DNA of 63,559 nt, filler included, from Octopus bimaculoides (lineage: Eukaryota), in NCBI RefSeq assembly GCF_001194135.2. It is 5 parts of 5 records of this genome, joined end to end, with 100 filler letters (N's around TTAATTAATTAA, not from the genome) between each part and the next. Parts side by side here need not be neighbours in the genome. Positions count along the whole stretch, not along the records: positions 34,647 to 63,559 come from NC_068992.1; 4 more parts are not named here. The stretch is one strand, 5' to 3'. Shown here in pieces: positions 1 through 63,559 of this stretch. The translations under genes and the position numbers were made by a program. Under the pieces are notes generated by a model. It was given only the letters and a program-made list of their open reading frames with translations, did no database searches and was not told the origin of the DNA. The stretch's first letter is position 1, and each line of letters starts with the position of its first letter.

Positions 1-437
1 TCTCTTGCTCTCTCTCTCTGTGAAAGTATCTGTCATTACAGTATCGAAATATGATTGTTTCAGTTAGTGGAATAGTTTCATTTTTAAAGTGAAAGTATTT
101 GACATGGGTGTTTTTGTTTCACTTTTGACACATAATACTTAAATAGTGGAGGAGATATTATGTTGCCGTGTGCTCGAACTCTGCAAGAAGTTAAAAATTG
201 TTTTTGACTAAAACACAACTGGAACCCTAAGTAAGGCATGTGTAAAATTTGAATGAAATTGGTTGCGTAGTTCTCGAGTTTTAGGGATTCACACACACAC
301 AGAGACAGACAGACAGACACACATTCTCATTTATATATATATAGATGATATGTAATTATTTGTATATATCGTCAATAGATCATATATCCGAAAAAGAAGC
401 ACACTTTAAACGTTAGAGCTGTAATGTATTTATTGGG

Positions 438-622
438 AGTTAATTATATGGCCAGTCATAGAGTGACTAATGATTTCGCATCTATAAAGTACCTAGCCTC
501 ACAGATGGCTCGTCGGACTCTAAAGGCCGCGGGCATAAGAGTCCGTCGAGCCGTCTATAAGGCTAAACGCTTTATAGATGCGAAATCATTGGTCACTCTT
601 TGACCGACCATATAATTAACTT
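438..622. repeat. Foldback/MITE-like long inverted repeat (~84-bp arms, ~16-nt loop)
   Basis: 438-521 is the imperfect reverse complement of 538-622 (e.g. GATTTCGCATCTATAAAG / CTTTATAGATGCGAAATC). Confidence 0.8.
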
Positions 623-640
623 CACACACACATATTAATA

Positions 641-704
641 TTAGATTAGATTAGACTAGATTAGATTAGACTAGATTAGATTAGACTAGATTAGATTAGA
701 TTAG
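641..704. repeat. (TTAGA/CTAGA)n pentanucleotide microsatellite
   Basis: Direct reading of the sequence. Confidence 0.9.
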
Positions 705-2119
705 TAGAATCGTTAGAGCGTTGGAAAACGTGCTTTCTAGTATTTCTTGCAGTTCTTTACGTTCTTAGATCAAATTCTGCAGAGATGATCATTGCATTTC
801 ATTCCTCTGAGATCGGGATGAATAGTGAACCAATCAGTGAGGCTGAAGATGACGGTTTATCCGCTTCCCTCAAATTTGATGGTTTTGTATCTAAATCAAT
901 AAAATGAGTGAGTGTGTGTGTGTGTTTTATTGTGCAAAAGTGCATGCGATTCTTATATCTTTTATTTGAAATGTGAAAAGCAGCAATTTTCAACCACTGG
1001 GCTACGTATAATCCATAGATGCGCCAAGATGTTTTTGAGGTGAGTTTGTAGACGCCAGGATAGTTAGAAAAATTGAGTTTTTTATGCACTTCACCGACAC
1101 ATGCGTATTATTTAGCAACGCATGCAATCTATCTCTGTTTTAAAACAATTTTATTATTCGTAGTTTATATCATATAATGTTTAAAAATCTGTGTGCAGAT
1201 TCGTTATGCCATGTATAATTTTTAAGAATCTATGCGCGTTATTCATTATGTCATGCATAACAAAAAGTTGACAATCGTTTGGGTTAGAGTATAGTGCATC
1301 TACATGTGGTAACGAGTATAATATTTCGTAATGTCAATTTTGTCTGGCTGTCTGTACTCCATCGTAATGCGTTATTCCGTTCAACACAGACTGTATATAT
1401 ATATATATATATATNNNNNNNNNNNNNNNNNNNNNNNNNNNNNNNNNNNNNNNNNNNNNNNNNNNNNNNNNNNNNNNNNNNNNNNNNNNNNNNNNNNNNN
1501 NNNNNNNNNNNNNNNNNNNNNNNNNNNNNNNNNNNNNNNNNNNNNNNNNNNNNNNNNNNNNNNNNNNNNNNNNNNNNNNNNNNNNNNNNNNNNNNNNNNN
1601 NNNNNNNNNNNNNNNNNNNNNNNNNNNNNNNNNNNNNNNNNNNNNNNNNNNNNNNNNNNNNNNNNNNNNNNNNNNNNNNNNNNNNNNNNNNNNNNNNNNN
1701 NNNNNNNNNNNNNNNNNNNNNNNNNNNNNNNNNNNNNNNNNNNNNNNNNNNNNNNNNNNNNNNNNNNNNNNNNNNNNNNNNNNNNNNNNNNNNNNNNNNN
1801 NNNNNNNNNNNNNNNNNNNNNNNNNNNNNNNNNNNNNNNNNNNNNNNNNNNNNNNNNNNNNNNNNNNNNNNNNNNNNNNNNNNNNNNNNNNNNNNNNNNN
1901 NNNNNNNNNNNNNNNNNNNNNNNNNNNNNNNNNNNNNNNNNNNNNNNNNNNNNNNNNNNNNNNNNNNNNNNNNNNNNNNNNNNNNNNNNNNNNNNNNNNN
2001 NNNNNNNNNNNNNNNNNNNNNNNNNNNNNNNNNNNNNATATTTCTTTTTAATGATTAACCTAGCCATGAGCTACATCTAGTGGAAAACGGAGATTGTATC
2101 GAAAAGGTAGATATGTATC

Positions 2120-2315
2120 CTTTATCTTTTACTTGCTTCAGCCATTGGACTGTGGTCGTGCTGGGGTACCGCCTTGAAGGGTATTAGTCGAACAAATTTT
2201 ATAAAATCCAGTACATATTCAATGTGAACCTTTTGCCGAACTACTAAGTTACGGGACGTAGACAAACCAACACCGATTGTCAAGCGGTGAGGGAACAAAC
2301 TCAGACACAAAAACG

Positions 2316-2366
<51 letters not shown>

Positions 2367-2540
2367 ACTCACACACACACACACATAGTTTCGTTCTATC
2401 AAATTCATTCACAAGGCATTGATCGGCCTGGAGCAATAGTAGAAGACACTTGCCCAAGGTTGCCATGCAGTGGGACTGAATCCGAAACTAGGTGACCTCA
2501 AAGCAAACTTCTCACCCACACAGCCACACATGCGCCTATA
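2120..2540 (-). mobile_element. tRNA-derived SINE, family A (degenerate, split by CT/CA microsatellite)
   Basis: Reverse complement resembles the + copy at 8598-8942 (TGACTGAAACAAGTAAAAGA tail; CCTTGGGCAAGTGTCTTCTACTAT body). Confidence 0.75.
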
Positions 2541-3084
2541 CAAAATTGACCTCGGTATGATTTGAACTTGGAACTTAAAAAGCCAGAACAAATGCTGCGA
2601 GGCAATTTCTCGACACTCAAACGATTCTGCCAAAGAAGTTTTGTTGGTAGAATCAATAGGCTGCTGGTGTGAGCTTTAATGCATTATCATCCTTCAGTAC
2701 AACATTATATGATAAGAGGATTGTTCAATTTTTGCTTGGATCATCTCAGTTGATAACTGCTACTTATTTATCAACCTCAGATGTTTGAAAAGCAAAAACA
2801 ACTAAATTTTGTAATACTTGAGATGGTCATATTTCTCCAATTAAACACACGCACTATATATTTGGTCTTCACTTCAGCTTTATTATTAACATTTTAGTTG
2901 TTTTTTTTTTGTCAAAATTCTTTCGTCACAAATCACGTGTCCTCTTCACCGACTCTCTATGTCACGTATCTCTTCTTGTTCTACTTTGGCAGCTTATCCC
3001 ACTCTGCTTTTTGCATTTTACCTTTTGCCCCAAATTACTAAATAACTTTAATATTGTTTTCAAATTTCGGCACAATACTACCAA

Positions 3085-3200
3085 TTTAGAAGTAGGGGGG
3101 AAATGTTCAGCTAGTATTTATTTTACCGGCATCGAAAGAATGGAAAGCAAAGTCGGGCTCGGCAGAATTTGAACTCAGAACGACAAGACGGACGAAATGT
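3085..3200 (-). mobile_element. tRNA-derived SINE, family B, partial
   Basis: GAATTTGAACTCAGAACG is the reverse complement of the B-box region shared with 23410-23615 and 60420-60845. Confidence 0.65.
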
Positions 3201-3739
3201 CAAATAATATTAATACGAATAATANNNNNNNNNNNNNNNNNNNNNNNNNNNNNNNNNNNNNNNNNNNNNNNNNNNNNNNNNNNNNNNNNNNNNNNNNNNN
3301 NNNNNNNNNNNNNNNNNNNNNNNNNNNNNNNNNNNNNNNNNNNNNNNNNNNNNNNNNNNNNNNNNNNNNNNNNNNNNNNNNNNNNNNNNNNNNNNNNNNN
3401 NNNNNNNNNNNNNNNNNNNNNNNNNNNNNNNNNNNNNNNNNNNNNNNNNNNNNNNNNNNNNNNNNNNNNNNNNNNNNNNNNNNNNNNNNNNNNNNNNNNN
3501 NNNNNNNNNNNNNNNNNNNNNNNNNNNNNNNNNNNNNNNNNNNNNNNNNNNNNNNNNNNNNNNNNNNNNNNNNNNNNNNNNNNNNNNNNNNNNNNNNNNN
3601 NNNNNNNNNNNNNNNNNNNNNNNNNNNNNNNNNNNNNNNNNNNNNNNNNNNNNNNNNNNNNNNNNNNNNNNNNNNNNNNNNNNNNNNNNNNNNNNNNNNN
3701 NNNNNNNNNNNNNNNNNNNNNNNNNNNNNTGTGTGTGTG

Positions 3740-3804
<65 letters not shown>

Positions 3805-3959
3805 CTGTGTATATAATCTTTTATCTTTTACTTGTTTCAGTCATTAGACTGTGGTCATGAGTTGCTTGAGGGCAACGCGACACTCGCGGTGCCATCGCCC
3901 TTCCTCGGCCTCTTTTTGATCCACGATTGCAGTTCGGTCAAAGAGACGAGCTGCGGGAA

Positions 3960-4200
3960 AGCTTGCCCCCAAAACAGCGAACCCGCATGATGGAGGCATA
4001 GCCAGAAGTTGATATCCAATGGCAAAGAGGGATAATTTCCTATTGTTTTACCTTCGTAGCGAGGTTTTTCCCCTTCTATATTTTGAAGAGGTTTTAAGCC
4101 AATAGGTTTTGGGGTGTGACGATATGCCATAAAGCTAAACCCTTTATGGACGGGAAGTCCAGGGTAATCCCATAAACCGGTCTCCCCCACTGAAATATAC
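3960..4200 (+). mobile_element. Penelope-like element 3' end/pLTR fragment
   Basis: Alignable by eye to the reverse complement of 18484-18680 (ATGGAGGCATAGCCAGAAGTTGAT vs ATGGCGGCACAGCCGGAAGTCGAT; GCCATAAAGCTAAACCC shared). Confidence 0.6.
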
Positions 4201-4263
4201 ACTGCTCTACATCTTAGAGTATGCTTCTCCTCCAGATTTGTTTTTCACAAACGATATGTGTGT

Positions 4264-4304
<41 letters not shown>

Positions 4305-4439
4305 CGTGTGTGTGCGTGTGTGTGTAGGACGTTCCACAATCGCCATTTACTTCAATCACTCTTGTGAAGATAATCACGTAACTCATTTTTTCATTTAATC
4401 CCCGTTTTAATTTTCGAAAAAGTTTCCGAGAACGATGTT

Positions 4440-4883
4440 CTCACTCTCTACAAGAAGCGTCGGGGCAGATGTACATGATCAGTATTCTACAGCGAAGCAA
4501 AGACGAACACAGGTAAACAGAGTCAATGTTGAATTCTGCAACTCTGTTAACTCTATTATGTATGTTTGCAAATATATAAACAAAGGTTTAGATGCTGCAA
4601 CACACACTCTTATGCAGAATGGCAGTCAGCAGATTAAGAAAAATGAGAGAATGCACAGTATGACAGATGAAGATACATCAGTACCAATGAGGTTTTTTGG
4701 CGCATCTTCAATTTTCCCATTCATGAGAGGCACCCAGCCATCATTTATCTGAGTGTCCATCTACAGCAATGTTTCTCAACCTTTTTACCCTTGCATAACC
4801 TTTAAAATAAATTACATGTCTCAAAGAAACCCTGCACAAAAAATATTATATACCATATCTTTCTCATTTTTTTCATCGTAGTT

Positions 4884-4922
<39 letters not shown>

Positions 4923-5459
4923 NNNNNNNNNNNNNNNNNNNNNNNNNNNNNNNNNNNNNNNNNNNNNNNNNNNNNNNNNNNNNNNNNNNNNNNNNNNNNN
5001 NNNNNNNNNNNNNNNNNNNNNNNNNNNNNNNNNNNNNNNNNNNNNNNNNNNNNNNNNNNNNNNNNNNNNNNNNNNNNNNNNNNNNNNNNNNNNNNNNNNN
5101 NNNNNNNNNNNNNNNNNNNNNNNNNNNNNNNNNNNNNNNNNNNNNNNNNNNNTGATGATATATAAGTTTATGTATATATTAATATTATCTCAGTTATTAA
5201 AACTTTCGATAATTTAAATACTTTAATAGTTACCAGAGGTAGCAAAATTACACTAAAAAACAAGATATCACAGCCATTTTACAGGTAGAGATACCAAGTT
5301 AAAGTGATACATTTTGAGAAGATATGGATAATAATAAATGGAGCAAAATGCATGTCAATAAAAGTTCCTTTAATTCCTACACATGTTTCGAAATAAATGA
5401 GAGACTTTCACAAAGAAGAAAGAGCTGTTGGGGTTCCTCATTTATTTCTCTTCGGGGAG

Positions 5460-5504
<45 letters not shown>

Positions 5505-6501
5505 AATGGTTGTAAACTTTTTTGATAACATAATAGGTTAGATCGGATGATATCAATATTACAACATTACAATATTACAATAACCAATAACATGCTGTGC
5601 ATGTATTGTAATATTACGATCATGAAATTAGCATTAGCTTATCTCATTCTTTCTCGGGGAACCCCTAGGAACCTTATCCAGAACTCCGCTTGAGAAACGC
5701 TGATGTAGAGAATGGCCATAGGGTTATCTTCACAAACAACATTGCAACAAACACTTCTGCAAAAGAAATTATCTTTGCTGCCTTTTTAAATTTGTGTCAA
5801 CGAGATGAAGATGCAAGAAAACTCCTTTACCCACAATTACCCAAGTATTACACCCGGAGAAACAATAAATGGCATAAGAGGAAATGATGAGCAATGGGAC
5901 CTTGCATTGACTGAAGCATCAATATCAGATTCTCCAAGGAAACTCCGTAACCCTTTTGCAATAATATTGAATATGTGTCAACTTGACTGTCCCCTACAGC
6001 TTTGGATGAAACATCATGAGGACATGGCTGAGAACTTAAAGTATGCAGTTCCACGGACAAACCCAGTTATCAATATTCAGTTCTCTGAAACAATTTTTAA
6101 CCAAGCACTGATTGAAATTGAGGATCAAGTTTTGCGAGGCAAAAATTTGCAAGAGTCTGGCTCTGGACTGCCAAAAGCAAACCGTCAAATTAGTGATTTA
6201 ACTTCAAGAGACATAGCAAGAGAGACAAATTATGACATCACAGACTTGGCTGCATTTGTGAATGAACATGAACTTAATCTTCATCCAGAACGATGCTGTG
6301 CAGATGATCAAATTTTTCCTATATTATTATTATTAGTAGTAGTAGTATTTTTCTTTTTGTATTATGAATTCAGAATTGATTTCTCAATTGAAGAATAAAT
6401 TGAATTTAGAATAACAAATTCCTATACAACGTATTTTGCTTTTTCCTTCCAATATATAAGGAACAATTTCTTTCCTGGGCAACGCCGGGTGCTTCTGCTA
6501 G
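4440..6501 (+). mobile_element. Decayed Helitron RepHel fragment with 3' terminus
   Basis: Translations VNVEFCNSVNSIMYVCKYINKG, RYISTNEVFWRIFNFPIHERHPAIIYLSVHL, ENGHRVIF, NDEQWDLALTEAS...PRKLRNPFAIILNMC and QALIEIED match the Helitron Rep and pre-helicase region. Ends in a GC hairpin (CCTGGGCAACGCCGGG) followed by CTAG at 6498-6501. Confidence 0.88.
4767..5702. mobile_element. hAT-Charlie-type non-autonomous element inserted in the Helitron
   Basis: Termini CAATGTTTCTCAA / TTGAGAAACGCTG. Degenerate 8-bp TSD ATCTACAG (4759-4766) / ATGTAGAG (5703-5710) fits the NTCTAGAN Charlie target. Removing the element restores HLENG. Confidence 0.8.
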
Positions 6502-6755
6502 NNNNNNNNNNNNNNNNNNNNNNNNNNNNNNNNNNNNNNNNNNNNNNNNNNNNNNNNNNNNNNNNNNNNNNNNNNNNNNNNNNNNNNNNNNNNNNNNNNN
6601 NNNNNNNNNNNNNNNNNNNNNNNNNNNNNNNNNNNNNNNNNNNNNNNNNNNNNNNNNNNNNNNNNNNNNNNNNNNNNNNNNNNNNNNNNNNNNNNNNNNN
6701 NNNNNNNNNNNNNNNNNNNNNNNNNNNNNNNNNNNNNNNNNNNNNNNNNNNNNNN

Positions 6756-6756
<1 letters not shown>

Positions 6757-6790
<34 letters not shown>

Positions 6791-7527
6791 CATCTCCATC
6801 TCTCCTTTAGTGTTACTTCGCACTACCCGTCTTATTGTTGTTGCATAGTCAAAAGACATTCTAAGCATACAAATATCCCTCTGTTTCGTTTATTACTTTT
6901 TGTTACTATCCTTTCTTAATTGTTTCTTTTGTTTTATATTTTTTCCCTTTCTTATAGTTCGCCCTTTTTACCCACCAGGCTTTTCTTGTTTTTGTACTTG
7001 TTTTATTTTCTCTGTTCGTGTTTGTCTACCATGTCTGCCCATTTATACTCCCAAGTAACCTACGTTGCTTATATCACGAAATTGAACAACATTATTGGAA
7101 CATTATAATAGAAAGGTGTCAAAATTGTGCTGATATTTGGTAACTGATGAGGAACTGAGCATTTTACCATGCTTTTGTGGATATCTCTTTGTCGCCCACT
7201 CGCACCGCATTTTTATTGAGTGTGCGCGTAAGTGTATGTGTGTGCGCGCGAGCGCGTGTGTACATATATATATGTGTATTGTATATACGTGTGTGTGTGT
7301 GTATGTATGTAGGTAGGTCGGTTTGTACGTACCTCATTTAATATATACTGTTTACAAAAAAAAACCTTTGTAAATTGTGCATACCAAATGATATTTATCT
7401 CTCACTGGTTGAGTACTCTTTTGTTGATCCTACCTATAATAGAACAGTTGATACCTGCGTAATCTAGACGGCGTTTTTAAATTTCATTCTTCTCTTTAAC
7501 CCTGGCAACGCTGGGTATATCTGCTAG
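6757..7527 (+). mobile_element. Non-autonomous Helitron
   Basis: Starts from a (TA)n-TATAAAA run and ends CCTGGCAACGCTGGGTATATCTGCTAG|T, the same hairpin+CTAG terminus as 6475-6501. The 5' boundary is uncertain. Confidence 0.6.
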
Positions 7528-7558
<31 letters not shown>

Positions 7559-8597
7559 CAGTCATGATGGTATTTTGATATCCAGCACGAATCATCATGA
7601 TACTTTTCAAATATTCAGATGGCTTCCAGTACTTCATGTCAGCTAACTTTTTCTCAACTAAAAATTTAATTTTTGTGCTCTTCAAGGCCGTAGACTGTTC
7701 ACTGATTCATCAAGATGTTCCTGAAAAACGGAGATAAAATAGCGTCAAATGTATTCTGAATACCCTGTATTTATTTTGTCTACGTGTCCTGGTAGTCGTT
7801 ATTTGAGTAACAACTGCTAGGATAAATTTCTTCTTGCCCTTTGCATTCTGTCTCTTTCTTATAAAAAGATAAGACCAAGTCGTAAATGATGGAAGACACC
7901 GATATTTGTCGAATTGAAAACCACTGGGATAGACACACATTTGTATGCTAAAAGACGTTTCTTTAAAAACACAAATCATTTTAAAAATATGACTTTCTTA
8001 AGATGAAAGTCATTTTACTTTTTGATTTAGTCTCACTCATATTTTTTAGGAACAAATTTCATTCAAGATTTTTGTGAAGATATTTCTCAGAAATACATCT
8101 TTTTTTTATTTAATAGAGTTGCTGTTCTTGTTGTTAATGTTGTTTGCTCCTAAGTAAGACTTGGTTTAGCAGATCTATAGTCAAAGGCATTCCAATCATG
8201 ATCTTGTCCTTTTGTATGTCTACGACTACATTGTCTAATGTGTCCTCTTTTTTATGATGGAAGGGTGCTATTTGTTGGTGATTTAACTGCTATTTGCAAC
8301 TGGATGAGGATTTCTCATTGGTTCGTATCTACAAGTGTTTATGAAATTGGTCAGGAAAGAGGAAGTCAAACAGGGCTAATTTTTATTTCCTTCCCGATAG
8401 AATTCTTCAGCTGCCCAGTCTAAGCTAGTGCTGGCTAAAACAAATAGGGCCTCAGTCTAAAAAATATAAAGGATTTACTTTCTCTGTTTTCCGAGTTCAC
8501 ATCCACCTAAGCGCCTACTGTTCGTTTTCTTTCTCGTAGCCAATAAAAGAAAGATTCGATCTACCTAACTTTTCTTTGAAACCAAAAAAATGTCATA

Positions 8598-8942
8598 GGC
8601 GCAGGCGTGGTTGTGTGGTAAGAAGCTTGCTTCCCAACTACATGATTCTGGGTTCAGTCCCATTGCGTGACACTTCCTTGTGGGTGGTTTTGGTAGACGG
8701 AAACTGAAAGAATCTCGTCGTATACATAGGTATATATTTGTTCCCCCGACATGGCTTGACAACCGATGCTGGTGTGTTAATGCCCTCATAACTTAGCGGT
8801 TCGGCAAAAGAGACTGGTAGAATAAGTACTAGGCTTAAAAAGAATAAGTCCTGGAGTCGAGTTATTCGACTAAACCCCTTTAAGGCAGTGCTCCAGCATG
8901 ACCGCAGTCAAAATGACTGAAACAAGTAAAAGAATAAAAGAA
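8598..8942 (+). mobile_element. tRNA-derived SINE, family A, near full length
   Basis: A-box TGGTTGTGTGG, B-box GGTTCAGTCCC, body GGTAGACGGAAACTGAAAGAA, tail TGACTGAAACAAGTAAAAGAATAAAAGAAT; multiple copies in the window. Confidence 0.9.
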
Positions 8943-9991
8943 TGTCTAATATAAGACATTGCTTTTTATTTAGCTCGGAAAACACTTTATTTTCAACGCC
9001 ATAATCAAGTTATCGGCCAGGAACAGTATTCAGAACATAATCTTTCTAGGCTAAATTCATATAAATTGGTTTTGTCGAGCAATATTATGCACCTACCATT
9101 AATCTATCACATATGTTGAACATTAAATATATAATGCCAGAGTAGACATCTTGAAGCTGTATAAACTCCGTGCTGATAATGAACAACTGTTGCTATACGA
9201 TTTACATTGAGTAGCTCAATATTACATGAGACAATTTGAAAACGTTCAAGTATCACATCCCAAATATAACATGTAAAACCAATGAAAGATTCTCTGTGTG
9301 ATCATTTAACATGTCTGAAATAATAGCCAGATTTTATTTAAATCATACACTACCATTTTAAAAGGGTATCTCCGAATACGGTGAAAAGATGAGTACTGGA
9401 GTCGATGCGTTCGGCTGAATCCTTCAACGCGGTGCCCCAGTGTGGCCACAGTCCAGTGACTGAAACAAGTGAAAGAAATGAATGTTGAAGTATCTGGGAA
9501 AGACATGATAGGCTGGAACACCTTTAATCATAGGTCTGTTCAATAGGGTTGACTTGAGGCTAACCACCACTACTACCACCAAAGCAGCAACAACAACATG
9601 TAGTAAAAGAGGATAAGAGTGAGATAAACGCTTGTCTGATAATCTATATCAAATGGAGTAAAAAGGAGATTAAATTTATATTCTTATATTTTCTAAAAAA
9701 AAAAATTTTTTTAATTAAAAAAAGTAGAATTGTGTTTAAACTGTCAAGCAGTCAGTTTGATCGGCCATTTCAGCAAAGACGGGAATTAGTTTAGGGACTG
9801 AAAATGTCTTAATGCCTCAGTGAACAAAATTTTATTTCTCGAGGAATATTTCCAATAAATTATATTTTCTGGTATTACTGTTCGATTTTTGTATCCTTTT
9901 CTGTTGGTATGATATAATGTTCTTCTGTGATCACTTTAAAATATAACTGAAGTATATATTTTAAAGTAGTCATAGAAGTAAGTAACCATGT

Positions 9992-10335
9992 GAAGGCACA
10001 TGACTCAGTGGTTAGAGCATCGGGCTCACAATCATAAGGCAGTGAGTTCAATTCCCGGACCATGTTGTGTGTTGTGTTCTTGAGCGAGACACTTCATTTC
10101 ACGTTGCTCCAGTTCACTCAGCTGCAGAAATGAGTTGCGACGTCACTAGTGCCAAGCTGTATCAGCCTTTGCCTTTCACTTGAATAACATCGATGGCGTG
10201 GAGAGGGGAGGCTGATATGCATGGGTGACTGCTGGTCTTCTTTCCACAAACAATCTTGCTGGGACTTGTGCCTCGGAGGGGAAATTTCTAGGTGCAGTTC
10301 CATGGTCATTTATGACTGAAGTGGGTCGTTCTTTT
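9992..10335 (+). mobile_element. tRNA-derived SINE, family C (CORE/Deu-like central domain)
   Basis: Head GGCACATGACTCAGTGGTTAGAGC...GAGTTCAATTCCC followed by TTCTTGAGCGAGACACTTCATTTCACGTTGCTCCAGTTCACTCAGCTG; reverse copy at 32725-32900. Confidence 0.8.
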
Positions 10336-11144
10336 TAAGTCATAGGGGAACAGCTTACTGAAGCCGTAATCATTTAATCCTTTGCTTGATCTGTTTATCA
10401 CAACATATTTCCCTAGCGTCTATGCCCCATATGTGACACACATTCTTAACTTTTTTTCAACTAGCAGAGTAAGGTGAGACTTATGAAATGAAAGCTTTGT
10501 ATTACTCAGAATGTACGGAACAGGGGCTAGCTAAAAATCTGAAAACAAGAATAAAAACACACGTTTAGTACAGACTTGTAAAAATGATTTGTACAGGCAG
10601 AGGGTTGAGCCAACTGAACACCAGTTCATTAAAACAAACCTAAAGGTTCTGGAATCATAAGTAATCATTAATCTAGTCTGATAACACTAGTGCCACTTCA
10701 TGCAATGTAACTGTGTTGAGTGTACACTGCTGCCATTTTCGCATTGACCTAGGATAATATCAAGAGTATAAAGAAAACAACAGACAGCAGCAACACTTCC
10801 AATTAACAAATTATCCGCTAAGATTCCTATTCTCTCAGCCATTGTCTTTATATATTCATGCACATCTTCATTTGTTTCTATTTCTATCAAGGTTTGTTAG
10901 AAGTTGCTGGTATCATTATAAAAATCCAACAACTTGCTTGAAGTGTTGCTCGAACTCCTTGACATCGTTTCCACTTCACGTGGTCAAGGTAATTCGTACT
11001 CTTATTGCATTTACCAAGTAAATGTTTATTCCAACAAACCTATATTGACATTGTTTAGTGATAAAAATTCCATTGCTTCAAGGTGAAAATTATTTCTCTT
11101 AATATCAAACACCATTTCAAACAACTGACGTATAACGCTTTGAA

Positions 11145-11278
<134 letters not shown>

Positions 11279-11402
11279 ACGTACATGTGTGTATGTATGT
11301 CTCTTCTATTTTTTTAATTATTATAGATCTTCCACAGAGGAAGGAGTCGACTTCCAACAAAGATTCAAGGCTTTATCTTTGGGATGTAATTAACACAGAT
11401 AA

Positions 11403-11433
<31 letters not shown>

Positions 11434-12019
11434 TGTATGTATGTATTATGTATGTATGAATGAATGTTGTATATACTTGTGTGTATATGTATTTTAGGAT
11501 GGGGTATTTGTTTTTATCATTTTAGAAGTCAACTAAAAAGTGATAAAGTCATTTGAAAACAGGTCAAGACAGCTCTTGGGGATTGTGAATATCTGAGGGC
11601 ATGTGTAGATGTATATGTGTACTTGTGTGTGCGTGCTTGTATGTGAGTGTCGGTACACAGGTACTCATATACAGAGTGTGGGTGTACTTGCACTCATGTA
11701 GTGAATGCGGAGATACTTGCACTCATGTAGTGTATGTACGAGCCACTTTAGTACACAACCATGTGTTTCATTGTTGTTTTAAGTGCATGTATGTGTGGGG
11801 GGTGCGTGTGAGTGTGTGCATATGTGCATGTGTACCTTGTATGTGCGTGTATTTCTTACATACATGTGATTGTGTGTATGTCCTTAGTCGAGGAACCACA
11901 AATATAGAATCTCTGAAATGCTTTACTAATCAATTTGCTTTGTTCTTTTGGTAGGAAAGATACCATCACTTCTAGAGCTTTGTACAAATCTGCTTTTACA
12001 TAACCTAGTGCACCTAGGT

Positions 12020-12330
12020 CAGAGATCTCATCACAGGTTGATGAGACCTGCTACTGGAACCATGTGAACCAGTACCACCTGTTTCAAGGTCGAGAGGTCG
12101 GCAACTAAACTGTCTTCCCCACTTGCTACTCTTGTGTGGAGGATGTCTGGACACACAGCAGAACTAAAAACAAGACCTGTCGAAGGATGGATGAGCTCCT
12201 TGTAGGCCAATGGCCATCCAGTTGGGGAAGGTAAGGGCAAACCACCCCAATATCTCTGCTAAGAAAACACTGAGAAAGCCATAACAAAGTAACGCTAGGT
12301 TTCATCTGATGGGAGAACTCGTGCTTAATA
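12020..12330 (+). mobile_element. Possible RTE-clade 5' UTR fragment (Bov-A/BovB-like motif)
   Basis: GGGGAAGGTAAGGGCAAACCACCCCAATATCTCTGCTAAGAAAAC (~12224-12268) resembles the BovB/Bov-A motif GGAGAAGGAAATGGCAACCCACTCCAGTATTCTTGCC, recalled from memory. Confidence 0.4.
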
Positions 12331-12767
12331 GGGAAGACTTTCACCGTAGTGTCATCAACGCATTGTAAAAGCGTACGAAACATGACGACGACAAGTGCAC
12401 CTGTGATTATAGGAGTACAAGAGGTAGAAGTGTTTCGTTGGTTCTCTTGCGATGTTCCTTCTTTTCTCCGATATTTTCACAACAATATTTGTTCCCTCTC
12501 CCATAAAGCAATATCTGTCCTTTTGTGCTTGTGCTAAGTTGCTATTTTTACTAGAAAGTTTCATCACTATCCTATATATTTAAGGTTATGGATACTGATA
12601 AGCTGCCGCCCTGGAATATCCCTGTGAATAACTTAGTTCTATTAGTTCTATTATACAGTAGCTTTGTAGATCATGTCGTCACTTTCTTAATGGCAAAGCG
12701 TATTGACTCTAGCATTATTGACTGAGGGAGAGAATCAAATGTTTTCTTATAGCCTAGTCATACTATC

Positions 12768-13101
12768 TGTTGTATTTCCCTCGGAAGACTCGAAGAGATA
12801 ACACAACGAGTTGTACAATTTAATTATTACATTTATTATTCAATTACATACAAAGAACGCACTCACCCAATGTTCGTTATGAATAAACAAAAGTCATGTC
12901 CGCCATATATATCAATGACATTTTACTACGACAGTCACACAAGACAACAACAATGAAACAATGAACTCAGACGAACCACAGTGATACACGGAACGTCAGA
13001 CGAATTACATATCTAACAGTCCATATAACACCTCCCCACTGAAATTGATGCGACACAAGAAGTATCAACAGCAAAGTCTCTCATGGGTTTTACGGGTTCT
13101 C
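12768..13101 (-). mobile_element. Gypsy-type LTR retrotransposon 3' end: integrase tail, PPT and 263-bp LTR
   Basis: On the - strand: DNPRRSKRTRKTHERL (typical post-integrase RRSxR tail), then PPT GGGGAGG (13031-13037) abutting an LTR TGTTATATGG...AATACAACA (13030-12768) with TG...CA ends and an AATAAA signal. Confidence 0.75.
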
Positions 13102-13255
13102 TTGGATCGTCTTGGGTTGTCNNNNNNNNNNNNNNNNNNNNNNNNNNNNNNNNNNNNNNNNNNNNTTAATTAATTAANNNNNNNNNNNNNNNNNNNNNNN
13201 NNNNNNNNNNNNNNNNNNNNNTATATATATATATATATATATATACATATATATA

Positions 13256-13392
13256 GGCGCAGGAGTGGCTGTGTGGTAAGTAGCTTGCTTACCAACCACA
13301 TGGTTCCGGGTTCAGTCCCACTGCATGGCACCTTGGGCAAGTGTTTTCTACTATAGCCTCGGGCCGACCAAATCCTTGTGAGTGGATTTGGT
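13256..13392 (+). mobile_element. SINE family A head
   Basis: GGCGCAGGAGTGGCTGTGTGGTAAGTAGCTTGC...GGTTCAGTCCC...CCTTGGGCAAGTG; further heads at 15594-15750, 15942-16040, 32108-32170 and 59390-59505. Confidence 0.85.
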
Positions 13393-13724
13393 ATATTTTT
13401 CTGAAACATTTGATTCTTGAGAAGACGTAAGAATCCACATAGACAGTATTGAAGAGACAATCAATCGACCAATCAATCTATCTAACACCCTACCCATCTA
13501 TCTACCTACCCACCTACCTCCCTACCCACCAATCTACCTACCCACTTCCCTCCTCCCTCTCTACCTACCCATAATTTATAAATCAGTCTTGTTATGAATA
13601 TTATAAATATTTTGTGTATAATAGACTCTACTGTTGTTCTTTGATTTTATTTGCTAGTTCTAGTGTTTCATACATAAATGGTAACAAAATAATAGAATTA
13701 GAAATTGTTATGTTTCAGACCAGA

Positions 13725-13769
13725 ATGGACGAAAAAGAAAGGATAGCAACATTGCCTTCTTATGCTGTG
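13725..13769 (+). CDS. Unconventional myosin, coding exon 1 (MDEKERIATLPSYAV)
   Basis: Acceptor TGTTTCAG at 13718, ATG at 13725, donor GTAAGT at 13770 (phase 0); joins in frame to 16095. Confidence 0.7.
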
Positions 13770-13860
13770 GTAAGTTTGGTTTAATTTCTGTTTTATTTAT
13801 CTAAGTGGATGAAAATATTGAGGAAGCACATGGTGTCTCTATGTATATATGTGTATATAT

Positions 13861-14165
13861 AAGGACTTTTGAGCGAGATCGTTTGCCAGTGCCCCTGGAC
13901 TGGCTCTTGTGCGGGTGGCACATAAAATACACCATTTTGTGCATGGCCGTTGCCAGTACCGCCTGACTGGCCTTCGTGCGGGTGGCACGTAATAGCACCC
14001 ACTACACTCTCTGAGTGGTTGGCGTTAGGAAGGGCATCCAGCTGTAGAAACTCTGCCAGATCAGATTGGAGCCTGGTGCAGCCTTCTGGCTTGCCAGTCC
14101 TCAGTCAAATCGTCCAACCCATGCCAACATGGAAAGCGGACGTTAAACGACGACGATGATGATGA
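13861..14165 (+). mobile_element. RTE-tail-type SINE, family D, with (GAT)n tail
   Basis: GAGCGAGATCG...GGAAGGGCATCCAGCTGTAGAAACTCTGCC...GGAAAGCGGACGTTAAACGACGACGATGATGAT; close copies at 15069-15355, 16291-16381 and 17633-18010. Confidence 0.85.
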
Positions 14166-15068
14166 TATATATATATAAATAATAATAAAGGAATTACAAC
14201 GCAAAAACGTATAAATTCAAAAGAACATATTTATCTTCTTCAATATATATTTCAGTATAATGAATTCATTAAGATGCTTAATCTGTTCCTGAATGATGTG
14301 TAAAGAAATTTTGATTTAAGCATCTTAATGAATTCTTTATACTGNNNNNNNNNNNNNNNNNNNNNNNNNNNNNNNNNNNNNNNNNNNNNNNNNNNNNNNN
14401 NNNNNNNNNNNNNNNNNNNNNNNNNNNNNNNNNNNNNNNNNNNNNNNNNNNNNNNNNNNNNNNNNNNNNNNNNNNNNNNNNNNNNNNNNNNNNNNNNNNN
14501 NNNNNNNNNNNNNNNNNNNNNNNNNNNNNNNNNNNNNNNNNNNNNNNNNNNNNNNNNNNNNNNNNNNNNNNNNNNNNNNNNNNNNNNNNNNNNNNNNNNN
14601 NNNNNNNNNNNNNNNNNNNNNNNNNNNNNNNNNNNNNNNNNNNNNNNNNNNNNNNNNNNNNNNNNNNNNNNNNNNNNNNNNNNNNNNNNNNNNNNNNNNN
14701 NNNNNNNNNNNNNNNNNNNNNNNNNNNNNNNNNNNNNNNNNNNNNNNNNNNNNNNNNNNNNNNNNNNNNNNNNNNNNNNNNNNNNNNNNNNNNNNNNNNN
14801 NNNNNNNNNNNNNNNNNNNNNNNNNNNNNNNNNNNNNNNNNNNNNNNNNNNNNNNNNNNNNNNNNNNNNNNNNNNNNNNNNNNNNNNNNNNNNNNNNNNN
14901 NNNNNNNNNNNNNNNNNNNNNNNNNNNNNNNNNNNNNNNNNNNNNNNNNNNNNNNNNNNNNNNNNNNNNNNNNNNNNNNNNNNNNNNNNNNNNNNNNNNN
15001 NNNNNNNNNNNNNNNNNNNNNNNNNNNNNNNNNNNNNNNNTATATATATATATATATCGTTGCCAGGC

Positions 15069-15355
15069 GAGCGAGATCGTTGCCAATGCCCCTGGACTGG
15101 CTTTTGTGCGGGTGGCACATAAAAGACACCATTTCGAGCGTGGCCGTTGCCAGTGCCGCCTGACTGGCCTTCGTGCGGGTGACACGTAAAAGCACCCACT
15201 ACACTCTCTGAGTGGTTGGCGTTAGGAAGGGCATCCAGCTGTAGAAACTCTGCCAAATTAGATTGGAGCCTGGTGTAGCCATCCGGTTTCACCAGTCCTC
15301 AGTCAAATCGTCCAACCCATGCTAGCATGGAAAGCGAACGTTAAACGATGAACGA
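15069..15355 (+). mobile_element. SINE family D
   Basis: Near-identical to 13871-14160. Confidence 0.85.
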
Positions 15356-16094
15356 ACGATATATATACATACACACACACACACATACAAAATAGAACAA
15401 CAGCGGTAAACACGCAAATATTTGTAATATTTATGCCAAGGGAGAAAACTCTCATACTATTAGTGCATAAAAGCACTTCATGACTATAGCCACCTGTTGT
15501 CGAAAGGGCTTAACCACCTACTAGTAAATAAATAAGAAATTTCATTTAATCGATTAGCACTTTATTATGATAAATACTATTAATTAGTACGCGTGAGTGG
15601 CTGTGTGGTAAGTAGCTTGCTTACCAACCACATGGTTCTGGGTTCAGTCCCACTGCGTGGCACCTTGGGCAAGTGTCTTCTACTATAGCCTCGGGCCGAC
15701 CAAAGCCTTGTGAGTGGATTTGGTAGACGGAAACTGAAAGAAGCCTGTCGTATATATATATATATATATGTTATCATGTTATATATATATATGATAGGAT
15801 TGCTTCAATGTTCCAGGGGTAGTCTGAGGTATCTAAGCAACCAGGGGATAGTTAAATCCGAAGGCACTCCTGGAGATTACTTGTGTGGGTACCGTCTTTG
15901 TTAGAATGTATCCAGAGGCAGGTAATTTATCGTTTAAACCGCGTGGCACCTTGGGCAAGTGTCTTCTACTATAGCCTCGGGCCGACCAAAGCCTTGTGAG
16001 TGGATTTGGTAGACGGAAACTGAAAGAAGCCCGTCGTATATACGTATATATATATATATATACCTATATTTTCATTTATATGTGTCTTTTACAG

Positions 16095-16193
16095 GGTTCA
16101 ACAGTATTTGTAGCAGATCCAGACCAAGTGTGGGTCCCTGGTGTTGTAACACAGGTTTCAGACGACGATTTTGTTATCCAGGTTGGACAAAAG
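16095..16193 (+). CDS. Unconventional myosin, coding exon 2 (N-terminal SH3-like; GSTVFVADPDQVWVPGVVTQVSDDDFVIQVGQK)
   Basis: TCTTTTACAG acceptor, GTAAGT donor, phase 0/0; the V-x-V-x-D-P-x-x-V-W motif is typical of myosin N-terminal SH3-like domains. Confidence 0.8.
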
Positions 16194-16290
16194 GTAAGTT
16201 GTCATAAATCATTTAAAAAAATATTTGAGCCACAGTGTATCTAGGACTGCATTATTGAATGTGACCTTCTTTTAAGATGATGATGATGAT

Positions 16291-16381
16291 CATCATCATC
16301 GTTTAACGTCCGCTTTCCATGCTAGCATGGGTTGGACGATTTGACTGAGGACTGGTGAAACCGGATGGCAACACCAGGCTC
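16291..16381 (-). mobile_element. SINE family D, 3' fragment
   Basis: CATCATCGTTTAACGTCCGCTTTCCATGCTAGCATGGGTTGGACG is the reverse complement of the family D tail. Confidence 0.85.
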
Positions 16382-16698
16382 GGTTGGTATTTCTTTTGAG
16401 TACTGCATATTGAGTTCTCACCTTTTCCTTTTCTGTATATTGGCCAATGCTATTTTCCCAAATATTAGCAGGGTCCTATCTTCTTTGCTATTTGCTAACT
16501 CTTTGGTCTTTGCTAAGTTAACCTCGGGGGACCTCTCAATTCTAGGTTTGCTTCGATATCTGGAATTGCTTCTATTATTCTAGACTCAGGTATAAGAACT
16601 AGATTACCAGCATATAGGAGTTCCAATAGACAGCCGGTCTTGAACTCCTCTGTGATGGCCTACAGGAGTATTATGCATGTACGTGTGTACTATTCGCC

Positions 16699-17209
16699 GA
16701 CAGACAATTCCCACACAGACAATTCCCACATAGACAGTTCCCACACAGACAGTTCCCACACAGACAGTTCCCACACAGACAGTTCCCACACAGACAATTC
16801 CCACACAGACAGTTCCCACACAGACAGTTCCCACACAGACAGTTCCCACACAGACATNNNNNNNNNNNNNNNNNNNNNNNNNNNNNNNNNNNNNNNNNNN
16901 NNNNNTAGACAGTTCCCACACAGACAGTTCCCACACAGACAGTTCCCACACAGACAGTTCCCACACAGACAATTCCCACACAGACAGTTCCCACACAGAC
17001 AGTTCCCACACAGACAGTTCCCACACAGACATTTCCCACACAGACAGTTCCCACACAGACAGTCCCCACACAGACAGTTCCCACACAAACAGTTCCCACA
17101 CAGACAGTTCCCACACAGACAGTTCCCACACAGACAGTTCCCACACAGACAGTTCCCACACAGACAATTCCCACACAGACAGTTCCCACACAGACAATTC
17201 CCACACAAA
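16699..17209. repeat. 15-bp minisatellite array (CACACAGACAGTTCC)n, ~30 units seen plus an N gap
   Basis: Direct reading; occasional variant unit with AATTCC. Confidence 0.95.
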
Positions 17210-17330
17210 CTCAGACTCAATACAGAGGCCTACATCAAGTGCCTGAAGGAGGTTGTGCTGCCATGGGTCAAGAGGGTGGCTGCTGGAACCCCCTACGTTT
17301 CACAACAGGACCCTGTATCATACCACACAA
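17208..17330 (+). mobile_element. Tc1/mariner-superfamily transposase fragment
   Basis: KLRLNTEAYIKCLKEVVLPWVKRVAAGTPYVSQQDPVSYHT matches the DDE-region YxxxL...FQQDxAPxH motif. A C-terminal piece of a similar family lies at 28830-29100. Confidence 0.75.
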
Positions 17331-17632
17331 TTGTCCTGTCCTCTGTGATGGCCTATAGGAGTATAATGCATGTATGTATGTTTGTTCATTCATTTGTTTG
17401 CTTGCTAACTTGGTTGGTTAGTTGGTTGGTTGGAATTCACGGAGATCCTTCTGCGGATCCCAAGCAATGAAAATTCCCATGTTTGAGAACTCAGAATGAT
17501 GTATGTTGACCAACTCTTTTGTGATGTCAAGTTTCAAGTAAAAGACCTCAAAAAATGTCATGGAAAAAAAGAACACTTGGAGAGAAAGAACAGAATTAGT
17601 CCAGGCAACATGTTCGAAATGATGATGATGGT

Positions 17633-18010
17633 CATCATCATCATCATCGTCGTTTAACGTCTGCTTTCCATGCTAGCATGGGTTGGACGATTTGACTGAG
17701 GACTGGTGAAACCAGATGGCTACACCAGGCTCCAATCTAATTTGGCAGAGTTTCTACAGCTGGATGCCCTTCCTAACACCAACCACTCTGAGTGTGTAGT
17801 GGGTGCTTTTTACGTGCCACCGGCACGAAGGCCAGTCAGGCAGTACTGGCAACGGCCACGCTCGAAATGGTGTATTTTATGTGCCACCCGCACAAGAGCC
17901 AGTCCAGGGGCACTGGCAACGATCTCGCTCAAAAGTCCTTACACATGTCACGGGCACAAGTGCCAGAAAGGCGACGCTGGGCACAGGTGCCATCCCGATT
18001 TCGATTTCGC
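17633..18010 (-). mobile_element. SINE family D
   Basis: Reverse complement of 13861-14160 and 15069-15355, plus extra 5' sequence. Confidence 0.85.
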
Positions 18011-18250
18011 TAGCCCCAATAAGTCTTCGCAATATTTCACTGTTTAAAAATGGTGTGAATATTGATGCCGTTTTAGTATAATTAAACTGTATGCAATTAA
18101 CCACACTAATTATTGTTTCTCTCTGTCTCTCTCTCTCTCTCTCCCTCTGCTTCTATCTCTCCCTCTCTTCTCTGTTTCTCTCTCTCTCTCTGCTTCTCTC
18201 TGTCTTTCTGCTTCTCTCCGCTCCCTCTCTCTCTCTCTCTCTCTCTCCAG

Positions 18251-18350
18251 GAAGTGGTGGCCAGCATGAAAGACCTCCTCGCCAATATGCATGAAATACC
18301 ACAATCGTGTGAGAACCTCATCAAATTGAGCGTCATTAATTCAGCCACTG
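18251..18350 (+). CDS. Unconventional myosin, coding exon 3 (EVVASMKDLLANMHEIPQSCENLIKLSVINSAT)
   Basis: CT-rich tract+CAG acceptor, GTAAAT donor (phase 1). ENLIKLSVINSAT matches the myosin motor start consensus D(D/N)LxxLSxL(N/H)ExxVL. Class not assignable from 81 aa. Confidence 0.78.
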
Positions 18351-18483
18351 GTAAATATGAATTTGTCTGTAATAGTATATATANNNNNNNNNNNNNNNNN
18401 NNNNNNNNNNNNNNNNNNNNNNNNNNNTTAATTAATTAANNNNNNNNNNNNNNNNNNNNNNNNNNNNNNNNNNNNNNNNNNNN

Positions 18484-20200
18484 TTCCCGTCTATAACGGG
18501 TTTAGCTTTATGGCGAATCGTCAGATTCCAAAACCCTGTTGGCCCGAGATATCTTAGCAATATGGAGGGGGAAATTCTTTACTATTCAAAGGTAACAGTT
18601 GGGGATTATCTCCCTTTGCTATTGGCGATCGACTTCCGGCTGTGCCGCCATTTGCCAGCTACAAAAAGCTATCAGGAACCTCCTGAAATGTAAACATGGC
18701 ACAAAAATCTCCGTTCTGGAGTTAAGGATGTTCCCTGGTTCGAGCGAGTCTTTTAGGATTCTCGCGTGTTCAGCTATGCATAAATTGCAACGCTTCGTCC
18801 CGTTGATGTAGGGGCCTGGTTTCTCGAAGATTTTCCATGAGATCCAGTATGGAATCCCATCGTCTCCTACTTGCCAGACGTAGCTGGTCAGTGTTTTACG
18901 TATCTCCTTTCCAGAACCCTGAAGGAGGACCAGAGACGTTGCTTGAAAGAGTTCCCGAAACATCCAATGTATCTCGGTGGGCGTGTCTTGTCGGTGCTGT
19001 ACCTGCTTGTACTGTTGTTGCTGTTGCTGCGGCCGTCGACACAGAGTTCCGGAAAGGAGACATTGGAAAAATTTAAGTATGGACCTTTTACAGCAGTGGA
19101 AACAAAGAAAGGCCATGTTCTTAGCAGAAAAGAGGTGACTTACATTGAGTTGCTGCTTCCCTCTATATAATTACCATATTAAATATTTGTAGTGTATGTT
19201 AAAGGGAGCATACTCTGTAATCAAAAATTTATTTGTATTTTAGCTTTGTTTCAGTTACTGGAAATCGATCATGCTGATGCGTGTCCGGAAAGTTTGTTAC
19301 GGCCAAGAATCCTGAGGCGAATTTTCCTGCGACAAATATGTTTGCGGTAGAATTCCTAGAACAATGCTTCATCCGCAACTCCCAGAGTTTCCCACAGAAC
19401 GTCGTCTCTCTTGCCTTCCACTAATCCCATATAGAAATCCATGGTGGAGCTACCACCGACCGCATTGTCCGACTGACTGAGAGCTGTGAGCGTTTGGATC
19501 TCTGTCTCGGTCTACGCTTGATCCACGACTGTCGCTTCCAGGGTGACCTCACGCAACGGGCATTTGTACTGTCTGTCCTAAGCACAGAAATGTTAAACAC
19601 TGAGAGAGTAAGGAAGTAGGAGAGGGCTTCTTACCGAGGTGTTGTTGGGGGATAAGTGGAGGTACATTCCCCGTCCCTCTCACTGGATCTGGGTGTTTTC
19701 CCCAGCAAGTCACTATAAAGTCTTTTGTTAAATGACTTTTGAAAATCCCCTGCAAAGGCAGGATGTTTATTCTTTTAACGCGCTCCCTGTTGTATCGATC
19801 ATTTTTAGGTGCTGTGGTATCTCAGCGTTGACGAGGGCGCTGTGGTTAATGTCAATGTAACGTTGAATGTCTTGCGTTAATGCTTTCTTTTCTGTGTTTA
19901 TAATTTCTGATTTTTGTTTGTTTGATGGGTGTCAAGTTTATAATTTCCGGGTTTTTGTTTGTTTGATGGGGTGTAGTTTAACTGCTGTGTGTGTAAATTA
20001 AATAGGTTCGGTGATGGTTGTAGAGATAGTGATGGTGATGTTGTTATTACCGTCTGCGTCAATGGAACTGTTGTTCGGGATGGTGTGTTATTGTTGCTGA
20101 TACTACTGTCCATCTCCGTATGTTCAAACCTACCCGTCTTCTCTCTTCTTTTCTTTCCATTAGGGGGTGGGGTAACTATTTGCCAATCCTGTTCCTCCCC
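18484..20200 (-). mobile_element. Decayed Penelope-like element: GIY-YIG endonuclease region and 3' pLTR
   Basis: On the - strand: CPLREVTLEATVVDQA...FYMGLVEG (~19410-19570; GIY/YIG equivalents) and TLTSYVWQV...YWISWKIFEK..PYINGTKRCNLCIAEH...LNSRTEIFVPCLH (18640-18900), the CxLC...CxH tail of PLE GIY-YIG domains. Upstream boundary approximate. Confidence 0.8.
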
Positions 20201-20211
20201 ATCCCCTTCAC

Positions 20212-20246
<35 letters not shown>

Positions 20247-21638
20247 TTAACTTCTATAGACAATCACGTGTACATACACATACACACGCATAACTGTTCA
20301 CACATATGTATGCATATACATACATACACAAATATATACACATGTACATAAGTATATATCCAAATATATATGCATATAGAATATAAAAATATAAAAATGT
20401 GAGAGCGTATCAGGCATTTTTTTGTTGTTAAGGATGTGTTAATATGGTTATTTCTGAAAAGAAGTTTTATTAATAATAAACAAACTGGTGTATGTGTTAC
20501 CAGTTGTGTCTATTCAAAAGTTAGAATAAAGGTCAAATAGTTATAAAAGTTAGCAATTGTGTAATCTCAAATGCTGGCAGAAGGTTACTCATTATGTGTA
20601 CAGTATGTGAGTTATATTGGATGATTAATGAAAAAAAGATACTAAATAGGGATGTAATGGAGGTGTAATATAATAATATAAATAAAATAACACACTTTAT
20701 TGTTGGCAAACAAAAGAAAAATAAGGAATCAACAAGGCCGGGTCAACTATGGATGCGTTTCGAAGTAAAAAATGATTTTACTTACTGTTACTGTTCAGCG
20801 CAGTACTCCATATAAGTTTGCGAGTATTTCAAAAATATGCACACGATCTGCGTCATCGAATATCCTATATCTATCCACACTCGCAAAAATATACGGCCGA
20901 GTATAATTCATATCTTTCTTTTATACCCACGTGTATGTTAAGATTTAGACCGCAGTAAACGCAGTTTCGATCACGGAGTGAATTTATTCAAATATATAAG
21001 ACAGCAAATGTTGACGGAAAATTCTATGGAGCCCATAATAAAGGTTTTGAAAGAAGAAAAAAAACACTTGAAATTGGATTTAAACTGTGCCATCCTCGAC
21101 GAGTGTGCCACCTCTTTTTATTTCTGACTAATATGTTCTCAAAATGTCCCAACTCTCTTTCTCTTTCTCCCTTTCTCTGCCTCTTTCTTCCACTCTCTTC
21201 TCTCATTTTCTCCGTCTTCCTCTCTCTCTCTGCTCTCTCCTACTTTCTTTTACATTCATTCATTTATTTACTCTCAAACTGACATATTCCTTTTAATATT
21301 ATTCATCCACAATTTCTCTTTTACTAATCTCGAACTTAAGTCCTTTCCTTCTCATTCCCGCTTCACTCGACTTCTNNNNNNNNNNNNNNNNNNNNNNNNN
21401 NNNNNNNNNNNNNNNNNNNNNNNNNNNNNNNNNNNNNNNNNNNNNNNNNNNNNNNNNNNNNNNNNNNNNNNNNNNNNNNNNNNNNNNNNNNNNNNNNNNN
21501 NNNNNNNNNNNNNAGGGTAAAAAATCATATATTAATTAATATCGATTTATTACCAGGAAGCTAGCACATTTAAAGAATCAAAGAGATTCAGAAACAATAT
21601 CTGCGATCTCAGGGGATTAAAGTATATTTTTATATATA

Positions 21639-21868
21639 ACGTTGACCACTAACGTGGACATTTAATGTGCTAGAAATAGATCACATCTTGTGTCTACTAA
21701 GACCTAAATTGTTCTCAAAACGAAATTCAGTGGAATACCAAAGCGTAAGCGGACAAGACATTTAAAATTACCGAAAACAAATCACCGAAAAAAATCAATT
21801 TAAGTCTTAGTAGACACAAGATGTGATCTATTTCTAGCACATTAAATGTCCACGTTAGTGGTCAACGT
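21639..21868. mobile_element. TA-flanked MITE with 73-bp terminal inverted repeats
   Basis: 21639-21711 vs 21796-21868 are reverse complements with one mismatch; TA on both sides. Confidence 0.85.
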
Positions 21869-21895
21869 TATATATATATATATATATATATATAT

Positions 21896-21983
<88 letters not shown>

Positions 21984-22565
21984 GTTTTTTACTATCACTC
22001 AAACCAAACCACTTGCATTCCCTCTCTCTTTCACTCAATCCCCTCCTCTCTCCTTGGTTCTTAGTCTTTCTTTTCTACGTGTTATACCTCTCACGAAACT
22101 TGACCCTTCTATTCATTTGTCTGATAAACTAAACCAGAACAGTCAGTTGGAAATAAGGAAAACCTGTTTTCTTCATATGTTTGTTCCTTTCTCTTTTGTT
22201 CAAATCAAATCCTTCTACGTGTATGTAATCTTATACATTCCTAAATTTCTATTTATTGGAAATGAAGTGTTCAGTTTCCAATGAAATGATTCTAAACAAA
22301 TAAAACCAGATGTCACGTGATTATCACATTTTAATTGCGAACTGTTTGTGTTGTTACGTCTAGAACAAGTTCACTTATAACAACCACTCTTATATTCCTG
22401 TTAGTTTCGGATTTGTACATATCTCTTAATTAACTTCATTATATCACGAACAATATAATTAGTCACGAAGAACTATTGGAAAGTTCTTCAAGTATGATGT
22501 CGTGTGGTTATATTACAGTTGCTGAGGGGACCTGGGGCTCCTCTCGTTTGTCTGCCAAACTGTTG

Positions 22566-22614
22566 ATGTCGATGATGGTGATGATAGTGATGATGTCTCC
22601 TTACACTTCAGCCT
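22566..22614 (+). CDS. Two-Ig GPI-type protein, exon 1 (putative signal peptide MSMMVMIVMMSPYTSA)
   Basis: Acceptor TATTACAG at 22518, in-frame upstream stop, ATG at 22566, donor GTAAGT at 22615 (phase 1); splices in frame to 23919. Confidence 0.6.
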
Positions 22615-22672
22615 GTAAGTAAAGGACACTAACTTTATTTTCTCACCTCTAACCTTTCTCTTTGTCCCTCCC

Positions 22673-22722
<50 letters not shown>

Positions 22723-23409
22723 GATGTACGCTGTATCTTGGGGACGTTAAAGTTAGCCGGTCCCTCTTCAGAAGGGATTCGGATGATTTCTTCCAGAAAG
22801 TAAGGAGAGATAAATTGTTCCAATACGCTAATTTTATATTATTTATCTACTGCACAAGATAAATTTGCTCTCAACAAGAAATTAATTCATATGGGAGGAT
22901 TTCATCCTCACCCCAGAACAAATACCCCTAAAACTTCGAGCAACTCGTCATTCCCATCTAAGATTAATATATTGTAATATGTTCTCCCAGTAAGTGAGAG
23001 TTGCGTGGTTCAATTCCCATTAGTTCACCTGTTCCCCTCATTGTCCTTTTGCGTTATATTTCAATATAAATAAGGACCTCACACTTTTTAGCAAACAGAT
23101 GGCGATTTTTGCAGTCAGCGACCCAGGATTAGTAATAATCGGGTGGTGGTTCGTAGGTTTAATGTTTGTATTTGGAAACTTGAGTTAGTTAAGCTTATAT
23201 GACATCTCTGGTCAGCATCATAATTAAAAAAAAGACTAATTAATAAAAAGAAAATACTTGAGGCAGGTGGAGAACAGAATGAAGATGATCTAACCCCGTG
23301 AACTAAATAAAGGGTACGTTACAAGATTCTGGAAATATTACTTAATAGGAGAGGTATCTGAAGATGTCCGGAGGATACAATAGGTGAAGCATTCTTTTCT
23401 TTTCCACGC

Positions 23410-23615
23410 TAGGCACAAGGCCCGAAATTTTTGTGGGGGCGGGGCCAGTCGATTAGATCGACCCCAGTACGCAACTGGTGCTTAAGTTATCGACCCCGAA
23501 AGACTGTAACGCAAAGCCGACCTCGGCGGAATTTGAACTCAGAACGTAAAGATAGACGAAATACCGCTAAACATTTCGCCCAGCGTGCTAACGTTTCTGC
23601 CAGCTCGTCGCCTTA
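23410..23615 (-). mobile_element. SINE family B (Nin-domain-like)
   Basis: Reverse complement: AAGGCGACGAGCTGGCAGAAACGTTAGCACGCTGGGCG...TCTGAGTTCAAATTCCGCCGAGGTCGGCTTTGC...TTTCGGGGTCGATAA. Confidence 0.85.
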
Positions 23616-23918
23616 CAACAGCGGGAACATTGCGACTATAATGAGCAAGATGAGGAGGACATTAGTCCAGATATGTATACACGAACGGTAACTCTTGGTC
23701 TCAGAAATTCAGACAAAATTTCTTTCTTCTTGTTTGTTGTTTACTGTAATTAACATTCCTTTTCTTTCTTCTTTTCCATCATTTTCTGTACTCTCTTCTT
23801 TTTTCCCCTTCTTCCTCTTTCTCTTCTACTGTTTCTTTTTTTTTTTTTTTTCGTTTTTGTCCATCTGTATGTGACTTTTGAATAAATTTCCCCTCCTCCA
23901 TTTTTTTATCTTTTATAG

Positions 23919-24248
23919 CTATTGAAATGACCAACCTGTCACCTGCTGACGGTTTCACCATTGGAGAAGGAAAAACAATGAATATTGTATGTTCATATTA
24001 TACGAACAATCTTGTTTGGTTCAGGCTCATGCGAAACAGCACTTCCGTTGTAGAGATGCAATACAACCAAAGCTTTGGAGTCTTTGAAACGAAGATGTAT
24101 GAGAAAGATTTCAGTTGTACTTTCATGCGATATTCATCGAATTCTGGTGTGTTCAAATGCTGGAAAAAGAACCTCAATTGCAAGGATGTGGGCTTATACA
24201 GTTGTTGGTTAAGAGACGGAGATATTTCCAGTATAAAGTTTCTAAAAG
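23919..24248 (+). CDS. Two-Ig GPI-type protein, exon 2 (Ig V/I-like domain)
   Basis: TTTTATAG acceptor, GTCAGT donor, phase 1/1; FTIGEGKTMNIVC...VWF...DVGLYSCW contains the B-strand Cys, C-strand Trp and DxGxYxC. Confidence 0.85.
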
Positions 24249-24419
24249 GTCAGTTCACAATCCACGTCATTAGTTTTCACTATTCAACATTATTATTTTT
24301 ATAATTGAAGCATTTACAAAGTCTATTACTATTATTGTTGTTTTACTTCGCAGAGTGCTCGGTCTTGTTTGCTCTGGTAGATTCTGTCAGAGGTCTCACC
24401 ACAAGGCCTCTTTCCGCAC

Positions 24420-24665
24420 ATTATAAGCTTTGGATACTCGGTTGTGTTGTTAATTATCGTGGGAGACATTCAACATCCCACCACCAATTTCAAAATCTTT
24501 TCCCAGCAGAGCAGTTTTGGGAGTTTGTTCTACTCTTATACCAATTACGATTTCTCTGACATAATTCTCGAACTTGGCTGTTAGTGTTCCGAGTGCCTCA
24601 ACAACTACTGCAATGACATTCTCCTCGTTGTTCACATTCTTACAATTTCGTAGTTTGTACTTTTC
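24420..24665 (-). mobile_element. Restriction-like-endonuclease non-LTR retrotransposon (R4/Dong-like) C-terminal fragment
   Basis: EKYKLRN...VIAVVVEALGTLTAKFENYVREIVIGIRVEQTPKTALLG resembles the REL C-terminal consensus KxxKYxxL...VIPVVIGALG...LQKTALLGT. Confidence 0.65.
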
Positions 24666-24669
24666 AGTC

Positions 24670-25023
24670 CATTCATGAAAATGCTCGACCACACGTTTCA
24701 CGAATGACGCTCCAGAAGTTGGGGGAACTTGGCAACGAAGTTCTTCCCCACCCAGTTTATTCCCCAGACCTTTCTCCTATCGACGACCACTTTTTCAAGC
24801 CCCTTGACAGCTTCCTGCGAGAGAAGGAGTTCAAAAATCAAACTGATGCTGAAAGTGCGTTCAGAGAGTTCATCAGCTCTGGAACTCAAGATTTTTATGT
24901 TACCAGAATAAAATGTGTTGATTGCAATGGTACTTACTTTGATGAATAAAATTTCTCCATTGTTGAAATATATTGTGATGAATTTCATGTTTCAAAATGT
25001 TGCTTACTTTTTACTCAGCCTGA
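24670..25023 (+). mobile_element. Mariner (DD34D, Hsmar1-like) 3' fragment with TIR
   Basis: HENARPHVS, VLPHPVYSPDLSPIDDHFF, CVDCNGTYFDE*; terminal TTACTTTTTACTCAGCCTGA followed by TA. Confidence 0.85.
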
Positions 25024-25388
25024 TAAGTGTGTGTGTGTGTGTGTGTGTGTGTCAATTCCATTGAAGTCTCCTTCAATGGAATTTCAACATCAACATCAGG
25101 ATATTTTTGTATGTATGTATGTATGTATGTATGTATGTATGTATGTATGTATGTATGTATGTATGTATACTTAGGTCTTTATGTAGGTATTGTCACCATG
25201 TAAACTGTGCTCTACCCTGCTCTAGCAATTCTTTATAAAATAAGAGAGTGAAACCCTTGAAAATAGCATCTTTAAGTTTCAGAGATGTTCTTCATTTAAA
25301 ATTTGTATCAACATTATAAGTTTGCATCAATGCATCCACCGGATATGTTATTGTGTAATTATTCTTCTAACGTTTATTTTATTTTCAG

Positions 25389-25703
25389 TGAAATCTTCTA
25401 TTAAGAGCCTGGCACTTGCCGAGAATGACTTTCAAATGAGCAGGACAGCTACATTCAAATGCACAGCAAATGTAGCATTGCCTTTTCCAGGGGTTGTCGT
25501 CTTTCAATGGAGATTAACAAACGGTAGAAATGAAATTGTGAAAGAAGACAGATTGAATGTTTGGCATTCTAACAAATGTTATGGTGAAGTAACTTCATTC
25601 TATCGATATAATGTACAATATGATGATTTTACTCACCGTTCAGCTGTTTCTTGTACAGTATTTAACCAGACACATACAGAGATAATCGACCCCCCTATAA
25701 TAA
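25389..25703 (+). CDS. Two-Ig GPI-type protein, exon 3 (Ig C2-like domain)
   Basis: ATTTTCAG acceptor, GTAAGC donor, phase 1/1; ATFKCTANVALP...VFQWRL...SAVSCTVFN. Confidence 0.85.
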
Positions 25704-26303
25704 GTAAGCAGACATTTTGTTTTGTGTTATATTGCTCACTGTTTTTATATTTTTTCTTTCTTAAAATATGGAGACGATTGTTACAGGCCACGTGTTGTGT
25801 TCCGTGCAGTTTGTCGCTTTTCTGACAGAAAACATTGTTGCATTCTTAAGATGTTTATGGACGACTGTTTAAATATTGAATGCATTTATAAAATTCTTTG
25901 TCTGAAACGGCAGCAGCAATTGGGTCATATATATGATTGAAACGAACCGCTTATTTCTAGAAGCCATCCCAACTAGTTACTGAAGATATCTCATATCTAC
26001 CTTCCCTATTTGTTATTCTTGTACACCTGTATATCTAGCACATCTGACGTCATTGCTCTTCGGAAATCCTTCCAGCCAATGGATGCAGTTTGAAAGTAAC
26101 ACGTGGTTTCTTAATTTGCATAACAGAACAGTTTCTCGTTAGGTTTGAAATCAGAGAGTGTTGGGCGTTAGCAGACTGTAATTTTAAACTTATATATCAT
26201 AAAAACATATAGAGTACGTATATACATACGCGCATATAAGTACATATATAAACAAGAATATATCCGTAAATATTTTTTGATGCATCTATATTTTGTCTTA
26301 CAG

Positions 26304-26398
26304 TTGCTAGCAGTGCTCCTGCTGGTATATTATACTCTAAATGGATTTTGGTCGTCAATCTCATTCTTCTGCTTGTGGCTGTTGCAATTTCTCGATAG
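26304..26398 (+). CDS. Two-Ig GPI-type protein, exon 4 (IASSAPAGILYSKWILVVNLILLLVAVAISR*, GPI-signal-like)
   Basis: TTTTGTCTTACAG acceptor in the correct phase; small residues (ASSA), a spacer, a hydrophobic tail and TAG at 26396-26398. Total CDS 789 nt = 262 aa. Confidence 0.75.
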
Positions 26399-26878
26399 CG
26401 CCATTCTTTTTTACACAGAGACGATCATGAAGGTTTGTAAAGATAAATTACTTACTTTTCCGCTTTATTTTTTTTCTGCTTCTTAATTTTCCTCTCGTTC
26501 ATCTCCTTTCTAAACCTTATCGCTCTGCACACTCATTTTCGCCCTCTTCATATACATGGGTGGGTGGGTGTGGGTGTGTGTGTGTGTGTGTGTGTGTGTG
26601 NNNNNNNNNNNNNNNNNNNNNNNNNNNNNNNNNNNNNNNNNNNNNNNNNNNNNNNNNNNNNNNNNNNNNNNNNNNNNNNNNNNNNNNNNNNNNNNNNNNN
26701 NNNNNNNNNNNNNNNNNNNNNNNNNNNNNNNNNNNNNNNNNNNNNNNNNNNNNNNNNNNNNNNNNNNNNNNNNNNNNNNNNNNNNNNNNNNNNNNNNNNN
26801 NNNNNNNNNNNNNNNNNNNNNNNNNNNNNNNNNNNNNNNNNNNNNNNNNNNNNNNNNNNNNNNNNNNNNNNNNNNNNN

Positions 26879-27203
26879 GGCGTTGTGAGTGTTTATTGAG
26901 CGAAAACACCTAAAAGCTCCACGAGGCTCCGGCAGGGAGTGGTGGTGAACCCTGCTGTACTCTTTCGCCACAACTTTCTCTCACTCTTACTTTCTGTTTT
27001 TGTTGTGCCTGTATTTCAAAGGGTCAGCCTTGTCACACTCTGTGTCACGCTGAATATCCCCGAGAACTACGTTAAGGGTACAGGTGTCTGTGGAGTGCTC
27101 AGCCACTTGCACATTAATTTCACGAGCAAGTTGTTCCGTTGATCGGATCAACTGGAAACCTCGACGTCGTAAGCGACGGAGTGCCAACAACAACAACAAC
27201 AAC
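26879..27203 (+). mobile_element. Interspersed repeat with (AAC)n tail (SINE-like)
   Basis: GC-richer block ending GACGGAGTGCC(AAC)n; recognised from memory as a common cephalopod repeat; single copy in this window. Confidence 0.5.
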
Positions 27204-28829
27204 ATGGATGATGGCCTCGTTAAATCCACAGAAAAGACCGTTTCCAAGGATCGAGTGGTTTCCCTTTGTTTTACACATCGCATACAAAATGGCAGCCTTC
27301 AACGTGTCTGTGATAAGAAGAAGCAGCCAACCTGTCCCTCTCTCTTTCACTCCTCTTCTTTCTCTCTCTCCTTTCTCTCTCCCTGTCTTTCCGTCACTCC
27401 TTGCTTTCTCACTCTCTCCCCTCCTCTCACTCTCTCTTTTTCTTTCCCTCTCTCTTTTTCTTTCCCTCTCTCTTTTTCTTTCCCTCTCTCTTTTTCTTTC
27501 CCTCTCTCTCCCTCTCTCTCACTCTTTCTCCCCTCTCTCTGTCTCTCTTTCTCCATATCTCCTCCTCCCTGTCTTTCTCTCTCAACAACTCTCCAGATGT
27601 ATTAGTCCTGCTGGGTGGTCACGTATTTATGAATATTCCCGACCAACAACTGCTGTGACACAAGAACCATGTTGACGAGAATTCAGTCATGCCAAAAACA
27701 CATGCCGCGTTTTTCTTGGGCAATCCACCCGCCGAGGGTTTAAAAGTGACCAACAAGCCGATGTAGGTGGTGGCATTGATTCTGGGGTCCAGAGGGAAAG
27801 AGTAAATTTTCAATAATATAATCCTCATCCCTCACCTCACTACGACCACCAGAGACAATACCGCGAATACAACATTGGGGACTGAACATACGCGTCTCAG
27901 GTGCATCCGGTTCGATTTATGGTTTTGTTGGAATTTGTTCTTACTTGGGGAGAATCAAAGAACGACTGGTTACCCATATTGCACCAGTTTATTCAACAAA
28001 CTCGTCGAACAAGTCTCTCAGTTCACACAAACACACAAGAAGCCTATACACGTCCTCAGCAACACAAAATACCCTCGTGGGCCTAGCTTTACATTGACAC
28101 TAAATACATATCAATACGCCTCTGTATATTCATTTATTCTTTGGTGTTATTTCTCTCAAACCCGAGTCTCGTCCCATTCGAAAGGTTGGTTACTTCCCCT
28201 GTTGGTGTGTTTTCCTGTGATTTTTCTTTTATCGTTCTATTCTTTGGTGTTTGTCCCACTTAAATTAAGCTTCCAGCTACCGACACCACTAGTCCGACAG
28301 ACACCATAGAAAGTTGTCTAAACTCACTTCAAAGGATTACCCAAGAATTTATTTACTTAATTATTTCTTTCTTCATTTATTTACAGATTCCTATTCCCGT
28401 TAACTGACTTTGGAATCGACCAGCGTTTTAAGTGATGATGACAACATCCATGGAACTTTTCCCGATCCAAATTCTACAATATCTTTATCAAATATTCAAT
28501 GCTAATCTTATATGTTAATTGTAATCCTTGTAAATCACTAACTGTAGAAATACTAACTGTAGTAATATAAACAACTAACAATATTAACAATTCAACATTT
28601 GGAGTTACAGTATTATATGTACAGGCAGCCTGGATAGGTTGACATAGTTTCAACAGGTTAAAGTTAACAAAATAGTTAGAACTAAAATTGTTTAAGAAAA
28701 ACATCAAAATTATGCTGATTTAAAAGTTAAACATTATTGTTACAGGAAATGTATTAATAGACTACGATTGTATATTATTTACAAATTTTATGTATAAACC
28801 CCGCCTGAAATAAATAAAAGCAATTGAAA

Positions 28830-29100
28830 ATCTGTCTGGCTTTGGGAGATTTGCTTAAAGAATACGGCTAGGGAAAGAGTATTCATCAAAACTTCTTGTA
28901 ACACCAAAGATGACCTGAAGGCAAGGATTATGGCAGCATTTACCAATATAAACAAGGGGACCATCCTGAGGAATTGCAGGAGATTCTGACGTCATCTGGT
29001 TGCCGTAGTGGAAGCCATCGGCGATTTTATTGAATAAATTTATTCTTTAGTATTTCAAGATACTTTTGTGTAATTTTGGTAAATATATCTGTTAAAACGA
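28830..29100 (+). mobile_element. Tc1/mariner transposase C-terminal fragment
   Basis: CNTKDDLKARIMAAFTNINK...CRRF...LVAVVEAIGDFIE* resembles the mariner/maT C-terminal consensus. Confidence 0.65.
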
Positions 29101-29199
29101 GATGTCAATGTTTGCGTAATTTAGACAACAGTTTATTCACTGCACCTTGTACGTGAATATATATATTTATATATACATATATGTACATGTATATACACC

Positions 29200-29245
<46 letters not shown>

Positions 29246-29349
29246 TCCATGTTGGATATCTTTTCGTTAATGAAGTTAAAGGAATCAAGTGTAAAACACC
29301 TTAAACAACTTATTGAATTTTACTGTCATGTGACTCATAAAGTGTTCAT

Positions 29350-29910
29350 AGGCGTAGGAGTGGCTGTGTGGTAAGTAGCTTGCTTACGAACCACATTGTC
29401 CCGGGTTCAGTCCCACTGCATGGCACCTTGGGCAAGTGTCTTCTGCTATAGCCTCGAGCCGACCAAAGCCTTGTGAGTGGATTTAGTAGACGGAAACTGA
29501 AAGAAGCCCGTGGTATATATGTATATATATGTGTGTGTGTGCGTGCGTGCGTGTGTGTGTGTGCGTGTGTGTGTNNNNNNNNNNNNNNNNNNNNNNNNNN
29601 NNNNNNNNNNNNNNNNNNNNNNNNNNNNNNNNNNNNNNNNNNNNNNNNNNNNNNNNNNNNNNNNNNNNNNNNNNNNNNNNNNNNNNNNNNNNNTGTGTGT
29701 GTGTGTGTGTGTGTGTGTTTGTCCACCCCAACATCGCTTGACAACCGATGCTGGTGTGTTTACGTCCTCGTAACTTAGCGGTTCGTCAAAACAGACCGAT
29801 ACAATAAGTACTAGGCTTACAAAGAATGAGACCTGGGGTCGATTTGCTCGACTAAAGGCGGTGCCCCAGCATGGCCGCAGTCAAATGACTGAAACAAGTA
29901 ATAAAGTAAG
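29350..29910 (+). mobile_element. SINE family A, split by GT microsatellite and N gap
   Basis: Head 29350-29520 and tail 29720-29910 match 8598-8942. Confidence 0.85.
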
Positions 29911-30294
29911 AGTACTGACGGCATTACATTTCTCCCTTAGATCGTTAAACAATGACACCCTATTAGCATTGCCTCCCTTACACTTACGAATCTTTTCAGA
30001 TTAATATACATACGCAGTTATTTGTCATGTAATGACACTCCTTCAAACATTCATAAACAAACATTTTATTATGTATATTTAAAACGTACATACAAAATCC
30101 ACAACTCACGCACATTGGTGTCTCCCTATATACATACATGTGGGTGTGTGTCTATTATACAAGAGTTAAAGAATAGAGCAGATAAGATCCGGGCCACATA
30201 TGTTTCATAGTGAACGGAACATGGGAAGTGGCAAATATCCAAGCGAGGTGACTACTGCAGGCGACTCGTCAGGCGAAGGGGATCTTGTCCTCTC

Positions 30295-30360
30295 AAGGAG
30301 GTACGTGTTAACACACGAAAGATTCGATTGAACCTTCCGTGTGTTTTCATGTACCTCCTT
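30295..30360. ncRNA. Candidate pre-miRNA-like hairpin
   Basis: 27-nt arms pair at 24/27 positions (AAGGAGGTACGTGTTAACACACGAAAG / CTTCCGTGTGTTTTCATGTACCTCCTT) around a 12-nt loop. No expression evidence. Confidence 0.35.
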
Positions 30361-30509
30361 GTGAATCTCCCGCATTTAAACATGTACCTTCCTTTATATA
30401 TATATATATATATATATATGGGAGATTATACAAAAAATAACAACAGACGAGGACAGGTGGTGTAAATAACAAAAGTATATATTAGTATGACGCTCGGGAA
30501 TACGGAAAG

Positions 30510-30546
30510 TCTTTGACGTTTCGAGCTACGCTCTTCAACAGAAAGA
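30510..30546 (-). ncRNA. Minimal type I hammerhead ribozyme motif, mutated core (Penelope-type)
   Basis: - strand UCUUU-CUGUUGA-A-GAGC-GUA-GCUC-GAAA-CG-UC-AAAGA: stems I and II pair, helix III is palindromic ACGU; A6->U core change. Confidence 0.7.
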
Positions 30547-30612
30547 ATACGGAGACAAGGAGAAAAACACGGAGAAAAAAAATTGAATAGTGTTCAGTCA
30601 ACGGTCAATCAT

Positions 30613-30648
<36 letters not shown>

Positions 30649-32724
30649 CATTTAAAATGCAGAGATGCCTATAATAGGACATCTACTCGCTAGAAATAGC
30701 AGCAAAAGACTACATACCANNNNNNNNNNNNNNNNNNNNNNNNNNNNNNNNNNNNNNNNNNNNTTAATTAATTAANNNNNNNNNNNNNNNNNNNNNNNNN
30801 NNNNNNNNNNNNNNNNNNNTATATATATATATATATATCATGCATACTCACACGCGCGCATACACACACAAACACATACATACACAAATACATACACATG
30901 CAAGCGTATATAGTTGTGCATAGAGAGACATAGATGTACGTGGTGTGTATGTATGCATTTATGTATGTGTTCGTGTGCTCAGTCTTGTATGTGTATGTGT
31001 GTGACTGTTATTTCATTACGTGTGAAGAAGCGTGCGTGTGTTTTCACTGTGAATCTTTCCAACACTAAAAACGCGAACGCAATTAAAAGATGCTTCCACT
31101 TTAAAATAATAACCAAAATACATGGAATCCTTCCTTCCCCCCTTCCCTCCTTCCACCCGTTTTCCTTTCGTTCTCACCTTTAAACGTTTGCAATTTTCAC
31201 CTGTCTACAATTGAGCACACACAAAAAACAACCGTTTGTTAGTCTGTGAACGCCAGATGTTAAAACTATTCCCATTCTCTCCTGCTATTATTCATTAGTT
31301 AATTCCATCGTTCCATTTATTCCATCATACCATTATTCCATTATTCAATTATTCCATCATATTTATAATACCATTAATGTCAGTTTTTTTTTTTTTACAT
31401 ATTTGTTTTACTTTTTTAAAATTTATCATCGAAATAAAAGTGACTTTAATTTTATGAAAATAAACGCGAGGAANNNNNNNNNNNNNNNNNNNNNNNNNNN
31501 NNNNNNNNNNNNNNNNNNNNNNNNNNNNNNNNNNNNNNNNNNNNNNNNNNNNNNNNNNNNNNNNNNNNNNNNNNNNNNNNNNNNNNNNNNNNNNNNNNNN
31601 NNNNNNNNNNNNNNNNNNNNNNNNNNNNNNNNNNNNNNNNNNNNNNNNNNNNNNNNNNNNNNNNNNNNNNNNNNNNNNNNNNNNNNNNNNNNNNNNNNNN
31701 NNNNNNNNNNNNNNNNNNNNNNNNNNNNNNNNNNNNNNNNNNNNNNNNNNNNNNNNNNNNNNNNNNNNNNNNNNNNNNNNNNNNNNNNNNNNNNNNNNNN
31801 NNNNNNNNNNNNNNNNNNNNNNNNNNNNNNNNNNNNNNNNNNNNNNNNNNNNNNNNNNNNNNNNNNNNNNNNNNNNNNNNNNNNNNNNNNNNNNNNNNNN
31901 NNNNNNNNNNNNNNNNNNNNNNNNNNNNNNNNNNNNNNNNNNNNNNNNNNNNNNNNNNNNNNNNNNNNNNNNNNNNNNNNNNNNNNNNNNNNNNNNNNNN
32001 NNNNNNNNNNNNNNNNNNNNNNNNNNNNNNNNNNNNNNNNNNNNNNNNNNNNNNNNNNNNNNNNNNNNNNNNNNNNNNATATATATGTATATATATATAT
32101 ATATATGGGCGCAGATGTTGCTGTCTGGTGAGGAGCTTTCTTCCTAACCATGTGATTCCAGGTTAAGTCCTACTGTCACATTTTACAGCCTTTACGATGT
32201 TCACAGAGCATTGAGCACCAATCGTGATGTTGGCGCTTTGGCATCCGGTGCGGATTTTCACGATACAAATAATTCTCTTACAATATTCAGATAGTTTTCA
32301 ATCTTTCATGTGAGATTATTTTTTCCTCAACGACGACTCTAATTGTTATGCACTCCAACGCTGTTGACTGTTCACCAACACATCAAGCTGTTACTAAAAC
32401 AAAGAAACTTAAATAATGATCAAAATTAGTGCGTACACTATCTATATAATCATACAAATATAATACAGAAATACACAAATATTATTTTATAAATCCTCGT
32501 TGTCTATTTTCCTCGTTTACAACCTTGTGTGAGACCTTTTGGGGTCTAATTCTAGCAGACTGGTGTTGTAATCATTCAACACCCCTATTACAACTTACGT
32601 ATATATGTATATATATATATACATACATACATGCACACATATACACAAACGCACATACACACACGCCCATGCATATGCATTTAAAGAAAAAGGTAATGAA
32701 ATGCCTTTTCCAAGCCAAAGACAA

Positions 32725-32900
32725 ATAAGGCTAGTTTCCCAGATCCTGGGGTTTATATACCCACGACCACCGGATGGGACGCCAGTCCGTCGCAGGATTA
32801 CTCATTTTTGCCAGCTGAGTGGACTGGAGTAACACGAAATGAAGTGTTTTGCTCAAGAACACAACGCGTCGCCCACCTTAACCACTTGGCCACATGCTTG
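32725..32900 (-). mobile_element. SINE family C, partial
   Basis: CAGCTGAGTGGACTGGAGTAACACGAAATGAAGTGTTTTGCTCAAGAACACAAC is the reverse complement of 10070-10125. Confidence 0.75.
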
Positions 32901-33345
32901 CACTCACACACACACAGAGACAACACACACACACANNNNNNNNNNNNNNNNNNNNNNNNNNNNNNNNNNNNNNNNNNNNNNNNNNNNNNNNNNNNNNNNN
33001 NNNNNNNNNNNNNNNNNNNNNNNNNNNNNNNNNNNNNNNNNNNNNNNNNNNNNNNNNNNNNNNNNNNNNNNNNNNNNNNNNNNNNNNNNNNNNNNNNNNN
33101 NNNNNNNNNNNNNNNNNNNNNNNNNNNNNNNNNNNNNNNNNNNNNNNNNNNNNNNNNNNNNNNNNNNNNNNNNNNNNNNNNNNNNNNNNNNNNNNNNNNN
33201 NNNNNNNNNNNNNNNNNNNNNNNNNNNNNNNNNNNNNNNNNNNNNNNNNNNNNNNNNNNNNNNNNNNNNNNNNNNNNNNNNNNNNNNNNNNNNNNNNNNN
33301 NNNNNNNNNNNNNNNNNNNNNNNNNNNNNNNNNNNNNNNNNNNNN

Positions 33346-33376
<31 letters not shown>

Positions 33377-33998
33377 TCACACATATTGATATTGTGAGTA
33401 GAAGTGAAGAAAAAAATAGCTAGATAGATATAGAGGAACATAAAAATAAGTAGGCAGATAATCAGATAGATAGATAGATTGTTAGATAATTTCTACTTAA
33501 ACTCTTCCATATTGTTCCACCTTCCTCTCTCAAAACCATTTTCTGCCTCCAATTCTTTTATTATAGGCCAATAGTCTCACAAGTGTAATATGAAGTCGTT
33601 TTATTGCTCTCTGGATCTAAAGAATCTTGGAGAAACATGGAACGGTATTCCGACATTTTACAAATAATTTCGAACTGTAGCACACATAATTCCATTAAGG
33701 AAGCAGTGCAGTTGAATATTTACCATTTTGGCGTAAAATTCCTAATGGCGGTGGCCGAGTATTGCTGCTTCTAGAACGTTGTGTCTTTGAAGAGAGTGCT
33801 GCGTTAGAATACAAGAATTGTAGTGTATTTCGGCAAAAGACCCGAAGATCAAAGAGTTTTCGATTCCTGTGAAGTAGAATTGGAGAATTGGCGTGATATA
33901 AAGAGGGAGAGATAGAGAGACATGGGGCGGGGAGAAGTTTGGGTTGGGAGTGTGAGAGAGATGAAAGAGGAAAGAATTAGGAGAAGAGAGTAAGGAGG

Positions 33999-34029
<31 letters not shown>

Positions 34030-34646
34030 AAGAAGAAGAAGAAGAAGAAGAAGAAGAAGGAGGAGGAGGATGAGTTGAAGAATAAAGGAGATCAGTGGAG
34101 TGTGAGAGATGAAAAGAAAAGGAGTAATATAGAAGTGATAGAGAAATAGGAGAGAAGGCAAGCGTGAAAAGGAAAAAAAAGAGAAGGAAAGATAGATGGA
34201 TAGATAGATAGATAGATAGATAGATAGAGAGGGAGAGAGAGAGAGAGACATAGTAGAAGATATAAGGTGTGAAAGATGAGAGAGGAATAGGGATAGAGAG
34301 AGAAAAGGATAGTGACAAAGATATGGAGAATGAGAGAGAGGATGAGAGAGACAGAAAGAGAGTTAGAGAGGAATAGTGATAAAAAGAAACGTAGAGACAA
34401 AATGACATGGAGTGAAAGAGCGATAGAGAGAAAGTGGTATGGAGAGAGAAAGAGAGAGGAATAGAGATAGTGAAGAAGAAAGCTAGAGAGACAAGGGATG
34501 TATAGAAAAAGAGAAGTAGATAGAAAGGGACAGAGAGAGAGAGAGANNNNNNNNNNNNNNNNNNNNNNNNNNNNNNNNNNNNNNNNNNNNTTAATTAATT
34601 AANNNNNNNNNNNNNNNNNNNNNNNNNNNNNNNNNNNNNNNNNNNN

Positions 34647-34711
<65 letters not shown>

Positions 34712-35788
34712 AGATACACTCATGTGATATGTATAAACATATACACAAACGTTTCGTGATAAGTTTTACTCTTTATAAACTTCGCAACTTTGCGTCCATG
34801 TTGTTATATGGTAAGTCAAAGGCATATATATATATGTGTGCGTATGTATGCATGTATATACGTATATAATTATGTACATGTGTTTATTAATATAAGTAAT
34901 TATGTAAATTTTCCTGTATATTTATCATTGCATCCCCATTGTTTGTCATTGATTTAAGTTTAGATATTCAGTTTCATGCTCCACCAGTAGAACTTTCAAC
35001 TTTACTTGGCTTATCTCTGTCTCTCGTCTATCTATCTCAGCTCGAATTCATTGATTTATAGACCGAACGTGAAAGAATGAAAATAAAATACCTACAACCA
35101 AATGGAACGTAAACACTCTTTAATTCATATCTTTCCAACATCATGTGCAATGCCAGCAAAATCGAAATCTTTAAATACACACGGAGACATACACACGGAT
35201 ACATACACATACACACGCACACACACACACACGCACACACGCACGTACCCACGTACGCACCCACACACGCACACAAACATACACGCATATATATGCATAT
35301 CAATACATTCAATATGCACAATATATATATATANNNNNNNNNNNNNNNNNNNNNNNNNNNNNNNNNNNNNNNNNNNNNNNNNNNNNNNNNNNNNNNNNNN
35401 NNNNNNNNNNNNNNNNNNNNNNNNNNNNNNNNNNNNNNNNNNNNNNNNNNNNNNNNNNNNNNNNNNNNNNNNNNNNNNNNNNNNNNNNNNNNNNNNNNNN
35501 NNNNNNNNNNNNNNNNNNNNNNNNNNNNNNNNNNNNNNNNNNNNNNNNNNNNNNNNNNNNNNNNNNNNNNNNNNNNNNNNNNNNNNNNNNNNNNNNNNNN
35601 NNNNNNNNNNNNNNNNNNNNNNNNNNNNNNNNNNNNNNNNNNNNNNNNNNNNNNNNNNNNNNNNNNNNNNNNNNNNNNNNNNNNNNNNNNNNNNNNNNNN
35701 NNNNNNNNNNNNNNNNNNNNNNNNNNNNNNNNNNNNNNNNNNNNNNNNNNNNNNNNNNNNNNNNNNNNNNNNNNNNNNNNNNNNNNNN

Positions 35789-35802
35789 CGCTCTTCCGAT
35801 CT
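35789..35802 (+). other. Illumina adapter remnant (CGCTCTTCCGATCT) at a contig edge
   Basis: Exact 3' end of the Illumina read-primer sequence, directly after an N gap. Confidence 0.85.
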
Positions 35803-38800
35803 GAGTAGTGAGGAACCAAGTGTTATCCACTACTGTTTCCATGTCTACCCAGGAGCTGATTGAAAACTTCTGATAATGTCCCAGCTATGGGATAAACAGC
35901 CGTTGAATTACTGTGAGTGAAATACCCCTACTTCTTTTAAAAACATACTTCTAGATAAAGGCAAGCCCGTATAGGAGAGCTGAAGTGCAGTCGTTTTCTG
36001 GTCGTCGCAACCTCTGTTGTGCTACCAGCTTTATATGTGATTGCGCTGAAATGTGGGATCGGTGCTGTGCTGCACTTTACTCGCTAAAAAACAAACAAAA
36101 AAGAGTCACGCACAAGAAATCCTTAAACTCCCTGAACATGTGCTTGGCATTACTACTGAGTTTAGGAAGTCGTCATACTCGATGAGCTGACTTCCATCTA
36201 TGTACGCATGTGTGTTTATCTTTATCTGAAAACAATCCGCATGTATTGATATATTTATTAATATATTTCTTAAAGAATGTCGTATATTTCCTGAAATTTG
36301 GTTTGTGTAAATAGCCGGGCTTTGTGATTCATATTCATATCGTGAGTTCAAATGTTGACTTGATTAAATTTATTTTTCATATTTCAGGTGTGATATCCGA
36401 ATGCATTTGCTCATGGACATATATTGATTCACTACCCTTCCTTTTATTTCATTAATCTGACATTAAACGTTTGTAAATAATATTTTCTATCTTCTTATAT
36501 TTCCTTACGAAGAAAACAAATCGAATAAAACATATCTTAAGCGTGTAACTGCATTTATATATGCATGCCTAGGCTTGGATTTTTGTAAAAGACTAGCTTT
36601 GGTTTTAGGTTCAAATCTCGTCTCTCCACGTTACTAACACTATTCATCATAAAGTTCTTCATCTTGAGTTATTACTGCTTAGCATTTGTGCCTTCTCAGA
36701 CGTTGCTAATAAGATGTTAAGATTAGAAACTAATTAAGCAAGACATCTTATCCGACGCTTTAATAATTCGATCAATCCACCGTCTTGGATTGATATTCGT
36801 TATGCCCCCTATATCAAGACACCTGAGCTTGTCCTTTGATTATACAACTGGCATAAAGCTACCCCTCACCCAAATACTTTCACTTAATAGGGTAAGGTTT
36901 GCCTTTTCCTTTCCCCCTCTTCTTGTCTGTCTTGTAAGTTACATGGCAGCATCATCAGCGCCGTGACGGTCAAAAATCACGCAGTACACTCTGTAAAATG
37001 ACTGGCAAAAGGGAGGGCACCCATTTGAGCTTTACGTATTCCCGCAGCTCGCCGGTTCCCTCCCAAATCGTCCAGTCTATGCCAGCATGGAAACGGACGT
37101 TAAATGATGATGATAATGATGACGATATCAGCGAAAGAATATAATGCATGGCTGAAGAATGTAGTATTTGAAGTCGGTGGGTAGTAGTCAGAACCTATAC
37201 CTCTGACAATTTGTCGCATTAAGTAACGCTTTTATGTATGTAAGCATGTATGTAAGTATGCATGTATGTATATATGTACGTATATTTGTATGTATGTATG
37301 TATGCATGTATGTATGTATGTATGTATGCATGTATGTATGTATGTAAAACATACATTTTATAATGTATACTGCGACTATCAGCTAGGTCTACTGTTATTT
37401 ATCGCCACCAAACTAATCACGAATGCAGTGCCGCAGAAAGTGTCCCCATTACAAATGCTTCATACATTTAAAAATGCAAAATATTTGGTGCAGAATATAT
37501 GAAAGTGATGTACTTTGAATTCAATGTGATTAAGGTATGAATCATGTTACGACAGTTTCAGAAATTGTATTCTGTTAAAACTTTAATAACTCAAAAAACT
37601 TGTTTCGAAATGCTCACGTTCGTGAAATTGAATTATTTTCACAATGATATGAAGCAATAAATTCTTTACCTTCCAGCTGGTAGTATATTGTCAGAAGTAC
37701 AACACAAATGTAAGGCCACATTTAGTACGTAGATCCGCATGTTGACATGCAGATTTACTCGTAAAAAGAAGAGTAGTCTACACATGAATAGATTAATATC
37801 AAAACATGACAAAAACAGACCATTAAGATAGGGACCTCTTACAGTACATGATCATTCATGCATTGTATGAATTTTCGAGGCGCATGTTACTAGTAAACTG
37901 CAATACACTCACTGACATATAGGTCCGTAATGAATTCATTATTCAAGAATAAGCGTAACATACTAAAAAAGCACTCAGCCACAAAACTGAAAATTGTTCT
38001 TGGTTCTACACAGTCAGCAAAAAATATAAGCGTAACACGAAACAACACAACGTAACTCGAAACATAACGGTCGAGATTAAAGCAATACACAATATAGAAT
38101 CAAAGTCATTCGTAAGGACAAATGAATAAATCAGGGGAACAAATGAAAATAATAAGCAAAAAACAACAAACAAGCAAGAATACTAAAAACCCTTTCCTTT
38201 TCTACAGAAAGAAGTAGCAGGACATGAAATGCGAAAAGTGATGGACAAGAAATTGACGCCAAGTATATATTTGTGTATTGTCATATAGAGAATATGATCT
38301 TGTCAAGGCATGTTTTATGATACAGTTTAAAGAAAGAGATTGTTTCTTCCAATAAACTGGAAATTGTGAAACAAATATCATCAAAACCAAGTAAACGTTT
38401 ACGTCAGAGAGGAAGACATATACAAACAAAAAAACCAAATCCAATAAATAGACAGGGAGAAACATTACATTCTGTAGAAATATGATAGATTAGAAAGACA
38501 GATGACACATGAGACGCAATCAGGAAATCATTCTAGAATTTTCTCTTCTAGATCAATAACATCAAGTGATAATACATTGCAGTATTTTTATTTAAAATAT
38601 ATCAGGGGCTCACCTCAATGTGTTCAAATGTCCTTCACTGGAATCAACATACGGCTAAAAGTGCTGCTAGAATCAATGTCTTTCTGAGAATTTTTTTTTT
38701 TTTTGTTAAATGATTTATGTGCTGTGGTAGTCAAGAGTAGATACCCTTTCAACATTTCGATCGTAACTCAGATGCATATCCATGGTGTTACAGCTCAACG

Positions 38801-39102
38801 GACAGGGAGATGCACCAGTGTTCAGCCAGTACAGCTGCACAGATTGAAACAGCGTGAAATGAAGGACACAACGCAGTGTCTGCTCCAGTAATTGAATACA
38901 TGGTCTTATGAATATGAACCGAACAATCCGACTTACGTTCCTTCATACCAGATTGTTAACAGAGGAGGAAAATATTAATGAGCACACACCGAAATTATCA
39001 AGAATGCAGAGAGGTGAAACAATTCCTAGCAAGTAATAACCGATGTAGATATTACTTAGTTGATTCTCAATTAGTGCTTTACATTGCTTAGAGAGTGAGG
39101 GC

Positions 39103-39135
<33 letters not shown>

Positions 39136-39367
39136 AGAGGGAGTAGAAGAGAAATGGAAATTTAAAAAGAGAAATGAAGGATGAGTGGAGAGACAGACAT
39201 GTAGGGTCAGAGTAAGAGGAAGAGTAGTAGAAGTAGTAGTAGTAGTAATAATAGTAGTAGTAGTAGTAGGAGGAGACGAGGTGGAGGAAGAGGAAGTGGA
39301 GGATGGGATGACAGATGGTAATGGAAATAATTATGTGAATGATAAATTTGTTTTAGTTTTATTTCAT

Positions 39368-39794
39368 TGTAAGGTTAACTTGGAGCACTGGAAAAGACGC
39401 TCTCAGTTTACAGCAACCGCTTCCCCCGCCTATACCACCTATCTAAATCGGGCCTGTATAGCCGACCACTTTGAATTGTGGACAACTTATACTATCCTTA
39501 CCTCCTGACCTAAGAATCTTTTACCTATATAATATCTGGATGGCCCGATACTGTTTTCCCTCTCGACTGTGTGACATTCGGGAATTTAGTCAGTAAACAA
39601 CTGCGCAATTTTATCAGCACTAAACACACACAGTTCTTATCAGTCTATTCAAACACAAATCAGATGTACACTCCAATCGCTTGCTGGCATTAAAGAGCTG
39701 GACGATCCTAACTAATTCTCCAGACACCTTAAGGAATCTGGCCGTCCCATTAGGACATGGACGGTGTATAGCTTAAAAGTACAACCTTGTTACA
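39368..39794 (+). mobile_element. Candidate LTR (427 bp)
   Basis: TGTAA...TTACA inverted ends, CTATATAA box near 39525, GC-richer than flanks; no TSD, and followed by leader-like sequence. Confidence 0.4.
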
Positions 39795-40847
39795 CTTTAA
39801 ACCCGGGACCACCAACTTACCAGCCGTGTCCAGAAGGATTAACCAGGTCTCGAGGATCTGGCCCTCGGAAAAAACACTGCTACGAAAGTCCCTTTCCAGG
39901 CTGAGTAACTGATTACAAAGCTAGATGCTAAAGCGTGAGTGCCGGAAATATATTTACCTCACGTATATTTACCTGAGCTGACATGTTAGTAGAAAAGAAA
40001 GAAAAAAAAAGAATCGGGCTACTTACACATCTGATGGACCGTATAGACGGACAAAATGCAGCTAAGCGTTTGCCCGGTGCGGTAACATTTCTACCATGTC
40101 TCTACCTTTGGGTCTTTGAAATATTAACAAAGACGAGGTTTGAGATCAGACACGACAATCAATACTGAACAGCTGTGAAAAAAGAAAATACGTAGATTAA
40201 ATTGTTACAGATAGAAATTACCAGATTTGCCTATAGTTGAGAACTGATGATGGACGGTGATCATCAAATTCATTCTTGAATATATATAAACCACGAGACA
40301 TATGAAATACATCATCTAGTAAAGGGTGCAAAATTCTACATTGTTTTCTGCGGAATATTACCACTGAGGTTTGCTCGAAAAATGAGCTGATAATAGTGAA
40401 ACGAAAAGAATGATTTATCTAAAGTCTAATATTTCTAAGTTCTATATTAAATGAGTATTGTTTTATGTGAGTCATGTAAATTTTGCTTTCATATGTCGGG
40501 TATCGATAAAGTATCAAACCTTCACAGACTGGGATCTGTTAAGTAAGATGTAGCACCCGACCTCAAATACGAAGCATTTTGTCTCTGAGAAATCCTTCTT
40601 CCTTTAGTTGTCTACTATCTCTTCTGCTTTTCGTCTTTCAAAAATAAAAAAAAATATATACTTAGTATAAACATTAGTAGCGACTTAGTAGTGGTAGTAG
40701 CAGCAGCAGAAGCAGAAATACTTGGGAAAAATTTGAAAACTCTAACGTAATGCGTTAGTGGTCAAATGCAACTCAAGGAATGATTTTCAACGAAACTATC
40801 CTTGGTAATCGTTATGATCAAAAGATTTAAATTATTGACATAATAAT

Positions 40848-40900
<53 letters not shown>

Positions 40901-41399
40901 TATAATAATAATAATAATAGCAATAACAATAATAATAACGACAGCAACAACAATAAAAAGATGAGAAAATGGCTAAAATAATTTATATAATAAAATTTTT
41001 TAAAGAAAAAGAACATTTTGTAATTCTTATTTGCCACGAGCTGTAGCATGTAAAGATATAGCTGTCAAATTATTTACATTAAGTTATCACTTAACGGATT
41101 AAAGAGGGCCTAATAAATCCGAAAACGACATTCTTGCAACGGAATAAAAGAAGTAAATATTAAATACGCCCTCTGGATAAAACCTCTATTGGCTTCCATC
41201 ATAGAACAAATGGTAGACAAGAGGAGAAAGTTGCTGTTTTTTTCTTTCTTTTGTATTGTTTAGCTTAGGGTGGTATTTGTATTGCTTTTATCTCGTCAGT
41301 ATTCTCTCTCGTTCAATAAAATGCCAAATAGTTTTATCGGTAATAATTTAAAGAGAGAAAATATATAAATAAATCAATGTAACACTAAACATTGATGGG

Positions 41400-44300
41400 G
41401 GAAAATAAAAGCTGAAGAAAAGAAAGAAATATTAAACGTACGATAAATCTTTATAGGCCCATGGATGCTAAAATTGTAAAACATTATGGCTTACTTTAAT
41501 AGTTTTTCCGAAATAAAAAATGATATATACAATTTTATCGATTGTTTATCAAGTTATTTAGGATTTTCTTTCGATAACGAAAATTCGATTAAGTGTGTGT
41601 GACTATTTTTGTGCTTTTTATTGAGAGGAAGCTTTTAATTGCATTGATCTTTGTAGTATTGTGTATTTGAGTAATGTTCGTCTCTATAAAATAACTAGCC
41701 TTCAAAATAATGAATGAACCACGACAGTTTGACAGAAACTCCTATCCACATGAGATGCGCTCTTGTTTAGTTATTTGTATGTCGTTATTAGAGATGTTAG
41801 ATAATAAACTTAAATAAAGAAAGGAAATCAATGTATTCTATTCACCTCTCGTCTACAAATTCCTCCTGTTTACAAGACATATAATGAACTTCAAATCCAA
41901 CTTAAACATTGAAATAAAATTGTGCTTTATACAGAAAAAAGATGTGCTTCATAGAAGAAAAAAATAAGGTGATGTATTTAAGCAATCCCAGTGTCATTAT
42001 TATCATACTATATTTTCCTAATAAGATTTATGTGAACTGGTCAACAGGTCTATAATTTAATGATGTCCAAAGAAGTATTTACTCCATTGAACTGGAAAGC
42101 TTAACTCAATGCTTCCAAAATTGTCGTTTTCTTTCGATTCTGTAGTTCTGAAAACACACTCTAATGCACACACACATCCATAAATCCATTCATATAAACA
42201 TTGATACAGACAAGCATGCATACATGTATACTATTTTGAAACAACATCGTTTCTATATGTCTTTAAGGGGTCCTCACTCTCAGAAATTGTAATAGAAACT
42301 ACTTATAATGTTTCTTGAAGAAAATCATTCGAATAAGATATAGTTTATAATATTCAACTTTGATATAGAATGTGACATCCTAATATATTGCACTAGATTG
42401 TAAGTGAGGAATTACCATTTTGGGGACATTATCATACAATACACACGAAACAATAACTTGTTATGTAAAATAAGAACACAAAAACAATGGGAAATATATG
42501 CGGCTGAAATGAGGAGATTATTTTGTTGAACACGTATCTACGACTTCATTTGGGATTAGTTTCCGGTAAAGAAAGCATAAGTAAATCCATCTTGTTAATC
42601 TTTTAAATTGGACAAGTATCAATATAATATGAGAATAAGAACTCTCTATATAGAGTGTATCAAGTACTACAGACAAAGGTTTTATCGCTCAATTTTACAT
42701 TGTTGAAGCTATAAGGAAAGTTAAAAGAAGTGTATGGAAAATGGCGGAATATTTGCAGTACAGATCGTTAACGATCTGACAATATTCGTGACTACGATAA
42801 CAAAGCTGAGATTTCCTTAAGCTTTGCTCATTTGTGCGAACTATATTAATTCTAAATATCACTTGTTTTTAAACAACTGACATTTCTTGATTTAGATTCT
42901 TGATAGACGTAGGTACATCATAAAACATTACTCATTTATTCAACAGGTGAAAATTTTGATTGTGTCTTCAGTGAAAGGTAAAATATATCAACTTGATACT
43001 CTAATATTAATTTTGATAAACGAATTTGATACATGTTAGATACTAGCAGAAACAAGATTTAGGTAGATTACTCGGACTGTGCTTAACATTTGACCACTTC
43101 CTACTTAGATATTGCACATATATTAATTAAAATGTCATTATCAAAATTCAGATTTCGATAAAGAAATTATATATATATGTGGGGGAATAGGTGCGCACCG
43201 CACATGTATCACATTTTCCTATACATCTCCAATTCTCGGTACACACATGTAAAAATACACACATATTCACGCACACACACACATACATATTTATGTATGT
43301 CGTTGTTATAGTTTTATCTCAAGATTTATTGAGAAAGAATCAGTTTCTAACCTAGATCCAAGAGTCAGTCATTGGAATTTCAACATCAACAACATGGTAT
43401 TTTTTTGTATGTATGAATGTAGGTGTGAATGTATGTATGTATGTATGTATGTATGTATCTATCTATCTATCCATATATATNNNNNNNNNNNNNNNNNNNN
43501 NNNNNNNNNNNNNNNNNNNNNNNNNNNNNNNNNNNNNNNNNNNNNNNNNNNNNNNNNNNNNNNNNNNNNNNNNNNNNNNNNNNNNNNNNNNNNNNNNNNN
43601 NNNNNNNNNNNNNNNNNNNNNNNNNNNNNNNNNNNNNNNNNNNNNNNNNNNNNNNNNNNNNNNNNNNNNNNNNNNNNNNNNNNNNNNNNNNNNNNNNNNN
43701 NNNNNNNNNNNNNNNNNNNNNNNNNNNNNNNNNNNNNNNNNNNNNNNNNNNNNNNNNNNNNNNNNNNNNNNNNNNNNNNNNNNNNNNNNNNNNNNNNNNN
43801 NNNNNNNNNNNNNNNNNNNNNNNNNNNNNNNNNNNNNNNNNNNNNNNNNNNNNNNNNNNNNNNNNNNNNNNNNNNNNNNNNNNNNNNNNNNNNNNNNNNN
43901 NNNNNNNNNNNNNNNNNNNNNNNNNNNNNNNNNNNNNNNNNNNNNNNNNNNNNNNNNNNNNNNNNNNNNNNNNNNNNNNNNNNNNNNNNNNNNNNNNNNN
44001 NNNNNNNNNNNNNNNNNNNNNNNNNNNNNNNNNNNNNNNNNNNNNNNNNNNNNNNNNNNNNNNNNNNNNNNNNNNNNNNNNNNNNNNNNNNNNNNNNNNN
44101 NNNNNNNNNNNNNNNNNNNNNNNNNNNNNNNNNNNNNNNNNNNNNNNNNNNNNNNNNNNNNNNNNNNNNNNNNNNNNNNNNNNNNNNNNNNNNNNNNNNN
44201 NNNNNNNNNNNNNNNNNNNNNNNNNNNNNNNNNNNNNNNNNNNNNNNNNNNNNNNNNNNNNNNNNNNNNNNNNNNNNNNNNNNNNNNNNNNNNNNNNNNN

Positions 44301-44477
44301 NNNNNNNNNNNNNNNNNNNNNNNNNNNNNNNNNNNNNNNNNNNNNNNNNNNNNNNNNNNNNNNNNNNNNNNNNNNNNNNNNNNNNNNNNNNNNNNNNNNN
44401 NNNNNNNNNNNNNNNNNNNNNNNNNNNNNNNNNNNNNNNNNNNNNNNNNNNNNNNNNNNNNNNNNNNNNNNNNNNNN

Positions 44478-44520
<43 letters not shown>

Positions 44521-44847
44521 CGCAGTCCCCGATACTAGATCTGTGTCTTTGATGCTAACACATCCCCAAAAAGAGCCAGTTGGATGTGTTAGCATTAAAG
44601 TCAAAGATTTAGTAACTGGGATAGCGATGATATATGACCTGAGTAGATACAACTGGATCCCATTATACAGGTAAACTGTTGCTTAATATTGGCTAATATT
44701 GGGTAATTCTGAGTGTGAACGAGCTTTATACTGTACTCTGCCATGTTCCTAACGGAATATCCCATAACTATACCTACGCGCCCGCGTGCAGACACACACT
44801 CACATATAAACACACACGAATACACACACAGACACAAGTACACACAG

Positions 44848-44885
<38 letters not shown>

Positions 44886-45800
44886 GAAATTACTCTTATC
44901 TTTAAAACCATATCTTTATGAGCCACATTATTAAAATTACATTCTAGGAAACGCCGCAGAGAAGGAGATGTGTAGAGAAGAGCATATGCCGCGCTATTGT
45001 ACGATTAATACCCTTTGGATATATCTTCCAATTAGCCTTTCCAAAATTAAACTTATCTATTTGTTCATATAAATATTATTTAGTAGAAAATCTTGCAGAA
45101 AACAGGTAGCCATTTTGATTCTCGGTAGTGTTATATATATATCATAATGCTAACGCCGTTGGAGAACTCATTTCTCTCAGAGTATCGTATTTCACTTACT
45201 CCTAAAATAAAGCATACCATGCACGGCTTTGCAGCTTTTAGAATTTTCTTTCTGGAATCGGTCTTTGGAAATCAAACCCTGCGGCAGTTATCAATTTTAT
45301 GGTTATAGAATTGACAAAGTACGTGTGTATCAATATCAGATGTAGGACATATTCATTCCTCTGTTACTAATTATTTGTTTCCATTGCAATATATAAATTG
45401 TAATTGTTGAAAGTAAGAATTTTCTGCTACCATAATGCATTTTATATTCAGTACGTTTTAGTTGTACTACCCGCTGATCAAAGAAAAATACTTTATGCAT
45501 ACCTGACATATCTGACAATTTCCATTAAAATATATTTTTACTGATTATAAAATTATTTCAGTTCTTGATCTCTTTCGTTTCGTTACCATTTATGTTTATT
45601 TCTGATTTATTATTATTATTATTATCATATTTTTCTTTGTCTTTGGTACTTGTCTCAAACGTTCAATTCTTCAAAATCAATTTACTACTTTGCGAATTAT
45701 TTTTAAATACTTGGAAATGTTTTTTAAAAATATATAAAAATGATCACTAAACAAATAAGAAACACTGTTTTTACTATTTTGCATTTTATAAAAACCTAGC
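41400..45800 (+). pseudogene. Decayed Toll-like receptor (LRR-LRRCT-TM-TIR), copy 1
   Basis: Ordered motifs across shifting frames: TSLQNNE (41694), SLLEMLDNKLK (41782), LGTLSYN (42420), FKQLTFLDLDS (42868), GENFDC (42946), VAILILGSVIYIS*C*RRWRTHF (~45106-45175), *DIFI (45343), ISDNF and KIISVL (~45510-45570). Many stops and frameshifts. Confidence 0.5.
44519..44628. repeat. Imperfect ~47-bp inverted repeat with 16-nt loop
   Basis: 44519-44565 pairs with 44582-44628 (GATGCTAACACATCC / GGATGTGTTAGCATT core). Confidence 0.75.
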
Positions 45801-48388
45801 TGCGTTTGAAGCAACTTTTCACAGATCTTAAAATTGTTTTTTTTTCGCAATTATTATGAATGTAAGCGAAACAGAAATCAAATCCGTAATACAAACATAA
45901 AAAGACGCATCTCAAATTATAGCAATTACGTAAAATAAGATGAGTATGTAAGTGGTAGCAAGACGCCAGTTAACTGACCCAACAAGGCAGGTTCGATATC
46001 TGGCTGTAGTATCTGTCATTCTTTACATTCCAAAGAGGTATGTACCGCATGAATTACCTGCCGAAGTTCTCACATGAGGTGGTCACTTAACTAATGTATA
46101 ATTGTAAGTTTCTTCATTCTGTATTTGACCAAAAAACTTTGGAGCCTGCAAGAATCCATGTTCTTGTTGGCACATAGCAGTGGCAACGTTTTGGTATCCC
46201 TTACAATGATTTATATAATTTAGGGGGCGTTATTACTATTATAACATTTAAGTCATTCGTATCTGCAAATCTGTTTCTGTTCTGGCTATTATTATACATT
46301 ACTGGTACGAAATTCTACATTGCTATCATGCCATGGCCATTAAAGATATTTAATTGCATGTTTCAATGAGTGATGGCAAATGTTTTATGTAAATAAAACA
46401 ATTTTGCTTTGTGACAGAAAAGAAATCGCAACCTGATCTGCATTTCGTATAATCCTTATACGAAATGCAGTCAATCACGAGACAGTGGATCCTGAATGAT
46501 ATTTTTGTTTACGCTAAACATATAAAATACTACATTTTCAAGTAATAATGAAAACAGGAATAGCATTGTTTAACAACTTTAGTGGCATTAGCAGCTTAAT
46601 TAAAAGAAGATTGCTCCGCTGCTTTAAGACACCTCTTAGATAAATCGGTTTACCATACGTTAAATTCTTATTACTGCTTCGTGCTTAATTCAGTAATGCC
46701 TTTCGTGTTAATTAATATATAAGTAGCGTCAGAGGATTCAGGTAAATGTTGCTGAGAGATGGGGTATGTCTGAGAATCATACTCATTGACTTTAACGTAA
46801 TCGTGACACATCATAAATCATTATGCATATATAGGGATTAACGAGCATTAATATGCTAAGAAATGACGTGCGATGAATAACTGCCATATTTTCCTTAAGT
46901 CGTACATTGCTGTCTTGTTTTTTGAAATACAGTTGAAAATATTCTAGGAAGCATGTATCTGAGTAAAAGGGATATCACCCACAGAACTGTATTTGCTAAT
47001 AGATATTTTCGTTCCATTTTGACATTACGGGAAATATCCCCAGATAAGATATACTCGGTTACTAGAATAACTGATGTACTAAACCTAATAACTAAAATTA
47101 ACATTGCACAATTATCCATGGAGAAGAACATCATTAACTTAATAAATCTGGTAAAAGTGTGTGTGTGTATGTGCGTGGAGGTAAGATACCATGAAACGTT
47201 TAACAATAGAAATCAAACGATACATGAAATATAGTGAGTGTTTACCTTCATATTTAATACATGATAACACTGGTACTGTATTGAGGTTCTTAGTTTGCAT
47301 GAGTGAAATATAGGTCAACCCTTGCAGAACATACAATAGTGGGGGATAAACGGTTTTTTGTTTGTTTGTTTGGTATATGAGAATTGGATGTTTTAGTCAC
47401 TTTTCAAAAACATATAGGTATAATACACGGTTAAGTTAAAATATAAAACTTGAATAGTAGAGTAGGTCAGTGACACACATTTAACGCAGAATCTCAATCA
47501 GCGAGCTACAAATAATAGACACAATTCTCCTATACCTCACGATGTTGTCCTAAATATATATATATATATTGGATAACCTCATCCTGGAAATAATAAGCGA
47601 TAAAATATAATGGTATAGGCACGACTGTAACGCTGATTGAATTGTCGCATTCGAATTCCTTACAAGTACGCTTTTTGACCGTGCGTGTAAGGAATCCGAA
47701 AGCAGCGATTCTGCACGAAGCAGACGCAAAAATATTTAGAAATATGAGAACAAAATATTCACTCAAATACCAACGAAGAACGGCAAGCAGTAGTACCTGA
47801 CATAAACAAACACAAATTCAATTCCGCTATCTAAAAGTCATTTGAACCATGTAATGCAAGACGCAGCTACATCTGACAGACAATTGAATTAAACTATTTC
47901 TCAAACATTACTTTCGAAAATATACATTATGTATGTATGTATGTGTGTATGTATGTATATATGCCTCTATGTATGTATATTTATATANNNNNNNNNNNNN
48001 NNNNNNNNNNNNNNNNNNNNNNNNNNNNNNNNNNNNNNNNNNNNNNNNNNNNNNNNNNNNNNNNNNNNNNNNNNNNNNNNNNNNNNNNNNNNNNNNNNNN
48101 NNNNNNNNNNNNNNNNNNNNNNNNNNNNNNNNNNNNNNNNNNNNNNNNNNNNNNNNNNNNNNNNNNNNNNNNNNNNNNNNNNNNNNNNNNNNNNNNNNNN
48201 NNNNNNNNNNNNNNNNNNNNNNNNNNNNNNNNNNNNNNNNNNNNNNNNNNNNNNNNNNNNNNNNNNNNNNNNNNNNNNNNNNNNNNNNNNNNNNNNNNNN
48301 NNNNNNNNNNNNNNNNNNNNNNNNNNNNNNNNNNNNNNNNNNNNNNNNNNNNNNNNNNNNNNNNNNNNNNNNNNNNNNNNNNNNNNNN

Positions 48389-48441
<53 letters not shown>

Positions 48442-49481
48442 TACATATATACAAATATATATGCATGAGTATATATATCTGTGTATATATATATATGATA
48501 TATATATGTATATATATAATATAGATACACATATATGTATACATATATATATATATATATATATATATGCATAAATATATCTATGTATACACATATACTA
48601 GGATATATATAAGTAAATATATATACACACATGCATATGGAAGAATACTTTATATATATCTAAGGATCGCAGAAGTCTGAATGTAAACATCGTGAGCATT
48701 TTCAATTCAATAAAATATTTCCCAAAGTTTGTAATTAGCGAAAGTCATGTAAATTGGTAATTTCCAAAACTTTACTTGTGTAGCGTTTCAGTCAGGAACT
48801 TAGAAGAACTGCATCTTATAGAAACTATTAATACCGAAGACGGCAACCATAGAAATCAAATAATACGCGTGCTGCTAACGAGTGCAATATAATGGAAATT
48901 TACCTGCTACTAAATTCATTAATTATAGAAATCTTACAGTAAACTGTTGTCTGTATAGTCAGTATATTATCTAAATCAAATGTATTTGCCTCAAACACCC
49001 AATATTACACACACACGCCCATAGATACATGATTACTCTTACACAAAACGTGCATGTTCTATATACTGTTTGTTATACGTTTGACTAACACGTAACTCGG
49101 CGAGCTGGTACAATCTTTAGCTAGTTGGACAAAATGCTTCGCGGTATTTCTTCCTGTTTTTACGTTTTGAGTTCAAATTTCGTAGGAGGCGACTTTGCTG
49201 TTCATGCTTTGAAAGTTAATAAAATAAATACTAGGTAGGCACTGTAACTGGTGTATTTGTGCTAGCCTTCTGCTAAAACTGGAAACTGTATATATCACGC
49301 ACACTCATATACATACGTATGCATATATGCGTGAGTGAGTGTGTGTGAAATCACGCGCGCGCCTGTATGCATGTGTGCGTGCACACACGCCTAAATTTCA
49401 GTGATTGAAATCATATGAGTATAACTTGAATGCAGTAAGTATACCTTCAAATTTGGAAACAATGTCATTGAAAGGTATCTG

Positions 49482-49516
<35 letters not shown>

Positions 49517-50271
49517 NNNNNNNNNNNNNNNNNNNNNNNNNNNNNNNNNNNNNNNNNNNNNNNNNNNNNNNNNNNNNNNNNNNNNNNNNNNNNNNNNNNN
49601 NNNNNNNNNNNNNNNNNNNNNNNNNNNNNNNNNNNNNNNNNNNNNNNNNNNNNNNNNNNNNNNNNNNNNNNNNNNNNNNNNNNNNNNNNNNNNNNNNNNN
49701 NNNNNNNNNNNNNNNNNNNNNNNNNNNNNNNNNNNNNNNNNNNNNNNNNNNNNNNNNNNNNNNNNNNNNNNNNNNNNNNNNNNNNNNNNNTATATATATC
49801 TATATATATATATATATATATATATGAAACAGGAAAACTTCAATGTTACTTCAAATTTACCCCCAGAAAACATTTCGGACTTCAATACTTTACTCTTGAC
49901 ATATACAGCAGAAATGACTGTATTCCACTCTACAACACAGACATTTTTGAAGGAACACTCAAACTATCTGCGTATAACGAGGCAAAAAAAAATCAGAATG
50001 AATTCATAACTTCCTTCACTAACAGTTTAATTATAAGTACAACACTGAATTTCAGACACAAATTAACATTCTAAGACCTGACGTAATTATATTATCATGC
50101 ATTACGTAACGCCAAATAATTATCTAGCTGTTACAATATCGATTTCTGATTGATGAAACGCTTCATCGAATACTCTATGATAATGTTAACATATCTAAGT
50201 ATATTTAACATGTAAGGGAATATTCTAAATTACTGCCTTTGTATGTTTAAAATTCTTTTCACTAACAATTC

Positions 50272-50749
50272 CACCGCCGCTGCTGGGCACTTTTCCTCAG
50301 CCTTAAGGACGCAGTAATTGTGTCAAGGCCGACAGGAAGCGGTCCAACTTCCTAGGGCTAAACAGCAGTAGTGTATTCCCTTATTGGGATTGTCACATTA
50401 AGTTGACAATATACTACAACGTTGTCGCTCCACTACTGCTCAAATCTCTCTGAGAGATTTAGAAATATTATATTTCTAATTTTGCTGATCAGTGAATGAA
50501 CTTCACTATGATTTACATAAGTTTGTGAAGGAGAAACAGGCCTTTCTATTCGGCTGCTAGGCTGCTTCAGGCCGATGACGAGCAAAGACTCAGAAACATG
50601 TCCCTGAATGCTGACTAGGGTGGGTGGGGGAGCTTGTCTCCCCTTCACAAACTTAAGGACACAGGAAGCGGTCCAGCTTCCTAGGGCTAAACAGCAGTAG
50701 TGTATTCCCTTATTGGGATTGTCACATTAAGTTGACAATATACTACAAC
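50272..50749 (+). mobile_element. Hammerhead-containing, direct-repeat-bounded structured element (retrozyme/PLE pLTR-like)
   Basis: 89-bp direct repeats at 50332-50420 and 50661-50749 (1 mismatch), many internal hairpins, hammerhead at 50566-50608. Confidence 0.7.
50566..50608 (+). ncRNA. Minimal type I hammerhead ribozyme motif
   Basis: UUCAGG-CCGAUGA-C-GAG-CAAAGA-CUC-A-GAAA-CAUG-UC-CCUGAA: 6-bp stem I, 3-bp stem II, palindromic ACAUGU helix III, GUC cleavage triplet (cut after 50602); U4->C variant. Confidence 0.7.
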
Positions 50750-51482
50750 TTTATAAATATATATATATATGTGTGTGTGTGTGTATGATTGTATGATAGA
50801 TCGAATGTGTGTGCGTGTGTGACAGAGCGAAATTTATCATATGTTGCTGAATATTTTGTAATTAGAGTTAACCATCAATGTGAAAACGGTTTATAGACCA
50901 CCAAATACATACAGAAAACTGCAAGCATGCACACACATCGACTACCACTTATATAGAGAAATGTTGACATGTGAATATCAGTGTAATTCAATTTCAGGAG
51001 AACATACAGCTAGTGGGCATGATTTCGGTCTCTGATTTAGTAAACTCCATAAATCTGTGGATGAAGCATAAGAATCTAATGGAGTCGAGAGATAAGCAGT
51101 AGAATAGCAAAAAGAACTTCGCCCAGATTGAATATCGATATATGGTGAATTCATTTGAATTAAAAGTTCGATACTCAATACAATTAAAACATGATGAATT
51201 GCCGAAAGGTATCACGGCCGAATTTTATTGAAGAGAGCGATAAAGATGACGTCTGTGTTTCGAATATATTATTGTATGTTAATGATAAATTCTCGTCTCC
51301 AAAATTTAAACGAAATTTGTAAAATATTTAGCAACTCATTTCCCCGTCTATACTTCAATTCCTCCCAGTGTATAAGTATAGTTTCGATATAAGACTCTTA
51401 AATTATTTATAAGTGAGTTTAATTCTGTGAGAAGTTAAATATTTATTAGAGGAAGAGTCAGCAGTAATACGGAGCGGGAATG

Positions 51483-51799
51483 TTTATCCCTACTTAGATG
51501 TAGATGTTCTGTTAGAACAAACAATACTCCGGTAGATACAAAAAGAAAATCTCATGTTAGCTTTCGGTGAAAACCACGCTCTTGTTGATATTGTTAGCCG
51601 GGAGACAACTCCAATTCCAAAACCACCAGATCACGTAATTTCGTCCTTCCTTAGTCTTCTCCATGATGTACGCTTCACCTCGTAATGCAGAACAGCGGTA
51701 GCAGGACAAGCGCTGATATCGCCAATATGAGTTTCTCTCCGGGTATCTACCGTAGTATAGTTTGTTCTAACAGAACATCGATGTTTAAGTGGGCATAAA
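51483..51799. mobile_element. Degenerate MITE with ~80-bp TIRs
   Basis: GATGTTCTGTTAGAACAAAC (left arm) / GTTTGTTCTAACAGAACATC (right arm), with imperfect extensions. Confidence 0.7.
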
Positions 51800-52246
51800 T
51801 GTTACATCTGTCAGAAGTGGTGAGAATATACATTTTTTTTTAACTCGGGGAAAACAATTTCATGTGAATTCATGACAGTATTCCTATGCTGTATCCAATT
51901 AAATTCAAGCAACCAGAATTTCGCAGCACATACCATAGGATATTGATGCCCTTGAATAGCTCTTATATCATATCGAATTTAAACTGTATGCATGAAAGGC
52001 TTGTGTGAACGATGTAATGAAGTGAAATGTTATTGAATGATAGAAAATGTGAAGCAGAGGTGGAAGGAAATAGATTTAGATGCTCGGAGAATGTAAATTA
52101 TGTGAATATGCGTTCATTTTCATCCATATTTTAATGTAAAATGCATAAACCACGCGCCAAGTATTTTTTGTGAGGTGGGCTAGTTTCATAGATATCAACT
52201 TTCTTTTACGCTCGAAATAGAGAGCAGTAGTTTTCGAGGGAGGGGT

Positions 52247-52296
<50 letters not shown>

Positions 52297-52524
52297 AGAG
52301 AGCAANNNNNNNNNNNNNNNNNNNNNNNNNNNNNNNNNNNNNNNNNNNNNNGAGAGAGGAGAGAGAGAGACAGAAAGTATTAAGGAGAATTTTAAAATTG
52401 ATAGAAAATAGAGAAATAGGAGATGACAAGTTAGTACCTAGAGGTTTCAGAGGTAGGCAGTAAAGCAAACAGCAAGTTAACTATAGTAAGAGATGAATAA
52501 GATTGAGAGGAGAAGATAGAGAAG

Positions 52525-52573
<49 letters not shown>

Positions 52574-53117
52574 AGAGAGCAAAGAGAGAGTAGAACGAAT
52601 GATAGTAAAGCAAACGAATAAGGAAGATTGGAAGTTGGTTATGTAATGTGACAACAAAACGTAGGTTAAGAAATTGAAAGAATGATATAAGGGATGACGA
52701 TTATAAAGGCAGCGATTGTGTTAGGTATTAACGTATGATATAAAGCATGGGGAGATGACGGGAAATGAAGACAGGCTCAATATACAGAATTATTATGAAG
52801 GCGAACAGGTCATTCAACGTTTTCTCTCTTCAGTCGAGATCCAGATTATCCTTGCAATTTCGGCTGGTTATTCTTAATATTGCTCCAATCTGGCCAGTCC
52901 CAAGAGCATTAGATTCTTTGGAAGAATCAGCGAATTTATACAAAAACGGAAAAAACCAACAATGTTACACAAATACAGTAAGAAAAATAATAACAGGACA
53001 TAACAACAGATGTCTTTTGACTAAGGACGAATTGAATTAAGCTGGCGTGTATGGAAATAAGGCTTTACAGCAGGGATACAAGAATTCACAAGCACAGGGA
53101 GGAATAACAATGTTGCA

Positions 53118-53158
<41 letters not shown>

Positions 53159-53199
53159 GTACATACATACTGGTTGCCAACTCGATTTCGAGTAGAGTC

Positions 53200-54245
53200 A
53201 TTGCCTAATTTCTTTATGCCATAGAATACCATCGATGAGCTGCATGAATATGGATTTTGAAGACAACCAATTTTTCAAGCCACTGTTTAATCCGCATACT
53301 TTATGACAGAGTATGCATTCGAAAGTATCTGTCTATCTATACAATGTGCAATTGTGCAACCTGTGATTTCATATGACTCTTTAGCTCAGCCATACTAAGA
53401 CAAATCTTTCCACATTCATCACATGTAAGATCATCACGCTAATCAATGCTTGTTAGAAAATCATTCCTGTAACTTTTTCTCACCTTCTTTTGATGTTTAC
53501 ATGCTCCATTCTCTTCCTTTCAAATTCCTGTTTGCCTTCATACACAACTTTTTTCCATTTTTCTCATCAATGCGCTATATCTTCCCAGTTGTCAATTGGA
53601 ACATTTATTCTGCCCAATCCTGACTTCAGACAATCTTTGTACTCCATCTTTGGTTTGTGGGACGGACGCTTACCTGTTGTCTATAATTCTGACTAAGTGT
53701 CCACTCCGTCTCAGTCTGTACTGCAATAACAAATCTTCAATACTGAAGCATTTCCGTCTTTCAAGCACCTCATCGTCATTCACAAACATTTTCCAGGTGA
53801 TCCTCAAAATCCTTCTGAGACATTGTTGATGAAAACGTTCCATAAGTTTTAAATGCTTACGATACACAGTCCAAGTTTCGCAAGCATATAATAACAGAGG
53901 TTAAGATACACCTTAATCATTGTCGCAGTAAAAATACCTTGTCTATACCATAGTCGGTTTTCCATTTTGCCAAAAGCAAAACTGGCTTTTTGAATGCGTA
54001 GTGACACTTCATCATTAAGATTTGCTGATGTGTTTAGTTTGCTTCCTAAGGAAACAAACTTAGAAACCACAGCAAGTTTTCTTCCATACACGAAGATACC
54101 AGATTCTATGTACGGCATTCCTGGTGCTAGCTGAAACATAACATTAGTTTTGGTTAGATTTATGGTTAAGCCAAATGCCTTGCAAGGCATTGAAATTGCA
54201 TTCATAAGATTTTGCCTGTCCTCCTCAGTATGAGTGACAATATCA
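53200..54245 (-). mobile_element. RTE-clade (BovB-like) LINE, RT C-terminal fragment
   Basis: CKAFGLTINLTKTNVM, EVSLRIQKASFAFG, YACETWTVYRKHLKLMERFHQQCLRRILRITW, LRRSGHLVRI are RTE RT/post-RT consensus motifs; frameshifted. Confidence 0.9.
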
Positions 54246-54954
54246 CTATATTTTATACCCCCTTTCTATGGAAACAACTTGATGCATTGGTGAAAAATCA
54301 ACGGCATTGGAGACCAGGAGGATTAAAGTTGTCACAGAGGAAATCCTGGCTGACATACAGAAATGAAGCAATCTCAATATTGGAAAAGATTTTCCTGTGT
54401 GATGTTGATTCGTCACGGGTACCAAGATACAGATATCATAAACAAGTCCCTCAATCTGTGATATATCAAGCTACTTAGAGAGCAATCTAGATATTGTTTC
54501 ACGTATCCATTTATATTTGTCTGGATTGCAATAAATACGCATCGCTAAACTTTACAACTATTGAACAAAAATATATAGTCATTGAGCAAATAAATTCAGC
54601 TCCAGAAAGGATATGCTTTAAATCAATGGTTAGCGTTACTAAGTGACCATACAATGTCTTGTAAATCAATTACTTGCATTTTGGAGGCGTTTTGCTATTT
54701 TCAAGTATATAACATTTTCTCATTATATGTTATAACGTTTCCCTTTTTGTAAGTGATAATTTGATATCATATGGTTGGTTATGTGTATCAATGTTGTATA
54801 TACGTATCACTCTTAATGATTTTCAACACAAAACTATGCACTTCTCTTTCTATAACGATTGTCGATTAACCACAGCTGGTTTGAGAAGTATATGCTTAGA
54901 TGGTATGATTATATAAATAAATTAATATGCGTACATAAATGTTTGTACTTATGA

Positions 54955-55035
<81 letters not shown>

Positions 55036-55165
55036 ATCTATCTATCTATATATTATTTATATACATATGTGTGTATGTCAATAAGTGTGCGTTCGTATGT
55101 GTAGTGTACGCATACGAGCGCTTCCTGGTCGCATATACATATACACTTACGCAAAAAGGCATACG

Positions 55166-55222
<57 letters not shown>

Positions 55223-55699
55223 NNNNNNNNNNNNNNNNNNNNNNNNNNNNNNNNNNNNNNNNNNNNNNNNNNNNNNNNNNNNNNNNNNNNNNNNNNNNNN
55301 NNNNNNNNNNNNNNNNNNNNNNNNNNNNNNNNNNNNNNNNNNNNNNNNNNNNNNNNNNNNNNNNNNNNNNNNNNNNNNNNNNNNNNNNNNNNNNNNNNNN
55401 NNNNNNNNNNNNNNNNNNNNNNNNNNNNNNNNNNNNNNNNNNNNNNNNNNNNNNNNNNNNNNNNNNNNNNNNNNNNNNNNNNNNNNNNNNNNNNNNNNNN
55501 NNNNNNNNNNNNNNNNNNNNNNNNNNNNNNNNNNNNNNNNNNNNNNNNNNNNNNNNNNNNNNNNNNNNNNNNNNNNNNNNNNNNNNNNNNNNNNNNNNNN
55601 NNNNNNNNNNNNNNNNNNNNNNNNNNNNNNNATATATATATATATATATATATATACACGCACACACATATATATCAGTTTGACATATCATACCTTTGA

Positions 55700-57811
55700 A
55701 ATAATGTGACTATAACATAAATGTTTATTGGAAATGTAACTTACGAAACATGTGTGGCTATCATTCTTCTTTCACCGTAATGTTTCAACATATATTTAAA
55801 CATTATTTTCGTTTAAACTTAATCCTTGGCTTGTCCGTTCCATTTATTCTAATAAATCCTATTCGACATCAGCCCCAAATTTTCTTTTCTATTTACATAA
55901 AATATTTTGATGGGTATTACTTTCGTTTGTTTGTTGTTTTGTATTTTATATCATATTATATACATTTATTTATTTATTGGCTACGAGGTCTGATAGCTGA
56001 GATGAATGGCAGTAATCAGACGATAAATTCTACAATCTCATCCAGTTAGAAAATCTAATAAACTAAGTAATAATAAACGTGGAAAGAAATCTATTCTTTT
56101 TATTTTTTTTATTTTCTAGTATATATGTTAAATATATTTTCTGCGGAGAATCGATATATAACCTTAAAAAACGAAGTAATTCGCAAAGAAATAATTCAAT
56201 AATAAAGCCAGACCACCAATGAAGAATATAAGCAAGTTGGTTGAAATAAATGCATTGCTTTAGTTACAATATCATTAAACGTAATATAAGCTGATTGATT
56301 TATTATTTAATTGAAGGGAAACTAAAAGTGTAATAAACAAATCAAATATCGATTATCTTCTGACAAATTCTAGAATTTATTTCTTTTTATATGGTGGAAA
56401 CGATAAGCTTAAATTTTTCGCATAAAATCTGATTTGATGTTTTCTCGAAATATGTATGTGCGAATCAATAATTTAAATAGTATAATTTACTTAAGAAAAC
56501 CTAGAAATATAATGATTTTAATAAAGGCTCAGGGTATTAAAAAATATTAAAAAAATACTGAACTTTGTTTTTAACAAGATTAATCGTTCCTATATTTCGA
56601 AGAATCGAGAAATAGAACATTTATAACTTCTTTGCCTTTCAGAATGAAATTAAGTCTGTAAGAGTTGTCTTAAAACAGATACGGAATAAAGACCAACTAA
56701 TGTTAATTCAGAGGTATCTGTGTTTCATTTCTTCAACATCTACTCTTGGTGGCAGCTCAGAATTTTCATATTAAACCTTACATATATACAATTATGTCAG
56801 TGCTCCACCCACCGAATTCAGCGTAATAGAAGAAATTTAATGAGTGTAATTGACCCCTGTGTATCCTTGAAGTAATCTACTAACAGACTTGGTACCACAC
56901 TATGCGATACAGTAATACTAATTTAAATTACAGATAGACACATTTCATTAGGATTGTGCATATTCCCCCGTTCCCCCGCACAGCTTCGTTCATATGAGTA
57001 GGAACGACTAGAAGTTGCAGTAGAAATCTCCTCATGGTTTCGCAATGCAGGAGTAAATCTAGAAATTCATACACAAAATTAATCAGTTATTTATGATGAT
57101 TGCAAAGAGAAATTACTCCAACCAATATGCAGACATACCTGGCAACCTACAACATACATACCTCACTACCCATACTGATGTGTCTACAAAATGTGAAGGT
57201 TTAAAGGAAACTGTTCCAGAACGATGAGTAGATACACAAGGGAAGAGACAGGCAGACAGACAGACACACTCACGCGTACACAATCACGCATACATACGCA
57301 TACACACACTCACACAAATATATGCACATATGCATACATGAATGTGTGTTCTCGGTGTTGTTGTAGTCTCTGAAGGGACGTAATGCGACTATATGTTCAA
57401 ACCTTAAACTATTATGTCATCGTTGAAGTGTAATTGTAATTGTATTAATCTAAAGTACACAAAAACCGTTATATTCAGTTTTCGTTGATTTGTAGGGTCT
57501 GTAAAATGACGGTGATACTAGTGCAAGTTTATTAGCGACACAGTTCTACTGAAGCCCTTTGAAACATATTTACTCTTCGCTCTTATACAAGCCATTTTGT
57601 TTTCTTTCTAGAATATTTTAAAGGTCCGTGCGTTAGAGTGTATAGCTCTCGTTTAATGTCATTAAGGTCACTTTGAAGTTAAATAATTTTCATTTTACAA
57701 CTTTCCATGATTTTATTTGCTGTGACGACATCTTACTTCATTTCTTTAACTACACATTTGGTTGTACACATTTTATGTTGGTTACGTTTGAATTTACGAT
57801 CACTAGAATAA
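55700..57811 (+). pseudogene. Possible third decayed LRR/TLR-like remnant
   Basis: FYNLIQLENL (~56026), KNISKLVEI.../SYNIIK (56222-56279), FNECN*PLC (56836), hydrophobic MILFAVTTSYFISLTTHLVVHILCW (57707). Weak. Confidence 0.3.
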
Positions 57812-60402
57812 AAAAGAGACGGAACTGAGATATTTGAATAATCTGTTATGAACTGTCACAAAAATGGAAGCTAGAAACGTCTTAAAGGTCAAACACATCA
57901 AGAAGCCCTTATAGTCGTAATTTCATCACTGCAGAAAGGAGACGCTTGAGATATATAAAACATGACAGCAGCTAAGTCTCAAACATCTGCTGTGGAGCAG
58001 CGTCAGTGCCCAAATAACAGCGGTGCGGCGGAGGTTGTGAAACTTCAAGAAGTATAAAAAAAATTAGTATATAAATTTTGAAGGGCAATAAATAGCAAAA
58101 AAATAACTACCATGACGTGATAGTCATACAATCCATATTATACAACGAAGCATATTTTTAAGGAAAGAATACAACCTATAACACTGAATATATAAAATTC
58201 CATATATTTCTATGCCTCAAAATTTATGTTTATATCTCAAACCAATCTTTTGTTATCAAAAATGTTTATCTTTGCATCTCTATAGTAATTTGTACGGTTA
58301 TAAGACCAAATCTTTTGACAAATCAATTTTTATAGTTATTTCATAATTGTTTTTCTTTTGGTTACAACATATAGCTGAGAAGCCTAGACTGACAAAAGCT
58401 GTCAATGAAAATTAAACTCCTGCCATGTAAAATTCACAACATGAATACATTTTTAATGTCTTTAAGGAATGGAAGAAATTTACAAGAGCTCCATCTCTCC
58501 AACTCGCTAAAAGACATGACATTTTAGATTTATAAGTCAAATATACACTAATATTTGAACGTGATTTACGTCATAAGACGTAAATTATATATATATATAT
58601 TGGCATAGAATGTCTAGGAAATAGAATTATGTTCCAGTTGGAAAGGTTAACTTCCCTTAGGTGCGCATTGTAATTCTTGAAAGGATGAGCAATTATCAAT
58701 TTACCCTTCTCAAAAGTGTCTCGGTTTCCTCTCTAGACAAAACGCAAAAATCTATCTTAAAGCTTATCCCCAAAGTATATTGGAAGTTTGAATATTCAAT
58801 CTCGTTAAAGAAAACAAAATTATAGAAGCAAAACAGTTGTAAATGTTGTGAAAAGTGATAATTTTGCCTTTGATCAAATATAGTTTATAGGTGCATAGCA
58901 TCTCGGTGAAGAATGTAAAACTTAGGTGAGAAAATTGAGAAATTGCTGCTCACCGATATGAACACTGCGTATTATGTGTTCAGACTTAGTTTCCATATGC
59001 ACACCATTATCAGTTTCGCCGCTGTAAATTCAGAAAGTAAATCATTGTTTCGTTCCGTGTAAGTCCGTGTGTAATAACGGTATTATTCAGATTTTCGATA
59101 CGGTATAGAGAAATATATGAATATATTAATATATCATGATCAAATATGACAATAATGAAATGTTAGCTATGCTGAACGTCTTAAATTATTTCAATATGAA
59201 TTGTAACTGTTGCTTTTAGTAATATACCACGAATATTTCACTTTTTTATTGGTCACCCCCATTTTATTCAGACAAATATATTAGGGATGTCAAATGCACT
59301 AATATATTTCAAAGAATATCTATTTAGGAGGTTGAATTATATATTTCTTTACACAAAAAATAAGGTTATACATAGTTTCATGCGTGGTTGTACAGTAAGA
59401 AGTTTGTCTCCCAACCACATAGTTCTGGGTTAAGCCCCTCTGTATGGCACCTTGAGCAAGAGTCTTCCATTATAGCTTCGGGTCAACCAAAGCCTGTGAG
59501 TGAAATAAGTAAAAGTTAAAAGGTAAAAGAATAGAAAACCGCCGTTTCTCATAAAGAGAAATATTTATCCCTCAGACTTTCCCCTATAACCTTGAAATGT
59601 AATGATGGTATAATTGCATGAAATAAGAAATTTAATCATCATTAATCAACTTGGGTTAAACTAATACATGCTAAACGAATTCCGTGTGGGGGAAAAAATG
59701 CTGGACTTCACTTGTGTGCCTTGAGTAAGATTATGACTTGGATTTCAGCAGGGATTTATTTATACAGAATCAAAAAAAAAAAGCAAATAATCCACATAGA
59801 GTTCCTTATACCGCTCTAGTAAATAGCGCAGACCAAATGAAATATATTTTATTCTGTTTTTGTGCGTGTCTTTTATGTCAGATTTGTTCTTGCTTTTGTG
59901 TTAGCATAGCAAATCCTTCGCTTTTCACTATCGTTAATTTGATTTTATATTGTTAGTATGTTTGTATCAATAGTGCGTAATAGTGTTACTCATAGTTAAT
60001 TATCTAACTTCTTTTCCTTCTGTAAACACTGTGGACGTTCCAAACAGCTTGAGAAAACTATGCTACAATGATAAAAGAAAAAGGACTCCGAATCACCCAT
60101 TACAAGCAAGCAAAAGTTAAATTTTCCCATATGCATGTAAATTAATTTTGGGAAATTCGTTCTTAATTTCTTAAAATTACTCCCTCGCCTCTACCTCAGT
60201 GTCATTAGCAATTACTGCTAAATGTGTGCTTCGTTCTTTCAACAATTCAATTACGTGAGCATTGTTTTGCATCACTATTCAGTAAATCACAACTTACCAT
60301 TTTTATCGAAAATTTTGCTACTTGAGTTATTTCCCTTAACCATTTATATTTTTTAAAATTAAATTAAAGAAGATTCATTCCGAATTATGTATTTTCAATC
60401 AA

Positions 60403-60845
60403 TATTATACACCCGATTAAGGCGGCGAATGGGCAGAATCGTTAGCGCGCTGGGCAAAATATTTAGCCGCATTTAGTCCGTCTTCACGTTCTGAGTTCAA
60501 ATGCTGCCGGTTCGACTTTGCATTCCATCCCTACGGAGTCGATAAAATAAGTAGCAGTTGAACACTGGGTGGGGGTAGGATGATGTAATCGATTTAACCT
60601 CTCGCCGATATTATACACCCATTTAAGACGACGAGTTTGCAGAATCGTTATCACGCCGGGGAAAATGCATAATGACGTTTCGTCCGATTTTATATTCTGC
60701 GTTCAAATTCCGTCAAAGTCGATTTTGCATTTCATCCTTTCGGTGTCGATAAAGTAAATACCAGTTTATCACTGGGGTCAATTATGATCTGTTACACCTA
60801 GCTCGAAATTGCTCGTCTTGTGCGGAAATGTGAAGCCACTATTAT
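60403..60845 (+). mobile_element. Two tandem degenerate SINE family B copies
   Basis: Both start TATTATACACCC..TTAAG(G/A)CG.CGA and contain TCTG(A/C)GTTCAAAT and GTCGATAAA; another copy at 49095-49260. Confidence 0.75.
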
Positions 60846-62365
60846 AAATATGATAGTTTTCCATTTCCAGACAACCATCGCCAGGAAGATATGACAAAAA
60901 ATTTTCTATCCCAATCGCGAATTAAAAATTTAGTTTTCAATTGCAATGTTCTCTTTAATGACTAATGATTTGAAGTTAATTCAGTGAAAAAATATAAAAT
61001 ATTTCAGCATTGAATATTTTTCGTGTATTGAAAACCATCTAACAATTATTTCGATTAATTTCGTGGATTGTTTTTTCTAGAATCAGCCTTGTGTATTTTA
61101 TACTTCCTTCCTCTCTGCTATACGGTTTTGAATACTTTCTGGAGATATATTTATTAATATAATTACTGGAAATAAGTAGCAGTATACAACTGGGGACCAT
61201 ATAATCGATTTACTCCCATCCTCCAAAATTGCTGGCCTTGAGCGGAAACTTGAAACGAATATCAAAGGTTAAAATCGTAAATATCCTTATAGCAAGAATT
61301 TTCTGGATATTACCAATCGATGCTGGATTACATAATAAGAATTGAGAAGTAGAAAAAAAAAGATATTTTATATAATTCAAAAAGAAAGGTAATTTAGCCT
61401 ATCAGTAAAAGACTATTTTATTGTTGGAAAGGAACAATTATATGCCAATACAGTGCTTTACATTAGAGACGTCATCAATTAATCTAACATTTGAATAGAG
61501 AAGAATTATTGTCAAAGGATGTCTTGTGGAAGTCCAATAATCCATTTATTGCATCAAAGTTCATCTGCAGCATTTAGACATTTTAATTATTTATTTATTC
61601 AGATAATATCGTCTTCATTGACTTTATGACAATAGGAGATAATAATAAGAATATTAATATAATCTTATTTTTACGCACACACATACATACATTCATCTTA
61701 TGAATTTATATATATATATATNNNNNNNNNNNNNNNNNNNNNNNNNNNNNNNNNNNNNNNNNNNNNNNNNNNNNNNNNNNNNNNNNNNNNNNNNNNNNNN
61801 NNNNNNNNNNNNNNNNNNNNNNNNNNNNNNNNNNNNNNNNNNNNNNNNNNNNNNNNNNNNNNNNNNNNNNNNNNNNNNNNNNNNNNNNNNNNNNNNNNNN
61901 NNNNNNNNNNNNNNNNNNNNNNNNNNNNNNNNNNNNNNNNNNNNNNNNNNNNNNNNNNNNNNNNNNNNNNNNNNNNNNNNNNNNNNNNNNNNNNNNNNNN
62001 NNNNNNNNNNNNNNNNNNNNNNNNNNNNNNNNNNNNNNNNNNNNNNNNNNNNNNNNNNNNNNNNNNNNNNNNNNNNNNNNNNNNNNNNNNNNNNNNNNNN
62101 NNNNNNNNNNNNNNNNNNNNNNNNNNNNNNNNNNNNNNNNNNNNNNNNNNNNNNNNNNNNNNNNNNNNNNNNNNNNNNNNNNNNNNNNNNNNNNNNNNNN
62201 NNNNNNNNNNNNNNNNNNNNNNNNNNNNNNNNNNNNNNNNNNNNNNNNNNNNNNNNNNNNNNNNNNNNNNNNNNNNNNNNNNNNNNNNNNNNNNNNNNNN
62301 NNNNNNNNNNNNNNNNNNNNNNNNNNNNNNNNNNNNNNNNNNNNNNNNNNNNNNNATATATATAA

Positions 62366-62739
62366 TCAAAACAAGCAACAAGGATATCCAAAGTTAATGC
62401 AGTGCGATCGTTTCATGCGACTCCATTTATTTAAGCAATGTGAACATTGCATCAAATGTAAAATGGAGAGCAATCCTTAGCTGCACAAAGCTATAGCCTG
62501 TTAGGTTTGACTAAGTCAAACTAGTTTTTTGTATTCTTCCTTTCTACTTGAAGAGTTTAAATGTCGTTATAAAAATATGTCCTGTTGAAATGTTTTTTCA
62601 GTACATTTCTATAACTTTGTGCAGCTGAGGACTGCTCTGCATTTTACATTTGATGTAATGTTCACATTGCTTACATAAATGGATTCGCATGGAACGATCG
62701 TACTGCATCACCTTTGGATATCCTTGTTGCTTATTTTGA
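62366..62739. mobile_element. Foldback MITE with ~130-bp TIRs
   Basis: 62366-62496 vs 62609-62739 are imperfect reverse complements (CAAGGATATCCAAAG / CTTTGGATATCCTTG). Confidence 0.8.
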
Positions 62740-62822
62740 ATTTAATCACCTTATTTTGAAATTGTATGGATAAAACCATACTTAATTCTTGTGCCTAAAA
62801 TTAAGTACCATATTCACGTTGA

Positions 62823-62877
<55 letters not shown>

Positions 62878-63017
62878 CATATATATATATATATCTATAC
62901 ACGTATATGAATAATATATAGAGACCCAAACATATATGTATATATGTACGTATCTCTGTCTTTCTTTCTCTCTCTCTCTCTATACCTCTCTCTATATATG
63001 TGTGTGTGTGTGAATAG

Positions 63018-63050
<33 letters not shown>

Positions 63051-63114
63051 TGGATAGAGAGTTAGACAAACAGACAGACAGACACACACACACACACACA
63101 CACGTGTATGTATT

Positions 63115-63305
63115 CTTTTATTCTTTTATGCGTTTCAGTCACTTGACTGTGGCCATACTGGAGCACCACCTTTAATCGAGAAAATCGACTCCAGGTCTTA
63201 TTCTTTGTAAGCCTAGTAGTTATTCTATCGGTCACTTTTACGGGGACTTAAACACACCACCATCGGTTGTCAAGCGATGTTAGAGAGAGACAAACAGAGA
63301 CACAT
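63115..63305 (-). mobile_element. SINE family A, 3' half
   Basis: Reverse complement of the 8750-8940 tail. Confidence 0.8.
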
Positions 63306-63361
<56 letters not shown>

Positions 63362-63455
63362 GATACAGAAATAAATTTATTTCTCAAACGCGTGATAATG
63401 GTATAAATAGCGTGATCAGGATAAATCATCCATTTATTGCAGAAAAATACGTTAC

Positions 63456-63528
63456 TGGCCAGCCATGAGACTCGAACTCACATCTCTGTGATTACGCGTC
63501 AAGTGTTTTACCATTACACTAAACTGCC
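63456..63528 (-). pseudogene. tRNA-like sequence (possible CGT anticodon); pseudogene or SINE head
   Basis: GGCAGTTTAGTGTAATGGTAAAACAC...GTGAGTTCGAGTCTCAT: D-arm and T-arm fold, but acceptor and anticodon stems are defective. Confidence 0.5.
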
Positions 63529-63559
63529 AAGCAACGAATTCTTCTGCAATTTTAGAACT

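What the first reader, a model, noticed from the sequence alone, without database searches (positions are those of the whole stretch)
50272..50749. Retrozyme-like element: ~330-350-nt highly structured unit with a hammerhead ribozyme and terminal redundancy
Seen: (i) 89-bp direct repeats 329 nt apart (88/89 identical), each preceded by CTTAAGGAC (350 nt apart), i.e. one monomer plus the start of the next; (ii) a type I hammerhead at 50566-50608, at the tip of a long rod closed by a perfect 13-bp stem (50519-50531/50642-50654); (iii) dense hairpins elsewhere (AGGAAG/CTTCCT, GCAGTAGTG/CACTACTGC, ATTGTCA/TGACAAT, AAATCTCT/AGAGATTT, AGAAATA/TATTTCT, AGTGAA/TTCACT); (iv) no coding capacity. Established: metazoan non-LTR retrozymes are few-hundred-nt tandem units with type I hammerheads that yield circular RNAs, and PLE pLTRs carry minimal hammerheads with a palindromic helix III. 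Inference: a young, non-coding, viroid-like circRNA retroelement family in a cephalopod. I do not know whether it has been described. The U4->C core variant and unpaired C/A at the base of stem II make activity uncertain.
Basis: partly seen in the sequence, partly recalled or inferred. Interest (0 to 1): 0.85.

Follow-up and report, generated by a model that had tools for sequence, protein, structure and literature searches.

The report
Solo retrozyme-like insertion, degenerate hammerhead
A 478-base non-coding insert holds 1.3 head-to-tail copies of a ~330-350-nt highly folded unit with one slightly damaged hammerhead ribozyme motif; it looks like a stranded copy of the known animal 'retrozyme' type of small mobile element, not a new kind of element.

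Summary
The sequence features are all present. There is an 89-92-nt direct repeat 329 nt apart, with CTTAAGGAC 350 nt apart. The unit is strongly self-paired (67% paired, z about -5) and non-coding. It carries one type I hammerhead-like motif at 50566-50608.

The motif has the canonical metazoan architecture. Its unpaired parts are almost identical to a published axolotl retrozyme hammerhead, while its helices differ in sequence but still pair. It has two defects, U4->C and a C/A mismatch at 10.1/11.1. A chance motif this good is expected about 0.005 times per piece, and no Rfam hammerhead model reports it.

Unit size, GC content, folding, lack of ORF, more-than-unit-length insertion, an unrelated 30-nt leader and a (TA)n flank all fit non-LTR retrozymes or Penelope-type integration.

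The locus holds only 1.3 units and one imperfect ribozyme, so it fails the working definition of an active retrozyme. I found no second copy, no PLE ORF nearby, and could not confirm the host. The family, its youth, circular RNA and cephalopod origin remain unverified.

Best reading: a solo, probably inactive offspring copy of a retrozyme-like element. That makes it a new member of a known kind, of modest interest.

The parts
50272..50301 (+). 30-nt GC-rich leader ('tail') at the 5' edge of the insert. It is not part of the repeating unit.
   Evidence: GC jumps from about 28% to 44-52% at this point. Local alignment of the leader to the unit on either strand scores at chance level (15, against a shuffled mean of 15.0). 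PLE-type insertions often carry a 30-40-bp tail at one end (PMC8557442).
50302..50651 (+). Complete unit 1 (350 nt; 329 nt without the 21-nt segment 50311-50331). It is non-coding and strongly self-paired.
   Evidence: MFE -114 kcal/mol, z -4.66; as a circle z -4.9, 67% of bases paired, GC 43.7%.
50311..50331 (+). 21-nt segment GCAGTAATTGTGTCAAGGCCG, present in unit 1 and absent from the partial unit 2.
   Evidence: CTTAAGGAC is spaced 350 nt while the repeat body is spaced 329 nt (D3 and D5).
50652..50749 (+). Partial unit 2 (98 nt). It is the start of a second head-to-tail copy and gives the terminal redundancy.
   Evidence: 50661-50749 matches 50332-50420 at 88 of 89 positions.
50566..50608 (+). 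Type I hammerhead-like motif. Helix I is UUCAGG/CCUGAA (6 bp). The core is CCGAUGA (U4->C). Helix II is CGAG/CUCA with loop CAAAGA (C/A at 10.1/11.1). Then come GAA, the palindromic helix III ACAUGU, and C17. The predicted cleavage site is after C50602.
   Evidence: It is the only hit of my descriptors in the piece, with a chance expectation of 0.005. It is the top hit, end to end, of a covariance model built from four published retrozyme hammerheads (17.5 bits), although a control hit of 17.2 bits appeared in bacterial DNA. Its unpaired parts match axolotl Ax330. No Rfam hit.
50518..50655 (+). Long imperfect rod with the hammerhead at its tip. Its base is the 24-nt arm pair 50518-50541 / 50632-50655, which includes a perfect 13-bp stem. 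The stretch 50543-50552 / 50621-50630 pairs mostly through G-U.
   Evidence: (I24) and the pair list.
50750..50831 (.). Microsatellite block directly abutting the 3' end of the insert: (TA)n, (TG)n, then TGTATGAT twice.
   Evidence: PLEs show an insertion bias for microsatellites such as (TA)n (PMC8557442).

Best explanation
The region 50272-50749 is one retrotransposed insert. It is a solo ('monomer-type') genomic copy of a small non-autonomous element of the non-LTR retrozyme type that carries a hammerhead.

The proposed parent RNA is a non-coding, rod-and-branch folded unit of about 330-350 nt with one canonical animal type I hammerhead. In a tandem or multimeric transcript, two such ribozymes pair through the palindromic helix III (ACAUGU) and cut out unit-length RNA. 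A host ligase then circularises it.

Reverse transcription that ran more than once around such a circle, or along a multimer, produced the 1.3-unit cDNA. The likely enzyme is a Penelope-like RT/endonuclease acting at a microsatellite target. This would explain the terminal redundancy, the unrelated 30-nt tail at the 5' edge and the 3' edge sitting on (TA)n.

At this locus the element is stranded. It has a single ribozyme whose core carries U4->C and a C/A mismatch at the base of helix II, so it should cleave poorly if at all. It cannot release a unit-length RNA on its own.

Shown here: the repeat geometry, the folding, the absence of coding potential, the hammerhead architecture with its statistical rarity, and the absence of a neighbouring PLE ORF.

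Inferred: origin from a circular or multimeric RNA, dependence on a PLE, existence of a family, and loss of activity.
For: (1) Geometry. The repeat is 89-92 nt at 98-99% identity, spaced 329 nt, so the template unit was about 330-350 nt and more than one unit was copied. Neither insert end coincides with the predicted cleavage site 50602/50603, so the template was not a processed linear monomer (inference).

(2) Hammerhead architecture. The motif has exactly the architecture described for canonical metazoan type I HHRs: helix I of 6 bp, helix II of 4 bp, and a very short helix III with a small palindromic loop (PMC4209133).

(3) Comparison with a published ribozyme. Axolotl Ax330 reads AGGCUGC-ACCUCA-CUGAGGA-GGUC-CAAAAA-GGCC-GAAACAUGUC|UGGGGU-UGCU. 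This motif reads AGGCUGC-UUCAGG-CCGAUGA-CGAG-CAAAGA-CUCA-GAAACAUGUC|CCUGAA-UGCU. Loops, core, helix III and the flanks of helix I agree. Helices I and II have different sequences but still pair.

(4) Rarity. It is the only motif with at most 3 defects in the piece, and 0.005 motifs with at most 2 defects are expected by chance. It is also the top, full-length hit of a covariance model built without it (17.5 bits, nominal E about 0.004). It lies inside the only terminally redundant, compositionally distinct element of the piece.

(5) Unit properties match published retrozymes: 329-350 nt against 170-400 nt; GC 43.7% against <45-50%; 67% paired with z about -5; no ORF with homologues.

(6) Insertion hallmarks of PLE-type integration: a partial tandem, a 30-nt tail at one end, and a microsatellite (TA)n flank.

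(7) Solo monomer copies are a recognised state of retrozyme families.
Against: - No second copy of the unit was found anywhere I could search, so 'family' is unproven. I searched the piece, two metagenome scans, four viral scans, one prokaryote scan, and two protein-space searches with its ORF. None of these collections is expected to hold the host genome, so this is weak evidence.
- The catalytic box CUGANGA is not intact and the 10.1-11.1 pair is a mismatch. Rfam hammerhead models report nothing even at E<=10.
- The covariance model's E-value is optimistic. A 17.2-bit hit turned up in 31 kb of unrelated bacterial DNA.
- My descriptors were written after I had seen the motif.
- No target-site duplication is visible.
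- No PLE sequence was detected in the ORFs scanned between 48.5 and 54.5 kb; the rest of the piece was not scanned.
- The minus strand folds nearly as well as the plus strand, so folding alone does not show selection on an RNA.
Confidence: 0.55

Rival explanations
1. The real locus is a longer tandem array of the 330-350-nt unit, either a retrozyme multimer or a hammerhead satellite like newt satellite 2. The short-read draft assembly has collapsed it to 1.3 units. The locus could then be a transcribed, processing-competent array rather than a dead solo copy.
For: The piece is a gapped draft with seven N runs in 28.9 kb, most of them next to microsatellites. Near-identical tandem units are typically collapsed by assemblers to one unit plus the phase offset. 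The two repeat ends differ by a SNP and a 21-nt indel, as the first and last units of an array could. Published retrozymes range from dimers to arrays of hundreds of units.
Against: There is no gap or N inside or adjacent to the element; the nearest gaps end at 49790 and start at 52306. The contig runs through unique flanks on both sides without a break. Nothing in the sequence itself demands more copies.
Confidence: 0.15
2. This is an ordinary local tandem duplication of a unique, palindrome-rich intergenic sequence, caused by slippage or unequal exchange. The hammerhead-like motif is a chance look-alike, and no retroelement is involved.
For: Only one locus is known. The ribozyme core is imperfect and Rfam is silent. 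A comparably scoring covariance-model hit occurs in random bacterial DNA. There is no TSD. Both strands fold equally well, as expected for DNA-level inverted repeats.
Against: The chance expectation of the motif is about 0.005 per piece, before requiring it to fall inside this 478-nt element. Features not used in the search also match the axolotl ribozyme: loop 2 CAAAGA, the AGGCUGC and UGCU flanks, and GAAACAUGUC. The block is a sharp GC island (44-55% against about 30%) with abrupt edges, as an insert would be. A 30-nt unrelated leader is not explained by duplication.
Confidence: 0.15
3. It is a SINE-like or other LINE-dependent non-autonomous retroposon whose 3' tail is the (TA)n(TG)n(TGTATGAT)2 block, with an internal partial duplication. 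The hammerhead-like motif is either a passenger or chance.
For: The element ends directly on simple repeats, including an 8-nt unit present twice. This is the kind of tail used by CR1/L2-type LINEs (my own knowledge). A CR1-like RT remnant lies 3 kb away.
Against: There is no tRNA-like head, no B box, and no 5S, 7SL or snRNA similarity. Terminal redundancy of a 329-nt unit is not a product of ordinary LINE-type target-primed reverse transcription. The neighbouring LINE remnant is on the other strand and shares no sequence with the element.
Confidence: 0.1
4. It is an endogenised cDNA of an exogenous viroid-like or satellite-like circular RNA replicon with a hammerhead, captured by a host reverse transcriptase. 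It would not be a genome-resident retrozyme family.
For: The size (330-350 nt), the rod/branched fold and the more-than-unit-length cDNA resemble retroviroid-like DNA forms (my own knowledge; PMC7761336 is listed but I did not read it). No other copy was found.
Against: There is a hammerhead in one polarity only, and no ribozyme of any Rfam class on the minus strand. The ribozyme is the animal genomic type I form, not the type III form of plant viroids.
Confidence: 0.03

Closest known systems
Metazoan non-LTR retrozymes (Cervera & de la Pena 2020, NAR, PMC7229834), for example mussel Mg353 and axolotl Ax330/Ax353
   Same: Unit length is 329-350 nt, against 350-390 nt in mussel and 330/353 nt in axolotl. 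GC is low (43.7%). There is no ORF. The predicted RNA is highly self-paired. It has one type I hammerhead per unit with a 6-bp helix I, a 4-bp helix II with a 6-nt loop, and a palindromic helix III. GAAACAUGUC| is identical to Ax330, loop 2 is CAAAGA against CAAAAA, and the AGGCUGC/UGCU flanks of helix I are the same. A base-of-helix-II mismatch also occurs in axolotl HHR_Amex2 (U/U).
   Different: Only 1.3 units and a single ribozyme are present, not a tandem of at least 2. The core reads CCGAUGA instead of CUGANGA. There is no sequence similarity to the published elements outside the ribozyme. The family, expression and circularity are unknown.
Penelope-like element insertions and their pLTR hammerheads (Cervera & de la Pena 2014, PMC4209133; Craig et al. 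2021, PMC8557442)
   Same: Partial head-to-tail tandem, a tail of about 30 nt at one end, an insertion next to a (TA)n microsatellite, and a hammerhead with palindromic 15.2-16.2 / loop 3.
   Different: There is no RT/GIY-YIG ORF between or beside the repeats. The repeats are 329 nt apart rather than kilobases. The ribozyme has the 'canonical' 6-bp/4-bp form, not the minimal PLE form with a long helix II.
Solo/monomer retrozyme derivatives (Li, Clavereau & Pollet 2026 preprint, doi 10.64898/2026.07.22.740005)
   Same: These are full-length single units dispersed in the genome and regarded as offspring that cannot transpose further.
   Different: That category is defined by homology to a family consensus taken from active arrays in the same genome. 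No such consensus is available here.
[quoted passage not shown] 2011, PMC3088659)
   Same: A hammerhead-like motif with a core mutation and a mispair next to the core. Such motifs were rejected by strict filters in genome surveys.
   Different: Here the repeat context is only a single 1.3-unit copy.

Membership tests
Hammerhead ribozyme, type I (canonical metazoan form) | Conserved catalytic boxes C3-U4-G5-A6-N7-G8-A9, G12-A13-A14, A15.1-U16.1, H17 | tested here: not met
   Ten of the 11 fixed core positions and H17 are met. Position 4 is C (CCGAUGA). U4C is a known natural viroid variant with reduced activity in vitro. All single mutants of the CUGA turn had low activity in a mutational scan.
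Hammerhead ribozyme, type I (canonical metazoan form) | Three helices around the core, with helix I open; helix I about 6 bp, helix II about 4 bp, and a short palindromic helix III | tested here: met
   Helix I is 6 bp and perfect. Helix II has 3 bp plus C/A. Helix III is ACAUGU. The architecture follows PMC4209133.
Hammerhead ribozyme, type I (canonical metazoan form) | Base pair at 10.1-11.1 (usually G-C) adjacent to the core | tested here: not met
   The pair is C50579 / A50592. There are natural precedents for a U/U mismatch here.
Hammerhead ribozyme, type I (canonical metazoan form) | Match to curated Rfam hammerhead covariance models | tested here: not met
   No hammerhead family is reported at gathering score, nor at E<=10 in a 601-nt search.
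Hammerhead ribozyme, type I (canonical metazoan form) | Match to a covariance model of published retrozyme hammerheads, built without this sequence | tested here: inconclusive
   It is the top hit in the piece, end to end, at 17.5 bits with nominal E 0.004. However, a 17.2-bit hit occurs in 31 kb of bacterial control DNA.
Hammerhead ribozyme, type I (canonical metazoan form) | Self-cleavage after position 17 | not testable with these tools
   This needs in vitro transcription of monomer and dimer constructs.
Non-LTR retrozyme | Tandem repeat with at least two consecutive units, each carrying a complete HHR | tested here: not met
   There are 1.3 units and one HHR-like motif. Assembly collapse cannot be excluded.
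Non-LTR retrozyme | Unit of about 170-400 nt, low GC (<45-50%), and no coding capacity | tested here: met
   The unit is 329-350 nt with GC 43.2-43.7%. There are no homologues or domains for its ORFs.
Non-LTR retrozyme | Unit RNA predicted to be highly self-paired | tested here: met
   67-68% of bases are paired, with z -4.9 to -5.5 as a circle.
Non-LTR retrozyme | Multi-copy family in the genome, co-resident with autonomous PLEs | not testable with these tools
   No host genome is available. There is no other copy in 28.9 kb and none in the searchable collections. No PLE domain was found in the ORFs scanned, 48.5-54.5 kb.
Non-LTR retrozyme | Expressed as linear and circular unit-length RNA | not testable with these tools
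   No transcriptome data are available.
PLE pseudo-LTR | Direct repeats flank an RT + GIY-YIG ORF | tested here: not met
   The repeats are 329 nt apart. There are no RVT or GIY-YIG hits in ORFs from 48.5 to 53.4 kb. The only RT trace is a CR1-like remnant at 53673-54265 on the other strand.
tRNA-derived SINE | tRNA-like head with A/B boxes | tested here: not met
   ARAGORN finds nothing. There is no B box in the element and no Rfam small-RNA hit.
Viroid-like RNA of the Avsunviroidae type | Hammerheads in both polarities | tested here: not met
   No minus-strand hammerhead lies within 50272-50749.

The most novel reading that the evidence does not exclude
Its master copies would really use the C4 core with a C/A(+) closing pair, making it a naturally selected non-canonical hammerhead that still processes multimeric transcripts into circular RNAs of about 330-350 nt.
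Probability: 0.07. Interest if true: 0.6.

Novelty: new member of a known kind. Interest (0 to 1): 0.33.

Why it matters
If a family stands behind this copy, it would add another animal lineage to the hosts of hammerhead retrozymes. It would also give a dated example of more-than-unit-length integration, because the two repeat ends differ by only 1 SNP and one indel. That is useful for the open question of how circular or multimeric retrozyme RNAs are copied into DNA by Penelope-type enzymes.

The near-identity of the unpaired ribozyme parts to an amphibian retrozyme, with fully different helices, illustrates how conserved the canonical animal type I hammerhead is.

As it stands, the locus is a single, probably inactive copy of a known kind of element, so its value is mainly as a lead for a genome-wide search.

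Tried and rejected
(1) Rfam. No family reached gathering score over the piece, and no hammerhead was reported at E<=10 around the element. The seven weak hits (snoRNA, miRNA, CRISPR-DR) are low-complexity noise.

(2) Finding other copies through protein space. The 71-aa and 97-aa minus-strand ORFs gave no homologue in the 5.8-billion word-indexed search. In the 1.84-billion phmmer search they gave only two tandem-repeat proteins of unrelated sequence, P0010 and P0011.

(3) DNA pattern scans. Two metagenome scans and four viral scans returned 0 hits. The prokaryote scan gave 4 hits, all in bacterial genomes, about the number expected by chance by my own rough estimate. None has a hammerhead at the matched site.

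(4) Host identification through the neighbouring LINE RT remnant. The best named hits are turtle and trematode RTs at 38-54% identity, which is not diagnostic.

(5) Homology of the whole unit to the published coral, mussel and axolotl retrozymes. Similarity is restricted to the ribozyme.

(6) The 30-nt leader as a diverged end of a preceding unit. Rejected, because the alignment score is at chance level.

(7) A target-site duplication. None was found.

(8) Strand asymmetry of G-U pairs as evidence for an RNA-level fold. Totals are similar on both strands (11-12 against 13-14), so this is not informative.

(9) A second hammerhead-like motif at 51623-51669 (-). It scores 9.1 bits with E 1.4 and is not within 3 defects in my descriptor, so I treat it as chance.

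Full report
OBSERVATION

- A 92-nt direct repeat (50332-50423 and 50661-50752) is 98% identical with a spacing of 329 nt.
- CTTAAGGAC precedes both copies at 50302 and 50652, spaced 350 nt (D5). The 21-nt difference is a segment (50311-50331) present only in the first copy.
- The block therefore consists of a 30-nt leader (50272-50301), one complete unit of 350 nt (329 nt without the extra segment) and 98 nt of a second unit. It ends at 50749 directly on a (TA)n(TG)n(TGTATGAT)2 block.
- The block is a compositional island, at 44-55% GC against about 28-33% in the flanks.
- The unit folds far better than shuffled versions. The linear form gives -114 kcal/mol (z -4.66). As a circle, z is -4.9 to -5.5 with 67-68% of bases paired.
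- The minus strand folds almost as well. Folding by itself therefore does not show selection on an RNA.
- Coding capacity is nil. The longest ORF (97 aa stop-to-stop, minus strand) has no Pfam domain and no real homologue in two very large protein searches.

THE HAMMERHEAD

The motif at 50566-50608 reads:

UUCAGG | CCGAUGA | CGAG-CAAAGA-CUCA | GAA | ACAUGU | C / CCUGAA

This is an open 6-bp helix I, the first catalytic box with C instead of U at position 4, a 4-position helix II whose closing pair 10.1/11.1 is C/A, the GAA box, a palindromic helix III, C17, and the 3' strand of helix I.

This is the architecture described in the literature for canonical metazoan type I hammerheads: helix I of 6 bp, helix II of 4 bp, and helix III of 1-2 bp with a small palindromic loop, so that the ribozyme works as a dimer (PMC4209133).

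Evidence that it is more than chance:

1. A descriptor allowing one core mismatch and a mispair at the base of helix II finds only this site in the piece. It is expected 0.03-0.06 times per 25.7 kb of sequence with the same dinucleotide make-up.
2. A second descriptor fixes the literature architecture and counts defects of any kind. It gives this site 2 defects and finds no other site with 3 or fewer. It expects 0.005 sites with at most 2 defects and 0.04 with at most 3.
3. I built a covariance model from four published retrozyme hammerheads: coral Amil224, mussel Mg353, and axolotl Ax353 and Ax330 (sequences from Supplementary Table 2 of PMC7229834; alignment, model).
4. Features that none of these searches required also agree with axolotl Ax330. 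Loop 2 is CAAAGA against CAAAAA. GAAACAUGUC| is identical. The sequences just outside helix I are the same (AGGCUGC on the 5' side, UGCU on the 3' side). Helices I and II have different sequences but still pair.

Evidence against:

- Rfam reports no hammerhead family at gathering score, or even at E<=10 in a 601-nt search.
- The same covariance model gave a 17.2-bit hit in 31 kb of unrelated bacterial DNA, so its E-values are optimistic.
- My descriptors were written after I had seen the motif.

On balance I take the motif to be a real derivative of the animal type I hammerhead rather than a chance look-alike.

Whether it still cleaves is doubtful.

- All single mutants of the CUGA turn had low activity in a comprehensive mutational scan (PMC9901934).
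- U4C is, however, a known natural viroid variant. It is much weaker in vitro but sufficient in vivo. A U/U mismatch at 10.1-11.1 occurs in natural active hammerheads, including axolotl HHR_Amex2 (PMC3088659; PMC7229834).
- The combination of both defects is untested. In addition, helix III of this type needs a second ribozyme copy to form, and this locus has only one.

WHAT THE ELEMENT IS

The 329-nt spacing of the repeats shows that the copied unit was itself only about 330-350 nt long. The terminal redundancy shows that more than one unit length was copied. Neither end of the insert coincides with the predicted cleavage site 50602/50603, so the template was not a processed linear monomer. 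It was a multimer or a circle (inference).

The following match published metazoan non-LTR retrozymes (PMC7229834):
- unit size: 350-390 nt in mussel, 330/353 nt in axolotl;
- GC content of 43.7%;
- dense self-pairing;
- absence of coding capacity;
- one canonical type I hammerhead per unit.

The way the insert sits in the genome matches what is described for Penelope-like elements, the presumed mobilisers of animal retrozymes (PMC8557442; Li et al. 2026 preprint):
- a partial head-to-tail tandem;
- an unrelated tail of about 30 nt at one end;
- a 3' end abutting a (TA)n microsatellite.

It is not itself a PLE pseudo-LTR. No RT or GIY-YIG signal is detectable in any ORF of 40 aa or more between 48.5 and 53.4 kb. 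The only RT trace is a frameshifted CR1-like LINE remnant at 53673-54265 on the other strand.

It is not a tRNA-derived SINE. It has no ribozyme on the minus strand.

Outside the ribozyme it shares no sequence with the coral, mussel or axolotl retrozymes. If there is a family, it is a distinct one.

LIMITS

[quoted passage not shown] It corresponds at best to the 'monomer' or solo derivatives described as non-transposing offspring.

I could not find a second copy anywhere:
- none in the 28.9-kb piece;
- none in two metagenome scans and four viral scans;
- only chance hits in the prokaryote scan;
- no ORF relatives.

None of these resources is expected to contain the host genome, so the existence of a family is untested rather than refuted.

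The host could not be identified.

The piece is a gapped short-read-style draft with seven N runs. The true locus could therefore be a longer array collapsed to 1.3 units. No gap touches the element, though.

VERDICT

The most likely explanation, at about 0.55, is a solo and probably catalytically impaired genomic copy of a retrozyme-like, PLE-type-integrated non-coding element. It would derive from more-than-unit-length reverse transcription of a circular or multimeric RNA.

Rivals:
- a collapsed real tandem array (0.15);
- a plain local duplication with a chance motif (0.15);
- a LINE-dependent SINE-like element (0.10);
- an endogenised exogenous viroid-like RNA (0.03).

It is a new member of a known kind and of modest interest. 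The decisive step is a search of the source genome and transcriptome for further copies, their consensus ribozyme, and circular junction reads.

Noticed in passing
window 51483-51799 (arms 51483-51561 / 51721-51799): A second strongly folding element about 1 kb downstream. It has 79-nt inverted arms (80% complementary) around a 159-nt centre, with MFE -119 kcal/mol and z -6.7 on the minus strand. Its centre holds a weak hammerhead-like string at 51623-51669 (-): U3..A8, G at position 4, GAAAU, and a palindromic ACGU. The score is only 9.1 bits (E 1.4) and the string is not within 3 defects in my descriptor, so it is probably chance. The element could be a foldback or MITE-like element, or an inverted PLE-type insertion remnant.
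   Followed up: partly
window 53673-54265 (-): A frameshifted remnant of a non-LTR (CR1-like) reverse transcriptase with an '...LLYACETW...' motif. Pfam RVT_1 matches only weakly (E 0.16). The best protein hits are at 38-66% identity, including turtle and trematode RT-domain proteins. It is unrelated in sequence to the finding.
   Followed up: partly
window 35334-35788, 43481-44477, 47988-48388, 49517-49790, 52306-52351, 55223-55631, 61722-62355: Seven N runs lie within the 28.9-kb piece, most of them flanked by (TA)n, (TATG)n-like or (CT)n microsatellites. The long 'perfect inverted repeats' reported around 49466-49845 are just (TA)n on both sides of an N run. This indicates a short-read scaffolded draft in which tandem repeats may be collapsed.
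   Followed up: no
window 50543-50552 / 50619-50631: Within the rod, a U-rich stretch (UUUCUAUUCG) pairs with the G-rich tract GGGUGGGUGGGGG mostly through G-U pairs. That segment can pair only in plus-strand RNA. This could hint at the functional strand, or it could be an artefact of energy minimisation.
   Followed up: partly
L001 193-234 (Dehalococcoidales MAG contig JAGMCH010000034.1): The covariance model built from four animal retrozyme hammerheads gives 17.2 bits to a bacterial sequence (UCCUCA-CCGAUGA-GGCA..UGCU-G..AUGGGGA) that lacks the GAAA box and helix III. This is a reminder that a 4-sequence model rewards similarity to the axolotl helix I, and that its E-values are too optimistic.
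   Followed up: no
window 50782-50797: An 8-nt unit, TGTATGAT, is repeated twice just after the (TA)n(TG)n block at the 3' edge of the insert. This is the kind of short tandem tail seen at the 3' ends of CR1/L2-type LINEs and their SINEs. It is relevant to the SINE-like rival explanation.
   Followed up: no
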